From assembly GCA_963666835.2 (NCBI GenBank), contig CAXXGO010000006.1:1888001-1952000 (forward strand): a DNA stretch of 64,000 nt, given 5' to 3'. The stretch is from Phycisphaerae bacterium. GTDB taxonomy: Bacteria; Planctomycetota; Phycisphaerae; UBA1845. The notes under the pieces are model-generated. The model was not told where the DNA came from. It saw only the letters and a program-made list of their open reading frames with translations, and did not search any database. Below, in pieces: positions 1-64,000 of this stretch; the stretch's first letter is position 1, and each line of letters starts with the position of its first letter. The position numbers were made by a program, and so were the translations under genes.

Positions 1-616
1 GCGGCAGGTCCGCTCGAATAGACTGGGCCAACGTACCCGCCAGGAGCGTGCTGGTCGGGACTGTTGTATTGGATGCGAAATAGCTCGTATTCTGTCCGCC
101 CACAAAAGAGACCACCGGGCGGCAGCGGGCGGTGTCCATTGGGTCGGTGCAGTATGGGCGATTCGGTGCCGCCATCGGCAGGTGCATGACACTGGGCACA
201 CCGAACCGTTGCAGCTCCATCGCCTGGGCGCGGTCCCAAACCGCCTTAACCCACGTGGCGCTCTGCAAGCTCTGCCACACCTCGGGCCAGCCCATCCCCT
301 GTAGGGCCGTGACAACCGGGTCTATGAAGTGCGAGCAGAGCGGTTTGCCGAGTTCTTCGTGGACCGGGCTCAGGGTGCCCGGCTTCGACGTACTCTGAGC
401 GAAACCGAGGCCCGCTCCACCGTTATCCAGAAGAAGATCTACCGGTTCCGCCCGCGACCTTCCCAGCACGGCCACCCCGTTGGCGATTCGCGCACCCAGA
501 TCCGCCGCGTGCACGTTTCCACTGGGGTGTTGTGCGACAGGCAGGTCAACAGTCTCGTGGCCCAGCGCGTGGCAAGCGGGCTTCCACCAACTGTGGGCAA
601 AAACGCCAATCCGCAT
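1..616 (-). CDS. Putative glycosyltransferase (CgeB-like?); N-terminal part only, runs off the window edge
   Basis: Not in the ORF track. Manual translation from ATG at 616 gives MRIGVFAHSWWKPACHALGHETVDLP...VMHLPMAAPNRPY...PVVSFVGGQN..., open to position 1, with GGAGG SD upstream. Family call rests on the 'HLPMAA...VSFVG' pattern only. Confidence 0.6.
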   Translation of the reverse strand, partial: MRIGVFAHSWWKPACHALGHETVDLPVAQHPSGNVHAADLGARIANGVAVLGRSRAEPVDLLLDNGGAGLGFAQSTSKPGTLSPVHEELGKPLCSHFIDPVVTALQGMGWPEVWQSLQSATWVKAVWDRAQAMELQRFGVPSVMHLPMAAPNRPYCTDPMDTARCRPVVSFVGGQNTSYFASNTTVPTSTLLAGTLAQSIRADLP

Positions 617-972
617 ACGCTACCTCCGAGCGTAGAATGCCCCAGCCGGCGGCTCCGCCGCCGCATGCACCAGGTCCATCAACGCAGATCCAATCTAGTT
701 ATCGGTCATTCGGGGCGATGGTGTTGAGGGCGGATGCAGGGGCAGCACGTCGCCGGCTCAGGCGTACGAGACAATCACGACAAGTTCCGTACTGATTGAA
801 TAGGAATGTTGAGTGGTGTTAAGATGCGGCCCGCGGGCGCGTGTTCGGGCGCCCGTTTCTGTGCCGGATCGCGGGAGAAAGAGGGTAGCACCGAGTTCGG
901 AACCCCAAACCCGGCGGCTTAGGTAGGAGCGGACCTCGTTGAGCGGATTCTCAAACGGAGAGGGATAGTAAG

Positions 973-3900
973 ATGGGACGACTTCGGGTTGGATTCGCGG
1001 CGGCGCTTCTGACAGCAGGGATATCATCCGGTGGAGCCTCCGTTGCGGCAATGGTCGGCAACGCCTTCACCTACCAGGGGCAACTCAAGCTGGACGGGGC
1101 GCCAGTAGATGGTTCGGCCGATTTGGTATTCGTGCTGACGAACGCTGGAACCGACGGCAGCTCGATCGGCCCCGTCCTGCAGTTCTCCGGCTATGCTATC
1201 AAAGATGGCCTCTTCTCGGTGAACTTGGATTTCGGGTCCGGCGCGTTCGACGGAACCATGCGCTGGCTGGAGATTCGGGTCCGGTTCCCGGCCTGGGACG
1301 GAAGCGGGACGGAGCCTTCGTTCGTTACGCTCGAGCCGCGTCAGCGGGTGAACCCGGCCCCGTACGCGCTGGCGTTACCGGGAATGCTCATCGAGCAGAA
1401 CGAGACCAGCCCGAATGTGGTCGGAGGGTGGACGGGCAATTTCGCCAGCACTGGCGTGGTGGGTGCTACCGTTAGCGGCGGCGGCGATCCGACAGATGAT
1501 ATCGAGTATCCCGATTTCAACGCGGTAACCGACCACTTCGGTACGGTCGGAGGCGGATCTGCAAACGTGGCGGGCGATTTCACGGATCCCGTAACCAGTG
1601 CCAAGCATGCGACCGTCGGAGGTGGATTCGCCAACCGGGCAACGGGGGGATTCGCAACGATCCCCGGCGGCATGGGGAACTGGGCTTCCGCAGAGGCCGC
1701 TACTGTGGTGGGCGGAACACAGAACGCCGCGCACGGCGTTTGCAGTCTCGCCGCCGGCACCTTCGCCGTGGCCAATCACGACAACAGCTTCGTCTGGTCC
1801 GACGGAGCCGGCGCCCCATTCAATTCGACGGCGGACCGGCAGTTCCTGATCTCTGCTTCCGGCGGAGTCGGCATCGGTACGAACGCTCCGCAGGATCGGC
1901 TTCATCTGCGCGGCGGTATGGTCGTCGAGGCGATCAACTACGGCAACAACAGTTGCCTGCGCTTCAAGAAGTTTGAGCACTCCATCCTGGACAGTCCGGC
2001 CGTGTTCGCGTTTTCGCATCGTACCGACGGGACCGAACTGTGGATGTACGGTGACGGCGACGAGGGCTACCACAACTTCCAGAGCTGGGACTACGCGGAC
2101 AACGTCGTCAAGTTCCCGGCCAGCGGAAGCACCCTGCTTATCGACATGGCGCAGAACCGTGTCGGCATTGGAACTGACAGCCCAAGTGAACAACTCAGCG
2201 TGGCAGGGGCGATCGAGTCGACATCCGGCGGTTTCAAGTTCCCAGACGGTTCCGTGCAGACAACTGCCGCAACCGGCAGCGGAAGCTCCGTTTGGAGCAC
2301 TAGCGGAGACAACGCCTATTACACCACGGGCAACGTCGGAATCGGCTACAACGATCCGAACCGCAAGCTCTATATTCTGGAAGACGCGGAGGACATCGCT
2401 CTTTCGCTGAAGCTCGATAATCCGCATCCGGCGTTCGGCCAATCCGGCGTAGGCATCCTCTTTTCGGTCGGCGGCTCAGGAGGCGGGCCCATCAGTGACA
2501 CGAGAGGGAAAGGAGCCCTGGCATACGAGTACGCCGCCACCTGGAACCGAGGGAACTTCCACTTCCTGCAGAACAACGGGGCAGATCAGACGAATCCGAC
2601 CCTCGCCGATTCCGTAATGACGATCACCCACGACGGGACGGTCGGCATCGGCACCGTGACGCCGGGCGGTGTGCTGGCCCTGGGCGACTACAGCGGCGGA
2701 ACCGGGACCAGCCTTGTGCAGGAGTACACTAAGCAACTGGTGCTAGCCGGCGAGTTCAATGAAGGACCCAATACGGGCCAATCCGTCAAGTTGCTCATCT
2801 CAGAGTACGACAACGACGACGGCGACACCGACATCTACCCGATCTACGTCGAAGATGAGAACAACTCCCAACATTTCTACCTTCGACATCAAGGGGGAAG
2901 CAGCGGAGGTACGAAGACGGCCTACTTCGGTGGCAACGTGGGTATTGGTACAACTGACCTGACCTCGAGCCTGACCGTCCAAGGCACGATCGAATCGAAG
3001 ACCGGGGGGATCAAGTTCCCTGACGGCACGGTCCAGAATACGGCCGCCGTCGGAGGAACTACCAGTTGGAATCTGACAGGCAACTCCGGAACGACTCCTG
3101 CCACCCACTTTGTCGGAACGACGGACAACGCGTCGCTCTCCTTTCGAGTCAACAACGTGCGGGGTTTCTTGATCGCGCCGCGGACGTATGGCCCGAACCT
3201 GATCGGCGGGTACTCAGCCAATAGCGTCGGGGTCGGTGTCTCGGGCGCGACAATCGGCGGCGGCGGAGGGAGACGGAACAGCGCTCCCCTGTACTACGGT
3301 AACACCGTCGAGGATGATTTCGGGACGATTGCCGGCGGATGGCACAACCAGGCCGGGAACGGAACCGGGACCGTAAGCGACGCCGAGGGCGCTACGGTCG
3401 GCGGCGGTTTCGAGAACACGGCCTCCGGATTCGCCTCTACCGTAGGCGGCGGAGAGGGCAACAACGCGACGGACAATTACGCGACGATCCCGGGCGGCAT
3501 GTACAACGAAGCCGGCGGCAGATACAGCTTCGCGGCAGGGTATCGCGCCAAGGCCAACCACGACGGTACATTCGTCTGGGCCGACTCCGGCACGACCGAC
3601 TTCGCGTCCGCGGCGGAGAATCAGTTCCTGATAATGGCTTCCGGCGGTACCGCCGTTGGCGATAACAGCGCACACGGCTATGACCTGTTCGTGAACGGCT
3701 CAGCAGCCAAGCCCGGCGGCGGATCGTGGTCGAACTACTCCGATGCGCGAGTGAAGAAGAACGTCGAGTCACTCGACGGAGCGCTCGAGCAGCTTCTGCG
3801 ACTTCGCGGTGTCACCTTTGAGTACAAGGAACCGTACGCCAAGTTCGGCACGTCCGGCCGGCAGATCGGCCTGATCGCCCAGGAAGTGGAGAAAGTGTTC

Positions 3901-4107
3901 CCCGACTGGGTTGACGAGGCCCCCAACGGTGACAAATGGGTGACGGTCCGCGGGCTGGAGGCCTTGGTGGTTGAAGCCCTCCGGGACTTACGCACAGAAC
4001 GAGCGGTCGAGATTGAACGGCTCCAAGAGACGATTGCGCAACAACAAACTCTGATAGATAGCCTGCTCCGTCGCATGGAGGCCCTGGAGCAGAACGATCG
4101 ACCTTAG
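973..4107 (+). CDS. Secreted tail-fibre/adhesin-like protein with C-terminal peptidase S74 (intramolecular chaperone) domain
   Basis: Signal peptide; AFTYQGQL N-domain; Gly-rich GATVGGGxxN beta-repeats; VGIGT repeats; C-terminal YS-DARVKKNV...LRGVTFEYK...GLIAQEVEKVFP plus coiled coil. Confidence 0.85.
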   Translation: MGRLRVGFAAALLTAGISSGGASVAAMVGNAFTYQGQLKLDGAPVDGSADLVFVLTNAGTDGSSIGPVLQFSGYAIKDGLFSVNLDFGSGAFDGTMRWLEIRVRFPAWDGSGTEPSFVTLEPRQRVNPAPYALALPGMLIEQNETSPNVVGGWTGNFASTGVVGATVSGGGDPTDDIEYPDFNAVTDHFGTVGGGSANVAGDFTDPVTSAKHATVGGGFANRATGGFATIPGGMGNWASAEAATVVGGTQNAAHGVCSLAAGTFAVANHDNSFVWSDGAGAPFNSTADRQFLISASGGVGIGTNAPQDRLHLRGGMVVEAINYGNNSCLRFKKFEHSILDSPAVFAFSHRTDGTELWMYGDGDEGYHNFQSWDYADNVVKFPASGSTLLIDMAQNRVGIGTDSPSEQLSVAGAIESTSGGFKFPDGSVQTTAATGSGSSVWSTSGDNAYYTTGNVGIGYNDPNRKLYILEDAEDIALSLKLDNPHPAFGQSGVGILFSVGGSGGGPISDTRGKGALAYEYAATWNRGNFHFLQNNGADQTNPTLADSVMTITHDGTVGIGTVTPGGVLALGDYSGGTGTSLVQEYTKQLVLAGEFNEGPNTGQSVKLLISEYDNDDGDTDIYPIYVEDENNSQHFYLRHQGGSSGGTKTAYFGGNVGIGTTDLTSSLTVQGTIESKTGGIKFPDGTVQNTAAVGGTTSWNLTGNSGTTPATHFVGTTDNASLSFRVNNVRGFLIAPRTYGPNLIGGYSANSVGVGVSGATIGGGGGRRNSAPLYYGNTVEDDFGTIAGGWHNQAGNGTGTVSDAEGATVGGGFENTASGFASTVGGGEGNNATDNYATIPGGMYNEAGGRYSFAAGYRAKANHDGTFVWADSGTTDFASAAENQFLIMASGGTAVGDNSAHGYDLFVNGSAAKPGGGSWSNYSDARVKKNVESLDGALEQLLRLRGVTFEYKEPYAKFGTSGRQIGLIAQEVEKVFPDWVDEAPNGDKWVTVRGLEALVVEALRDLRTERAVEIERLQETIAQQQTLIDSLLRRMEALEQNDRP

Positions 4108-4124
4108 TGTGGGATAGCGGGCCG

Positions 4125-5360
4125 TCAGCGCGCGTCGATAACCTCGAGCCAGATACGTTCGATTCGGGCGAACACGGCGTCCCATGTAAACGGCCTCAAG
4201 ACGTCCGGCATGGTCTTGGCGGGGTCGCCCAGCGGGGGCATGCGCAAAACAGCTTCGATTCGATCTTCAAGCGCGGTAACGAACGCTGGCAGGTCCTCCG
4301 GTACGGGAACGTCGGGACCAATGAGCCGCGGTAGCGATACCCGATCGAGCACCCGGTCAAGATTCGAACCGAAACTGTGGCGGAGCCCGGGTAGGTCCGT
4401 GCAAACCAACCGACATCCGCAAGCCAGCGCCTCAATCAGCACCAACGGCAGCCCCTCATAGAATGATGGCAGAACGAAGACGCTGCAACTCCGCATGAGT
4501 TCAGCCAGCGCCTTTTGGCCAAGCTGACCATGCATCACCACCCGCGGAGCCATAGCGGCCATCCGTGCCCGCAAGTCCTCGGCCTCGCGCCCCGCTCCGT
4601 CGCCGGCCACATGTAACACCAAACCCGGCTCCCGCGCGCCCAGCCGTTCAACCGCGTCGAGAAGCCAGGGCAAGCCCTTGGCATTGCTGTACTTCCCGGC
4701 GTACGCAATGGACATCCGGTTTCGGTTACGCACCCCTCGAGCGTGGAAGATCTCCTTCCGGTACCCGGTTCCAACGGTATGAACGCGACCGGGGGCCACC
4801 TTCAGCTTCGCGGTGAGATGATCGGCGTGGCCCTGATGAAGCACGCAGAAACGATCGTTGCGGGCACACCCGTACCTAACCTCGTCGGCTAAGTGGGGGC
4901 ACAGTGCCATCTGCCGCAGCCCGGTGGCGTGACAGTGGTTGACCACGGGAACGTCCGGGGCAACATCCTTGACCAGCGCGCTGAGCAGCCAGATGTGCCG
5001 CGTGTGGATGACATCCGGCTTGAAATCGGTTACTGCCTCGGACACGTGCCGCCGCCACGCTCCGCGATAATCCGCCAGTTGCCGCTCATCGAGGCCGGCA
5101 AACCGGCTGCTGGGATAGGGCATAACATCGCTCATGCCCGGCAGGGGGAAACCCAGTTCGCCATCGCCGAACCTCAGCGGGCGAACCAGCGATTCATCCA
5201 GGCCGCCGGTCGGGGGATTCGGATCGTCGTGTGGGGTACCGATAACGACCTGCTGCTCCCAGCCGGCGGCGTCGGCCAGCCGAACGGTCGCATCAAGTGA
5301 GACCCCGCTCCCCGTGAACGACGGTCGTTGCGACAACAGATGTAGAACCCGATTACCCAT
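4125..5360 (-). CDS. Glycosyltransferase family 4 (GT-B)
   Basis: YAGKYSNAKG and FVLPSFYEGLPLVLIEALACG (EX7E) motifs. Confidence 0.9.
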   Translation of the reverse strand: MGNRVLHLLSQRPSFTGSGVSLDATVRLADAAGWEQQVVIGTPHDDPNPPTGGLDESLVRPLRFGDGELGFPLPGMSDVMPYPSSRFAGLDERQLADYRGAWRRHVSEAVTDFKPDVIHTRHIWLLSALVKDVAPDVPVVNHCHATGLRQMALCPHLADEVRYGCARNDRFCVLHQGHADHLTAKLKVAPGRVHTVGTGYRKEIFHARGVRNRNRMSIAYAGKYSNAKGLPWLLDAVERLGAREPGLVLHVAGDGAGREAEDLRARMAAMAPRVVMHGQLGQKALAELMRSCSVFVLPSFYEGLPLVLIEALACGCRLVCTDLPGLRHSFGSNLDRVLDRVSLPRLIGPDVPVPEDLPAFVTALEDRIEAVLRMPPLGDPAKTMPDVLRPFTWDAVFARIERIWLEVIDAR

Positions 5361-5583
5361 ACACGCTCCGTGATCTAATCTCCCTCGGCGAATCGCGCCG
5401 CCGACTAAGAGCCTACCGGGAAGAGGCGGCTGGTCAAACGCTGGTACACGGTTGTTGCGGAACGCCGCTCAGGACCCGGTAGCTGGCATATTCTCGGAAG
5501 CACCCGTGGTCGCGAGACAGGATTCTCGGTCCGGCGTGCCGACTTGGCGGCACGTTGGGCAGGCGCTTCGGAGCCGGTAATGA

Positions 5584-5614
5584 GAAACGCCACCCCGGTA
5601 GGGAGTGGCGTTTC
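5584..5614 (-). terminator. Probable intrinsic terminator hairpin
   Basis: GAAACGCCAC...GTGGCGTTTC 10-bp inverted repeat just downstream of the 5640 stop; short U-tract. Confidence 0.55.
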
Positions 5615-5639
5615 AATGAGTCACCTGCTGCTTGCGGGG

Positions 5640-7886
5640 CTACTTCTTATCCTGTTTCAAAGCCTCCTCGAACCGGGCAAGGGCGACCTTCATCTCCTTC
5701 ACCCCGGCGCCCCCCGAAAGTCCAATCGCTTTGTTCTCCAGCTCTATCGCCTCTTCAACGTGCCCCGTCTCGAAATTGGCCAGAGCCAGCGTGTCAACGA
5801 ACATCCAGTTCTTCTGATCCGTCAGTTTGTTCGCCCGCTTGGCCATCTTGAGGGCGAGCTTTCCGTATTGGCCGCCGTACTTGTCCTCCGTCAGCAACGC
5901 CCAAGCGAAGTTGTTCAAGAAATTCGGATTGTCTCCGGCGACCTCGAGCAATTCAGCTCCGCAGATCTTCGCCGCCTCGTGGTCCTTCTTGCCGACCGCC
6001 AGAACGCGGAACTTCTTCCGTATAAGGTCGGTGCAACCCGGGTCCTCCGCCAGCATTTCATCGATAGCCGCCACGGCCGCGTCCCAGTCGTGACGTTGGA
6101 TCGTCGACTCCAGGTGGTTTTTGGCGACGCGAGCCCGCTCTTCCTTCATAAGCTGCATAGCTATCAACTCGCCGACATCGGGAACGCCGGCGACCGCGGC
6201 CGACAGGCGGTACAGCCCGCTCGAATGCTCCACGACGGCCGAGACAACCGTATCCGCCATCACCTGGGCGACCGGGTTGAGTTCGGCGAATTCCGCCGCC
6301 GGCATGAACTGCTTGGCGATCTGGATTGCCCGTGCGGGATGAACGAACACAGCCTTCGTCGAATCCGGACTGAGCCGCGCCAGGCTATCCGCGAACGCCG
6401 GATCCTGCAGGATGGAACGCCCCGTCCGCTGCGCCCGTATGGCACGAGCGATAGCCGACCGGCTGGAGGCGATCAACACCTCATGGTCCATCGTGGCAAA
6501 GAACAGCGCAACGTGATCGGGGTATTGATAGCTACGGACCGCCACTCCTTCGATTTCCTGAGAAGCGCCCTCCACGGCACCGATCCCGCTGGCCAGCGAG
6601 GCTATGCCCAGCACCTGAGTCCACAACGCCTCGGACTTCGACGGATCGTTTACGGTGATCGCGGCCGCGATATCGGGAATCGGCACCCCGGAGGTAACCT
6701 CATCCTCCGGAGGCAGAGCGAAGACCGCGAAGCCGATGATGTTGGCGAAGATCTCCCGACCGAAGTCCAGGGCCGTCACAATCTGGGCGGAATCGCCCGG
6801 AGCCGCCGGGACGTGCCGGGAAGCGGAGTTCAACGCTCCGACCAGGAACCCGGCAGCGCCTTCGGGAATGCACTTCAGCGAGTTGCGGTCAATCGGAGGG
6901 GTCCTCAGGAGATTGAACACCAGGTTGCGATGGCCATCCTCAAGCCGGAGCTGGAGATCCAGAAACGGCCCATCCTCTCCGATGCCGACTCGACCAACGA
7001 AAGACTTAAGGCTGTCCAGGTCCAGCACGGCCTGCGCCATCGCCAGATCGCGGTTCTGCGTCGCTGCCCCGGCCATCATGGCATTGACCATCGGCATGAT
7101 CGGCTTGGCATGGGCGCAGACGTACAGCAGCGTGTCGTTGCGACCTTCCAGGGATTCGGCCAACTCCGGATGGGTAGCGAGCGAATCCCCAACATCGCCC
7201 TTCAACCGGCGAACCACATCCTCGATGGACGCCCGCTGCTGACTGACCACGACGAGCCGCGAGGTCAGTGTCACCAACGCTTCACCTTCAATATCGTACG
7301 TCTCAAAACCGCCGATCGGATCAACGACCGTACCTCCGACCGGCAGCCCGGTTCTCAAGATATCGCGAATCAGCTCGAGATCGCCCGGGTGGAAGACCAG
7401 CACGCCCGCCGGAGCCTGTGAGAGAGGATCGAATCCGGTAATCGCCAGCGCCGCCCCTCTGATCCCGAGCGCGACTTTGGCCAGCTCCGGACTTATGGCC
7501 AACTGCTTGGGGCCTGCCGGCTCGCCGTCGGACAGCAGGCCGAGCTGTCCGAGTAGTGCCGTAACTTGGTCACCGGGATGGTTCAGCTCTGCATAAAGCA
7601 GCGTGGTGCGGGGCATCAGCGCGGCGAAATCCGCGCAGGCCAGCTCTTCGCGACACATGGTCAAGTGCGTCTGAGCATAGGACCGGAGTTCATCGTCCAC
7701 CCGGCCGTCGGCCACGACCTGTTCGAAGAGCTTGGCAGCCCCTTCCCAATCGCCGTTGGCCTGTTCGAGGTAATAGCCCCGGTAGAACTTCTCCTGGGAC
7801 GTTTCGCCGGCCGTCGCTCCGGCGGCGCCGAGCAGGACGATCAACAATCCGGAAAGGACTTTTCCAGTTGACGATATGATCTGCAT
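5640..7886 (-). CDS. Exported protein with N- and C-terminal TPR-like helices and a central DUF3352-like region
   Basis: Signal peptide; GDWEGAAKLFEQV and NFLNNFAWALLT...VDTLALANFETGHVEEAIELENKAI TPR-like motifs; central domain call is tentative. Confidence 0.7.
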   Translation of the reverse strand: MQIISSTGKVLSGLLIVLLGAAGATAGETSQEKFYRGYYLEQANGDWEGAAKLFEQVVADGRVDDELRSYAQTHLTMCREELACADFAALMPRTTLLYAELNHPGDQVTALLGQLGLLSDGEPAGPKQLAISPELAKVALGIRGAALAITGFDPLSQAPAGVLVFHPGDLELIRDILRTGLPVGGTVVDPIGGFETYDIEGEALVTLTSRLVVVSQQRASIEDVVRRLKGDVGDSLATHPELAESLEGRNDTLLYVCAHAKPIMPMVNAMMAGAATQNRDLAMAQAVLDLDSLKSFVGRVGIGEDGPFLDLQLRLEDGHRNLVFNLLRTPPIDRNSLKCIPEGAAGFLVGALNSASRHVPAAPGDSAQIVTALDFGREIFANIIGFAVFALPPEDEVTSGVPIPDIAAAITVNDPSKSEALWTQVLGIASLASGIGAVEGASQEIEGVAVRSYQYPDHVALFFATMDHEVLIASSRSAIARAIRAQRTGRSILQDPAFADSLARLSPDSTKAVFVHPARAIQIAKQFMPAAEFAELNPVAQVMADTVVSAVVEHSSGLYRLSAAVAGVPDVGELIAMQLMKEERARVAKNHLESTIQRHDWDAAVAAIDEMLAEDPGCTDLIRKKFRVLAVGKKDHEAAKICGAELLEVAGDNPNFLNNFAWALLTEDKYGGQYGKLALKMAKRANKLTDQKNWMFVDTLALANFETGHVEEAIELENKAIGLSGGAGVKEMKVALARFEEALKQDKK

Positions 7887-8248
7887 CTTCAGGCTCCCGA
7901 TATCGGTTCCAAAAACGACTACTGATCAGTTCGCTCGCCCACACCGAGCAAACCTGATCCACCATTTTTCCGCAGGCAGACTTCTCATGCCTGCCACCCG
8001 GGCATTCGTCGGGTTGCCGCGGATATTCGCACCCCCGGTCGGCGATTTCCGTATCAACTTGTCTTGGCTGGCCGACGCCGAGAATCGAGGGGTCGCCGGA
8101 TGATGCGGGTTGAATCGCCCGCACCACGCTTATCCCACTGCTCAAGTCCCCTCGGCAACCGGCCGACAATCGCCTCTGTTGACCTGTTTTCAGTGCTGCG
8201 GGGGAGGTTCCACGCGCAACTTACTCGGCCGCCACGGGGGAATCCCGG

Positions 8249-8584
8249 ATGATCGCTGTCGCCCCGGTCCACAGCACCCCGCTCAGCGCCTTCGGAGTGT
8301 GGGGGATAGTCATACCTCTGCTGCTCGGTGCCCTGGGAGTGATCGTGGTTTATCGGTCCTTCGGCCGCCGCCGCACGCCGGCTCGATACCCCGGAGGCTT
8401 GCGAGCCGGACGCCTGTCGCAAGGTGCCTGTGGGGTATTCCTGATCGCCCTCAGCTTAGCCATCCTTGGTGACTACGTGCCGGCCGTTAAGCACGCGTTC
8501 GCCCCGGCCGCCAAGCCCGTGTTGCTCGGGCTGTTCGGACTGATCGTGATCTGCGCCTTTCGCGACACTCGCGCCGCTCGGTAA
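8249..8584 (+). CDS. Small membrane protein (3 hydrophobic segments), unknown function
   Basis: 111 aa, three TM-like stretches with basic loops. Confidence 0.6.
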   Translation: MIAVAPVHSTPLSAFGVWGIVIPLLLGALGVIVVYRSFGRRRTPARYPGGLRAGRLSQGACGVFLIALSLAILGDYVPAVKHAFAPAAKPVLLGLFGLIVICAFRDTRAAR

Positions 8585-8658
8585 CTTCACCCTCGGCATC
8601 GAACCTGTGTTGTTCCACCTCATGCCCCAACAGCGGCGGTGCCTCAGATGAGGGGTAA

Positions 8659-8729
8659 GGAATCGACACTCAAGTAGGGCATGGTCGAGGCACGAGACCT
8701 GCCACCAGGGCGCGCGCCACGCGGGTGCC
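8659..8729 (+). repeat. 71-bp repeat containing a GTAG-type REP-like hairpin (family A)
   Basis: GTAGGGCATGGTCGAGGCACGAGACCTGCC at 8674-8703; the whole 71 bp recurs at 11255-11325 (64/71 by manual alignment). Confidence 0.85.
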
Positions 8730-8989
8730 TCGTCCTTCGCCCTGGGTTGTATCACCGTGAACAAGAAGCCTCGTATACAGGTGCACTTGCGGTACGCGCT
8801 TATTGCCCGCGGGCGAAGGGTGGGGAATCGACTGCGGAATGCGAGCTCCCTCGGATCTTCGTCGGTCCCCCACCCACCCCGGCGGTGAGTCGGGGCGGCT
8901 GTTCCAACTTGGCAAACGCCGGGGCGCCCATGCAAGAGTATGTAGAACAACGAGGGGGCACACCTGACGGAGTCTTACAATTAAATTTC

Positions 8990-9018
8990 TTGCAATTTAT
9001 TTAACATCCAGATACGCT
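8990..9018 (+). promoter_or_regulatory. Sigma70-like promoter, probably for a leaderless transcript
   Basis: TTGCAA-17 nt-TACGCT, ATG 7 nt downstream, no SD; AT-rich TT(A/G)CAATT direct repeats overlapping the -35 could be an operator. Confidence 0.6.
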
Positions 9019-9025
9019 CGGTGGC

Positions 9026-9637
9026 ATGAAGTCGTCACCCAAACGTGTTATGCGTCTCGATAGCCCGCAACAGCAGGAAGCCCTGACCTCGCCGGTGCGT
9101 ATCGAGATCATCGAGCGCCTGCAAGGCGACGGGCCGTCCTCGATTGCTGACATTGCCCGTAAAATGGATCGCTCGGCCGCATCGTTGTATCACCACATCC
9201 GTAAGTTGTTTGCCGCGGGCGTCGTTATCGAGAAAGGGCGACGGCGGGCGGGAAGGCGCTGGGAGACAATCTACGAACTGGCGGCCCCGCGCATTCACAT
9301 GGACCTTGACCAGTCGTCTGAGCGCAATATCCGCTGCTACCGACGGTCGGCCGGCGCCTTACTCCGCCTGACCGATCGCAACTTCGCGGATGCCGTTCAG
9401 TTCGGTCGGCCCGTGACAACGGGTCGCTACCGGAACCTCCATGCCGGCGTGAAGAAAGCTCGCTTGACGAAAGGCGGATTGACGCGGGTCAATCGGCTCC
9501 TCGATGAGATCCACAGAATAATGTGTGAGGAAGACGCCCGCGGAGCGGGGCAGCTATGCGCGCTGACCACGGTACTTCTGCCACTACTCGACAATGACCA
9601 GCGAAAGAAGGAATCGAAATGCACGAGCAGACCATAA
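9026..9637 (+). CDS. ArsR-like winged helix-turn-helix transcriptional regulator
   Basis: ALTSPVRIEIIERL...SIADIARKMDRSAASLYHHIRKLFAAGVV. Confidence 0.85.
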   Translation: MKSSPKRVMRLDSPQQQEALTSPVRIEIIERLQGDGPSSIADIARKMDRSAASLYHHIRKLFAAGVVIEKGRRRAGRRWETIYELAAPRIHMDLDQSSERNIRCYRRSAGALLRLTDRNFADAVQFGRPVTTGRYRNLHAGVKKARLTKGGLTRVNRLLDEIHRIMCEEDARGAGQLCALTTVLLPLLDNDQRKKESKCTSRP

Positions 9638-11217
9638 GAACGAGTATATTCCGCATCATCGGCCGGCGCACTCTTCGGCGGATAGTCGCCGGACTAGCCG
9701 CAGCGATGGTTGCCGCCGCTGCCCGGGGCGACGTGTCGGAAGCGGAACTCGAAGCGGTTCTGGACCACGTCCGCGGTGCAACCGGATTCGCCCGCCTCGC
9801 GCAGCTAGACGACGGCCTTCTGCTCACGGGGGAGAAACGGCTCTACGGAACCGAAGGCACGTATCGAATGTTGTTCGGACCCGACGGCAGATTCGTAGCG
9901 GAGACCAAAGCACGCCTATCCTCGACTTTCGGCTTCGATGGTCAGGAGGCGTGGTCGGTGGATTGGAGCGGCCTGCCGAGTTCGCTCCAATTGGAGGACT
10001 CGGAAATGGCGTTGGCCCCGGCGTGGGTGTTCACGGGGCAATGGCTTGCCGACCCCGGGCCGTTTGCCATGAAGGTGAACACCGAGAAGACCGACGAGCG
10101 CAGTGTAGCACTCGACATGCGTCTTAGCGACGGAGCGCTTACGTGGCAACTGACCATCGATCGCCGGACCTGGCTACCGGCGAGCCTGTCGGTCGCCTCG
10201 AATGAGGGATCTGATACGTGGAAGTACACGGACTACCGCGATTTCAAAGGCGTCCGGGTTCCCTGCCGAGTAGACCGCGCAGGTGACTCCGGCGAAGCCG
10301 ACACCGTGAGGATCACCGATATTGCGACGCCTGCATCCTCTACCCGCGATCCATACGCGCGACCAACCAAACGACCGCACAACGTCCGTTTTAACGAAAG
10401 TGTCCCCGCCGAACTCGAGGTGAAAGTGACTCCTACAGGGCACATGCTGGTGCATCCGCGTGTTTCCGGTCGGGATGTCGGCTGGTTCATCTTCGATACT
10501 GGGGCAGGTGCTATGGTGATAACGCCAACGGTGGCCGACGCGATCGATATGCCCGCGTTCGGCGAAGTGACCGCCAGTGGCGTTGGCGGCCCGGTACAAA
10601 CCCGCTTCCGGCAAGGCGAGTCCTTTACCCTCGGGCGGGTGACCATCGACCGACCGGTCTACATAGAGCTCGACCTGTCCTTTCTGACGCCCCATTTCGG
10701 CGTCGAGGTTGCGGGGATTTGCGGATACGACCTCCTGGCCCGCGTCGTGGCGGAATTCGACCCGTTCGAGCGGAAGATCGCCCTGCTGGATCCGAAGTCA
10801 TACGTGCTGGCGCAGGCTGACTGGCAGGAGCTGTTCATGAACGAACGGCGCCCTCACGTCCGCGCCCGCTTCGAGGGTGAACGCGAGGGGGTGTTTCTGC
10901 TGGATACGGGTACGGCCAACACAGTCGTTTTCCGCGCTGCCGCGGTGAAACGTCTCGGCCTGCTCGAGAGTCGCCAGACAACGCCGAGCACCCGGGGAGG
11001 AGCCGGAGGCGTGAAAAGCGTGCGTTCCGGGACGATCGAGTGGTTTGAGCTGGCGGGGTATCGTTTTGAGCAGCCGGTTGTAGCATTCGGCTTGCCCGAT
11101 CAAGGAGCCACGTCCGGCTGTCGATCGCTCGGAACGATCGGCTTGGAGTTCCTGGCGCCGTTTGTCGTAGTGCTCAATTACCCCGACAAGAAGATCGGTT
11201 TCGTGAAGCGGTTATAG
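9619..11217 (+). CDS. Exported retropepsin-like aspartyl protease (two Asp-protease domains)
   Basis: Signal peptide; FIFDTGA...GICGYDLL and FLLDTGT...GTIGLEFL. Confidence 0.85.
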   Translation: MHEQTIRTSIFRIIGRRTLRRIVAGLAAAMVAAAARGDVSEAELEAVLDHVRGATGFARLAQLDDGLLLTGEKRLYGTEGTYRMLFGPDGRFVAETKARLSSTFGFDGQEAWSVDWSGLPSSLQLEDSEMALAPAWVFTGQWLADPGPFAMKVNTEKTDERSVALDMRLSDGALTWQLTIDRRTWLPASLSVASNEGSDTWKYTDYRDFKGVRVPCRVDRAGDSGEADTVRITDIATPASSTRDPYARPTKRPHNVRFNESVPAELEVKVTPTGHMLVHPRVSGRDVGWFIFDTGAGAMVITPTVADAIDMPAFGEVTASGVGGPVQTRFRQGESFTLGRVTIDRPVYIELDLSFLTPHFGVEVAGICGYDLLARVVAEFDPFERKIALLDPKSYVLAQADWQELFMNERRPHVRARFEGEREGVFLLDTGTANTVVFRAAAVKRLGLLESRQTTPSTRGGAGGVKSVRSGTIEWFELAGYRFEQPVVAFGLPDQGATSGCRSLGTIGLEFLAPFVVVLNYPDKKIGFVKRL

Positions 11218-11254
11218 CAGGTTGCCTTCGCTCGTTTGACCGCCGGGTTGGGGG

Positions 11255-11357
11255 GGAATCGACACTCAAGTAGGGCGTGGTCGAGGCACCAGCCCTGTCA
11301 CCAGGGCGTACGCCACACGGGTGCCGCGGCAGGTCTCGTGCCTCGACCGTGCCCTAC
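11255..11357. repeat. Inverted pair of REP-like family A hairpins between convergent genes
   Basis: Degenerate + copy at 11270-11299 and - copy at 11328-11357. Confidence 0.85.
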
Positions 11358-11378
11358 GGTCTATGATCGCTAGAACGT

Positions 11379-12971
11379 CTACGGTTGTTCGGTGGGCTTG
11401 GGCCGAGGTTCCAGGGTCGGTTCGGTGGGGGCGTTGGGGCTCGGTTCGGTCAGAGTGCCGATCAGAACGTCCGTGGGAGTGAGCCCCGGTACCAACTCGG
11501 GCACGGGCCGGGCGGGCTCGGCCAGCGGTAGCTCGCGAGTCAGGGCGAAGCGATAGAACTTGACCGCGTGTTCCTGAGCCAGCGTACCGGCCGTGCAGCC
11601 GGCGGCGGCTAAGATGAGGTCGGTCAGACTCGTAATCCGCACGGGGATATACGCCTGGACTACTTCAAGGACGGTCGCGATCACGACTCCGATGCTCGCG
11701 AGCGTAGCGGTGCGCTCAAACGTCGTCTTTCCGTGGAGCCGACTCCAGCAGGTGGCCAGCAGACCGGCGAAAAGGGCGTAGACGGCGAACTTCTCCATGA
11801 CGTCGTCTATCATCAAGTCGAATCTGGTGACGAAATACCCGAAGAAAGGCAGGAATGCCTGGGCTTGAATCGCGCCGGTCAGGCCGCCGGTGTCGGCGGC
11901 GAATGTCAAAGGAATGACACCCGTATAGCAGATGTACCCGAAAGTGAGAGCGCAGCCGACCGGCACAACGCGGTGCCATCGATCGGTTCCGGCGCCGCGG
12001 GCGCGGATGCTGCGGGGACTATCGTACGACGCGCGGGCGACCAAGCCGACAATCATGCCCAGCCAGCGGAACAGAATGTCGGTCACGTCGGCGGCGCGGG
12101 TAACGAGCGGAATCTGGATTACGCTAAGGACGATGGCCAGGCCCCCGCACAACCAGAGGGTCATGGCGAGGGTCCCGCTCCGGTTGAAGCGATAGTATCC
12201 ACGCAAAACCGGCTGCATTAACCAGACCAGAATGGCGAATGAAGCCGCCTCGGCTACCCAACGCGACCACTGCTTCAAGTTACGCCAACGAAAAAGGGCA
12301 TAAGCGTGGTTGTTGCCGACCTTGTGGGCGGTATCGGCGGCCGCCTCTAAGGCGGAGATATTACCGAACGGGACCACCGTCGTGGCCTTGACCGACTGTT
12401 TCAGCAGCCCGGCGTCGAACGAGAACGAAAAGGGCACGGCGGCCGCGAAGACGAGTAACCCGCAGAAGGTCTTGAGCAAGGCTACATGAGGACGCTCGTG
12501 GAACTCGCAAAGCGCCGCCCCGACCAGACGCGGAACGATAAACTGGGCCAGGGATGACAGGAGAATACCCAGCCCCGCCCCGAGGATGTTGCTGAACAGA
12601 TCGATAAGAGACGACACCCGCGACGGCGAGTACATCTGAAGCCACTCGATGCCGATGCTGAGCGCGGCGGAGGCGGCGAGGGTCAAAAGCGCCGCGCGGC
12701 CGCGGCGACGCATAGCGCGGTAGAGGCTCCAGTAGAGGAAGATCCCGATCGGCATATACATGAAGATATTGCTGAGGATATCGGGAAACGTATAGCGAGA
12801 AGTGGCGGTTCCGAAGAACTCCTGCTGAGGCGCCCCCGGGCGGATCTGGAAGAAGTCGAACGGAACCAGGCCCGTCTGGAGCACGAAAAGCACGGCGCAA
12901 CCGAGGAGCAGTTCGACGTAATGACGCAAGAGGAACTTGCCGGCGGGATGACGTAGCAGCGGCACGCTCAT
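11379..12971 (-). CDS. VanZ-family multi-pass membrane protein (two VanZ-like domains)
   Basis: DILSNIFMYMPIG...IEWLQMYSPSRVSSLIDLFSN and LEVVQAYIPVRITSLTDL. Confidence 0.85.
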   Translation of the reverse strand: MSVPLLRHPAGKFLLRHYVELLLGCAVLFVLQTGLVPFDFFQIRPGAPQQEFFGTATSRYTFPDILSNIFMYMPIGIFLYWSLYRAMRRRGRAALLTLAASAALSIGIEWLQMYSPSRVSSLIDLFSNILGAGLGILLSSLAQFIVPRLVGAALCEFHERPHVALLKTFCGLLVFAAAVPFSFSFDAGLLKQSVKATTVVPFGNISALEAAADTAHKVGNNHAYALFRWRNLKQWSRWVAEAASFAILVWLMQPVLRGYYRFNRSGTLAMTLWLCGGLAIVLSVIQIPLVTRAADVTDILFRWLGMIVGLVARASYDSPRSIRARGAGTDRWHRVVPVGCALTFGYICYTGVIPLTFAADTGGLTGAIQAQAFLPFFGYFVTRFDLMIDDVMEKFAVYALFAGLLATCWSRLHGKTTFERTATLASIGVVIATVLEVVQAYIPVRITSLTDLILAAAGCTAGTLAQEHAVKFYRFALTRELPLAEPARPVPELVPGLTPTDVLIGTLTEPSPNAPTEPTLEPRPKPTEQP

Positions 12972-13030
12972 CGATCACCGTTCAACAGCAACCAGGTTCT
13001 ACGCTCTCGGGCGTTGGGAGCGTGAGGGGA

Positions 13031-13807
13031 CTACCAGCCGGACCGGTGTTTCCGGGGCGGCCACTCGACCGGGCGGATCGGTCCCAAGGGAGTCCAGCCG
13101 TCCGGGGACTCCACACCGGCCGGTTCATCGCGGGCGATCAGCTCGCGAACGCACTGGTAAACGTGGCTTTCGAATTCCGCGCGAACCAGCGCCCGCGAGT
13201 CACTTTTCCAGAGATCAACCGGTTCACCCTTGCCGTCATCCTCGGGAGGAGGAATCGAGACCGCGTGGGCGTGTACGACGGCCAGGGGCTTACCCGCCTG
13301 CACATCGAGCAGGGCGCCGAACATCTCAGTTTCGTCTTCGGCCAGTTCGTTAACGGCGTAGATGAACCCGAGGCGGGCGTGCAAAGCGTCGAGGGCCGCG
13401 ATAACCAGCGGGGGGTCGGCTTCGGCCCCGCCGAGGTCGCGTTGGTCTACGGGAAATACCTCGCTAATCGCCATTTGATCGTCGAAGGCCGAGTTCCACC
13501 GGAGAAACTCGTTGCGGGGGTCGCGCAGGATCTGGCGGAACCGATTCGTGACTCCGTCGGTAGTGTCGTTCTCCTGCCGAATGGCCACCCGGGTGACACC
13601 GACGGATGCCGGGAACAACCCCTGCGTCGGGCTCGGATCGAGGATCCGATATCCGCTGTACGTGGGGGCTACGGCCGGGGGCAGCAGATCCGCCCAGTGG
13701 ACCTGCGGCGGCTGGACCCAAACCTCGACCTCCGGCTCTTTCGATGAACAGCCGGTCACGGACGCGACTGTTAAGACGCCGAGGACTGATACTCGAGCGC
13801 ACTTCAT
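13031..13807 (-). CDS. Hypothetical lipoprotein
   Basis: Start chosen at MKCARVSVLGVLTVASVTG-C (lipobox-like) within the 288-aa ORF. Confidence 0.65.
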   Translation of the reverse strand: MKCARVSVLGVLTVASVTGCSSKEPEVEVWVQPPQVHWADLLPPAVAPTYSGYRILDPSPTQGLFPASVGVTRVAIRQENDTTDGVTNRFRQILRDPRNEFLRWNSAFDDQMAISEVFPVDQRDLGGAEADPPLVIAALDALHARLGFIYAVNELAEDETEMFGALLDVQAGKPLAVVHAHAVSIPPPEDDGKGEPVDLWKSDSRALVRAEFESHVYQCVRELIARDEPAGVESPDGWTPLGPIRPVEWPPRKHRSGW

Positions 13808-14105
13808 TGCGATGTCTATTGATGATCTCATTATCAGTGGCATCCGCGCGGGCAGGATCGCCGCGACGATCCAAAGCCCCGTCATGATTCCACACACTCC
13901 ACGGAATTGGATATCGGGTCTTGCACCGGCCTACTGGTCCAAAAAAAGCGCCGACTCAATGTGTTTGATGCGGACCGCCGGGCCTGTGATAAGTTATCGG
14001 TCGTTGGTCGGCGGGAATTCACTCGACCGGCCGGATCCGTCCCAATAACTCACTTCGCGCGCGGCGGTTACCGATGGAGGAAACGGACCTTAGGAGAGGT
14101 TTGTC

Positions 14106-15599
14106 ATGAGTGCGGATAGCGTGGCAACCGCCGGCAGAAGGACGGTCGCGGCCGGTACGTTAGAGAAGCTGAGCGAGGCGAGCCGGACTGTGGGTGGTCC
14201 GGCCCTGAGATCCTCGTGGGAGCGCGTGGTTCACGTCATCGGACAGGCGTTGCTCAGCCTCCCCGCCTCGACCTGGCTTCTTCTTGATATCTCGATCCTG
14301 GCGACCGGAATCTACCTCGGTTACAGGCTGTTTCCCCCGCCGCAGATGCTGGCGACTCCGCACATCGTCCTTTGGCAAGCGGCCGCGGTGTTTGCATTCG
14401 TTGTTACGATGGCGAGCCTGGTTTTCGGGCTCTACGATCGCGACACCTTGATGAGCAGGTCGCGGATCCTCACGCGGATGTTGCTGACTTCGGGGACCGC
14501 GACGGTAGCAGCTTACGCGATCATCTATGTCATCATGTACGCCACGATCAGTCGGCGCGTGGCGGGCGTGGCGATCGGTGTGTTTCTGTTCAGTGGTGTC
14601 GGTATCCGCCTGTGTGCCTGCTGGGCGATCCACAAGGTTCATCGCGGCCTGCTGGTAGTCGGTGGGTCCGCCTTGTTCGAGTCGTTTGAGCGAGCTCAGG
14701 AGATCAACCTGCTTCCCGAATACCGCTTGGTTGGATATGTGACCCCCGACAGAAGATCCGACGAAACCGGCGGGGCGGCGTATCTCGGTACGCTCGGCGA
14801 CCAGCTTCCGCGGCTTGGGCAACTTCGGGTCACGGACATCGTGGTCGGGGCGGAAGCGGCGGGTGATCCGTGGGTAATGGACTGGGTGGTGCCCTGCCTG
14901 CAGCGCGGCTGCCGGGTTACGAATGAGGCGATATTCTACGAGAAGGCCACCGGGCAGATTCTCGTGGACGAAATCACTCCGTTGTGGTTCCTGTTCGCCG
15001 ACCTGAAAGCCCACTGCGACGAACACGCGACCCTAAAACGCGTATTCGATCTGATCGCCGCGCTGGTCGGGATCTGCCTGTCGACGCCGTTGTTACCGTT
15101 GATTGCTCTGGCGATCAAACTAGACAGCCGGGGCAAGGTCTTCTACTCGCATCAGCGCGTGGGGCAGAACGGCAAGGCGTTCAAGCTATATAAGTTCCGC
15201 ACGATGCATCCGAATGCGGAAAACGGCAAGAGCGTGTGGTCAGTGCCGAACGACCCAAGAGTGACACGGGTCGGGCGGTTTCTACGCCGGTGCCGGCTGG
15301 ATGAGTTGCCGCAATTCTACAACGTGTTGATTGGGAACATGTCTATCATAGGTCCGCGTCCCGAGCGGCCGGACATCGTTCGCAAGCTATCCAAAGAGCT
15401 TCCGTATTATGCCGAGCGTCATCTGGTCAAGCCGGGTATAACCGGATGGGCTCAAATTAGTTTCCGGTACGGTTCCTCGATCGAGGACGCCAAACGGAAA
15501 CTGCAGTTCGACCTGTACTACCTCAAACACATGTGCTTCGAGCTCGATCTGGTGATCCTGTTCAGAACGGTCGGGACCTTCCTACGCGGAGCGTGCTGA
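14106..15599 (+). CDS. Polyprenyl glycosylphosphotransferase (WcaJ/WbaP-like initiating sugar transferase)
   Basis: KRVFD, FKLYKFRTM, DPRVTRVGRFLR, LDELPQ, MSIIGPRPE, VKPGITGWAQ, DLYY. Confidence 0.93.
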   Translation: MSADSVATAGRRTVAAGTLEKLSEASRTVGGPALRSSWERVVHVIGQALLSLPASTWLLLDISILATGIYLGYRLFPPPQMLATPHIVLWQAAAVFAFVVTMASLVFGLYDRDTLMSRSRILTRMLLTSGTATVAAYAIIYVIMYATISRRVAGVAIGVFLFSGVGIRLCACWAIHKVHRGLLVVGGSALFESFERAQEINLLPEYRLVGYVTPDRRSDETGGAAYLGTLGDQLPRLGQLRVTDIVVGAEAAGDPWVMDWVVPCLQRGCRVTNEAIFYEKATGQILVDEITPLWFLFADLKAHCDEHATLKRVFDLIAALVGICLSTPLLPLIALAIKLDSRGKVFYSHQRVGQNGKAFKLYKFRTMHPNAENGKSVWSVPNDPRVTRVGRFLRRCRLDELPQFYNVLIGNMSIIGPRPERPDIVRKLSKELPYYAERHLVKPGITGWAQISFRYGSSIEDAKRKLQFDLYYLKHMCFELDLVILFRTVGTFLRGAC

Positions 15600-15690
15600 T
15601 CCGCCCTCCACGGAACCGAGCCCCAACGCCCCTCCCGTCCCGAAGGGCCGGCGGACGGTTACCGGCATCGCGTGAGGACGGCAGCGACCC

Positions 15691-15735
15691 GTAGGGCATG
15701 GTCGAGGTACGAGACCTGCCTCGACCGTGCCCTAC
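15691..15735. repeat. REP-like family A copy fused to a half inverted copy
   Basis: GTAGGGCATGGTCGAGGTACGAGACCTGCC followed directly by TCGACCGTGCCCTAC. Confidence 0.85.
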
Positions 15736-15782
15736 GGGTTTGCGAGCCCGGTCGCCGTGCGATACGTTCTCAATGGAATTCC

Positions 15783-15811
15783 TTGACTTCTTGCCTTCGT
15801 TCCAATAACAT
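15783..15811 (+). promoter_or_regulatory. Sigma70-like promoter
   Basis: TTGACT-17 nt-TAACAT, about 265 nt upstream of the 16078 start. Confidence 0.55.
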
Positions 15812-16077
15812 GAGTCATGTGGAATACGGGGTACCACTCATGCTCGGAATCCGTCCTGCTGAACACCGGAGAGACGACGCGCGCAGGCCGTGCCGGTCAT
15901 CGAAGGTCCTCCCCCCTACCAAGGGGAACCGGGGGGTGTATTCCGACGGAGAAGAGCCTCTCGGGAACCCTTCTCGGCGCGCCGGGATCTTCGGCATTGG
16001 CGAAGGAGGGGAGGACGTGACGCGACTACCCCTTAGGAAACGGCATTGAATCCAGAGTAGAGCAAGGAGCGAGTCCC

Positions 16078-17196
16078 ATGCGTAACAGTCCGATCATGTC
16101 GGTTATGTTGGTGTTGTTGTGTGCCGGCACCGGTTTCGCTCAGCTCAATTTTTCGCGGTTCCCGGAGTGCATGGGTGGTCCGGGCGGAGACCTGGGGCCG
16201 GGCTGCGCCCTGTTCCAAATGGACGGCGACGCAGATGTCGATCTCGCCGACTTTGCCCGGTTCCAATTGGTTTATGACGCTCCCCCGGTCGGCATGGCGC
16301 TAATCCCGGCCGGGGAGTTCGAAATGGGTGCCATCTTTGAAGAAGCAAGACCCGAGGAGCTGCCGGTCCACTCGGTGTATGTGAGCGCCTTCTACATGGA
16401 CCGGTGTAAGGTGACCAACCGGCAATACGCCGACGCCCTGAACTGGGCCAATGATCAAGGCGACCTCATTACTGTCATCGGTCACAGAGTGTTCAGGGCC
16501 AACAGCGGGACCGACTACCCTTACTGTTCCGCGCTATCCGGCGCCGACCACTTCCAGATCACATGGGACGGAGACGCGTTCGGCGTAGTTCCCGGTAGAG
16601 AGGATCACCCCATGGTAAAAGCAACTTGGTACGGTGCCGTGGCGTACGCGAATTGGCGCAGCGGGATGGAGGGCAAGCCCCTGGCTTACGATCTATCGAC
16701 GTGGGAATGCAGTTTCGGCAGTGGCTACCGATTACCGACCGAGGCGGAATGGGAGAAGGCTGCCCGAGGCGGCGAAGAAGAGCAGCGTTTTCCATGGGGC
16801 GACCTGATCAATCACACTCACGCCAACTATGTGGCGTGCGGGGATTGGTACCCCTACGACGACAGCGGCCTAGGTTCGCCCACTTTTCATCCTGAGTTCG
16901 ATATGGTGGCATTTGCCTACACCAATCCGGTGGATTACTTTCCGGCGAACGGCTACGGCCTGCGCGACATGGCCGGGAATGCCTATGATTGGTGCAATGA
17001 CTGGTACAACGCCTCATATTACGAGGCTTCCCCTTACGTTAACCCGCACGGCCCAGCAAATGGACAGGATCGAGTTCTTCGCGGCGGTAGCTGGAACAAT
17101 TTTGCGCCGGCGTGCCGGTCGGCCTGCCGCTACGCCACTTTGCCTGTTTATCTGAATGAGCGGTTCGGATTCCGCTTGGTGTTGGACTCACATTAG
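16078..17196 (+). CDS. Exported FGE-sulfatase (SUMF1-like) domain protein with N-terminal dockerin/EF-hand-like motif
   Basis: Signal peptide; DGDADVDLADFARFQ; IPAGEFEMG, RLPTEAEWEKAARGG, NGYGLRDMAGN, RVLRGGSW, FGFR; AAGGAG SD. Confidence 0.9.
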   Translation: MRNSPIMSVMLVLLCAGTGFAQLNFSRFPECMGGPGGDLGPGCALFQMDGDADVDLADFARFQLVYDAPPVGMALIPAGEFEMGAIFEEARPEELPVHSVYVSAFYMDRCKVTNRQYADALNWANDQGDLITVIGHRVFRANSGTDYPYCSALSGADHFQITWDGDAFGVVPGREDHPMVKATWYGAVAYANWRSGMEGKPLAYDLSTWECSFGSGYRLPTEAEWEKAARGGEEEQRFPWGDLINHTHANYVACGDWYPYDDSGLGSPTFHPEFDMVAFAYTNPVDYFPANGYGLRDMAGNAYDWCNDWYNASYYEASPYVNPHGPANGQDRVLRGGSWNNFAPACRSACRYATLPVYLNERFGFRLVLDSH

Positions 17197-17289
17197 CTCT
17201 TGACCATTTGTTCCTCGGTTGCCGTGGAGCCCCGGGCGCATGCCGCGACCTTGGTCTCTTACGCCCTCTCTCGTTTCTTGCCGGGTGCC

Positions 17290-17520
17290 GGGTGCCATGG
17301 TCCACGCTTGCGTGGCCATGAAGACCTCTGCGCAACGTGCGCAGAGCCGTAGGGCATGGTCGAGGAACGAGACCTGCCGCGATCGCTTCGCAACGCGCGC
17401 CTTGGTGGGCGGGTGCCATGGTCCACGCTTGCGTGGCCATGCAGACCTCTGCGCGACGTGCGCAGAGCCGTAGGGCATGGTCGAGGTACGAGACCTGCCG
17501 CGATCACTGCGCGACGCGCC
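17290..17520 (+). repeat. Two tandem 121-bp palindromic units, each with a REP-like family A copy
   Basis: GGGTGCCATGGTCCACGCTTGCGTGGCCATG at 17290 and 17411; GTAGGGCATGG at 17349 and 17470. Confidence 0.9.
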
Positions 17521-19239
17521 TTGGTGGCAGGTCTCGTGCCTCGACCGTGCCCTACAAGATCGAACGCACGCCGAAGGCGTCCAACAGCAAAGCCCAGGGT
17601 AAACGAAGCGGCGTAGCCGCGAAGTGCCACCCTGGGTCACGGGGCTCCCTCCTGTCCCAACCCCGAAGCGGGTTGAACAACAGCGTTCGGCCGGCGTAGC
17701 AAACTGGTCCGCGGAGCGGACCCTACCGGACCTGACACACACGCGGCACTCGCATGGACAAGGGAAGATCATCGGCTTCCCCACCTCTAAAGAGATGGGC
17801 CACCCGGCCGTGATCGGTGCATGCCGCGCGCCTTGGTGGCAGGTCTCGTGCCTCGACCGTGCCCTACAAGATCGGACGCACGCCGAAGGCGTCCAACAGC
17901 AAAGCCCAGGGTAAACGAAGCGGCGTAGCCGCGAAGTGCCACCCTGGGTCACGGGGCTCCCTCCTGTCCCAACCCCGAAGCGGGTTGAACAACAGCGTTC
18001 GGCCGGCGTAGCAAACTGGTCCGCGGAGCGGACCCTACCGGATCTGACACACACGCGGCACTCGCATGGACAAGGGAAGATCATCGGCTTCCCCACCTCT
18101 AAAGAGATGGGCCACCCGGCCGTGATCGCTGCATGCCGCGTGCCTTGGTGGCAGGTCTCGTTCCTCGACCGTGCCCTACAAGATCGGACGCACGCCGAAG
18201 GCGTCCAACAGCAAAGCCCAGGGTAAACGAAGCGGCGTAGCCGCGAAGTGCCACCCTGGGTCACGGGGCTCCCTCCTGTCCCAACCCCGAAGCGGGTTGA
18301 ACAACAGCGTTCGGCCGGCGTAGCAAACTGGTCCGCGGAGCGGATCCTACCGGATTTGACACACACGCGGCACTCGCATGGACAAGGGAAGATCATCGGC
18401 TTTCCCACCTCTAAAGAGATGGGCCACCCGGCCGTGATCGGTGCATGCCGCGCGCCTTGGTGGCAGGTCTCGTGCCTCGACCGTGCCCTACAAGATCGGA
18501 CGCACGCCGAAGGCGTCCAACAGCAAAGCCCAGGGTAAACGAAGCGGCGTAGCCGTGAAGTGCCACCCTGGGTCACGGGGCTCCCTCCTGTCCCAACCCC
18601 GAAGCGGGTTGAACAACAGCGTTCGGCCGGCGTAGCAAACTGGTCCGCGGAGCGGACCCTACCGGACCTGACACACACGCGGCACTCGCATGGACAAGGG
18701 AAGATCATCGGCTTCCCCACCTCTAAAGAGATGGGCCACCCGGCCGTGATCGCTGCATGCCGCGTGCCTTGGTGGCAGGTCTCGTTCCTCGACCGTGCCC
18801 TACAAGATCGGACGCACGCCGAAGGCGTCCAACAGCAAAGCCCAGGGTAAACGAAGCGGCGTAGCCGCGAAGTGCCACCCTGGGTCACGGGGCTCCCTCC
18901 TGTCCCAACCCCGAAGCGGGTTGAACAACAGCGTTCGGCCGGCGTAGCAAACTGGTCCGCGGAGCGGACCATACCGGACCTGACACACACGCGGCACTCG
19001 CATGGACAAGGGAAGATCATCGGCTTTCCCACCTCTAAAGAGATGGGCCACCCGGCCGTGATTGCTGCATGCCGCGCGCCTTGGTGGCAGGTCTCGTTCC
19101 TCGACCGTGCCCTACAAGATCGAACGCACGCCGAAGGCGTCCAACAGCAAAGCCCAGGGTAAACGAAGCGGCGTAGCCGCGAAGCAGACTGGTCCGCGGA
19201 GCGGACCATACCGGCTCTAAAGAGGTGGGGCACCCGGCC
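17521..19239. repeat. Tandem array of a 312-bp mosaic palindromic unit (BIME-like): 5 full copies plus 1 internally deleted copy
   Basis: TTGGTGGCAGGTCTCG at 17521, 17833, 18145, 18457, 18769 and 19081; near-identical 96-aa ORFs in the track recur every 312 bp. Confidence 0.97.
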
Positions 19240-19247
19240 CGTGCATC

Positions 19248-19715
19248 TCACTCGCGAAGCGGTAGACCCTCGGCGTCGCGCATCGCCCCGACGAGGCAGA
19301 GGACGCCTTCGATGAAGCCCCAGACGCCCGCGATTCCGAACGTCATGAAGGTCAAGAAGATCTGGAGGATGCCGATCCCCGGAAAACCGAGGTAGAAGCG
19401 GTGCACTCCGAATGACCCGAGCAGAATCCCCAAGACACCTGCCACCCAGCGATTCCGCCACGAGTAGGACCCGTCGAGATCCGGCGGAAACCTGTGCCGC
19501 GTTGGGCTCGGCGGGCTAGCGGGAGGCGCGACCGGGCGAGGCGCGGTCTCGTCAGCTGCTTCTAGAGTCTGCCAGGGCGTAATTGCGTGATCGCAGTGCG
19601 GACAGGCCACCGGTGCTCGCAGGTGTTCCGAGGCGACGCGCATCGGCTTGCCGCATTGAGGGCAGTACATCGTCACGGCCTGTTGGTCGAGAATGTCGAG
19701 TTGCGTCCCGTTCAT
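19248..19715 (-). CDS. TM2-domain membrane protein with N-terminal Zn ribbon
   Basis: CPQCG...CPHCD; RWVAGVLGILLGSFGVHRFYLG...WGFIEG; start at MNGTQ chosen within the 184-aa ORF. Confidence 0.85.
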   Translation of the reverse strand: MNGTQLDILDQQAVTMYCPQCGKPMRVASEHLRAPVACPHCDHAITPWQTLEAADETAPRPVAPPASPPSPTRHRFPPDLDGSYSWRNRWVAGVLGILLGSFGVHRFYLGFPGIGILQIFLTFMTFGIAGVWGFIEGVLCLVGAMRDAEGLPLRE

Positions 19716-19894
19716 ACTTGTTCTTCCGGCGATTGATGCCATCATAGCCTTTGGAGCGGGACGAAGCCATTGTCGGTTCCGGCGACGCCCAAGCGGAGGC
19801 ATCTCGCTGGGGGATTATTCGGCGTGGGGCTTGGATTATTTGATCAGCCCCTAAACGCCGTCGGACGAAGGCCTTATCGGAGTGACCGGGCAGA

Positions 19895-20767
19895 ATGGGC
19901 CTCTTTGACCAACACGTTCATTCCCGGCACTCCTTCGACTCGCGGGCGGATCCGAGCGCGTGCGTGGAGGCCGCGCTCGCCCGAGGACTGGCCGGCATTA
20001 CCTTCACGGAGCATCTCGACACGCACCCGGATGAATGGCGTGATTGCGTGTACGACGACGAGGCGTACTCGGCCACTATCCGGGACTTACGCACGCGATT
20101 CGGGGACCGGATCTTCATCGGGAAGGGCATAGAGGTCTGCTATCAGCCTGAACGGATGGGGTTCATTCAGGATTTCCTCGCAGCACACCGCTTCGACGTC
20201 GTTCTGCTTAGCGTTCACTACTTCGGACCGCCTCCGGCGCGACCGGTACACGTCCGGGAACACTGGCAGAACCTGGATCCGGAAACCGGCACGCGGCTAT
20301 ACCTGGAGCACGTGTTGGAGGCGGCGACATTCTGTGCGAAGCTGCACGGGCGAGCCGGACGGGTCTTCGATGTCCTCGGCCATCTCGATATGGTGAAGCG
20401 TTACACCCAGCGGTTTCTCGGGTTGAACATGGTATCGCTGTTTCCGGATCTGACTGACGAGATACTCCGGGCGTGCCTGGCGGCGGATCTCGTTCCGGAG
20501 GTCAATACGTCCTCGCTTCGGCAGGGTCTGGAAGAAACGATGCCTGGGGACAATGTGGTGCGGCGATACGCGGAACTTGGCGGGCGAGCGATGTCGCTGG
20601 GTTCCGACGCTCATCCGGCCGAGTCCGTGGGGGCGGGCTTTCCCCGTGCGGTGGCTGCATTGCGGGCGGCCGGGATCGCGCACATTGCTGTTTATCAGGA
20701 ACGCCGCAAAACCGAGGTGCCGATCGACGGCACTCAGCCCTCCCCGCGCAGCGTGCGGGGGACGTAG
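19895..20767 (+). CDS. PHP-family phosphoesterase (histidinol-phosphatase HisJ-like)
   Basis: DQHVHSRHSFD, FTEH, GIEV, SVH, GHLD, EVNTS, GSDAH. Confidence 0.88.
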   Translation: MGLFDQHVHSRHSFDSRADPSACVEAALARGLAGITFTEHLDTHPDEWRDCVYDDEAYSATIRDLRTRFGDRIFIGKGIEVCYQPERMGFIQDFLAAHRFDVVLLSVHYFGPPPARPVHVREHWQNLDPETGTRLYLEHVLEAATFCAKLHGRAGRVFDVLGHLDMVKRYTQRFLGLNMVSLFPDLTDEILRACLAADLVPEVNTSSLRQGLEETMPGDNVVRRYAELGGRAMSLGSDAHPAESVGAGFPRAVAALRAAGIAHIAVYQERRKTEVPIDGTQPSPRSVRGT

Positions 20768-21536
20768 CGCAGGCTTCCAGCCTGCCCCCGGATGGTCCTG
20801 TTCCAGCGGCAGTCCGGCAGGTCGGGCTCAGCCCGACGCCAGACTCTCGACTTGGTTTTAGTCCGGTAGGTCGGGCTCAGCCCGACGCGAGACTGTCGGG
20901 CCGAGCCCAATGGTACTAACCTTGGCAGAAGAGACGAGAGAGTTCTCTCTGATGTGCGGACTGCTTCCCGTCCGAGTACGCCAACGGCGTTGCGCCCTCC
21001 AGCCCGAAGGGCTCAGATGAAGTAGCCGGGGGCAAAGCCGCGCAGCGGCCGCCGCCCCCGGACCCGATCCCCACAACCTCCCTTACCCCGGTAGGGGTCA
21101 AATGCCTTGGGCGGATGCGTTTCGCGAGTCCGTCATGTCTTTCGACGCATTCTCAAAGAAGCCGGGCAGCCGAAACGGACGCGCGGTTCATCGCCGCCGT
21201 CTCTTGCACCCTTTCAGGGTGCTTGGGATTGTTGGGACCTCATCCGGGGGCGGCGGCCGCTGCGCGGCCTTGCCCCCGGCTATTGTCTTGTAGGCTTTCA
21301 GCCTGAACACCGAGCCGGCTTGACGCCTTTCGCTGAAAAGGAAGCCGCGCCTTGCGGCCTTTCAGACTGGGGATTGGGCCACCGCGGAGTCGGACGGATA
21401 CGCTTCGCTCGCCCAGCAAAGATGTGTAGAACAACGAGGCGCTCCACCCGTGGCTACTTGCCCAAAGTCCCTTCGGGACGGTTGCCCGCATGGTGGCCTG
21501 ACAAAGGTCAGTACCATTGGGCAGAGCCCGACCTAC
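20764..21536. repeat. Cluster of REP-like and larger palindromic repeats
   Basis: GTAGCGCAGGCTTCCAGCCTGCC (20764), GTAGGTCGGGCTCAGCCCGAC (20866), AGCCGGGGGC...GCCCCCGG units in both orientations, CTCCACCCGTGGCTAC, inverted GGGCAGAGCCCGACCTAC (to 21536). Confidence 0.85.
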
Positions 21537-21542
21537 TTGGCT

Positions 21543-22460
21543 TCAGGAGACCGGTGGGGGCAAGTTGGGATCGAGGCCCGTTCGCGATGATCTCTCGATT
21601 TCGGTGATCATCGCTCCGCGCCGCCACACGCGAACCGTACCGGTGGACTCGGAAAGCGAGATGGCCAGGCACTTGGTGGTGGCGGTGATCGCGGCCGCGG
21701 CCGCATGCCGGGTGCCGAACTCCTGGGGAAGACACTCGCCGGCCAACGCCGGTCGGAGAGTCGTACCGCCGGAGAGGATCACGCCGTTGCCTTTTATAAT
21801 GAACGCTCCGTCGAGCTTGGCGATTTCCTTGACCGTATCGCGCATGGACTCGTCCATGATATTGCGTTCACGCTCGGTGTAGCCTTTGAAGGGGTTGATT
21901 CGTCCCTCCTGGCAGTACTTCAGCACTTCTCGGTGACTTCCGACGACGAAGATCGTCCCTACGGGCTTACCCTCGCGGCCCTCGTGGGCCAGCTCGAGGG
22001 CGAGCGTGAGGACTCGCTCGAACACGGCCGGGCGGATGTGTTCGGTAAGTTCGGGCTGTCCCACGGACTGGAAGATTTCGTATTCGTCGCCGACCTTCAT
22101 CGTTACGAGCGTATCGACGCTGTGGCCGATCACGCCGGAGAGGAACACCAATACGTCTCCGCTCTTAATGATCTGCTTCGAGAACGCGAGCATCGTGGCC
22201 ATCTTGATCTGCCCCATCCGGGTGAGGTTGAAGGCGGGCACGACCATGGCTTCTATCGAGTGGTCCGCGGCACGCTGCTCCTCTTGAACATCGCGACAGA
22301 CCAGGACCAGCTTGGTCTTGGCGGGCATAGTCTTCTTGACGGCTTCCAGATCATCCAAGGCGCCGATGTACGCGAAGAGAGTCTCGGCCGCGGTTGCCTT
22401 GGCCACGTCGGCGGCGGCTTTGATGATCGGTCCGGCAATGTCGATTTCGCCCTTGGCCAC
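21543..22460 (-). CDS. Diadenylate cyclase (DAC domain) with N-terminal pyruvate-kinase-C-like domain, DacZ-type
   Basis: ELAHEGREGKPVG, LDGAFII, GTRHAAA, SESTG; GTG start with AGGAGG SD. Confidence 0.85.
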   Translation of the reverse strand: MAKGEIDIAGPIIKAAADVAKATAAETLFAYIGALDDLEAVKKTMPAKTKLVLVCRDVQEEQRAADHSIEAMVVPAFNLTRMGQIKMATMLAFSKQIIKSGDVLVFLSGVIGHSVDTLVTMKVGDEYEIFQSVGQPELTEHIRPAVFERVLTLALELAHEGREGKPVGTIFVVGSHREVLKYCQEGRINPFKGYTERERNIMDESMRDTVKEIAKLDGAFIIKGNGVILSGGTTLRPALAGECLPQEFGTRHAAAAAITATTKCLAISLSESTGTVRVWRRGAMITEIERSSRTGLDPNLPPPVS

Positions 22461-22631
22461 GCTGGGCCCTCCTGCGAATGGCAAAGCAGCTTACTAAGAA
22501 AGCGGATCGGTCGGAAGCCCGGAAGCCGGCCGGAGCCCTCCAACCCGTGTACGTCGAGCGAATGGCGGCGGTTCGGATCGGGATATACGAGTTCGCCATC
22601 CCTCGGCCGACGCACTATACTGATCGGCGAT

Positions 22632-24419
22632 ATGACTCACCGACTCCTGCGATGTGTGATCTGTCTGTCCGTCGTTGCCACAGTGGTCCCGGCAGCGCCG
22701 GCCCTGGCGGAGCCTGCGTCACCACCGACGTTGACTGCCGGGCATCGGGTGTTTCTTTCCAGGATAGCCCGGCGCACCCTCCGTGATGTCGCATTGGGAC
22801 GGGTCAAGTACGAGCCGGAGTACATCCCGGCGGCTCTGGAGTCGTTGACTCTCGAGGCCGTCGTGCGGGTCCGCCAGGGGGGGCTGTTGATCGTTGAAAG
22901 CAACGGAGGCCCCGCCCCGGTGGCCGAAGCGGTTCGCGATGCGGCTTTCGCGGCCGCAACGATCTGGGCGACCGCGGAGCCGATTGACGTTGAGCTCTTG
23001 CCGTCGCTTATAATTGAGATTGAGGTCGTGGGGCCGCCCGAGCCGATCGACTTGGACGTTGACTGGACCAAGCCGCGGGCGGTCGATCCGTTCATCGAGC
23101 CCGGGGTCCACGGGGTGGTGCTGAGCGGTCCGCGGATTCACCGCCGTTTCTGCCCCACGGAAGTCTTCACCAATGACATGGTCATGGCGGATGCGCTGGA
23201 GCTTTTGGCGCGGAACGTCCTGTCCAACCCGTCTCAAGTTCGCCAGACGCAGTTGCAGCGCTTTAGGACGCTGCACTGGTACCAGGCTTCTTCGCGGGCG
23301 GAGCCGGTTGCGCTGCATCGCGGTCTTACAATCGTACCCCCGTCGGCCGTTTCAGAGAGGGAGCTTGATGAGTGCATCGATCGGCTTGCTACCTACATGT
23401 GTTACCGGCAGCAGGCCTCCGGGCTCTTCGCATACCTGTACGAACCTGCCTGGGATCGGTATTCCGAAGACAACAACATCGTGCGCCAGGTAGGGGCGAC
23501 GGCCGCAATGGCTTTCCATGCCCAATGGTCCGGCAAGGCGGCTTCGCACGGCGCCGCGGACTTGGGGATTCGCTATCATCTGGCGGGGCTTACGGACTTC
23601 GCCGGCGTTGAAAACGGGGCCTTCGTGGCGACGGCCGATGGGCAGAACAAGCTCGGGGTGACGGCGTTGCTGACGATCGCCATGGCCCAGCACCCTGACG
23701 CGAAGCAGTATGCGGATGTCCGGGAGAGGCTTGTCAACGGGATGCTGGCCCTGCAGCAGCCCTCCGGCGTGTTCGTTACTGCGTTTCCCCCGGCGGATAA
23801 GGTCACCGCCCAAGACTACTTCCCCGGTGAGGCCCTCCTGGCGATGGCGCAGCACTACAGCCACATGCCGAACGCGAGGATCCTGGACGCGTTCGACCGG
23901 GCCATCTCATTCTATCGCGAATACTTTCGGAACCGTCCGTCCCCGGCGTTCGTTCCCTGGCAGGTGCAGGCCTACACCTTGATGGCCTGCCACGGTAAAC
24001 GCCGGGACTATGTGGATTACGTCTTCGAGTTGACCGATTGGCTGGCGGATAAGCAGTTGGATTCCGCGGATTGCCCCTGGCCGGAGTTGCGGGGCGGGAT
24101 CGCGGCTTACCAGCCGGGCCGAGCGGGCGTGGCCACCGCGGCGTACCTTGAAGGCTTCGCCGATGCCTTGGCTCTGGCACGAGAGGTGGGCGACGTCGCC
24201 CGGGCGCAGCGCTACGAGCGGGTCATGCGGGGGGCGGTTCGTTTTGTCATGCAGTTGCAGGTTCGCCCGGAGGAAGCCTACTTCATTCGCAGCCCGCGTG
24301 ACGCCGTGGGGGCTATTCGAACCACGCCGTCGCTGAATCTGTTGCGCATTGACCACTGTCAGCACGCTCTGGTCGGGCTGATCAAGGCCCGGCAAACGCT
24401 CTTCGGCGATGATGACTGA
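22632..24419 (+). CDS. Exported AMMECR1-domain protein with C-terminal helical (alpha/alpha barrel-like) domain
   Basis: Signal peptide from ATG 22632; IEIEVVG...IEPGVHGVVL...FCP AMMECR1-like pattern; helical repeats such as QQPSGVF and YFPGEALLAM. Confidence 0.7.
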   Translation: MTHRLLRCVICLSVVATVVPAAPALAEPASPPTLTAGHRVFLSRIARRTLRDVALGRVKYEPEYIPAALESLTLEAVVRVRQGGLLIVESNGGPAPVAEAVRDAAFAAATIWATAEPIDVELLPSLIIEIEVVGPPEPIDLDVDWTKPRAVDPFIEPGVHGVVLSGPRIHRRFCPTEVFTNDMVMADALELLARNVLSNPSQVRQTQLQRFRTLHWYQASSRAEPVALHRGLTIVPPSAVSERELDECIDRLATYMCYRQQASGLFAYLYEPAWDRYSEDNNIVRQVGATAAMAFHAQWSGKAASHGAADLGIRYHLAGLTDFAGVENGAFVATADGQNKLGVTALLTIAMAQHPDAKQYADVRERLVNGMLALQQPSGVFVTAFPPADKVTAQDYFPGEALLAMAQHYSHMPNARILDAFDRAISFYREYFRNRPSPAFVPWQVQAYTLMACHGKRRDYVDYVFELTDWLADKQLDSADCPWPELRGGIAAYQPGRAGVATAAYLEGFADALALAREVGDVARAQRYERVMRGAVRFVMQLQVRPEEAYFIRSPRDAVGAIRTTPSLNLLRIDHCQHALVGLIKARQTLFGDDD

Positions 24420-26430
24420 CCTCGCCCCAAACCACCGCGGACGCGCCTTACTCCCACTGGCAGTGGTCTTTGCCGTTGTGGCCCTGGCCGGGGTGGCGGT
24501 TGTCTCGCGCTATGCCCTGCTGAGCGTCAGCCTGGAGCTGCTGGCGGCTCTGGTCGTGGTGGTGCCGGCACTGATGTTCGGGGTGGTGCTCTGCGGGGTC
24601 TTTAGACTCGGCCGGATGCCGCAGCGTTGGCATTTCCTGCTTTCTGCGGCGTTGGGGCTCGGGGCGATGTCTCTGTTGGTGCTCTTTGCGGGGTTGGCCG
24701 GTCTGCTGGCTCGTCCGTTGTGGGTCGGGCTGATCGGCGCGCTCTTTGTTCTAGGTCTCGACCGAATGCGCCGCGATCTGCGTTCGCAGAAGGTAGAATC
24801 GCAAACCTTATCCGCCGATACGCAGTGGGCCGCCGGGGGCACGCGTTATCTGTGGCTGATTGCCGCTCCGTTTCTCAGCCTGGCGCTGCTGGCGGCCACG
24901 AACGCCCCGGGCTTCATCTGGCAGGAGGAGGGGTTCGGCTACGATGTTCTCGAATACCATCTTCAGCTCCCGAAGGAGTATCGCCAGGCGGGTCGGATCG
25001 CCTACCAGCCGCACAATGTCTATGCCAACTTCCCGGCCAACGTGGAGATGCTCTACCTGCTCGGCATGGTTCTCCAGGATGATGACGTCGAGACCGGAGT
25101 AAGCGCCAACCTGATTCACCTGATCTTCGGCGCGTTGACGGTCGTTGCGGCGTGGGTTGCGGGTCGAGAGTGGTCTCCGCGTGCGGGAGCGCTGGCCGGG
25201 CTGGCGGCGGCTTCGGTGGGATGGCTGGGCTATCTGTCCGGGCTGGCTTACGTCGAGAACGGGATGCTGTTTTTCGGGATGGCCGCCGCGGCGGCGCTGC
25301 TGCGCGCGGCGCGACTTTCAGAGGACTACCGCAGAAGATGGCTGATCCTGGCGGGCGTGCTGGCGGGTTTCGCATGCGGCTGCAAGTACACGGCCGTGCC
25401 GATGATTGCATTGCCGCTTGGGGTGGGCGTGTTGTTCATGCCGGCACGATCTTGGCGTGCCCGGATTGTCGATGGTGTGGCGTACGCAGCGGCGGCGGCA
25501 GTGACGATGTCGCCTTGGCTGGTCAAGAACCAGCTCATGACCGGCAGCCCGGTTTTTCCGCTGGCCAACGGGGTATTCGAGGCGAGTCCGCCGGGGTGGG
25601 GCGAACCCCAAGCCGCGATGTGGAAGCGCGGCCATCAACCGGCGCCGGAGGAACGGTCGATCACCGGTCGGCTGGCGGCGTTGTGGCGGCATGTTCCGGG
25701 CGACCATTATCAGCGGTTCGGGCCGGCGATACTCACTCTCGCCATAGGGGGGCTTTTCTGCCGGAAGCGCGATCGAGTAGATCTGATCCTCGTGATGATC
25801 TTGACGCTGCAACTGGCGGTCTGGCTACTGGCCACGCACCTTTACGCCCGCTTCGCGGTGGTTCTGTTGATTCCGCTGGCGCTACTGGCCGGTCGCGCGG
25901 CCGGGGCGGCTGTGGGGCGGTTGCGGATGGGCATAATCGTCGGAGTACTAGTGGTCGGCAGCGCGTGGAACTTCGTGTTCGCGGCCGACCTTCATCGTCG
26001 CGAATCGCCGGGCGGAGCTCCGGCGGCGTTGTTCTATGAGGGAAAGGTACCGGGCTACGAGCATCTTGGCTTCGTAAACGGTCTTTCAGAGGACACGCGG
26101 ATTCTGCTGGTCGGCGATGCTCGCGCGTTCTACTATCGTCGCAGCGTGGATTACTGCGTGGTGTTCAACAGGTCTCCGTTCGTCGAAGCGGTCCGATCCG
26201 CCGCGGACGAAGCCGGCGTTGTCGCCTGGCTGCGCGAGCAGGGGTACACGCATGTGGTAGTGGACTGGAGCGAGATCGCCCGCCTGACGGCCACCTACGG
26301 ATTCGCCCCGGAAGTCAACGATGACCTATTCCGCCGTCTGGAGGCGGAGGGGCTCAAACCGGTAAGCGAATTCGCCCACCCGGACACCGGGAGGCGTCTC
26401 GTATCAGTGTTTGAGACGCCTGTGGAATAA
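24409..26430 (+). CDS. GT-C fold multi-pass glycosyltransferase (ArnT/PMT-like)
   Basis: Many TM segments; YDVLEYHLQLPK, GCKYT, PWLVKN...GSPVFP, RF motifs; overlaps the upstream stop. Confidence 0.75.
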   Translation: MMTDLAPNHRGRALLPLAVVFAVVALAGVAVVSRYALLSVSLELLAALVVVVPALMFGVVLCGVFRLGRMPQRWHFLLSAALGLGAMSLLVLFAGLAGLLARPLWVGLIGALFVLGLDRMRRDLRSQKVESQTLSADTQWAAGGTRYLWLIAAPFLSLALLAATNAPGFIWQEEGFGYDVLEYHLQLPKEYRQAGRIAYQPHNVYANFPANVEMLYLLGMVLQDDDVETGVSANLIHLIFGALTVVAAWVAGREWSPRAGALAGLAAASVGWLGYLSGLAYVENGMLFFGMAAAAALLRAARLSEDYRRRWLILAGVLAGFACGCKYTAVPMIALPLGVGVLFMPARSWRARIVDGVAYAAAAAVTMSPWLVKNQLMTGSPVFPLANGVFEASPPGWGEPQAAMWKRGHQPAPEERSITGRLAALWRHVPGDHYQRFGPAILTLAIGGLFCRKRDRVDLILVMILTLQLAVWLLATHLYARFAVVLLIPLALLAGRAAGAAVGRLRMGIIVGVLVVGSAWNFVFAADLHRRESPGGAPAALFYEGKVPGYEHLGFVNGLSEDTRILLVGDARAFYYRRSVDYCVVFNRSPFVEAVRSAADEAGVVAWLREQGYTHVVVDWSEIARLTATYGFAPEVNDDLFRRLEAEGLKPVSEFAHPDTGRRLVSVFETPVE

Positions 26431-26477
26431 CGTGCGGAAGGGGCGGCTTGCGTGTCGGTGCAACATTGTGGGCTCGT

Positions 26478-27101
26478 TTACTCGGCGTGAGCCTCCTTGA
26501 CGAACTTGCGGAGTGATCGGCTTCGCTTCTGGACTACGGTACACTCCGCCCTGATGTTCCGGGCGAGATCGCCGGTCATCTTCCCTTCGGCGTATTTCCT
26601 GTTGGCAACGAACAACTTGGAGAGATCGTTCTTTCCGTCGGAGCCGTCGACGTTTGCGGGAGCATTCGTTCCGCATGAGTCCAATATGTACTTATGTTCA
26701 GAAAGCCCGCGCGGGTCCGCCAGAAGCCAGTTCTCGAACATGCGATCTGGGCAGATGACGGAGATCGCGCAGGGTGAGTGGACCCCCTCCTTCGCCAGTC
26801 TTCGGACAAGAGCGTCATATATTCTTCGCGCCAGGCTTGGGGCGCATTCCTCCCGATTCTCGCGATCGAGGATGACGAGCAGTCTTCGGATCTTCTTGCT
26901 CAATTGAGCCCGCACGCAACCGATCATCCTGTTCACGACGGCCTCAGGCGTCATTTCGCTGCCCTGCCCCTGGAATACCGCAGGCGTTGTCCTTCGTTCG
27001 CCAAGGCGTTCGAGGAGTTCTGGTACGGCGTGATACTCGCTCTGGCCCTCAACGACCAAGCCCAATGGCGCACGCCTATTCGATGTCATCTGCCTCGCCA
27101 T
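26478..27101 (-). CDS. DUF4276/RloB-like (TOPRIM-like) protein
   Basis: LVVEGQSE, VILDRE, MFENWLLAD, RSRSLRKF; overlaps the ATPase stop. Confidence 0.75.
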   Translation of the reverse strand: MARQMTSNRRAPLGLVVEGQSEYHAVPELLERLGERRTTPAVFQGQGSEMTPEAVVNRMIGCVRAQLSKKIRRLLVILDRENREECAPSLARRIYDALVRRLAKEGVHSPCAISVICPDRMFENWLLADPRGLSEHKYILDSCGTNAPANVDGSDGKNDLSKLFVANRKYAEGKMTGDLARNIRAECTVVQKRSRSLRKFVKEAHAE

Positions 27102-28350
27102 TATTCGAGAGGTCCCACAATGAGGGGCCGGCCGGAACTGCGCTCATCTGTCCGGAGTTCCAGTAACTTCCCAAGTCCATGATGCCATCGCGGATGATCT
27201 GCGTTACATCCCGATCCACGCGCGTTGCAGGCACGATCCTTGTTTCACCGTCATTCCGGTCAGCGAGGAAGAGCTCCGAAGGGTTCAGATGTGATACCAG
27301 TACTGGGGAGTGAGTAGTAAGGATGATCTGCTTCTTCTTTGATTGTGTGCGGCATGTATCGATAAAGTCTTTCATGACCCACGGGTGAAGACCGTTTTCC
27401 GGTTCCTCGATGGCGACAGTCCTGAGACGAGAATCCAACAGTGCTACGAACATCGCGAGAGTTCGCAGAGTGCCATCCGAGAGGTCATTTGCGTACCATT
27501 GCCTACCCACGCCCTCTTCGCGAACGAACAACCCGAGTTGCTTGGTTTCCACGTAGTCTGTTTTGATCTCTGCAAGAGTGGCTACCGCTCCCTGCAGATG
27601 CGACAGCAACTCCTCGTGAGTATCTGCATCCTCTCTTTGGAGGTGTTGCAGCACTGCAGGGAGGTTCGTTCCGGTCCGTCCCAGCTCCTTTCGACCGGAC
27701 GGATCACCCGGCTCCCGCACGCTCGCGGGTGAGATTTGGTACACGCCCACACACGAGAGAATCTTCCTGAAGACCGCCAGCGGGGGGAAGATACTGAGGT
27801 AACTGCCCATGGCTAGTTGGTCATCGGGGATCTCGCGTCTAGAGGACTCGTCGATGAACTTGAGTGTCGAAGATACTATCGGATGGCCGTTTTTCGGTTG
27901 TTCGTTGAACCCCTTCTTCCGATCGAAAGACAAGCGATGGTGCTTGCTGTCGTGCGTGTAATCGAGGTCGCACGCTTCGTCGACAATCTTGTACGGGGCT
28001 GCAATCGTCTGTTTCGAAGCCCTGAACGAGAAACGGTATTCAAGCGTGAGATCGTGAAATGGAAGCCCCTCATCCGGGTTGAAGGGCAACCGCTCAATCG
28101 AACAGCTGACTGCGAATTCAATCGCCCCTTTGGCGCGGCGAGCTCTTCTGAAGGCGATGTTCTCATAACCCCCTTTGCTGGCGACGGCTTCCACGAGACC
28201 ATCGCGGAAACACCGCCCAAGGAAATCGAGGCTATCAACGAAGTTGGTTTTCCCTGCCGCGTTGGCTCCCACTACCACCATGAAGTCGTTGGGCTTCAGC
28301 TCTACGTCCTTCAACGACTTGTAGTTCTTCACGCCTAAGTGTGACAGCAT
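27076..28350 (-). CDS. ABC-type ATPase (AAA_21/AbiEii-like)
   Basis: Start MLSHLGVKNYKS; Walker A GANAAGKTN; signature LSDGT; Walker B IEEPENGLHP; H-loop TTHSP. Confidence 0.9.
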   Translation of the reverse strand: MLSHLGVKNYKSLKDVELKPNDFMVVVGANAAGKTNFVDSLDFLGRCFRDGLVEAVASKGGYENIAFRRARRAKGAIEFAVSCSIERLPFNPDEGLPFHDLTLEYRFSFRASKQTIAAPYKIVDEACDLDYTHDSKHHRLSFDRKKGFNEQPKNGHPIVSSTLKFIDESSRREIPDDQLAMGSYLSIFPPLAVFRKILSCVGVYQISPASVREPGDPSGRKELGRTGTNLPAVLQHLQREDADTHEELLSHLQGAVATLAEIKTDYVETKQLGLFVREEGVGRQWYANDLSDGTLRTLAMFVALLDSRLRTVAIEEPENGLHPWVMKDFIDTCRTQSKKKQIILTTHSPVLVSHLNPSELFLADRNDGETRIVPATRVDRDVTQIIRDGIMDLGSYWNSGQMSAVPAGPSLWDLSNNGEADDIE

Positions 28351-28390
28351 TATGCGCCTCGATCCTCGTTTTGTGCGGCATGCCTGCCGA

Positions 28391-29431
28391 CTAATCCACA
28401 CCCTGTTCAGCCAGCCAGCGTTCCGCGTCGATTGCCGCTTTGCAGCCCATTCCGGCGGCGGAGATTGCCTGCCGGTAGACGCTGTCCACCACGTCGCCGG
28501 CACCGAACACGCCTTCGACACTTGTGGTCGACCGGTAGGGATCGGCCAGCTTGATGTAACGCTTCTCGTCGAGTTCGAGCTGGCCTTCCAGGAACTTCGT
28601 GGCCGGTGTGTGGCCGATGGCCATGAACATGCCGCCCACCTCCAGCGTGGATTCCTCGTTGCTGACGGTGTCTTTCAGTCTAATCCCGGTGATCTTGTCC
28701 TCGCCGAGCACATCGACCGGGAACTTGTTCCAGAGAATCTCGATCTTCGGATTGTCCGCCGCCCGCTGCGCCATGATTTTCGACGCCCGAAGCTGGTCGC
28801 GGCGATGGATCAGGCACACCTTCGAAGCAAACTTGGTGAGATACATGGCCTCCTCGACTGCTGAGTCGCCCCCGCCCACGACGGCAAGAACCTGATCACG
28901 AAAGACCGGCAACGCCCCATCACACACCGCACAGGCGCTGACCCCGCCGCCACTCCGCGCCAGCCGCTGCTCGTTTTCGAGCCCGAGCCAGTTGGCCGTG
29001 GCCCCGGTGGCGACGATCAGAGCGTGGGCACGATACTCCGTGTCGTCCTCTCCGATTACCAGGAAAGGCCGTTGCGAAAGATCGACGCGCCGGCAATCGT
29101 GGTATGAATACGAGTGCCCGTCGTCCGGATTGGATACGTCGGGGTTGAGCCCCGCGTCCGTGACGATTCGGGTCCCGAACCGGACGGCCTGCTGCTCCAA
29201 CTGGGCCATCAACGCCGGCCCGGTGATCCCGTCTGGGAATCCGGGGAAGTTCTCGACCTCGGTGGTCATCATGAGCTGCCCGCCCGGCAGAACGGTGGAC
29301 GGCACCGTCTTGGGACGCCCGGCAAACACCAGCGGGCGGAGATTAGCCCGGGCGGCGTAGATGGCCGCGGTCCACCCGGCCGGTCCTGATCCGATGATGA
29401 TGACTTTCTCAATCTGACCGTTCGATGGCAT
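28391..29431 (-). CDS. trxB: Thioredoxin reductase
   Basis: [47 protein letters not shown]...YRQAI. Confidence 0.95.
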
Positions 29432-29687
29432 GACGATTCGCGCTCCTGGATCACCCGTAGTTGCGGCATTCCGAGGCCGGCGGCCACCCGATGTGGTTGC
29501 CGTCCTCGGACCGGTGAGTTCATGATAGCCTTCAATGCAGGGTTCTCCAAGCGGGGAGCGTGATCGGGTTTGACCGTGTCAGAGGCGGCTTCTATCCTCA
29601 GGGCTTGGCGGGTGGTAGGAATGGTGTGACGCGGCTCTTCGTGGGCGGCCGGTTGGTGCTCGCAGGGGAGAACAAGGGGGCGAGGAT

Positions 29688-30659
29688 ATGTCTCAATTGC
29701 GCAGATTGTCGCGGACTGCACGGATAGCGTGTCTGGTTGCGTTCGGCTTGTTCGTTGGCTGTTCTTCGACCCAGCGTGCCAGCGCGCCCGTGGAGTTCAC
29801 CGCGCAGCCTTGGACGGAAGACGGATTCACGGGCAGGTGGATTACGACTCCGCACTTCGAGATAGCCAGCACCCTGCGCGACGTGGAGTTCGAAGCTGCG
29901 TTGCCCGGCTTCCTCGAGGCGGCTTATGCGGGTTATCAGAAATCGCTGCCCGTGGCGGATGGTCGGGCGGCTAAGCTGACCACGTATGTTTTCGGAAGCC
30001 GGCCGGAGTGGGAGCAATTCGTTCGGCGTCGGTTCCCGGATCGGCATGCGCTCTACTCGCGCATTCGATCGGGCGGGTTTACCGAACGCGCGGTCTCGGT
30101 TTCTTTTTACACCGGGCGTCCCACCACGCTAGCTACGCTGGCGCACGAGGGCTGGCATCAATATGTGTCTTCGAATGTCGAGACTCCGATTCCGGCGTGG
30201 CTCAATGAGGGGTTGGCTTGTTACCACGAAGCGGTGGACTACGTCGGCCGCGTGCCGCGTTTCACCCCGCGGCACAACACGTTCCGCATCAACAACCTGC
30301 GAACGGCGATTCAGCGCGACGAGTTACTGTCCGTTCCGGAGCTTGTGGACACCGACGCCGGTCAGATCATCGGCGAAGATGACAGCATCAAGACCCAGAC
30401 ATATTACGCCCAAGCCTGGGCGTTGATTACATATTTGCGACACGGGGTTGACGGTAAACATGCCGCGGCGTTCGATAAGCTGCTCAGCGATTTGGCGTCG
30501 GGCGAGTACGCCGTGCGCGTAAGTGCCGCGAAGCTATCAGCGGGAGCGTCGGCGGCCATCAGTGACGCGGAGGCCGCATTTGAAGCCTACTTCGGATGCC
30601 CGTCTCGGGATATTGCGGATTCATACTACGATCACCTCATTCGGGTGGCGGACTATTAG
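29688..30659 (+). CDS. Lipoprotein with zincin HExxH motif (DUF1570-like)
   Basis: Lipobox FVG-C; LAHEGWHQ...PAWLNEGLA...YAQAWAL. Confidence 0.8.
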   Translation: MSQLRRLSRTARIACLVAFGLFVGCSSTQRASAPVEFTAQPWTEDGFTGRWITTPHFEIASTLRDVEFEAALPGFLEAAYAGYQKSLPVADGRAAKLTTYVFGSRPEWEQFVRRRFPDRHALYSRIRSGGFTERAVSVSFYTGRPTTLATLAHEGWHQYVSSNVETPIPAWLNEGLACYHEAVDYVGRVPRFTPRHNTFRINNLRTAIQRDELLSVPELVDTDAGQIIGEDDSIKTQTYYAQAWALITYLRHGVDGKHAAAFDKLLSDLASGEYAVRVSAAKLSAGASAAISDAEAAFEAYFGCPSRDIADSYYDHLIRVADY

Positions 30660-30680
30660 TGCCGGGTAGCGCGGGCGGGG

Positions 30681-32846
<2,166 letters not shown>

Positions 32847-34606
32847 TCAGCGAGGAGCCGTCCATGGCCAATGGTGGGAACGAACACGATTATGATCCAT
32901 TCGACAGCCTGGACTCTGAAGAAGATGCGTTCGGTCAAGGCGGACCTCGCGAAGACTACGAGTTTGCACACGAAAGCCCACCGCAACAGCAGTCCTCACC
33001 CGACGAGCCCGGCTATTGTGTGGTGCAGGAGCCCACGGCGGAGAGTATGGAGCCCGTAGCCGACGCCGCGCCGGCAGCTCACTCGGCTGAAGATGAACAG
33101 CTTCTATGTGAAATCGAGAAAAGTCAGAACAAATCCCGCGGGGTGATTGCGCTGGTTCTGACGCTGCTGATTTCCGGGGCCGTGTTCGTCGTTGTGGGGA
33201 AGGCCTGGTGGTCTTGGGAGTTGGTGCTGATGTTCTTGGCGATTCTGCTGATTCACGAGTTCGGCCATTTCGTCACCATGAAGGGTCTGAAGTATCGCAA
33301 CGTGAACATGTTCTTCATCCCGCTCCTCGGAGCAGCCGTGACCGGACGTCATTACAACACTCCTGCGTGGAAGAAGGCAATGGTTGCGTTGATGGGGCCG
33401 CTCCCCAGCATCTTCCTGGCGACCGGGGTCGGAATCGCGGCGGTCGTGGCGGATATGGATTGGCTGGTATATGCATGCGTTCTGTCTTTGTTTCTCAACG
33501 GACTCAATCTTGCGCCGTTTCTTCCGTTTGACGGCGGGCACGTTTTGCACGCGGTGCTGTTCTGCAGGCACTACTACCTTGACGTGGCGTTTCGCGTCAT
33601 CACGGTCTTGATCGTACTTGCTTTCGCGGTGTTGCTCGAGGGGTCGCCGTTTCTGGTCGGCCTAGCGGTGTTTCTGGGGATGACAATCCTCATTACTCTG
33701 CGCAACGGGCGGATTGCGCGTGAGTTGAAATCTGAAGGGAGCCTCGAGTTGGCCGGCGAGGACGATCGCGTGACACCCGCGACTGCACTACGCGTCGCGC
33801 ACGCTTTGCGGGCAGGGACTAACCCCAAGATGAGCGCCAAGGCCCTAGCGCAATCTGTGCTGCAAGTAGTTGAGCAGATTAACGCTCATCCGCCTGGCGT
33901 CTTGGCCTCGATCGGCTTGCTGTTCCTTCACGGTGCCGGGCTGGGCGTTGCTTTGTTCGCGGGGTTCTTCCTGAGCATTGCCGTAAACGAAGACCTGCGG
34001 GAGAGATTCTGGGTGGCGGCCGAACCGCCGCCGCTATACGCGTATGATTGTGATGCGGTCGAGACGCGGGGTGAGCGGTACGTGCCAACCTTCGGCACCA
34101 ACTACATCATTGCGACGTTTGCCACGCCGGCTGACGCAAACACGGCTTATAAATCGGCCAAGCCGGACATCTCCGCGCAAGACCATCTCCAGAGGTTCGG
34201 TCGGACGGTGAGCATTGCGTTGAGCAGCGAATCCACGCCGGAGATGCGGAAGTCCTGGATAGACCGATGGGAGTTGGAAGCGCAGGAACTTATCGTCGAC
34301 TTACCATACAGTCCGGTGTTATTCTCGCTAGACGCGACGTTCTCTGACGCTGCATTCGCCCGTCGGGTTGACAATGAGGTTCAGGCATATCTTAAGAATG
34401 AGTTTCAGAGTGCATTAAGCCCTCCTTGGCAGCCCGATGCTCCGGTACGCGATCCTGCCGAAGGCGAAAGATACGAGGCGCGGCGGACCTGTATCGAACT
34501 ATCAAAGGCCGTTGATAAGGCGTGTCCTTGCGGTGAGCGTGTATGACGCGATTTGAGCGACCCGGTATCGTCAGCCGTCGACCGATGGTGGTCTGGAGGA
34601 CGGCTG

Positions 34607-35047
34607 ATGAGATCCAGAGGGACAGGCACGCTCCCGGCTCGCCTCGAGGCGGGTCGGCGGCGTTTTGAACGTTGGCGTCGGACCCGTGAAGGCCGCTCGC
34701 GCATTCCGGATCCGCTGTGGAGTTTGGCGGTGAAGCTCTCCGCAACGTACGGGATTCACCGAACCGCCAAGACGCTGCGACTCAATCCCGACTCGCTCAA
34801 GAAACGGGTGGCATCTGCAAACGGCGATGGCTCGCTTGGGCAGAGGAAACCCCGACAGAAGACCGCCGGGCAGGAGGCAGCCACGGCTTTCGTTGAGTTG
34901 GTGTCTACTGAAGGCACTTGCCCGCCCGAGTGCATCGTCGAACTGGAGAATCCTCGCGGGGCGAAGATGCGGATCCACGCCAAAGGCAACCAAATCCCGG
35001 ACGTGGTGACGGCGGTGAGCCAGATCTTCTTCGGCGCCATGCCATGA
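34607..35047 (+). CDS. tnpA: IS66 accessory protein TnpA-like
   Basis: GGAGGA SD; RIPDPLWSLAVKL...TAKTLRL HTH, AFVEL...VELENPRGAKMRI. Confidence 0.8.
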   Translation: MRSRGTGTLPARLEAGRRRFERWRRTREGRSRIPDPLWSLAVKLSATYGIHRTAKTLRLNPDSLKKRVASANGDGSLGQRKPRQKTAGQEAATAFVELVSTEGTCPPECIVELENPRGAKMRIHAKGNQIPDVVTAVSQIFFGAMP

Positions 35048-35406
35048 TTCAGGTCACACCCCAGATGCGCATCCTGGTGGCCGTCGAGCCCGCCGATTTT
35101 CGAAAAGGCATAGATGGCCTGGCCCGGCTGTGCAAGGAGGAGTTGAAACGCGACCCGTTTTGCGGCTGGGTGTTCGTATTCCGCAATCGACGGGCCACGG
35201 CTGTGAAGGTTTTGGCTTATGATGGGCAAGGATTCTGGTTAAGCCATAAACGTTTGTCGAGCGGGCGGTTTCGCTGGTGGCCCGTCAGTAAGACAGGGGC
35301 GAGCAAGACGCTGGAGGCGCACCAGCTGCACGTCCTCCTGTCGGCGGGCAATCCCGACGCGGCGCAGGCACCGGCGGCATGGCGGCGAGTCAACGCAGCA
35401 TCTTGA
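35044..35406 (+). CDS. tnpB: IS66 accessory protein TnpB (Orf2-like)
   Basis: ADFRKGIDGL...FVFRNRR...KVLAYDGQGFWLSHKRLSSGRF.WP; ATGA overlap with tnpA. Confidence 0.92.
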   Translation: MIQVTPQMRILVAVEPADFRKGIDGLARLCKEELKRDPFCGWVFVFRNRRATAVKVLAYDGQGFWLSHKRLSSGRFRWWPVSKTGASKTLEAHQLHVLLSAGNPDAAQAPAAWRRVNAAS

Positions 35407-35435
35407 GAGCGAATGAAAAAACTCGGCCTTCGGGC

Positions 35436-35464
35436 TTGCGTTCTACTTTTGATCCTGCTACGCT
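35436..35464 (+). promoter_or_regulatory. Internal IS promoter candidate
   Basis: TTGCGT-17 nt-TACGCT, 6 nt before ATG 35471, no SD. Confidence 0.55.
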
Positions 35465-35470
35465 GCGGTC

Positions 35471-36343
35471 ATGGACGTGCTGCGGTACCGAGGCCGGGTT
35501 GTCACCGACGCCGACGTCGCCTTCATTGGTGACCTCATCAGCGCGCATCCAACCGCCACGCGGCGGGCACTGTCCCTGAAGCTGTGCGAGGCCTGGAACT
35601 GGGTCCAGCCCAACGGCGTTCTGCGGGACATGGTCTGTCGCGGATTGTTGCTGGCGTTGCATCGCGCGGGCCACATCGAGCTGCCGCCGGCGCGGAAGTC
35701 CAATCCTCTGGGGCCGCAGCGTCGGACACCTTCGCGCGCGACGCTCCGCTGTGATCCCATCGAGGGGCGACTGTCCGACATCCTTCCGCTTACCATCGCT
35801 CAGGTGCGACGCACCGGTGATGAATCGCTGTTCGACAGTCTGCTTCAGACCCACCACTATCTGGGCTACACCCAGCCGGTCGGCGAACATTTGAAGTATC
35901 TGATCTCGACAAATGGTGTTCCGGTGGCCTGCCTGGCGTGGTCCTCGGCGCCGCGGCACCTGGGTCCAAGAGACCGCTTCATCGGTTGGTCGGCCGACAG
36001 CCGGCGGAAGAACATCCGCTTCATCGCTTACAACCTCCGCTTTCTGATCCTGCCGTGGGTCGAGGTCCCTCATCTGGCCTCGCACATTTTGGGTCGCATG
36101 GCCCGGGTGTTACCTCAGGACTGGGAGCGGATCTACGGCCACCCCATCTACTTCCTGGAGACCTTCGTTGATCCCCAGAGATTCAAAGGCACCTGTTACC
36201 GCGCGGCCAACTGGTTGGTTCTGGGGCGCACCACGGGCCGGGGCAAGGACGACCTGACCCACCGGCCTAACCGGTCCATCAAAGAGGTGCTGGGCTACCC
36301 ACTCTCGAAGCATTTTCGAAAACGATTGTGCCACACCGCATGA
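35471..36343 (+). CDS. DUF4338 protein (Druantia DruA-like domain; Mom/GNAT-like fold inferred)
   Basis: HHYLG...GEHLKY, RDRFIGW, NLRFLILPWV..PHLASHIL, ETFVD..RFKGTCYRAANW...GRTTGRG. Confidence 0.85.
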   Translation: MDVLRYRGRVVTDADVAFIGDLISAHPTATRRALSLKLCEAWNWVQPNGVLRDMVCRGLLLALHRAGHIELPPARKSNPLGPQRRTPSRATLRCDPIEGRLSDILPLTIAQVRRTGDESLFDSLLQTHHYLGYTQPVGEHLKYLISTNGVPVACLAWSSAPRHLGPRDRFIGWSADSRRKNIRFIAYNLRFLILPWVEVPHLASHILGRMARVLPQDWERIYGHPIYFLETFVDPQRFKGTCYRAANWLVLGRTTGRGKDDLTHRPNRSIKEVLGYPLSKHFRKRLCHTA

Positions 36344-38058
36344 AGAAGACCATACCCATTGAGAAGATCGCTATGAAAGAACTGGAATCCATTCTGCAAC
36401 GCGCTGAGACGGCTCCGCTGGATGCAAAGGACCGCGCGAAGCTCAAGGCGGTGTTCGAATCCTACCTTCACCTGACGGACCTACTCGAGGACAAGCAGAT
36501 GACAATCAAGCGTCTACGGCAGATGCTCTTCGGCGCCGGCACCGAGAAGACCCGCGATGTGATCAAGGAGGAGGAAGACGAACCCGAGTCGCCGCCGGCG
36601 ACGGGCGGGGATTCGCGTGCCCCGCCGGAGAAGACGGGCGAAGAGGGCTCGGAACCGCAGCAGAAACGCAAAGGACATGGGCGCAACGGCGCCGACGCCT
36701 ACACCGGCGCTGAGAAGATCAGGGTGCCTCACGAATCCCTCCAGCCGGGGGATTCGTGCCCGGCGTGCAAGAAGGGCACAGTCTACCAGATGAAGAAACC
36801 CGGTGTGCTGATCCGGATTGTGGGTCAGGCTCCGGTGGCGGCCACGGTCTTCGAGCTTCAGAAGCTGCGCTGCCATCTGTGTGGCAAGGTATTCACGGCC
36901 GAGCCGCCCGAGGGAGCGGACGAGGAGAAGTACGACGCGACGGCAGCGAGTATGATCGCCCTGCTGAAGTACGGAAGTGGGTTACCCTTCAATCGATTGG
37001 AAGGCCTGCAGGGAAACCTGGGCATTCCTCTGCCGGCCTCGACCCAGTGGGACATCGTCCGCGACACCGCCGAGATCATCCAGCCGGCCTATGATGAGCT
37101 GATCCGGCAGGCTGCCCAGGGGGAGGTGCTGTACAATGACGATACCACGATGAAGATTCTGGAACTGATGGGGAAGCGGGCTACCGCCAGAGCCTGTGCC
37201 GAAGCTGAAGGCGAGGACGAGGGCGATGGCGCACCCGAGCGTGCGAAGAACGTACCCAAGCGCTCGGGGGTGTTCACCTCGGGCATCGTGTCCACCCGCG
37301 AAGGGCGCACGATCGCGCTGTTCTTCACGGGGCGGCGGCACGCTGGGGAAAACTTGGACGAGGTCCTGGCCCACAGAGCCTCGGAGCTGGGTGTGCCGAT
37401 CCAAATGTGCGACGCCCTGTCGCGTAATGCGCCCAAGGAATTCGAGACCATCCTGAGCAACTGCCTGTCCCACGGCCGGCGCCAGTTCGTCGATGTGGTG
37501 GAGAACTTCCCGGACGAGTGTCGCCACGTGCTTTTGACCCTGAGGGACGTCTACAAGCATGATGCCATCGCGCAGAAGCAGGACCTGACGTCCGAAGAGC
37601 GCCTCCGCTTCCACCAAGCTGAGAGTGGCCCGCTGATGGACGACCTCAAGGAATGGCTAACCAGGCAACTCAAGGACCACCTGGTGGAGCCGAACTCCGG
37701 TCTCGGCGAGGCTATTACCTATATGCTCAAGCACTGGGACAAGCTGACGCTCTTCTTGCGTAAGGCTGGGGCTCCGCTGGACAATAATGTTTGCGAACGA
37801 ATTCTGAAGCGGGCGATTCTTCACCGTAAGAATGCGATGTTCTTCATGAGCGAAAACGGTGCCCGCGTGGGCGATCTATTCATGAGTCTGATCCACTCCT
37901 GCCAGCTTTGCGGCGCCAATCCCTTCGATTACTTGACCGAGCTACAGAAGCACGCGGCGGAACTCACCTCCGATCCCGCGACGTGGATGCCCTGGAATTA
38001 CCGGGACGAATGGAAGAGGCGAAACGTGGACACGGAAACGGCAGTGGGATATGTCTAA
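36340..38058 (+). CDS. tnpC: IS66 DDE transposase TnpC
   Basis: LFG..TEK, CPAC...CHLC Zn ribbon, LPFNR, NDDT, MCDA, CLSHGRRQF, AITY...W..L, LDNNVCER. Confidence 0.93.
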   Translation: MKKTIPIEKIAMKELESILQRAETAPLDAKDRAKLKAVFESYLHLTDLLEDKQMTIKRLRQMLFGAGTEKTRDVIKEEEDEPESPPATGGDSRAPPEKTGEEGSEPQQKRKGHGRNGADAYTGAEKIRVPHESLQPGDSCPACKKGTVYQMKKPGVLIRIVGQAPVAATVFELQKLRCHLCGKVFTAEPPEGADEEKYDATAASMIALLKYGSGLPFNRLEGLQGNLGIPLPASTQWDIVRDTAEIIQPAYDELIRQAAQGEVLYNDDTTMKILELMGKRATARACAEAEGEDEGDGAPERAKNVPKRSGVFTSGIVSTREGRTIALFFTGRRHAGENLDEVLAHRASELGVPIQMCDALSRNAPKEFETILSNCLSHGRRQFVDVVENFPDECRHVLLTLRDVYKHDAIAQKQDLTSEERLRFHQAESGPLMDDLKEWLTRQLKDHLVEPNSGLGEAITYMLKHWDKLTLFLRKAGAPLDNNVCERILKRAILHRKNAMFFMSENGARVGDLFMSLIHSCQLCGANPFDYLTELQKHAAELTSDPATWMPWNYRDEWKRRNVDTETAVGYV

Positions 38059-38641
38059 ACGCAGCTCGAAGAAAGCGGTCAAACCTCCCAAGATAGCGGA
38101 CCCCGGGCAACGGCTGCGCAAGGCGCTGGCCAGGCGCACGAAAGGTGAGCTGATTGATGTTCTCGTGGAATTGGCCAGTGATGATCGCGCAGTTCTCCGG
38201 CGGTTTGCGGCACGCTTCGAACTACAGGCTCCGCCCAAAGAACTCTTGGTGATGACCCGTCAAGCGATTGCCGACGCTACCGCCTTCGACGAGCGGGACG
38301 CCAATTACAACTTCAGCTACGACGACGAAGCATACCGTGAAGTGCAACAGAATCTGAACCGCTTGATCGAGCTGGGGCATCTACGGCCGGCCATGGAGTT
38401 GTCGCTGGAGCTGATGGATCAGGGAAGCTACCAGGTCGAATCGAGCGATGAGGGATTGATGACCGAGGACATCGAGGCGTGTTTCGGTACGGTCCTGAAA
38501 GCCCTCCGAAAGTGCGACCTGCCGGCAGCCGAGGTGATCGCGTGGTGCGCGAAGATGCTCAAGACTGACCGCGTGGGCTTCATCTGCGATCAGGAGCTTC
38601 ACACGCTGCGACGGCGATTCGAGGGCACGCCGTCGCCATGA
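38051..38641 (+). CDS. Hypothetical helical protein, IS passenger
   Basis: 196 aa, overlaps the tnpC stop, ends inside the element before the right TIR. Confidence 0.7.
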   Translation: MSKRSSKKAVKPPKIADPGQRLRKALARRTKGELIDVLVELASDDRAVLRRFAARFELQAPPKELLVMTRQAIADATAFDERDANYNFSYDDEAYREVQQNLNRLIELGHLRPAMELSLELMDQGSYQVESSDEGLMTEDIEACFGTVLKALRKCDLPAAEVIAWCAKMLKTDRVGFICDQELHTLRRRFEGTPSP

Positions 38642-39417
38642 CCCGCCGCCAATTCCCCAGGTGGATGTCGAGTCCTGAAAGCCGACCGGACCTCACATCG
38701 TGATGCCCGCCAAGCAACGGCCCGCGTCTTCCCCCCCACAACGAACCGCGCGCCGCAAATCGGATCATACACGCTCACCGGAAAGACACGATAAGGCGAT
38801 CGACGACGATAAACGGGCGGCCTCGGCCGTACGTATTGCTGACTACGATAAGCTGCAGGAAATCAGAGACGAGATCACGCGCAGCACGGTTGCCGATCTC
38901 AAGATCTCCAATCCGGATATCGATGTTGTTACAGCAGACCTCTACGTGCGATGGACAACCGGTGAGTATGACAAGGAGGCTTATCGGTTACTGTTGGAGC
39001 GGATGGGAGGAGTGTTCATCGACTATGAGGAGTACGAGGATCCACAAGAGGGCGATAGCGACGATGACAACGATTCCGGATCTGCGAAAACGGCTGATGA
39101 TTCGCCCGGTGATTCGGATATCGACGCGGATAACGCCGACGGCGAAGCGCCCGAGGCCGACGAGTTCGACGAAGAGGATTACGATTATGCGTTGACCGCG
39201 GGCTTTGAACGATATGGGGCCAGGGGTTCGAGTTTCAGGAATAGAAAGACGGTGTCGTTTCGCGCGGTTTCATTGAACGTCGATGCGGAGGGTGCACGGG
39301 CGATTACGGACTGGCTATGTTCGCTGGGCGCGCAAGAGATAACTTATGCCTTCTATGTAGATGATTGGGAGTAGTGCTGCGTTAGTGACACTCCGAGAGC
39401 TTTTCGGTTCTTTAACC

Positions 39418-39654
39418 GGCAGGTCTCGTTCCTCGACCATGCCCTACCTGCTGTGCGGCATGGGCTCCTGGCCCTCCGAGGTCAGCCCGTAACGTGGTGA
39501 TGAGTTGCGTCGCATCAGTATCGTGACCGTCATGGAGCAACTTCGTTGCGTGAATGCGTCGCTGCGTGTCGGCCGGGGGCGGGTCGCTCACGCTCACCGT
39601 ACTGGTCGCGCGGGTTCCTGAATTGGCAGGTCTCGTTGCTCGACCATGCCCTAC
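39418..39654 (-). repeat. Two REP-like family A copies
   Basis: GGCAGGTCTCGTT(C/G)CTCGACCATGCCCTAC at 39418-39447 and 39625-39654. Confidence 0.88.
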
Positions 39655-39790
39655 CTGCTCAGAAGCTTCTTCGAGGGCTGTCGGGACGCACAACTGCGCA
39701 GATCGGATTGACTACGTTCGTTGCCGGCCGATAGAATGCACCAATTGGGTTACAGCGAAGATCACTGTCACCTGCCCAACGGAGTGACGT

Positions 39791-42658
39791 GTGGATGCCT
39801 GTCCGAAAATCGGCGAGGTCGAGGCGTTTGTCGCCGGGGAAGTGTCGGCAGAGGACAAGGCGCGCTTCGAGGCCCATCTTGCTTCCTGCTCGCGTTGCCG
39901 TAGTCTCACCAGCGCTATTGAGCAAGATCAAGCGTTAGCCCAGGGCATTCAACAGGCGTACGAGGGGATCGCGGTTTCCACCATGAACACGTCGGCCGAA
40001 CTCGGGTCCGACGAGCGATCCAGCGTCGCCGACTCTATAGAAGGCTACGAGATTCTGCACGAGATCCACCGCGGCGGGCAGGGCGTGGTGTACAAGGCCG
40101 TGCAACTGGCCACGAAACGTACGGTTGCTCTGAAGGTCCTCCTGCAAGGGCCCTACGCCTCCCCGAAACAGCAGCATCGCTTCGAGCGCGAGATTGACCT
40201 TGTCGCCAGCCTCCAGCACCCCAACATTGTTACCGTCTACGACAGCGGTCTGACGCACGGGCACCATTACTTTGCCATGGAGTATATCCACGGGCAGTCG
40301 TTGGACGTTTATCTATCGAACAACAAGCTGAGCATCGATCGGATGCTGCGGCTGTTCCGCAAGATCTGCTCGGCGGTAAACGCCGCGCACCAACGCGGCG
40401 TGATCCACCGTGACCTCAAGCCGGGGAACATCCGCGTTGACGCCGAGGGTGAACCGCACGTCCTCGACTTCGGTCTGGCGAAAGCGGCGGGTTCGAACCT
40501 GCAGGGAGGCGCGCCCGTAACGATGTCCGGTGAGTTTATGGGCACGCTGGCTTATGCGTCGCCGGAGCAGACCAGGGGCGATCCCAACCTGGTCGACATC
40601 CGCACTGATGTATATTCGCTGGGCGTGATCCTCTTCGAAATGCTCACGGGCAAGTTCCCGTACCAGGTCGTCGGCCACTTCGCCGACGTACTCAACAACA
40701 TTGCCGAGGTCGAGCCGGAGAGGCCGTCCACAATCTGCCGCCAGATCAATAACGAGGTCGAGACCATCGTTCTCAAGGCCCTGGCCAAGGAGAAAGAACG
40801 TCGTTATCAGTCGGCCGAGGCTTTGGCTCACGATGTCGGCCGGTACCTGGCCGGCGAAGCGATCGAGGCGAAACGCAACTCGGCATTCTACATGCTAAGA
40901 AAGTCACTACGGCGCTACCGGTTCGTAGCGGGCGTCGCCTTCGCTTTCGTGCTGGTGCTGGCCGTGTCCACGATCGCGCTGTCGATCATGTACCGGAATC
41001 AGAGCGTGGCGCGCGAGGAGGCCGATCGGTCCCGCAGTCTGGCCCATCGGCGCTACGAGGAGATCATCCGCCTGGCGGACCTTAAGCGCCTGGACGATGC
41101 GATAGCTACGGCGCAAGAGCTGTGGCCAGCGTATCCCGACAAGATTCCGGCGATGGAAACGTGGCTCGAGACCCGGGCTGTTCCGTTGCGGGATAACCTG
41201 CCCAAACACGTGGCGACCCTCGAAGCCCTTCGCGATCAGGCCCTGGAGTACGACGCTGTGCAGGAAAGGCGCGATAGACAGACGCATCCGAAAGCTGCAG
41301 AGCTTGCCCGGCAGAAGCGGCGTCTGTTCGAACTTCAGAAAGAACGTGAGGACCTTGCGGCCATAGAAGGTGAAGTTACAGAAGAGGAAGCGAGGAGGAT
41401 CGAGAGAGTCGGCATACACCTGGCCGAGGCAGAGCAGAGTGTCGCGACGCTGACAGAGGAGGTCGAACAGCGCCGCACCTGGCTTCTTCCTGACGAAGGA
41501 GCCCAATGGCAGCACGATCTGCTCGCTGAGCTGGTGGACGGTCTCAGGCGTTTTGTGAGCGATGACCCCGCGGTAGGCACCCTCCGCAATGTGGAAGATC
41601 GGCTGGACTTCGCCAGAGGCGTTACGGATCGGAGTATCACCGGGGCTGAAGCGGCCGCGGCGTGGGACCGAGCCATCACCGACATCGCCCGGCTGGAGGT
41701 CTACCACGGATTGCGGCTTACGCCTCAACTGGGTCTGATCCCGCTACGTCGCGATCCGAGGTCGGGGCTTTGGGAGTTCCTGCACATCCAAACCGGAACG
41801 AGGCCGGAGCCGAATCCCGAGGAGGATGCCGCAAATCCCTGGATTCTGACCGCGGATACCGGGTTGATTTTCGTACTCATTCCCGGCGGGAATTACTGGA
41901 TGGGGGCTCAGAATGAGGATCCCGCGCGGCGCCACTACGACCCTCTGGCGGACCCCGATGAGACCCCGGTCCACGAGGTTGCGCTCGATCCGTTCTTCAT
42001 CTCCAAGTACGAAATGACGCAGAGCCAGTGGGAGCGGTTCACGGGGTATAATCCCAGTTCCCTGGGGCCGGACTGGAATTCAATGGGCAAACCGTCGGGC
42101 GGGGTCATACTTCACCAGAACGAGCCCTGGAGCCCGGTAGAGATGGTCAGTTGGACGGACTGCCGCGACGTTCTTGGGCAACTCGGCCTGGTGTTTCCGA
42201 CGGAAGCGCAGTGGGAGTGCGCCGCCCGAGGGGGCACTGACTCCGCCTGGTGGAGCGGAAACGAGTTAGAGTCCATTAATACCCAGCAAGCGGGCAACCT
42301 TGCGGATAGTCTGACGAAAAGCAGAGGCGGGCCGACTTCATGGCCTTACGAAGAAGCTCTGGAAGACCCCTGCCTCGTTCACTGCCCCGTGGGCAGATTC
42401 CGTCCCAACGGTTACGGGTTGCACGACACGATCGGCAACGTGAAGGAGTGGTGCCGCGACGCTTACCAGTCCTATGAGAAAGACGGGCGGCCCGGGGACG
42501 GCCTTCGCGAACTCGGAGACAACCCCTCCCGCGTGAACCGGGGCGGCAGCTACACCTACAACGCCCGAGTCGCCCGATCCGCCAACCGCAACTGCGCACC
42601 ATCGGGATACGTCAACGACTCCGTCGGCGTGCGCCCGGCCAGGATCATCACTGATTGA
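39791..42658 (+). CDS. Ser/Thr protein kinase with N-terminal zf-HC2, TM segment and C-terminal FGE-sulfatase domain
   Basis: HLASCSRC; GGQGVVY, VALK, HRDLKPGN, DFGLA, YASPE, DVYSLG; FPTEAQWE, NGYGLHD, RVNRGGS. Confidence 0.92.
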   Translation: MDACPKIGEVEAFVAGEVSAEDKARFEAHLASCSRCRSLTSAIEQDQALAQGIQQAYEGIAVSTMNTSAELGSDERSSVADSIEGYEILHEIHRGGQGVVYKAVQLATKRTVALKVLLQGPYASPKQQHRFEREIDLVASLQHPNIVTVYDSGLTHGHHYFAMEYIHGQSLDVYLSNNKLSIDRMLRLFRKICSAVNAAHQRGVIHRDLKPGNIRVDAEGEPHVLDFGLAKAAGSNLQGGAPVTMSGEFMGTLAYASPEQTRGDPNLVDIRTDVYSLGVILFEMLTGKFPYQVVGHFADVLNNIAEVEPERPSTICRQINNEVETIVLKALAKEKERRYQSAEALAHDVGRYLAGEAIEAKRNSAFYMLRKSLRRYRFVAGVAFAFVLVLAVSTIALSIMYRNQSVAREEADRSRSLAHRRYEEIIRLADLKRLDDAIATAQELWPAYPDKIPAMETWLETRAVPLRDNLPKHVATLEALRDQALEYDAVQERRDRQTHPKAAELARQKRRLFELQKEREDLAAIEGEVTEEEARRIERVGIHLAEAEQSVATLTEEVEQRRTWLLPDEGAQWQHDLLAELVDGLRRFVSDDPAVGTLRNVEDRLDFARGVTDRSITGAEAAAAWDRAITDIARLEVYHGLRLTPQLGLIPLRRDPRSGLWEFLHIQTGTRPEPNPEEDAANPWILTADTGLIFVLIPGGNYWMGAQNEDPARRHYDPLADPDETPVHEVALDPFFISKYEMTQSQWERFTGYNPSSLGPDWNSMGKPSGGVILHQNEPWSPVEMVSWTDCRDVLGQLGLVFPTEAQWECAARGGTDSAWWSGNELESINTQQAGNLADSLTKSRGGPTSWPYEEALEDPCLVHCPVGRFRPNGYGLHDTIGNVKEWCRDAYQSYEKDGRPGDGLRELGDNPSRVNRGGSYTYNARVARSANRNCAPSGYVNDSVGVRPARIITD

Positions 42659-42674
42659 TTCATGATCCGTAAAC

Positions 42675-42780
42675 CGTCCCGAAGGGGACAAAGGCAAGTA
42701 GCCACGGGTGGAGCGAAGCGGAACCCGTGGGTGCGGTCTGCCCCCACGTGCTCCCGTCCCGAAGGGCCGGCGGAAGGTCG
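42675..42780. repeat. Palindromic repeat element
   Basis: GTCCCGAAGGGGAC, GTAGCCACGGGTGGAGCG...ACCCGTGG, CCCGTCCCGAAGGGCCGGCGGA; parts recur near 15635, 21445 and 44788. Confidence 0.75.
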
Positions 42781-43396
42781 GCAAGATCACGCGACGGTCT
42801 CGACGGCCACAGTTAACGGACGGTAATCGACCGCTATGGGGTCTCCCCACTACAACGCAAGATCGTCGGGGTAGGTTCCTCTCGCAACCTCGTCATCACC
42901 CTGCGTTCGGCACCATGCAACACCAACCCCGCATCGCCTGGACCCGACTATAAACCAAACACGATGGTTAACGGCAGTCAGGAATGAACGGGAGCTTGAC
43001 CCGCGAGCCGATAACAGAATGTTGACCAGGAACATGCATGTCCTATAAGAGCCTTGAATCCCTTTAGTTTGTGCTACACCCCCGGCACCGGCGCTGTTCC
43101 TATCGCGGCCGTACGTTACCACGGTCCGCCCGGCAAGTTATGAAGGCGAGGCCGGTGAATAATCCGGGCTCGGCGGTTTCGCCGGTCTTGTGCGATATCC
43201 GTTCCACGGTTAACATGTGCTGGGGATCTGCCAGGGGAAGTTGCTGACAAGCCTGAACGCCACAGCATCCGGCACGCGATTCCATAGACAACCAGGGACA
43301 CAGGCGATTGTGCGGCGGCCGGGTAAGCGTTGTCTGCGCTGAAGATGATGCTTGCCTGCAGGCGGGCTGCCCACAGGTTTAGGGAAGAGGAGATCA

Positions 43397-44617
43397 ATGA
43401 TGAGTCTGGAGTCGGGAACCGGTTCGTTTGGCATGCTTCGCGCGTTTGTTTGGTCGGCCTTTGTGCTGGCCCTCGTCTCTGCGAATGTGTACGCCGAGCA
43501 GGTCGGATCTGCGTTTACGTACCAAGGACAGCTCAAAGATTCCGGGGCACCGGCCGACGGCCAGTATGACCTTCGATTCTCCTTGTACGACGGGGGCGGT
43601 ACTCTGGTGGCCGGTCCCATCGATAGAGACGATGTACTTGTGGTCAATGGGCTCTTTGCGGTTGTCCTGGATTTCGGCTCCGGCGTATTCGATGGTGATG
43701 CTCGTTTTCTTCAGATCAGCGTTCGCCGCGGAGATGATGAAGGTTCTTTCTCGGCGTTAACGCCGCGGCAGGAGTTGACTCCGACGCCTTACGCCGCCAC
43801 CGCCGGCAAAACCGTAGGCGTGGACGGCCATTCGCTCGATTCGGAAGACGGGACGATTGAGGATGCGGTTCGTGTCGCGTCGTCCGGTAGGGTTCACATG
43901 ACCTCCGGCGGTCTGTCTTTATACGACACGGCCGAGCACGGTGTCAGCTTCACGACGTCCGGCTTCTCTATTAATGCGTTCCCCAGCGAAGACCCCGCGT
44001 ACCGATACGAGGCCAAGAACGACAGGCATCGGTTCTTCACTGGTGGGGGGAGTACGAGAATGGAGATCAATTCCAGCGGCAACGTTGGCATCGGAACGGC
44101 GCCGACCTCCGCGACCTTGACCGTCGATGGGGATGCGGACATTCTGGGCACGGTCGAGGCCGCCGATTTTGCCTATGGTGATTCCCAGCAGCGAACCCTC
44201 ACGGTGCTGGGCACGGCGTTCCAGCCCAGCAAATCGGGAATCGAGTACGACACTGGGTGGGGCATTTGGGCGGAGCCTACCGAGCAGGATGCGTTCTTCC
44301 GTGTACAGGTACATCTTCCTGATCGGGCCGTTGTGACGGGCATGTCCGCCAGAGTGCTGGACAATTCTGTGAACCAGAATCTCCGTGTCGTGTTGTGTTT
44401 CCTCTCCCTGTCAAACGTCGGAATCGGCACGATGACAGGCGTTGAGTCGCAGGGCGCGTCGACGGACAAGGTCCTGTTGACGGCCACGGAGATCAACAAC
44501 GCCGTGATTTACAATTCTTCGAGGGGGTACTATCTTCTCTTCGGCTCAGACGACTGGGAGTCCCGCATGCAGTTGTACTATGTGACGATAAACTACCGGG
44601 TCGATGCTCCGGACTAA
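43397..44617 (+). CDS. Exported protein with the same N-terminal AFTYQGQL domain as 973-4107 and a different C-terminus
   Basis: GAGGAG SD; signal peptide; AFTYQGQLKDSG...GLFAVVLDFGSGVFDG...LTPRQELTPTPYA; GNVGIGT. Confidence 0.8.
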   Translation: MMSLESGTGSFGMLRAFVWSAFVLALVSANVYAEQVGSAFTYQGQLKDSGAPADGQYDLRFSLYDGGGTLVAGPIDRDDVLVVNGLFAVVLDFGSGVFDGDARFLQISVRRGDDEGSFSALTPRQELTPTPYAATAGKTVGVDGHSLDSEDGTIEDAVRVASSGRVHMTSGGLSLYDTAEHGVSFTTSGFSINAFPSEDPAYRYEAKNDRHRFFTGGGSTRMEINSSGNVGIGTAPTSATLTVDGDADILGTVEAADFAYGDSQQRTLTVLGTAFQPSKSGIEYDTGWGIWAEPTEQDAFFRVQVHLPDRAVVTGMSARVLDNSVNQNLRVVLCFLSLSNVGIGTMTGVESQGASTDKVLLTATEINNAVIYNSSRGYYLLFGSDDWESRMQLYYVTINYRVDAPD

Positions 44618-44783
44618 ACGCAAACCGAAGAATGACACAGACCGGGTTGCTTCGGTGGCCCGGATCATTCATGATGTTCGCGAAAACGCGCGTAACGCGA
44701 TGTAGCGTCACCCCTTGTGGGTGACGCCATTGAAGCACAGCGCACTTTCACGCCCGGGAGCAACCCGTTCTGTTAGGGACGCA

Positions 44784-45481
44784 GGCATGTAGCCACGGGT
44801 GGAGCGGAGATCACGCCGTGATTCGCAAGATCATCAGGATGCTGCCCGCGTTGTCCTAGACGTCTTTGCCGTACAAACCGAGCGGATTCGTCCGACTCGG
44901 TGGCGGCTCGTTCCACAGCCTGAGAGACTGCAAGTCGGCTCCTTCCTTGAACTCAAAGGCTGCATGCGGGTTCCTTCTTCAGGCTGAAAGCCTGCAAGAT
45001 AATAGCCGGGGGCAAGGCCGCGGAGCGGCCGCCGCCCCCGGGGTAAGGTCCCAACAAACCAAACCACCCCGCCAGGGGTGGAAGAGACGGCGTCGATGAA
45101 CCGCGCTTCTGTCTTGGCCGCCCGACCTATTTCAGAATGCATCAAGAGGCATAGCCGCAGGGGTCTTGTTCCACGCGAATCTGGTATATGTCAAGTTCGT
45201 GGCAAGACCGTCCGGGACAGGGTTGCCACAACAAGGGTAAGCCGATGACGATACCAACCCGCAATAGATGGCAAGTCTCGTTCCTCGACCATGCCCTACG
45301 GGGGACGACAGTCGAATGGCATACGATAACGACGATTCTGCATTGCGCAACAACGGTGCCACATTTTCGGGGGCCGTTTGACCCTTGCAGGGTCAGCCTG
45401 CTTGCGGGGAACAGGTCCCGGGGGCGGCGTCCGCCGATGGCGGACTTGCCCCCGGCTATTCCATCTAAGCCCTTCGGGCTG
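44784..45481. repeat. Cluster of palindromic/REP-like repeats
   Basis: About 320-bp inverted homologue of 21180-21462; family A copy at 45270-45299; CCCGGGGGCGGC...GCCCCCGGCTAT and AGCCCTTCGGGCT units. Confidence 0.82.
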
Positions 45482-45720
45482 GGAAAAACAGCTCTTAGGT
45501 CGCAGTCCGTGAATGCGATAATCCGTTCCGTTAGGAACGCAGTCCGTACTCGCCACATCTTCGTATCGATGGGCTGACAAGAGCGAGATTCTCGCTAGAA
45601 TGCCGCGTTGGCTGCGGCTACGTCACAACCGGGTCTTCCGGTGTGCCACTGCTCTTGAGCAAGGACGGGACACGGCGTGGCTCGAACCCGAGCATTCACG
45701 TATGACGAAGCACCTTTGGC

Positions 45721-47589
45721 GTGCATGGCGCATCACATGTTTCAAAGGAGATACTCGTGTTATCAATCTTGCAGCGGAACCTGTTGATTGCCGGCGTCGT
45801 GGTTTGTTCTTGTCTGAGTGGTGCCCTGGCCCAGGATGGCCCGGCCGGCGAGGTCGCCTCTGCCGCTGCTACACATATGACGGCCGAGCAGCGCGCCGCG
45901 TGGCGAAGCTCGATAGCGGGCGACGGCGTTGCGGCGTTTTCGGCAGTTGTGCCGAGCGAACTCAAGCTGCGACTAATGCCCTTGCCCGCGGCCGAGCTGG
46001 CAGTGCGCAGTGATGAAGCTCTGGCAGGCCTGCGGACGGTGGCCGAGCAGTTGGCAGAGGCGCTGATCGATCAGATGCGGACCGAGACCGCCGATTCTCC
46101 CGACCCTGACGACGTCGCGCGAATCGTCGAGCGCATCGAATCGCTGCGTGAATTCCGTTCTGATCTGGTGACTCGCTGCAACATCGTCCTCTCTGCATTG
46201 GAGAGCGCCGGAGGTGATGTGGCTGCCCAGCGTGCGTACGTTTCTACGATAGAACAAATCGAGCCCGCGGCCACCACTCGAAACCACTCGGAGAAAGCCC
46301 TGACCGATGAAGAGCTGGCGGCGAAGGAGTTGGAAGAGCGCGTTTCTGCTGCGGTCGCGCGGGTGCGCGAGATGCCCCCGGTCCACGAACGCCCGGAGCC
46401 CTGGAAGGTCCCCGTGAACGAGTTGGAGCTGGAACTTCAGCCTTTGCGAAAGGACCAGATTGAGGAGCGGGTGCAGAAGTGGATCGAGATTCTGCAGCGA
46501 AACGTCCGCCAGCGTATTCGCATCGACATCGCGGTAGCCGAAGCAAAGGACGACGCAGAGCGGCAAGCCCTGGCAGATCGTTCGACTGAGCAGCAGGAGA
46601 TTGTCAACGCAATCGTCGAGCGCGTGCGCGTGAGCATCTATCTACTTCGTATGCGCGGGGGCTCGGTGCGCGAGTACCAAGACTATGTGGCGGCCGCCAC
46701 CGGCATGAAGCTCAATCTCACCGACCCGAATGTCCTGATCGCCCAGGTCAAGGCGTGGCTGCGCAGCCCGAGCGGAGGGATGAAGATCGGCGTGAACTTG
46801 CTCAAGTTCGTCGGCGTCCTTATCGCCTTCTGGATCGTGAGCCGGGTGGTTGGTGCGATTGTATCCGCGGCCGTGCGCCGTGTTCCGAAGACTTCGACTC
46901 TGCTGCATTCGTTCTTGTCGGGCATGACGCGCAAGGTGATTATGGTCGTTGGTATTGTCGTCGGGCTTAGTGTGTTGGAGATCAACATCAGTCCGCTCGT
47001 AGCCGCTCTCGCCGGCGCCGGCTTGGTGATAGGCTTGGCCCTTCAGGGTACGCTGAGCAACTTCGCCAGCGGAATCCTGATTCTCATTACCAGGCCTTAC
47101 GACGTTGGCGACGTAGTTTCCGCAGGAGGCGTTCTCGGCAAGGTTGACGCCATGAACCTGGTGTCGACGCGTATCTTGACTTTCGACAACCAGGTCATGC
47201 TCGTGCCCAACAATCAGGCTTGGAACGGCGTGATTACGAATGTGACGGCTCTCCCGACTCGTCGCGTGGATCTTGTCTTCGGCATCGGCTACGGCGACGA
47301 CATGGCCCACGCCAAGAAGGTCATCGGCGAGGTGGTCAGCGGGCACGACCGCGTGCTCAGCGAGCCCGCCCCGGTCATCAAAGTCAGCGAGTTGGGCGAT
47401 AGCTCCGTCAACCTCATCGTCAGGCCGTGGGTGAAGACGGCTGACTACTGGGATGTCTATTGGGATCTAACCCAGCAGATCAAGGAGCGGTTCGACCAGG
47501 AAGGCATCAGCATTCCGTTCCCGCAGCGAGACCTCCATTGGGATAGCCCGGTGGAAGTCGTGGTCAACTCCGACGGACCAAGCCGCTGA
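45721..47589 (+). CDS. MscS-family mechanosensitive channel with large periplasmic N-terminal extension (start uncertain)
   Basis: GLVIGLALQGTLSNFASG...RPYDVGD...VPN...RRVDLVFGIGY...IPFPQRD. Confidence 0.92.
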   Translation: MHGASHVSKEILVLSILQRNLLIAGVVVCSCLSGALAQDGPAGEVASAAATHMTAEQRAAWRSSIAGDGVAAFSAVVPSELKLRLMPLPAAELAVRSDEALAGLRTVAEQLAEALIDQMRTETADSPDPDDVARIVERIESLREFRSDLVTRCNIVLSALESAGGDVAAQRAYVSTIEQIEPAATTRNHSEKALTDEELAAKELEERVSAAVARVREMPPVHERPEPWKVPVNELELELQPLRKDQIEERVQKWIEILQRNVRQRIRIDIAVAEAKDDAERQALADRSTEQQEIVNAIVERVRVSIYLLRMRGGSVREYQDYVAAATGMKLNLTDPNVLIAQVKAWLRSPSGGMKIGVNLLKFVGVLIAFWIVSRVVGAIVSAAVRRVPKTSTLLHSFLSGMTRKVIMVVGIVVGLSVLEINISPLVAALAGAGLVIGLALQGTLSNFASGILILITRPYDVGDVVSAGGVLGKVDAMNLVSTRILTFDNQVMLVPNNQAWNGVITNVTALPTRRVDLVFGIGYGDDMAHAKKVIGEVVSGHDRVLSEPAPVIKVSELGDSSVNLIVRPWVKTADYWDVYWDLTQQIKERFDQEGISIPFPQRDLHWDSPVEVVVNSDGPSR

Positions 47590-47744
47590 CAGTGGGGATG
47601 ATCCATGCGTGGCACTTGTGCGAGTTTACCGACATCCGCATTTGCTTGCGACACTGACAGGACACAAAGGCGGAACGCAGTCGTTTCTTGCCGATAAGAG
47701 GCGGACATTCTCTTGATGGTTGCCGCCGTGCGCCGATTCTGATG

Positions 47745-48308
47745 TCAACGCACCAGCACGAGGAGGACCACTACAGCGAGCAGAGCCGCCAGCACACCGC
47801 TTGCCGTGGCATGGTCTACCTTCCCTTGCGCGATCCCGATTCCAAAGTGCTTCCCCAAGCCGTTCCACAGATATAGTCCGGCAGGGACCGTGACGATGCC
47901 GAAAGCGATCAAGACCCATTGCGGCGAGCCATAGCGCATCAGGTCGCCGGCGTCCCCAGCCCGGATGAACGAACCCGCGCCGATATACGCCCCGTTGGCT
48001 ATCAGGCAGAAGCCCACGAAGAACCGAACGACATACCGGAAGCGAGCCTTGAAAACCCTAGCTCCCCCGAGCGCCGCCGGCGGAAGCAGGCTCCCCCATA
48101 CAGGTCCACCCCAGGCCACAAACAACGGGCTCGGATTGTCCGCCAGGTCGGTTCTGGAAAAGCCGAACAGCGGAATCGTCACCTCGGTGACCACCCCGTC
48201 TGACAACCAAGCGTGCAGGACATGCCCAAGCTCGTGCATGGCCATCATGGACAGCCAAGAGAGATAGACGGTCGAAGGAGCGAACACGAGCTGGATGACG
48301 CGCCTCAT
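47745..48308 (-). CDS. M50-like membrane metallopeptidase
   Basis: Start MRRVIQ; MHELGH, VAWGGP, GDAGD motifs in TM context. Confidence 0.75.
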   Translation of the reverse strand: MRRVIQLVFAPSTVYLSWLSMMAMHELGHVLHAWLSDGVVTEVTIPLFGFSRTDLADNPSPLFVAWGGPVWGSLLPPAALGGARVFKARFRYVVRFFVGFCLIANGAYIGAGSFIRAGDAGDLMRYGSPQWVLIAFGIVTVPAGLYLWNGLGKHFGIGIAQGKVDHATASGVLAALLAVVVLLVLVR

Positions 48309-48820
48309 TGGCTTCTCTGTCCGTACGGCGGCGGCGCCCCCCCGTGTTTCAGTTTGGTCTGCCGGTCGGCTGCCGTGCCGCATTCGGGGCATACGCCGGA
48401 TACATTGCCCTCCAGATTGTAACCGCATCGGACGCACAGGCCCTTCTCGCGCCGATGCCTTCGCCGTAGCGGACCACGGCAGAAGGCCACAATAGGGTAG
48501 GCGGCGAGAAGAGCAAGCAGGCCCCACAGCGGAAACAGCAGGCCCGAATGGAGGAACCCTCGCTGGTCGTAGGAATACGCGCCAAGACCGCACCAACTCA
48601 GCAAGGGGCCGCGGCCAACGAATAACGCCTGTTGCTTCGGTTCAGCGCGATAGTGAGTGACAAAGCAGTGCGCGTGCCCGGTGCGGATGTCATAAGTGAA
48701 CGACCACGTGTCGCTGAACTCCCAGAACCCTTCTACGGTCGTGAAGTGGCTGGCTAACCATATCCCGCAGGTTCCGACGGAAGCGACCGTCAGCCCGATG
48801 ATGACCGCCCTGTGGAACAT
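48305..48820 (-). CDS. Membrane protein with C-terminal CxxCGYxLxG...CPECG Zn ribbon
   Basis: Start MFHRAV; two TM segments; CVRCGYNLEGNVSGVCPECG; ATGA overlap with the next gene. Confidence 0.75.
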   Translation of the reverse strand: MFHRAVIIGLTVASVGTCGIWLASHFTTVEGFWEFSDTWSFTYDIRTGHAHCFVTHYRAEPKQQALFVGRGPLLSWCGLGAYSYDQRGFLHSGLLFPLWGLLALLAAYPIVAFCRGPLRRRHRREKGLCVRCGYNLEGNVSGVCPECGTAADRQTKLKHGGAPPPYGQRSQ

Positions 48821-49130
48821 GTTGCTTGCTCGCACCCGCGTCTCGCAGGAGAATCGTCCATGGCGGCTCTGCTGGAACGGTTTTGCAGGCGACCCTGGGA
48901 GGCCTCTGCTCTGCCGGTATGTCCGCACTCGGAGAATACGAACCGTTCCATACACCACCTGATCATAGGGGCCCGTATGCGGTCCCGATGCCAACGGCCG
49001 CCTGACGGACCACAGGACGTTTCCGGTGCCATCCGGCTTGATGATTGGAGGAGACGTCCAGCCGGTAATATACTGGTCAGATTGACCGCTCGGGCGCCCA
49101 GCCCGGTCGCGACCGCCGGTCAGCGCAACG

Positions 49131-49165
49131 AAAAACCGCCATAAGCTCAGCACTCATAGCGGTTT
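49131..49165 (-). terminator. Intrinsic terminator after tRNA-Phe
   Basis: Minus strand AAACCGCTATGAG...CTTATGGCGGTTTTT. Confidence 0.7.
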
Positions 49166-49171
49166 ACGAAC

Positions 49172-49244
<73 letters not shown>

Positions 49245-49414
49245 AAGCTCCCTTTCCGGTAAAGGGCGAACTCTGGTGCCCGGATCCATCGCGGCCTGCC
49301 GGATAATCCGGGATTAACCCGCACAGGACAATCGCTCATCGTCCAGACACCACGCGGGAGTTTAGCGCGAGCCGGCGCGGCGGTCAAGACGTCCGTTGAA
49401 CAACCTGCCGCCCC

Positions 49415-49690
49415 GTAGCGTCGGGTTCCAGCATGCCCTGCGGCAGCCTCGTGGCGTAAGCCTTTCGCCTGCCGTCCGGCGCCTCGTCGTGTAGGTCCCC
49501 AGCCTGCCCGGCGACGCTCTCCGGAACCGGCGGGGGGCGTTACCCATCCGCCCTGTATCGCGGCTTTGCGTCTGGCTTACGATACCCCGTAGCGCGGGCA
49601 TCCGGCCTGCGCGGCGAGCGGGGGACCGACGATGCAGACGACCGTGCGGACAGGATGCCTGTGCCACGTAGCGCAGGCTTCCAGCCTGCC
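49415..49690 (+). repeat. Cluster of GTAG-initiated REP-like hairpins
   Basis: GTAG hairpins at 49415, 49589 and 49668; the last matches 20764 (GTAGCGCAGGCTTCCAGCCTGCC). Confidence 0.7.
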
Positions 49691-49865
49691 TTCTGGTGGA
49701 GAGAGAGCGGCGGAAGCCCTCACCGCGTGGTTCGCCGGGCGTGATGGCGTTTGATCATGCCGCGCGGACGTTTGCAGAGACGCCGGGGCGCGAGATTTGC
49801 AGACAGAAGCCCCCGTATTCGACGGACGTCGACGGAAGATCCGCACGGGCCAAGGCCCACATAGC

Positions 49866-50840
49866 TCAGAACCACTTCTTTCTGCGAAAGTACACGAGCA
49901 GGACGGCGGCCACCACGATCATGGACCCGATCACGCTCCAGAAGCTCAGCGGATCCTCCGGCGGAGGCCACAACGGGAGATTCATGCCGTACAAACCGGC
50001 GATGAACGTGAGCGGAAGCATAATGGTGGCGAAGATCGTGAGCGTCTTCATGATCGCGTTGGTGCGGTTGGCCAGGGCGGTGTGATAGTTGTCGCGGATT
50101 CCGTTCAACCGCTCGCGAAGCGTGTCCACAAGGTCAATGACCTGGCTGAGATGGTCTCGGACATGGCTGAACCGCTGTTCAAGTGAGTCCGAGACGTAGT
50201 CGTACTCACCCCTCGCGACCGGCGTGAGCATCTCACGCTGGGAGGTCGCCAGGCTTCGTAGATGGAGGAGGTCTCGCCGGACGCTGCCGGAGTTAGCGAG
50301 GATCTGCTCGTCCACCCCAGGGTCCAACGACTGCTCCTCGAGCCGCTCTAGCTCACCCTCGTAGCGATCAGCGACCACGACATATTTGTCGACCATGCCA
50401 TCGATGATGTCATACAGGATTGAGTCGATGCCTTTGCCGAGCGCGTTTGCCGTGCTCCGGCCGCAACGATCCAGGACCGCCCGAACGGTTCGTAGCGGCT
50501 CTCGATGAGCCGTAATCAGAAAGCGCTTACCGCAGAACGCGGCGAGTTTTCGCGGGTCGAACTCGCTCGGGTCGTCCAGCCCGACGAGGCCGTAGAAGAC
50601 CATGAAGATGTAATCATCGAACTCGTCGATCCGCGGCCGCTGCTCGCCGTGCAGGCAGTCTTCCAGGGACGCTTCGTCCAGGTGCATCAAGTTCTTCAGC
50701 GCAGCGAGGTCGGCATCTGCCGGTTTCTCGAAATCCAGCCAGAACCTCGCCTCCTGGTCGGCCCACGCCTCGCCCAGCTCCTCGACCGAAGAGATGGGCT
50801 TGCAGCTCCCGTCACAGAATCGAACAAAACCGGCTAACAT
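49866..50840 (-). CDS. corA: CorA-family Mg/Co transporter
   Basis: QRPRIDEF; NAIMKTLT...PLTFIAGLYGMN (GMN motif); start MLAGFV. Confidence 0.92.
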   Translation of the reverse strand: MLAGFVRFCDGSCKPISSVEELGEAWADQEARFWLDFEKPADADLAALKNLMHLDEASLEDCLHGEQRPRIDEFDDYIFMVFYGLVGLDDPSEFDPRKLAAFCGKRFLITAHREPLRTVRAVLDRCGRSTANALGKGIDSILYDIIDGMVDKYVVVADRYEGELERLEEQSLDPGVDEQILANSGSVRRDLLHLRSLATSQREMLTPVARGEYDYVSDSLEQRFSHVRDHLSQVIDLVDTLRERLNGIRDNYHTALANRTNAIMKTLTIFATIMLPLTFIAGLYGMNLPLWPPPEDPLSFWSVIGSMIVVAAVLLVYFRRKKWF

Positions 50841-50971
50841 GCCGTAATGGTATACGTGCGACTCGTGTTGCGCCAAGCCCGGAACCGTCGCGGGGAGAAC
50901 CCGTGACGAGCACCGGGGTTGAGGCCACCAAGCCGGGCGGTGGAAGCCCTGTGTCACTGCTCTTGAGCCAA

Positions 50972-51235
50972 GTAGGTCGGGCTTTGCCCGACAGCTTCCG
51001 GAATCGGTTTGCCTTCACATGGCGGAGCACGCTCCTTGTGTGCCGAGTCATGTTCGATGGCGTGAGGACAGCGCGTCCTGCTTCCTTATGGTAGTCTGGC
51101 GTTGGGCAGAGCCCGACCCACCGTGCTGCGAAGGCACTGCTCAAGAGCCGGTAGGGTCCGTTCCGCGGACCATCTGCTCACCGACGTACGTGTGGTTACG
51201 AGTTCGTAGGGCATGGTCGAGGTACGAGACCTGCC
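50972..51235. repeat. Mixed REP-like cluster (three families)
   Basis: GTAGGTCGGGCTTTGCCCGAC (50972), inverted GGGCAGAGCCCGACCCAC (about 51104), GTAGGGTCCGTTCCGCGGACC (51151), family A (51206-51235). Confidence 0.85.
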
Positions 51236-51346
51236 GCAATTGTCGAACGCTGATCATCGGCTCCCCCACGTCCAGCGGGAGTGCCATTGAACGGCCTGCG
51301 GAGGCTCGCAACACACAGCAAACACAAAAGGACGCCGCCTGCACGC

Positions 51347-52570
51347 CTATCCGGGCAACGTAAGCCGGACGAAGCGGCGTTTGCCGCGTTGGATCACGTC
51401 GCCGCTTCTGATGGCGATGGGAGCCAGGGCGTCTTCGACCACCTCTCCGTTGATCCGCGCGCCGCGCTCGTTGATCAGCCGTCGAGCTTCGCCGCGTGAC
51501 TTGGCGAACTCGCAATGGACTATCAGATCGATCGGGACGACTTTGCCGTCGTCGAGCATGCCGGCCGGGACCGCGACTTCGGGGACGTCGTCGGGCAATC
51601 CGCCGCCGCCACCGCCGTGAACGCGGCGGAACTCCTCCGCGGCCGACTCAGCGGACTCGGCGTCGTGGTACTCGGTGATAATGGTCTTGGCGAGCCGTTC
51701 CTTGGCGTCCCGGGGGTTGATGTGCGCCGGGTCGATCAGCGCCGGGATTTCCGATTCAGGAACATCGGTGGTCAGCTCGAAGTACTGCCCCATGAGCTTG
51801 TCCGGAACGCTCATGATCTTGCCGAACATGTCACTGGGCGTGTCCGTGACCGCGATGTAGTTGCCCATGGACTTGCTCATCTTCTCGGTGCCGTCCGTGC
51901 CGACCAGTAGCGGCATGACCATGACGACTTGCGGAGGCTGCCCGGCGTTACGCTGCAGGTCGCGCCCGCAGAGGTTGTTGAACGTCTGATCGGTACCGCC
52001 CAGCTCGACGTCTGATTCGATGGCAACGCTGTCGCGGGCCTGCATTAGCGGATAGAGCAGTTCGTGGAGGTAGATTTCCTTGCCTGCCGCCTGTCGGGTG
52101 GCGAACGTGTCGCGCTCCAGCATGCGGGCGACCGTCATCTGGCTCATGAGCCGGACGACATCGGCGAAAGTCAGGTCCTTGAGCCACTCGCTGTTGGGGC
52201 GGACTTCCAGTTTATCCTCGGAGAGGTCGAGGACCTTGCCGGCCTGCTCGAAGTAGGTGGCCGCGTTCTTCTCGATCTCCTCTTTGGTCAGGACCGGGCG
52301 GGTCTTGGAGCGTCCCGTGGGATCGCCGATCATGGCCGTGTAATCTCCGATGATGAGCACGGCCTTGTGCCCGAGATCCTGAAACTGCCGCAGCTTCCGC
52401 AACACCACGGTGTGGCCCAGGGTCAGGTCCGGGGCAGTGGGGTCCATTCCCAGTTTGACCCGCAGGCGTTTTCCGGATGCGAGCCGACGTTCTAGTTCTT
52501 CAGCGGTGTAGACATGATCGGTCCCGCGGAGGAGTAGCTCCATCTGTTGGTCGACGCTCATCTCACTCAC
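51347..52570 (-). CDS. tyrS: Tyrosine--tRNA ligase
   Basis: KLGMDPTAPDLTLGH, YPLMQARD, GGTDQTFN, KMSKS, C-terminal S4 domain. Confidence 0.96.
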   Translation of the reverse strand: MSEMSVDQQMELLLRGTDHVYTAEELERRLASGKRLRVKLGMDPTAPDLTLGHTVVLRKLRQFQDLGHKAVLIIGDYTAMIGDPTGRSKTRPVLTKEEIEKNAATYFEQAGKVLDLSEDKLEVRPNSEWLKDLTFADVVRLMSQMTVARMLERDTFATRQAAGKEIYLHELLYPLMQARDSVAIESDVELGGTDQTFNNLCGRDLQRNAGQPPQVVMVMPLLVGTDGTEKMSKSMGNYIAVTDTPSDMFGKIMSVPDKLMGQYFELTTDVPESEIPALIDPAHINPRDAKERLAKTIITEYHDAESAESAAEEFRRVHGGGGGGLPDDVPEVAVPAGMLDDGKVVPIDLIVHCEFAKSRGEARRLINERGARINGEVVEDALAPIAIRSGDVIQRGKRRFVRLTLPG

Positions 52571-53375
52571 GAGTTTGCTCCTCAGAACTTGCCCGGTATT
52601 CGAATCGTTCTATTGCGGAGGCGTGTCCGGTGGCGGTTTCAATCTCGATGATCGCCCCGCACACGCGCGAGTCATCTTTGGCGACGTCGAAGGTCGTGGG
52701 GATGCCCGTCACCATGGCGCTGACGACTCGTTCCTTGAGTCGCCCGAGCACTCCGTCATACGGGCCCGTCATGCCCAAGTCGGTGATGTAGCCCGTGCCT
52801 TTTGGAAGAACGCACGCATCGGCGGTCGGCACATGCGTGTGAGTGCCGACCACGGCGCTGACTCGTCCATCAAGATACCAGCCCATGGCGATCTTCTCGC
52901 TGGTAGCCTCGGCATGAATGTCCACGACCACGATTCGAACGTCCTTGGGAATGGCGGAGAGTGCCCGATCGGCGGCAGCGAACGGGCAGTCGGCCGGTCC
53001 CTTCATGTACATTCGGCCCAGAACCGAGATGACCGCCACCCGTTGGTGGGACGCGGTTTCATAGACGGCGAATTCCCGCCCGGGGGCGCCGCGCGGAAGA
53101 TTGGCCGGGCGGACGATATTGTCAGCTTGCTCCAACACCGGGATGATCTCGCGCCGCCGGTAGACGTGATCCCCCATGGTGATCAAATTCGCGCCGTGCT
53201 TGCAGATTTTCTCATACAACGCCGGAGTGAGTCCGGATCCGCCGGCGGTGTTCTCGGCGTTGACGATCACGCAGTCGACATTGTACTTGGGGACGGAGAC
53301 TTCGAGGGCTTCACGCAACGCCCTTCGTCCGGGTCCGCCGACGACATCTCCGATGCACAGCAGAGTGAGCTTCAT
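52563..53375 (-). CDS. ymdB: YmdB-family metallophosphoesterase (TIGR00282)
   Basis: IGDVVG, NAEN, MGDH, RPAN, DIHAEATSEK, GTHTHVPTAD, DLGMTG. Confidence 0.95.
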   Translation of the reverse strand: MKLTLLCIGDVVGGPGRRALREALEVSVPKYNVDCVIVNAENTAGGSGLTPALYEKICKHGANLITMGDHVYRRREIIPVLEQADNIVRPANLPRGAPGREFAVYETASHQRVAVISVLGRMYMKGPADCPFAAADRALSAIPKDVRIVVVDIHAEATSEKIAMGWYLDGRVSAVVGTHTHVPTADACVLPKGTGYITDLGMTGPYDGVLGRLKERVVSAMVTGIPTTFDVAKDDSRVCGAIIEIETATGHASAIERFEYRASSEEQTRE

Positions 53376-53409
53376 AGTGGTTCCGAACAGAGCGGATCGA
53401 GGAAGTCTC

Positions 53410-55002
53410 CTAGTGGGCGACCGATACGGCCCGCACCTCGCGCAGGACGGTCACGCGAATCTCACCCGGATAGGTCATTTTGTCTTCGATCTCCTTGGCA
53501 ACATCGTGAGAGATCTTCGCGGCGATGGCGTCGTTTACTTGCTTGGCATCGACGATGACGCGAATCTCCCGGCCCGCCTGGATAGCGAAAGCCTCTTTCA
53601 CTCCCGAAGGCGCCTTGGCGATCTCCTCCAACTGCTGCAAACGCTGGACGTAACGCTCCAAAGACTCCCTCCGGCTTCCGGGCCGGGCGGCACTGATGGC
53701 GTCGGCGGCCATGACGATCGGAGTGTATTCGCTGATTGCGGGGATGTCGGCATGGTGCCCCTCTATCGCGTTGAGGACCTCCGGCCGTTCGTTGAACCGC
53801 TTGCAGAAATCCGCGCCTACCTTGGGGTGCCCGCCTTCCACGTCGTGGTCGATGGCCTTGCCGATGTCGTGCAGTAGCCCACACCGCCGGGCCAGGCGCC
53901 CGTCTAGCCCGAGTTCGTCGGCAATAACCTGGCTAAGGAATGCGACTTCCAGCGAGTGCTTCAAGACATTCTGACCGTAGCTGGTTCGGAACTTCAGCCG
54001 CCCGAGCAGGTCCAGTTGCTTGCGATGCAGCCCGCCCACACTGGCTTCGACGGCGGCTTTCTTGCCCGTGTCCAGGCAGTCTTCTTCGACTTCTTTGCGG
54101 ACCTGGTCGACCAGCTCCTCAATCCGTCCCGGGTGAATCCGCCCGTCCTGGATCAGACGTTCGAGCGAGCGTCGGGCCACCTCGCGCCGGACCGGGTCGA
54201 ACGCGCTGACCAAGACCAATCCCGGCGTATCGTCCACGATAACGTCTACGCCCGTGGCTTTTTCGAACGACCGGATATTGCGTCCCTCGCGCCCGATTAC
54301 GCGGCCCTTCATGTCGTCCGAGGGAATCTCCACGCTGGACACGACGTTCTCGCAGGTATGCTCGGAAGCATAGCGCTGAATAGCGGTAAGCGTAATCTCC
54401 CGCGATCGCTGAAGGGCTTCGTCCTTGGCGGCTGCCATGGCCTTTTCGATTACCTCAGCGGAATCCTGTTCCAACTCATCGCGGAGTTCGTCCAGGATCG
54501 TCTGCTTGGCATCTTCCGCGGACATACCGGACACCCTGAGCAGTTTCTCGCGGCGCTCGGCGATTAGCTTGGTGGCTTCCTCTTCGCGGGCCGTCACCTT
54601 TTCGACGCGCGCCTCGAGTTTGCCCCGTTCCTGTTCGAGCTTCTTCTCTTTGCTGGCCAGGGTGTCGAGTTTCCCCTCTATGTTGTCTTCGCGCTTGGCG
54701 AGCCGTTTTTCTACCTCCTTCAGCTCCGCGCGCATCTCGGTGGATTCCTGACGGAGTTTCTCCTGTCCTTTGAGGTACTCCGCCTTGGCGTCTATTTCAG
54801 CGGTCTTACGGGTTACGTCGGCTTCGGTTCGAGCCTCGCTGACTGTTCGATCGGCCTCGGAGCGCGCCGCCTCAAGGCGGGAGCGACCGAGCCAGCGGAC
54901 GAACATGAAGCCGACCAGAACTCCGATTGCCGCCCCGACGACCGCTGCCACAGCACCGGTCGTCGTCTGAGCAGTCATCAATAACAGTGGAAGAGTGTTC
55001 AT
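53410..55002 (-). CDS. rny: Ribonuclease Y
   Basis: N-terminal TM, coiled coil, KH (KGRVIGREGRNIR), HD (LLHDIGK), ADAISAARPG. Confidence 0.97.
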   Translation of the reverse strand: MNTLPLLLMTAQTTTGAVAAVVGAAIGVLVGFMFVRWLGRSRLEAARSEADRTVSEARTEADVTRKTAEIDAKAEYLKGQEKLRQESTEMRAELKEVEKRLAKREDNIEGKLDTLASKEKKLEQERGKLEARVEKVTAREEEATKLIAERREKLLRVSGMSAEDAKQTILDELRDELEQDSAEVIEKAMAAAKDEALQRSREITLTAIQRYASEHTCENVVSSVEIPSDDMKGRVIGREGRNIRSFEKATGVDVIVDDTPGLVLVSAFDPVRREVARRSLERLIQDGRIHPGRIEELVDQVRKEVEEDCLDTGKKAAVEASVGGLHRKQLDLLGRLKFRTSYGQNVLKHSLEVAFLSQVIADELGLDGRLARRCGLLHDIGKAIDHDVEGGHPKVGADFCKRFNERPEVLNAIEGHHADIPAISEYTPIVMAADAISAARPGSRRESLERYVQRLQQLEEIAKAPSGVKEAFAIQAGREIRVIVDAKQVNDAIAAKISHDVAKEIEDKMTYPGEIRVTVLREVRAVSVAH

Positions 55003-55147
55003 AAGGTCTCAATCCGTTTTAACGCGGTTTCGCGAACATCGACGCCGTCAGGGACGCCCGAACCGCTCACCGGTCGTGAGACGGACTCCCACCGCTCGTG
55101 CTTCGCACGCTCGGGTGGCGTTCGATGAGTATGGCTTGCTTGGATAC

Positions 55148-55316
55148 GAAGTCCGTTGAATGCAGAATCAACATGGACCCCGAGGCCCCAGGTCCAAGGG
55201 GATCGAACCTCGCAATACTGCTTGATGGACCCTAGCAGTCGGTCCGGCGGACCTCCGGTCGCTTCGATACCCGCCTGGCTTGCGCGGGTTCAACGTTGGC
55301 CGAATGTCCAGGCTTC
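55148..55316 (-). ncRNA. ssrS: Putative 6S RNA
   Basis: About 170-nt rod-like self-complementary segment upstream of rny (GGCCAACGT/ATGTTGATT, CCAGG/CCTGG, GGGTATCGAA/TTCGATCCC, apical ACTGCT/AGCAGT); TAAAAT just upstream. Boundaries approximate, no CM search run. Confidence 0.6.
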
Positions 55317-55697
55317 ATTTTAGGCAAAACTGTAAACCACCTGTCGATACCCTGCCACCCGTTATGGTTGTCCGCCGCGGCAGGATTGACGGTCTCCTCG
55401 GGTATCAACAAAGCGACTCACTCCTCATATCGAGGCCAACTCAGCCGGGTCCTGTCCTTCTGGAGCCCACCATGCCGCCGAGAGCAAGCGCCCTGAAGAC
55501 GACCTCACTCTTATTGAGCACGAACACGAGCCCCCGTTACGTAATCGCGAGCTTCCCAACCCCGTAGCATCGCCGGGGAGGTCGACGATCGTTCTCCTAT
55601 GTCGGGCGGAGCTGCCTGTGAGGCGACCCCCACAACATGCCTTCACCCGCAAGTAAAGTAAGAATTCAATGCGTGCCGCACACCGGAACGCGCCGAA

Positions 55698-55725
55698 ATT
55701 ATAACCTGCTGCAACATTGCGTCAA
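55698..55725 (-). promoter_or_regulatory. Near-consensus sigma70 promoter facing 6S/rny
   Basis: TTGACG-16 nt-TATAAT on the minus strand. Confidence 0.65.
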
Positions 55726-55836
55726 CCGCGCCTCTGCGCGAAACAGGTAGGCGCGTTTGAGGCGTTCGCGGCAGGTCTGGAGCGCGCGACGGACTACGCG
55801 ACGAACATGCCGATGCTGCTGCGGGTCTTCGGAACA

Positions 55837-55870
55837 AAGGCGGCACTGCCGTAGGGGGCAGTGCCGCCTT
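55837..55870 (-). terminator. Intrinsic terminator for the C1 peptidase gene
   Basis: AAGGCGGCACTGCC/GGCAGTGCCGCCTT 14-bp stem ending in TTTGTT on the minus strand. Confidence 0.75.
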
Positions 55871-55996
55871 CAATATGATCGGAAAATAGGGGCAGCCGCC
55901 TGATCGGCGACCTGGGTTCCGGCGACCGTCGCTACCCGCCGCCGGAACCCGGGGTGGTCCGCAACGCGCTCGATATCGGTTGCGGACCAGCCGAGG

Positions 55997-58051
55997 TTAC
56001 TTCGTTTCGGCCGGCGTTACCTTCGCCGGTTGGCGGTTGGCTCCGAGTAGACCCGGACGGACTCCCGCGGCGGGCATGTTACGAGCCCACGATGGAGTCA
56101 CCACGGGAATCGTGCGGAACGTCCGTGTGGAGGTCTTGAAGTCGTCCAGGTCGGACCAGTCATCCAAGTCGTCGAGATCGGACCAGTCATCCAACTCATC
56201 CAACGAGCGAGCTCCGCAATCATTGCAGTCCGTGCCGAACTCGCAGACGTCGTAGACGGCCCCGATACCGCCGTCGTCGCACACGCCGTCGTAGGCGTAC
56301 TCACAGGTGTCGAGGCAGAGTTCCTCGGCGTACGGATCGACGACGCCGTCAGCGCTGCGGCTGCCACAATCGGCGCAGTCCGTTCCGTAGTCACAAACGT
56401 CGTACAAGGCGCCCGTGCCGCCGTCGTCGCACTCGCCATCGAACGCGTACCGGCAGGTGTTAGTGCAGACTTCGTCGCTACCGCCTCCCGCGTCGCGGAC
56501 CCCACAATCGGTGCAATCGGTGCCGTAGTCGCAGGCTGCGTACATTGCCCCGACGCCGCCGTCGTCACACTCCCCGTCGCCGGCGAAGCGGCAGGTATCG
56601 CTGCAGAGTGTTTCGTCAGTTGAACCGCCTCCGTCCTCGCGCGTGCCGCAGTCGGCGCAGTCGGTTCCCAAGTCGCACAGGGCATAGTCACTGCCGGCGC
56701 CGCCGTCGTCACACTCGCCGTCGTAGGCGAAGATGCAGAGGTTGTTGCAGATCCCTTCGTCGCTGCCGCCGTCCTCATCGAGCGGAGCGACGTCTGCGGT
56801 ACCTGTGAAGGTAATGTCGTTGCCGGCTTCGGTCTGCGTATCGAACGCCAGAGTGTACGTCCCGGCCTCCCATTGGAAGCCGTCGTCACGGACGAAATAC
56901 ACGTATCCATCTACGAACCACGTGTTGTAGGTTTGCTCGCCAACCCCGCCGGACGGATCCGTGACCGTTACGGACCTGATGTAGACCGGGGCGTCGAAAT
57001 GATAGAGGAAAACGAGATAGACCAACTCGTCCCGGGTGTCCGGGTCGGTATCTACGAACTGGAAGGCCTCATCGAGATAGCCCAGGGGATCCTCCTCCGT
57101 ATCCGGATCGGGGTCCGGGTCGGGATCGGGATCAGGTACCTCCCGATCGCTGCCCGGCTCGATCGAGTAAGCCTCAAAGACCGTAGCTTCGAACGTCTCA
57201 TAGGCCATCCACATAAAGCCGGAGTCGCCCCATTGCGTGCTCCAACTGTTCATGACGCGATATGCGCTCAAGGAATCATCGTATCCGACCAGGGCCATGG
57301 CGTGAGCGGCATGCTGCGAGCCTTGGGTAAGGAAGGTGCCGCTGCCATGATACACGTCGGCGCTGTTGGCGTTGGGGAAGTCATCGTACAGCCGTGCTCC
57401 GAACACTACGATTCGTCCGGCTGCGAGTTCCGCGCGAACGGCGTAAGGGTCGGTTTCGACCACCCGATTGAAGCTGCCAATCCGGAAGTTCGCGGCGTCC
57501 GTGGCCGGTGGGTCGAGAAGGCAAGTATCGTCCCGATACTCCACCGTGTCGAGGCTCGAGCATCCTTCTTGCACCAGCAGGTTCATGGCCGTGCTAATCA
57601 ACGTGCCGGAACCGCACTCGTAGTTGTCGGTGTCGAGAAGCCTGGTGTAGAGGTAACCGGGGCTGGCCTGGTGCTCTGCCGTGGTCGCGCCCCAGCCGTA
57701 TTGGCGGTTGGCCGTGTAGGTTGCTCCGGCGTACCCGGTGGCCCAAGCAGTACAAGACCCCATACCGCCCTGATTGCCGATCGGGGGAAGGTCGCGAGTC
57801 AGATCGGCGGAAGCGGGAAGACTTACGCTGGCATTCGCCGCATAGGGGTTGATGGCCTGCGGACGCGCCGCTACGTCCGCTGGGTCAGGCACTTCCAGAC
57901 CGAAAGTAAGTCCGGCTTCCTGCGCACCGTTGTCGTTGTCGTTGTCGGTTACATCGTCCGCCGGCGGAACGGCACAGCCGAGGAAACCGACGAGACATAA
58001 CGTGGTGATCGTCAGTGCCGTGGCCCCAAACAGAATTCGCCTCTTGAACAT
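55997..58051 (-). CDS. Papain-like (C1) cysteine peptidase lipoprotein with four C-terminal 6-Cys repeats
   Basis: Lipobox FLG-C; NQGGMGSCTAW, HAMALVGY, NSWSTQWG; PD linker; CDDGG repeats. Confidence 0.9.
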   Translation of the reverse strand: MFKRRILFGATALTITTLCLVGFLGCAVPPADDVTDNDNDNGAQEAGLTFGLEVPDPADVAARPQAINPYAANASVSLPASADLTRDLPPIGNQGGMGSCTAWATGYAGATYTANRQYGWGATTAEHQASPGYLYTRLLDTDNYECGSGTLISTAMNLLVQEGCSSLDTVEYRDDTCLLDPPATDAANFRIGSFNRVVETDPYAVRAELAAGRIVVFGARLYDDFPNANSADVYHGSGTFLTQGSQHAAHAMALVGYDDSLSAYRVMNSWSTQWGDSGFMWMAYETFEATVFEAYSIEPGSDREVPDPDPDPDPDPDTEEDPLGYLDEAFQFVDTDPDTRDELVYLVFLYHFDAPVYIRSVTVTDPSGGVGEQTYNTWFVDGYVYFVRDDGFQWEAGTYTLAFDTQTEAGNDITFTGTADVAPLDEDGGSDEGICNNLCIFAYDGECDDGGAGSDYALCDLGTDCADCGTREDGGGSTDETLCSDTCRFAGDGECDDGGVGAMYAACDYGTDCTDCGVRDAGGGSDEVCTNTCRYAFDGECDDGGTGALYDVCDYGTDCADCGSRSADGVVDPYAEELCLDTCEYAYDGVCDDGGIGAVYDVCEFGTDCNDCGARSLDELDDWSDLDDLDDWSDLDDFKTSTRTFRTIPVVTPSWARNMPAAGVRPGLLGANRQPAKVTPAETK

Positions 58052-58288
58052 GTTCTTGTATCTCCCACCTGCGATTGACTAGAAACGCAAGTACTTAAGA
58101 AGGACGAGTGGGCGCCGACGGCATCCGCACCGTCGGTCGGCCAACGAAACGGCAGTTGGCTCGCCCCGCGCCAGACCTATGTCCATTCGCCAGGTTTAGC
58201 AGGTCGGAACCGTTCCGGCAAGCTCGCGCCCGGCTTCAGGCGAAGCGCCACGCGGCTCGGCGCGACCGGCCATGGCAACTGGTTTCGA

Positions 58289-59977
58289 CTATACGAAGTA
58301 CGCCTTCACGACGTACTGGTGCATCATACGCTGCGTGTTGAAGAAGGAGCCGTTTAGGGCGATACAGTGTCTCATCACGTCCACGAAGCGATCTCGATCG
58401 TGGTAGTAGAGAGGCAGAATCACGTACTCCAGCTTGTCGTAGAGCATGGCTGCGTCGTTCGATCGATCGGCCGAATCGCTCTCTTCCGGTCGGCCGATGG
58501 CCCAGCCCGTGGCTCCCTCGATCCAGCCTTCCAGCCACCATCCGTCCAGCACACTAAGGGACGGGACCCCATTAAGGGCTGCCTTCATGCCGCTGGTGCC
58601 CGAGGCCTCCTGCGGCGGCTCCGGAGTGTTGAGCCATAGGTCTACGCCGGCGGTCATCAACTGGCACAGCTCGATGTCGTAGTTGGCTAGATATACGATC
58701 TTAATCTCGTTTTTGAGCTGCTCCTTAGCTTGGAAGATGCGTCGGATGACGTCCTTGCCTCCGCCGTCCTGGGGATGGGCCTTGCCCGCGAAGACGACCT
58801 GGAGGGGGCAACTGCGATCGATCCGCCGCAAGCGGCCCAGGTCGTGAAAGAACATATCCGCGCGTTTGTACGTCGCGGCCCGCCTGGCGTAGCCGATGGT
58901 GAACACGTCGCGGTCCATTCCCGCGTTGGCGACCCGGTTCACGTAGCGGAGCAATTGGTCTTTGGAGCGAGCATGGGCTTCCCACACTTCGTGGTTGGGG
59001 ATTGTTAGCGCGTTGCGGAGGCTGTAGCTATCGTCGCGCCAGGTCGGGATGTGCTCGTCGAACACCTCTTGCAGGGCTGATGACACCCACGTCCGCGCAT
59101 GCACTCCGTTCGTTATGGAATCGATTACGTGCGGAGCGAACAACTGGCGGGAAATCTCTCCGTGCCGCTTGGCCACGCCGTTGACGTAGTGGCTCAAGTG
59201 CAGGGCAAGATAGGTCATGTTCAGGACCTTGTCCATACCGGATACCTGCTCGAGGGTCCGGACCACGCGCGGGTCCAGAACGCCCTTGACGACATCGAGC
59301 GGAAACTGGTCATGACCGGCTGGGACGGGGGTGTGCGTAGTGAACACGCATCGGTTACGAACGGCTTCGACATCCTCGTCGGAGAGGGTCCGGTCTGAAC
59401 CTCCGCGGAGCCGCTCGTCCAGGAGCTCGCAGGTCAACAGGCTGGCGTGCCCCTCGTTCATGTGGAAACGTTCGATCTCGTCGTATTCGAGAGCCCGGAG
59501 CATCTTCACGCCGCCGATGCCGAGGACGGTTTCTTGACAGAGCCGATAGCGGGCATCTCCGCCATACAGATTGTGCGTGAAGCTGCGGTCCGAATCGGTG
59601 TTGCCCTCCATGTCCGTGTCGAGAAGATACACCGGTATCCGGTAGCCTCCGAACCCGATTACGTCCCGGACCCAGGCGCGGATACGGACGTCGCGGCCTT
59701 CGACTTTCACCACTACCGGGTCTACGGCGACCAGTCGCAGGAAGTCGTCGATTGCCCAGTCAACCGGCTCTTCGGTTTGATTGCCGTGTTCGTCGAGTTT
59801 CTGGCGGCAGTAGCCCTTACGGTGCAGCAGCGTAACCGCCACCATCGGCACCTTCAGATCGGCAGCCGCCCGAATGGTATCCCCGGCCAGGACCCCGAGT
59901 CCTCCGCTGTACGTCGGGATCTCCTGGCAGAGACCCATCTCCATTGAGAAATACGCGATCCGTCGTCTGTCACTCAT
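58289..59977 (-). CDS. glgP: Alpha-glucan phosphorylase (short type)
   Basis: [50 protein letters not shown]. Confidence 0.95.
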
Positions 59978-60578
59978 GGGCAGGTATCTGAGTCCTCTGA
60001 TTACGAACCAAAGTCCGTTTAGGTATGATTATTCTTTCGACGTGGTGCGCTCAATCCTTGAAGCTGGATCATCCCACTACCGCGTGGGTGGGAGGATTCC
60101 CCCCGGGCCTCATCTCCAGTCGGATTCTCTGCGCCCGCCGTCGAGCATTCTCTCTCCGGCCAACGGGGTGGAGTATGGTGGCAAACACTCCGAATAGCAA
60201 CCCCGCCTCTCCGGGGGCGGGGCGTGTTTCGGACGGCGTAGCCGAGTTGGACCGGGATGGTATGGGGCAGAGCGGGCAGGCCTGCACGGTCGTCCGGCAT
60301 GGGGATCGTGATATCCCAATCAGGACGCGCCACCAGGAATGCCCAGGTTGTCAGGCTTGCCAGAGTTGTTACGGCGGTCACGTTGCTCATTGCGACAACC
60401 GGCACGGTACGGTGGTTTCGGAGAGCCGAGTGTCCGAGCCTGTCACTTGTGCGTATCGCGTGGATGTGCCAAACTGAATCCGAAGCGGAGCCTCCGGAAG
60501 GTAAGAGTGGTGTCCCAGTGTTGTCCGTGGGCTCGGCTGAGGGACTTCGGCGTGCAGTGCAGTAACGGTAACCCGACT

Positions 60579-62684
60579 ATGTTGACCGGGCGGCCCTATC
60601 CGTTAGGGGCGGTTTGGGATGGCGAGGGCGTCAATTTCGCTCTCTTTTCCCAGCACGCTACGTCGGTAGAGCTGTGCCTCTTTGAGTCGCCGGCGGATTG
60701 TGCCGGGATTGCGCGGTATCGGCTACCCGCGCGGACGAACCACGTCTGGCACGGGTTTCTGCCCGGTGCGGGCCCGGGGCTGCTGTACGGCTATCGGGTC
60801 CACGGCCCTTACAGCCCTCACGAGGGGCACCGGTTCAATCCGAACAAGCTGTTAATCGACCCGTACGCTCGGGCGCTCAGCGGGAACGTGGGCTGGGATG
60901 ACGCCGTGCACGGTTATATCCGAGGCGATCCTAGCGCAGACCTGAGTTTTGATACTCGAGATAGCGCGGCATTGGTACCTAAGGGCATCGTTATAGATCC
61001 AGCCTTCGACTGGGACGACGATCGGGCGCCACGCACGGCGTTGTCGGACACCGTGATCTACGAGTGCCACGTGAAGGGGCTAACGGCTCGTCACCCGGAC
61101 ATCCCCGGTAACCAGCGCGGGACGTACCTAGCCGTGGCATCCGACCCGATCATCGCCCATCTGCAGGGGTTGGGGATTACTGCGGTCGAGCTGCTGCCGG
61201 TTCACCATGCCCTGGACGATTTACCCCTGGTCGAGCGTGGGCTGGTGAACTACTGGGGTTACAGCACGATAGGATTCTTCGCTCCGTATTCGCGATACGC
61301 CACGGGTTCGTTGGGGCAACAGGTGGTCGAATTCAAGTCGATGGTCAAAGGCCTTCACCGGGCGGGGATTGAGGTGATTCTGGATGTGGTCTACAACCAC
61401 ACCGGGGAGGGCGATCAGGCCGGACCGACCCTGTCATTCCGCGGAATCGACAATGCCGTTTACTACCGGATCCGGGCTCATGAACGGAGGTACTACGAGG
61501 ACTTCTCCGGTTGTGGAAATAGTCTCAGTGTAAGGCATCCGCGGGTACTCCAACTGGTCATGGACAGCCTGAGGTACTGGGTGGAGGAGATGCACGTCGA
61601 CGGATTCCGATTCGACCTGGCTACGACTCTTGGTCGCGGAGACATGGGCTTCGACCGTTGGGGGGCTTTCTTCGCCGCGGTTCAGCAGGATCCGGTTCTG
61701 ACCAACGTCAAGTTGATCGCGGAGCCCTGGGATGTCGGCGACGGCGGCTATCAGGTTGGTAACTTCCCGATCGGGTGGTCGGAATGGAGCGACAAGTATC
61801 GCTCGTCGATTCGGGCATTCTGGCGCGGAGACCATGTTTCGGTAGGCGAGATGAGTCGCCGGCTTACCGGGAGCAGCGATCTCTACGAGCTAAGCGGGCG
61901 AGGCCCGTGCGCCGGAGTTAACTACGTTGCGTGCCACGACGGGTACACCCTGCATGACCTTACGTGTTATGAGCAGAAGCACAACGAGGCTAACGGGGAG
62001 GGAAACCGAGACGGTGACAACCACAATCTGTCGTGCAATTGGGGGGTGGAAGGGCCGACGGACGACGAGGTGATCACGGCTTGTCGGGAGAAAGCGAGGC
62101 GTAACCTGCTGGGGACTCTTGCTTTTTCGCTGGGGGTACCGATGATCGCGGCCGGAGATGAGTTGGGCCGCACGCAGTATGGCAACAATAACGCCTACTG
62201 CCAAATTGGGGACGAGTTCGCCGTCAACTGGGCGTTGACCTCGTCTCAACAGGAGTTGCTGGGTTTCGTTCGAGAGGTTCTGGCCCTGCGTCGCGAGCTG
62301 TCCGTCCTGCGGCGCGGAACGCATCTTACCGGGCAGCCGGGGTGTGCCGCCGGATTGCCTGATGTGAAGTGGCTCCGAGCCGACGGTAACGAGTTTACCC
62401 TGCGCGAGTGGCACGACGGCAAACGACGTTTTCTGGGGATGCTGCTCCATGAGCATCCCGAAGGTAATTCAGATGGTGGTGGGGCTGATCGGGCGATCCA
62501 GACCATCTACGTGATCCTCAACGGCGATGAGCGTTCGCACCGTTGTCGGTTGCCGGCTATCCCGGAGCCGGGAAGGTGGGTTTGGCGAGTTGATACTGCC
62601 CTGACGCATGAGGTGGGCGAACCGATTGGTGGGAAGACCCTCGAGATTTCCGGGCAGTCTTTGATACTCTTGCAGTACAAGTAG
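60579..62684 (+). CDS. glgX: Glycogen debranching enzyme
   Basis: GRPYPLGA..DG.GVNFA, NYWGY, DVVYNHT, DGFRFDLA, IAEPWD, HDGYTL, GNNNAYCQ; GTG at 60552 is an alternative start. Confidence 0.96.
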   Translation: MLTGRPYPLGAVWDGEGVNFALFSQHATSVELCLFESPADCAGIARYRLPARTNHVWHGFLPGAGPGLLYGYRVHGPYSPHEGHRFNPNKLLIDPYARALSGNVGWDDAVHGYIRGDPSADLSFDTRDSAALVPKGIVIDPAFDWDDDRAPRTALSDTVIYECHVKGLTARHPDIPGNQRGTYLAVASDPIIAHLQGLGITAVELLPVHHALDDLPLVERGLVNYWGYSTIGFFAPYSRYATGSLGQQVVEFKSMVKGLHRAGIEVILDVVYNHTGEGDQAGPTLSFRGIDNAVYYRIRAHERRYYEDFSGCGNSLSVRHPRVLQLVMDSLRYWVEEMHVDGFRFDLATTLGRGDMGFDRWGAFFAAVQQDPVLTNVKLIAEPWDVGDGGYQVGNFPIGWSEWSDKYRSSIRAFWRGDHVSVGEMSRRLTGSSDLYELSGRGPCAGVNYVACHDGYTLHDLTCYEQKHNEANGEGNRDGDNHNLSCNWGVEGPTDDEVITACREKARRNLLGTLAFSLGVPMIAAGDELGRTQYGNNNAYCQIGDEFAVNWALTSSQQELLGFVREVLALRRELSVLRRGTHLTGQPGCAAGLPDVKWLRADGNEFTLREWHDGKRRFLGMLLHEHPEGNSDGGGADRAIQTIYVILNGDERSHRCRLPAIPEPGRWVWRVDTALTHEVGEPIGGKTLEISGQSLILLQYK

Positions 62685-62689
62685 GTTCC

Positions 62690-64000
62690 ATGAAAACGAC
62701 AACGAAGAAAACGGCAAAGACTCCCGCTGCCGACGAAACTGCGGGAAACACGGAAACAAACGAAACCGTTGCGACGAACGGTAAGAACGTCGCAAAGAGC
62801 GCGTCCCGCAAGAAGTCTGCCAAGACCGCCACCGCAAAGAAACCGGCGGCGGCGAAGAAGCCGCGCGCCGTGAGTAAGAAAAAGGCCGCTGCTACCACGG
62901 ACACGGACAAGGACAAGGACGCGGCGACGGCCACGGTTGTGGTCGCGTCGACGGTTGCGGAAGAGAACCCGAGTCCTCCCGCAACGAAACCCCCGCGCCG
63001 CCGGCCGGCTTCTAAGAAGTCGGCCAAGTCACCTATCCCGATCGATGCATCGGAATGGGCTCGGTTGCGGGCGATGGATCATCCGGAGCCTCATCGGATT
63101 CTGGGAGCACATCCTGCGCATTTCGGCACGAAGGACGGCGTGGTTCTGCGGGCCTTCCACCCCGAGGCCGTGGGGGTTGACTGCCTTCTGGATGGGGGAG
63201 AGGTCGTGCCACTGGAGGCGGTCGAGGATGGCGGGTTGTTCGGGGTATTCATCGAGGGTGCTCGGTTTCCGCTTGCTTACCGGCTGAGTTTCAGGTTCGG
63301 CGACGGCAACAGTTGGGAGCGGGGTGATCCGTATCGTTTTCTGCCGACGATCGGGGAGATGGACACGCATTTGTTCAACTCCGGAGACCACCGACGGGTC
63401 TGGGAGAAGTTGGGGGCGCACTACCGGCGGATAGACGGGGTCCCCGGCGTGGCTTTCGGCGTTTGGGCGCCGAGTGCGCGGCGGGTCTCCGTAACGGGAG
63501 ACTTTTGCGGCTGGGATGGGCGCCTGTTCCCTATGCGTCAGCTCGGTAGCTCGGGAGTGTTCGAGCTTTTCGTGCCCGATGTCAAACCCGGTGCGTTGTA
63601 CAAATACGAAATAAAGACGACCGAGGGGGCGTTGCGGCTCAAGAGTGACCCGTACGCACAGTCCATGGAGGGGCCGCCGGGGAACGCGTCGCGTGTGGTG
63701 GACTCGTCGTACGTCTGGAGTGATGACGTATGGATGGGCGAGCGTGGGAATCGCGATCCGCACCGAGAACCGTTTGCCGCGTGTGAGATCCACTTAGGGT
63801 CGTGGGCGCGGGTGCCTGAGGAAGGGAACCGCCCGCTGACGTATCGGGAACTTGCTCCCCGCCTTGTCGAGCACGCCAAGCGCTTCGGGTACACGCATTT
63901 GGAGCTGCTTCCGGTGGCGGAACATCCTTTGGGGGCGTCCTGGGGCTATCAGGTTACCGGGTATTACGCTCCGACCTGGCGGTACGGTACGCCGGACGAC
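62690..64000 (+). CDS. glgB: 1,4-alpha-glucan branching enzyme with Lys/Ala-rich N-terminal extension; runs off the window edge
   Basis: Not in the ORF track. Manual translation gives MKTTTKKTAK...PHRILGAH...DPYRF...VWAPSARRVSVTGDF...EIHLGSW...THLELLPVAEHP...SWGYQVTGYYAP. Confidence 0.95.
   Translation, partial: MKTTTKKTAKTPAADETAGNTETNETVATNGKNVAKSASRKKSAKTATAKKPAAAKKPRAVSKKKAAATTDTDKDKDAATATVVVASTVAEENPSPPATKPPRRRPASKKSAKSPIPIDASEWARLRAMDHPEPHRILGAHPAHFGTKDGVVLRAFHPEAVGVDCLLDGGEVVPLEAVEDGGLFGVFIEGARFPLAYRLSFRFGDGNSWERGDPYRFLPTIGEMDTHLFNSGDHRRVWEKLGAHYRRIDGVPGVAFGVWAPSARRVSVTGDFCGWDGRLFPMRQLGSSGVFELFVPDVKPGALYKYEIKTTEGALRLKSDPYAQSMEGPPGNASRVVDSSYVWSDDVWMGERGNRDPHREPFAACEIHLGSWARVPEEGNRPLTYRELAPRLVEHAKRFGYTHLELLPVAEHPLGASWGYQVTGYYAPTWRYGTPDD

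Follow-up and report, generated by a model that had tools for sequence, protein, structure and literature searches.

The window analysed here, a 64,000-nt stretch of DNA, contains an IS66 element of 4,268 bp (34522..38789) with five open reading frames, one of which, a DUF4338 gene, lies between tnpB and tnpC. Judging from its sequence features, this gene may be part of an optional control cassette (a promoter, the leaderless DUF4338 gene, and the coupled tnpC) that would gate the transposase of an active, GTGTCC-ended element; we favor this reading with reserve, as possible rather than probable. The likeliest role of DUF4338 is to control the movement of its own element, and not to defend the host against viruses.

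The features of the element are summarized in Table 1. The preliminary description had reported an intact element with terminal inverted repeats (TIRs) matching at 30/34 positions, a perfect 8-bp target-site duplication (TSD), ends of GTGTC rather than GTAA, and the order tnpA-tnpB-DUF4338-tnpC-orf5, and all of this was reproduced; both TIRs begin with GTGTC. When the element and one TSD copy were removed in silico, the 763-codon frame of an M50-peptidase gene was restored. The empty site was found in a contig of run X2, which joins 34513 to 38790; this run and the best holder, X1, stem from separate samples and studies. As to further copies, which the preliminary description had raised, the same genome harbors a second one (G000:C3:387092-391359) that is 99.6% identical and flanked by its own TSD, CTCCAAGG. 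The restored frame, the empty site, and the second copy with another TSD indicate that the boundaries reflect more than chance. The element is real, was recently active, and transposed as one unit. Start and stop codons overlap as ATGA at tnpA/tnpB and at DUF4338/tnpC, the latter confirming the translational coupling that had been proposed, whereas tnpB and DUF4338 are separated by a 64-bp gap containing a conserved promoter-like box. The same genome also contains a canonical GTAAGC-ended IS66 copy with an 8-bp TSD. An Rfam scan of 34000-40000 gave no match, and RNA run X20 yielded only short pieces with many differences, most likely derived from relatives.

Table 1. Features of the IS66 element and its insertion site (window coordinates).
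Feature	Position	Strand	Basis or remark
5' part of interrupted host gene (peptidase M50 domain)	32810..34521	+	PF02163, 1.6e-12
Left TSD, GATAAGGC	34514..34521	.	Identical to 38790-38797; empty site in run X2
Left TIR, GTGTCC end	34522..34555	+	30/34 match to right TIR
tnpA-like accessory gene, 146 aa	34607..35047	+	Position and conserved relatives
tnpB (IS66 Orf2), 120 aa	35044..35406	+	PF05717, NF033819 at 2.9e-29; ATGA-coupled to tnpA
Putative internal promoter, candidate operator	35436..35464	+	TTGCGTTC box, conserved upstream of DUF4338
DUF4338 gene, 290 aa	35471..36343	+	PF14236, 5.8e-29
tnpC, IS66 DDE transposase, 572 aa	36340..38058	+	NF033517, PF03050 at 4.9e-45; ATGA-coupled to DUF4338
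orf5, conserved accessory gene, 196 aa	38051..38641	+	2242 homologues, no Pfam match
Right TIR	38756..38789	-	Pairs with left TIR
Right TSD, GATAAGGC	38790..38797	.	Identical to left copy
3' part of interrupted host gene	38798..39374	+	In frame with 5' part; empty site

TnpC matched NF033517 with 206 bits (cut-off 180), has the invariant residues D267/D268, D358, and E486 and four cysteines, and is only 24% identical to the canonical TnpC. The tnpA-like protein had no match among Pfam or NCBIfam HMMs, and hhalign paired it only weakly (19% probability) with TnpA of the canonical element on contig C1; its position and size fit TnpA. The element shows the features of the IS66 family in the broad sense, namely, a DDE TnpC, TnpB, TIRs, and an 8-bp TSD in both copies, and lacks the GTAA ends and the compact three-gene tnpABC of the canonical IS66/IS679 group. 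Canonical members of that group have a tnpA-tnpB-tnpC operon, and their ends begin with GTAA. The accessory gene orf5 is confined to a Planctomycete-rich sub-branch, occurs also in elements without DUF4338, and has dN/dS of 0.19-0.24; an atlas gave a DUF6880 lead on 26% of one homologue cluster.

A distinct IS66 subgroup encoding DUF4338 had been proposed at the outset, and this stands for the branch and not for the gene. The TnpC trees support the view that GTGTCC ends mark a distinct TnpC clade across many phyla; it spans at least 12 named phyla, archaea included, and two element copies were found on one viral contig. The GTGTCC end type is common to relatives with and without DUF4338; within the clade the gene is optional, not a fixed, defining part. 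In one sample, DUF4338 was present in 42 of 50 informative genomes, and in an even sample it was present in 6 of 21 informative loci and absent from the other 15. One genome has 17 left ends of elements lacking DUF4338 and no DUF4338 at all; since such elements multiply without the gene in the genome, DUF4338 is dispensable for transposition. Its absence from many close TnpC relatives is an outcome that the preliminary description itself had named as telling against its proposal, and it tells in part. The TnpC tree implies a minimum of 5 and a maximum of 11 changes in the state of the gene. Trees were built with one representative per near-identical group and without truncated loci (53, then 72 rows). 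The tree on which state changes were counted leaves out three long-branch outgroups, and the first TnpC tree was made by a quick fallback method. Where it is present, DUF4338 diverges together with TnpC (distance correlation of 0.75 over 26 elements), with dN/dS of 0.11-0.38 (14 pairs), similar to that of TnpC. These values support the view that DUF4338 is a maintained part of the elements carrying it, under purifying selection. One MAG has 8 copies, and in 3 of them DUF4338 is frameshifted, possibly by assembly error. The idea that DUF4338 decides TSD formation was rejected, because elements without it (L051, L057) have TSDs and some copies with it do not.

The DUF4338 protein matched PF14236 with 101.6 bits (cut-off 27) over profile positions 36-225 of 297. 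Its predicted structure (AF2, pLDDT 88) comprises an N-terminal winged-helix-like domain (residues ~1-72) and a Mom-like GNAT domain (~104-288). The best PDB match in Foldseek was Mu Mom (8bv8, E 3.6e-7), and VIA-align likewise ranked Mu Mom first, with Z 14.7 and rmsd 3.4 over 165 aligned residues; the next match had Z 12.5, and many protein- and small-molecule GNATs followed Mom at Z 11-12.5. Comparison of the IS-DUF4338 profile with a Mom-family profile of 10 members gave 96% (E 4.7e-9), whereas single-sequence hhalign to Mom had been weak before the profile was built (1.4%, 0.9%). Six residues invariant in 10/10 Mom-like proteins (H58, Y59, R111, S124, D149, Y159) align to H129, Y130, R190, S204, D234, and Y243, which are conserved in 240, 232, 240, 239, 238 (D or E), and 241 of 241 DUF4338 proteins, respectively. 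Their importance in Mom is described in the available text of PMC13219725 and bioRxiv 861617; the accessible part of the preprint of PMC7261163 reports the Mom arginine as conserved in Mom homologues and not across GNATs. The resemblance to the Mom GNAT fold, suspected initially from the motif ETFVD...GTCYRAANW, which is present, was borne out by the top rank of Mom and the six retained residues. On the predicted model, DUF4338 is a carrier of a Mom-like GNAT fold with a conserved Mom-type active site.

Some parts of Mom are not matched. The essential R151 of Mom has no exact equivalent: Q236 is in register, an adjacent arginine (R237) is present in 231 of 241 proteins, and R151 itself is retained in only 3 of 10 Mom-like phage proteins. 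The HTH-like insertion of Mu Mom (residues ~175-209), which is essential in Mom, is replaced in DUF4338 by a shorter basic loop (residues ~254-270); the length of this insert varies among Mom-like phage proteins as well. DUF4338 scored 13.2 bits with the Pfam Mom model PF25680, below the cut-off of 27.1; its relatives reached 25.5 bits and matched phrog_1384 at 5e-8. A sequence search of the PDB with DUF4338 found nothing, and phage records gave no match at useful significance. For the N-terminal domain, structure matches were mostly winged helices with Z up to 6.0, a range that the tool calls common, and Foldseek with this domain alone found nothing at E 0.001. A complex prediction for DUF4338 and TnpC scored 0.00 and was counted neither way.

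Upstream of DUF4338, the putative promoter consists of the TTGCGTTC box as the -35 region, a 17-nt spacer, and TACGCT as the -10, with the start codon 6 nt further on. The box was found in 32/32 upstream regions of main-clade DUF4338 genes (a count that leaves out the distant-subfamily loci L027, L033, L046, and L064, all lacking the box), against a background of 29/3055 50-mers; the full geometry was seen in 22 of the 32 and a Shine-Dalgarno-like sequence in one. Only 2 of 23 elements without DUF4338 have the box, although related elements are not independent samples. A consensus promoter scan missed this promoter; matches to a loose 'B-type' promoter regex (17/40) included false ones, and this figure was set aside. 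In 30 of 35 loci, DUF4338 and tnpC overlap by ATGA or GTGA, and the two stay together in L028 and L038, where tnpAB is reversed in orientation. Together with tnpC, DUF4338 would form a transcript of its own that it heads and that is apparently leaderless. The box may also be simply a conserved -35 element that is lost along with the deletion. The slot has been refilled: five elements carry a DUF4338 of a distant subfamily, three of them with a different box. In a single case (L014), a homologue of Upf31 (52% identity) replaces DUF4338; none of its 8 metagenome relatives lies beside IS66 genes. According to the available text of PMC11997246, Upf31 represses its own promoter and has kept methylase motifs, with no methylation detected by SMRT. 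The methylase-like gene of L014 was therefore rejected as support for adenine modification, and the methylase motifs of Upf31 without methylation warn that a gene resembling a modifier may work in this position through binding only. By this analogy, L014 would be one case favoring a regulatory slot.

In the proposed cassette, the internal promoter between tnpB and tnpC would drive the leaderless DUF4338 and, through translational coupling, the transposase. The winged-helix-like domain would bind the box conserved in the promoter of the cassette itself, and perhaps the element ends too, and the Mom-like GNAT domain would acylate an adenine close by. Mom carries out a Gly-tRNA-dependent N6-adenine modification of dsDNA, and by this analogy the acyl group may be glycine supplied by charged tRNA. 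Transposase supply would thereby come under local feedback or epigenetic gating; genome-wide modification or host defence would not be the outcome. Host Dam gates IS10 and IS50 comparably. This explanation is weakened by the elements without DUF4338, which are common and in some cases highly multiplied, and by the unmatched HTH-like insertion, the missing exact equivalent of R151, and the Z range of the winged-helix matches, which is a common one. In a bolder version, which we regard as doubtful, DUF4338 would be a portable, winged-helix-guided Mom-type enzyme found in several unrelated DDE families that marks adenines of the element's own promoter or ends with a group derived from an amino acid and taken from charged tRNA; it would then be a self-encoded epigenetic switch for transposition, tied to the translation state of the cell, and would link phage Mom to Druantia DruA in evolution.

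The distribution of the domain bears on whether DUF4338 is a DruA-like anti-phage gene carried as cargo. Pfam names the domain DruA, and the profile of IS-DUF4338 is homologous to that of true DruA (95.7%), so that the earlier identification with the DruA domain holds at the level of PF14236. It does not extend to Druantia DruA itself, which was rejected as the identity of the protein: PADLOC gave no match for the window DUF4338 at E 0.1 and none for any of the five open reading frames; the element has no druB-E genes, the neighbors of DUF4338 being tnpB and tnpC; and the HY, R, and D motifs are missing from true DruA, whose profile matches Mom at only 1%. In the same PADLOC models, 13 of 58 relatives matched, at best with 8.6e-5, whereas true DruA controls reached 1e-113 to 1e-177; one control locus (L085) has DruE and DruB. 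The host-defence role first considered is thus weak, and cargo of this kind is very improbable. In a survey that scanned selected open reading frames, 22 of 29 PF14236 loci other than our own (even sample, 400 genomes) were transposase-fused or -adjacent, 3 were true DruA, and 4 were left unassigned; because the domain is routinely labelled 'Druantia protein DruA', defence counts are inflated. Homologues are abundant (8000/8000 scored candidates). Among the best 120 long homologues, C-terminal fusions joined DUF4338 to another IS66 transposase (74) or to a Tn5-type (25), IS701-type (12), DDE_Tnp_1 (2), or ISAs1-type (1) transposase, and the other 6 were N-terminal IS66 joins. Such repeated fusion to unrelated transposases, together with purifying selection, co-divergence, and translational coupling, makes a neutral passenger hardly credible, despite the many relatives without the gene, its repeated state changes, and the frameshifted copies in one MAG.

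Two further explanations concern what the protein acts on. As a Mom-like anti-restriction function, DUF4338 would broadly modify adenines of the carrier DNA or of transposition intermediates and so aid survival in new hosts. Mom, its closest fold, protects Mu from restriction, and the wide range of the clade, the copies on a viral contig, and the dispensability of the gene within a genome are as expected of an aid to horizontal transfer. However, Mom is toxic and tightly regulated, according to the available part of bioRxiv 861617, whereas a sigma-70-like promoter immediately precedes DUF4338; local action is suggested by the added winged-helix-like domain and by the transposase fusions, and Upf31, a homologue of which fills the slot in L014, showed no modification. 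We consider this explanation unlikely. The protein could also be an autorepressor that works only by binding. Its GNAT domain would then either sense a ligand or act on something other than DNA, be it charged tRNA, the transposase, or a host protein. The link of the promoter box to the gene and the Upf31 precedent in the same slot argue for it, as do the many other GNATs among the structure matches; the authors on Mom state that GNAT substrates vary widely and cannot be predicted from structure. On the other hand, what is conserved is the residue set of the Mom family (HY, R, S, D, Y), including the arginine that is not general to GNATs, and this set is kept in fusions to five transposase types. 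We consider binding alone rather improbable.

Enzymes that act on DNA are rarely found among IS accessory genes. If catalysis is confirmed, DUF4338 would rank as a DNA hypermodification enzyme directed at particular sites and as a new route of self-control for mobile elements. It also yields a concrete hypothesis about the homologous DruA, from which most of the Mom motif residues have been lost. Iyer et al. reportedly described Mom-family domains fused to or beside transposases in 2009 (Cell Cycle) and 2013 (NAR), and are said to have suggested protection or regulation. Among the papers listed by our literature searches, none describes DUF4338, or any Mom-like gene, from an IS66 element; how new the arrangement is may depend on the supplements of PMC13219725, with its homologue network, and of PMC10853773. 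IS66 regulation is called poorly characterised in the available text of PMC12898284.

Compared with known systems, the element shares with canonical IS66 members (IS66, IS679, ISPpa5, ISPpa7) the DDE TnpC, TnpB, a TnpA-sized first open reading frame, and the 8-bp TSD, which the accessible part of PMC3281130 gives for ISPpa5/7. It differs from them in its GTGTCC ends, in the promoter-like box and DUF4338 that part tnpAB from tnpC, and in the extra orf5; ends vary elsewhere in the family too, as in ISDge4 (GTGA/GTAA). With Upf31 of IncP-1beta plasmids, a modifier-like protein repressing its own promoter, the likeness is a functional analogy only, the fold (Dam-like methylase) being unrelated. 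Druantia type I DruA shares PF14236 and a homologous core and is longer (~400 aa against 290). Mu Mom (8bv8), for which the available text of PMC13219725 describes tRNA-dependent adenine hypermodification, shares the GNAT fold and the six invariant residues; DUF4338 is 17% identical to it, has the added winged-helix-like N-terminal domain, and is encoded by an insertion sequence rather than by a phage.

The insertion in the window is recent. All features of the preliminary description were recovered: the terminal repeats start with GTGTC and are identical at 30 of 34 positions, the duplication GATAAGGC flanks the element on the left and right, and five ORFs (tnpA-like, tnpB, DUF4338, tnpC, orf5) lie on the + strand, with ATGA overlaps joining tnpA to tnpB and DUF4338 to tnpC. 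In-silico excision restored a 763-codon frame in a gene with an M50 peptidase domain, and a contig of a different sample and study has the empty site, running from 34513 straight into 38790. The window's genome held two copies and no more; since the second, on contig C3, was 99.6% identical and had a different 8-bp duplication (CTCCAAGG), we conclude that the five-gene unit moves whole. Eight of the 17 differences between the copies were in tnpA (34722-34984); the coding sequences of DUF4338 and orf5 were identical in the two. A 31-bp intergenic repeat nearby, REP-like and dispersed, had 603 genome matches at ≤3 mismatches and very high contig depth.

Coordinates of the element and associated features (window positions unless a contig or locus is named)
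Feature	Position	Strand	Remarks
IS66-family element	34522-38789 (4,268 bp)	+ (five ORFs)	terminal repeats and duplicated flanks
DUF4338 gene (PF14236)	35471-36343	+	290 aa
GRACRC match at element ends	34522-34527, 38784-38789	one strand	GGACAC
GRACRC match in main-clade box	35438-35443	lower	GAACGC
31-bp intergenic repeat	39417-39447, again about 39613-39659
Canonical three-gene IS66	C1, about 883990-886573		GTAAGC ends, duplication ATAACATC, without DUF4338
True DruA, then NurA-domain gene	L083, 1109-2251
Slot with Upf31-like gene	L014, 1013-1866		GTGTCC-ended element

TnpB and TnpC passed the IS66 models, and TnpC kept the invariant D267/D268, D358 and E486; the first ORF was named tnpA by position only. 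By transposase, TnpB and target-site duplication the element belongs to the IS66 family, but it lies outside the canonical GTAA-ended three-gene group, and its TnpC was 24% identical to that of the canonical copy on contig C1. The product of orf5, in which no Pfam domain was found, represents a conserved family (2242 matches) restricted to one sub-branch of the clade.

The DUF4338 protein matched the Pfam model DruA (5.8e-29) and, weakly, Mom (E 0.073). The Mom-like fold proposed earlier was borne out by its AlphaFold model (pLDDT 88): Foldseek returned phage Mu Mom as the top PDB match (E 3.6e-7), and an exhaustive structural aligner also ranked it first (Z 14.7, rmsd 3.4 over 165 residues; next row 12.5). 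Profile-profile alignment of 241 IS-associated DUF4338 domains with a 10-member Mom profile gave 96% probability, pairing Mom H58, Y59, R111, S124, D149 and Y159, invariant in 10/10, with DUF4338 H129, Y130, R190, S204, D234 and Y243, which were conserved in 232 to 241 of the 241 sequences (D or E counted at 234). According to PMC13219725 (and, for the mutations, bioRxiv 861617), Mom takes glycine from charged tRNA and attaches it to N6 of adenine, and mutation of these residues impairs or abolishes its activity. The first ~72 residues of DUF4338 fold into a small domain of their own; winged helices make up most of its best matches, at modest Z up to 6.0. DUF4338 is already termed a GNAT domain by Aravind's group, in another context, in PMC10853773.

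A TnpC-based scan yielded 79 loci from 58 genomes, with DUF4338 just upstream of tnpC in 52, absent in 18 and uninformative in 9 (42, 8 and 8 genomes, respectively). GTGTCC ends were common to elements with and without the gene. The ratio differed when 400 genomes were sampled evenly from the window's phylum: the 25 loci besides our own comprised 6 with DUF4338, 15 without and 4 truncated. Thus the proposed distinct IS66 subgroup stands as a GTGTCC-ended clade, but DUF4338 is optional within it, being absent from those 15 loci. On a 72-row TnpC tree the window element fell in a supported group of seven, all with DUF4338, yet over the whole tree its state changed 11 times, at least five forced by well-supported branches. 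In some members of the clade (L028, L038, L157, L162, L165, L173, L176) tnpC is convergent with tnpB-tnpA, with or without DUF4338. Two copies of a DUF4338-bearing relative (L138, L139) lie at both ends of a single 42.7-kb viral contig.

In genome G001, left ends of a DUF-less element were counted 17 times. DUF4338 was sought there in two ways, the window's genome serving in one of them as the positive control, and was not found, although the MAG is incomplete and the gene could have been missed. The DUF-less element multiplied where no DUF4338 was found, and DUF4338 is therefore not needed for transposition. Matching 8-bp flanks occurred in 0 of 11 complete copies in G001 (L113-L129), and the left flank of one equalled the right flank of another; the copies may have rearranged with one another, the events may have been replicative, or the assembly may be at fault.

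DUF4338 is a recurrent transposase partner. Among 29 PF14236 loci of the even sample other than our own, 22 adjoined a transposase gene or were fused to one, three were DruA and four were unassigned. The best 120 long homologues comprised fusions to a second IS66 group (74, C-terminal), Tn5-type (25), IS701-type (12), DDE_Tnp_1 (2) and ISAs1-type (1) transposases, and six N-terminal IS66 joins that, mostly single-member clusters, may be read-through artefacts. The key residues were kept in the transposase fusions. A literature search, with Iyer et al. 2009 and 2013 outside its scope, found no description of DUF4338 paired with IS66 elements; those papers reportedly mention Mom domains linked to transposases, so the general idea of such a link may already be in print.

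DUF4338 also travels with a promoter-like box. In the window, the 64-bp gap ahead of the gene contains TTGCGTTC, a 17-nt spacer and TACGCT, with the start codon 6 nt on. The box, TT[GA]C[GA]TTC, occurred in 32/32 main-clade upstream regions, always 35-38 nt ahead of the start; 22 had the full promoter-like geometry and one a Shine-Dalgarno-like sequence. It was present in 2 of 23 elements without DUF4338 (within the searched upstream stretch), and in one such element, L158, it stands directly ahead of tnpC, like a deletion scar. DUF4338 and tnpC overlapped in 30/35 loci, and their coupling was intact in L028 and L038, where tnpAB is reversed at the far end. A comparable geometry occurs in other DUF4338 elements, Tn5-type fusions among them; L089, L097, L109, L111 and L141 are clear examples in which the box resembles CTGGACAC. 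In a tree built from 75 DUF4338 domains, one supported group took in 30 of those belonging to this clade; the tnpB-tnpC slot has been refilled, because five other clade members (L027, L033, L046, L064, L149) grouped with a distant subfamily. GRACRC fits the element ends, the main-clade box and the other-subfamily box GGACAC (L147, L089 promoters), and GACAC fits SASNY, the target of Mom; this possible common motif is only a lead, as it was defined with the sequences already in view and the ends are the same in DUF-less elements.

The results show that the element is active, that DUF4338 keeps a Mom-type active site under selection, that the promoter box goes with the gene and that the gene is dispensable. 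We tentatively propose that the N-terminal domain of DUF4338 would target the box and its GNAT domain would mark an adenine nearby, gating the DUF4338-tnpC transcript or the element ends; any modification of DNA adenine by the enzyme is somewhat more likely than not. Repression by binding alone, with a non-DNA substrate for the GNAT domain, seems unlikely. In L014, where tnpA is divergent, the slot is occupied by a Dam-like gene of 223 aa, which shares 52% identity with Upf31 of IncP-1beta plasmids, and a 61-aa ORF, behind a TTGACA promoter-like sequence; according to PMC11997246, Upf31 lowers the activity of its own promoter about 50-fold, with no methylation seen.

Broad anti-restriction, one role suggested in the preliminary description, is equally doubtful, and host defence, another of them, is very improbable. 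Neutral cargo is the least credible reading. Elements that carry DUF4338 maintain it: dN/dS over 14 pairs was 0.11-0.38, versus 0.12-0.29 for TnpC, and DUF4338 and TnpC distances were correlated (rho 0.75 over 26 elements; same nearest neighbour in 19/26).

The suggestion that the gene is Druantia's DruA was ruled out by PADLOC and by motif differences. PADLOC matched none of the five element proteins and 13/58 relatives (best 8.6e-5), versus 1e-113 to 1e-177 for three true DruA proteins, one of which adjoins DruE and DruB. At another true DruA (L083) a NurA-domain gene takes the place of DruB, and at L084 a recognised Druantia neighbour was likewise missing among the ORFs scanned. The extra gene of the window element is Mom-like, as its modelled fold and residues suggest, though it departs from the Mom family in some features, two of which matter: Mu Mom has an essential HTH-like insertion and an essential R151, whereas DUF4338 has a shorter basic loop and just the adjacent R237. 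DruA is homologous to the IS-borne DUF4338 (95.7%), but the HY, R and D motifs are missing from it and its match to Mom was only 1%, so the IS-borne DUF4338 sits between Mom and DruA.
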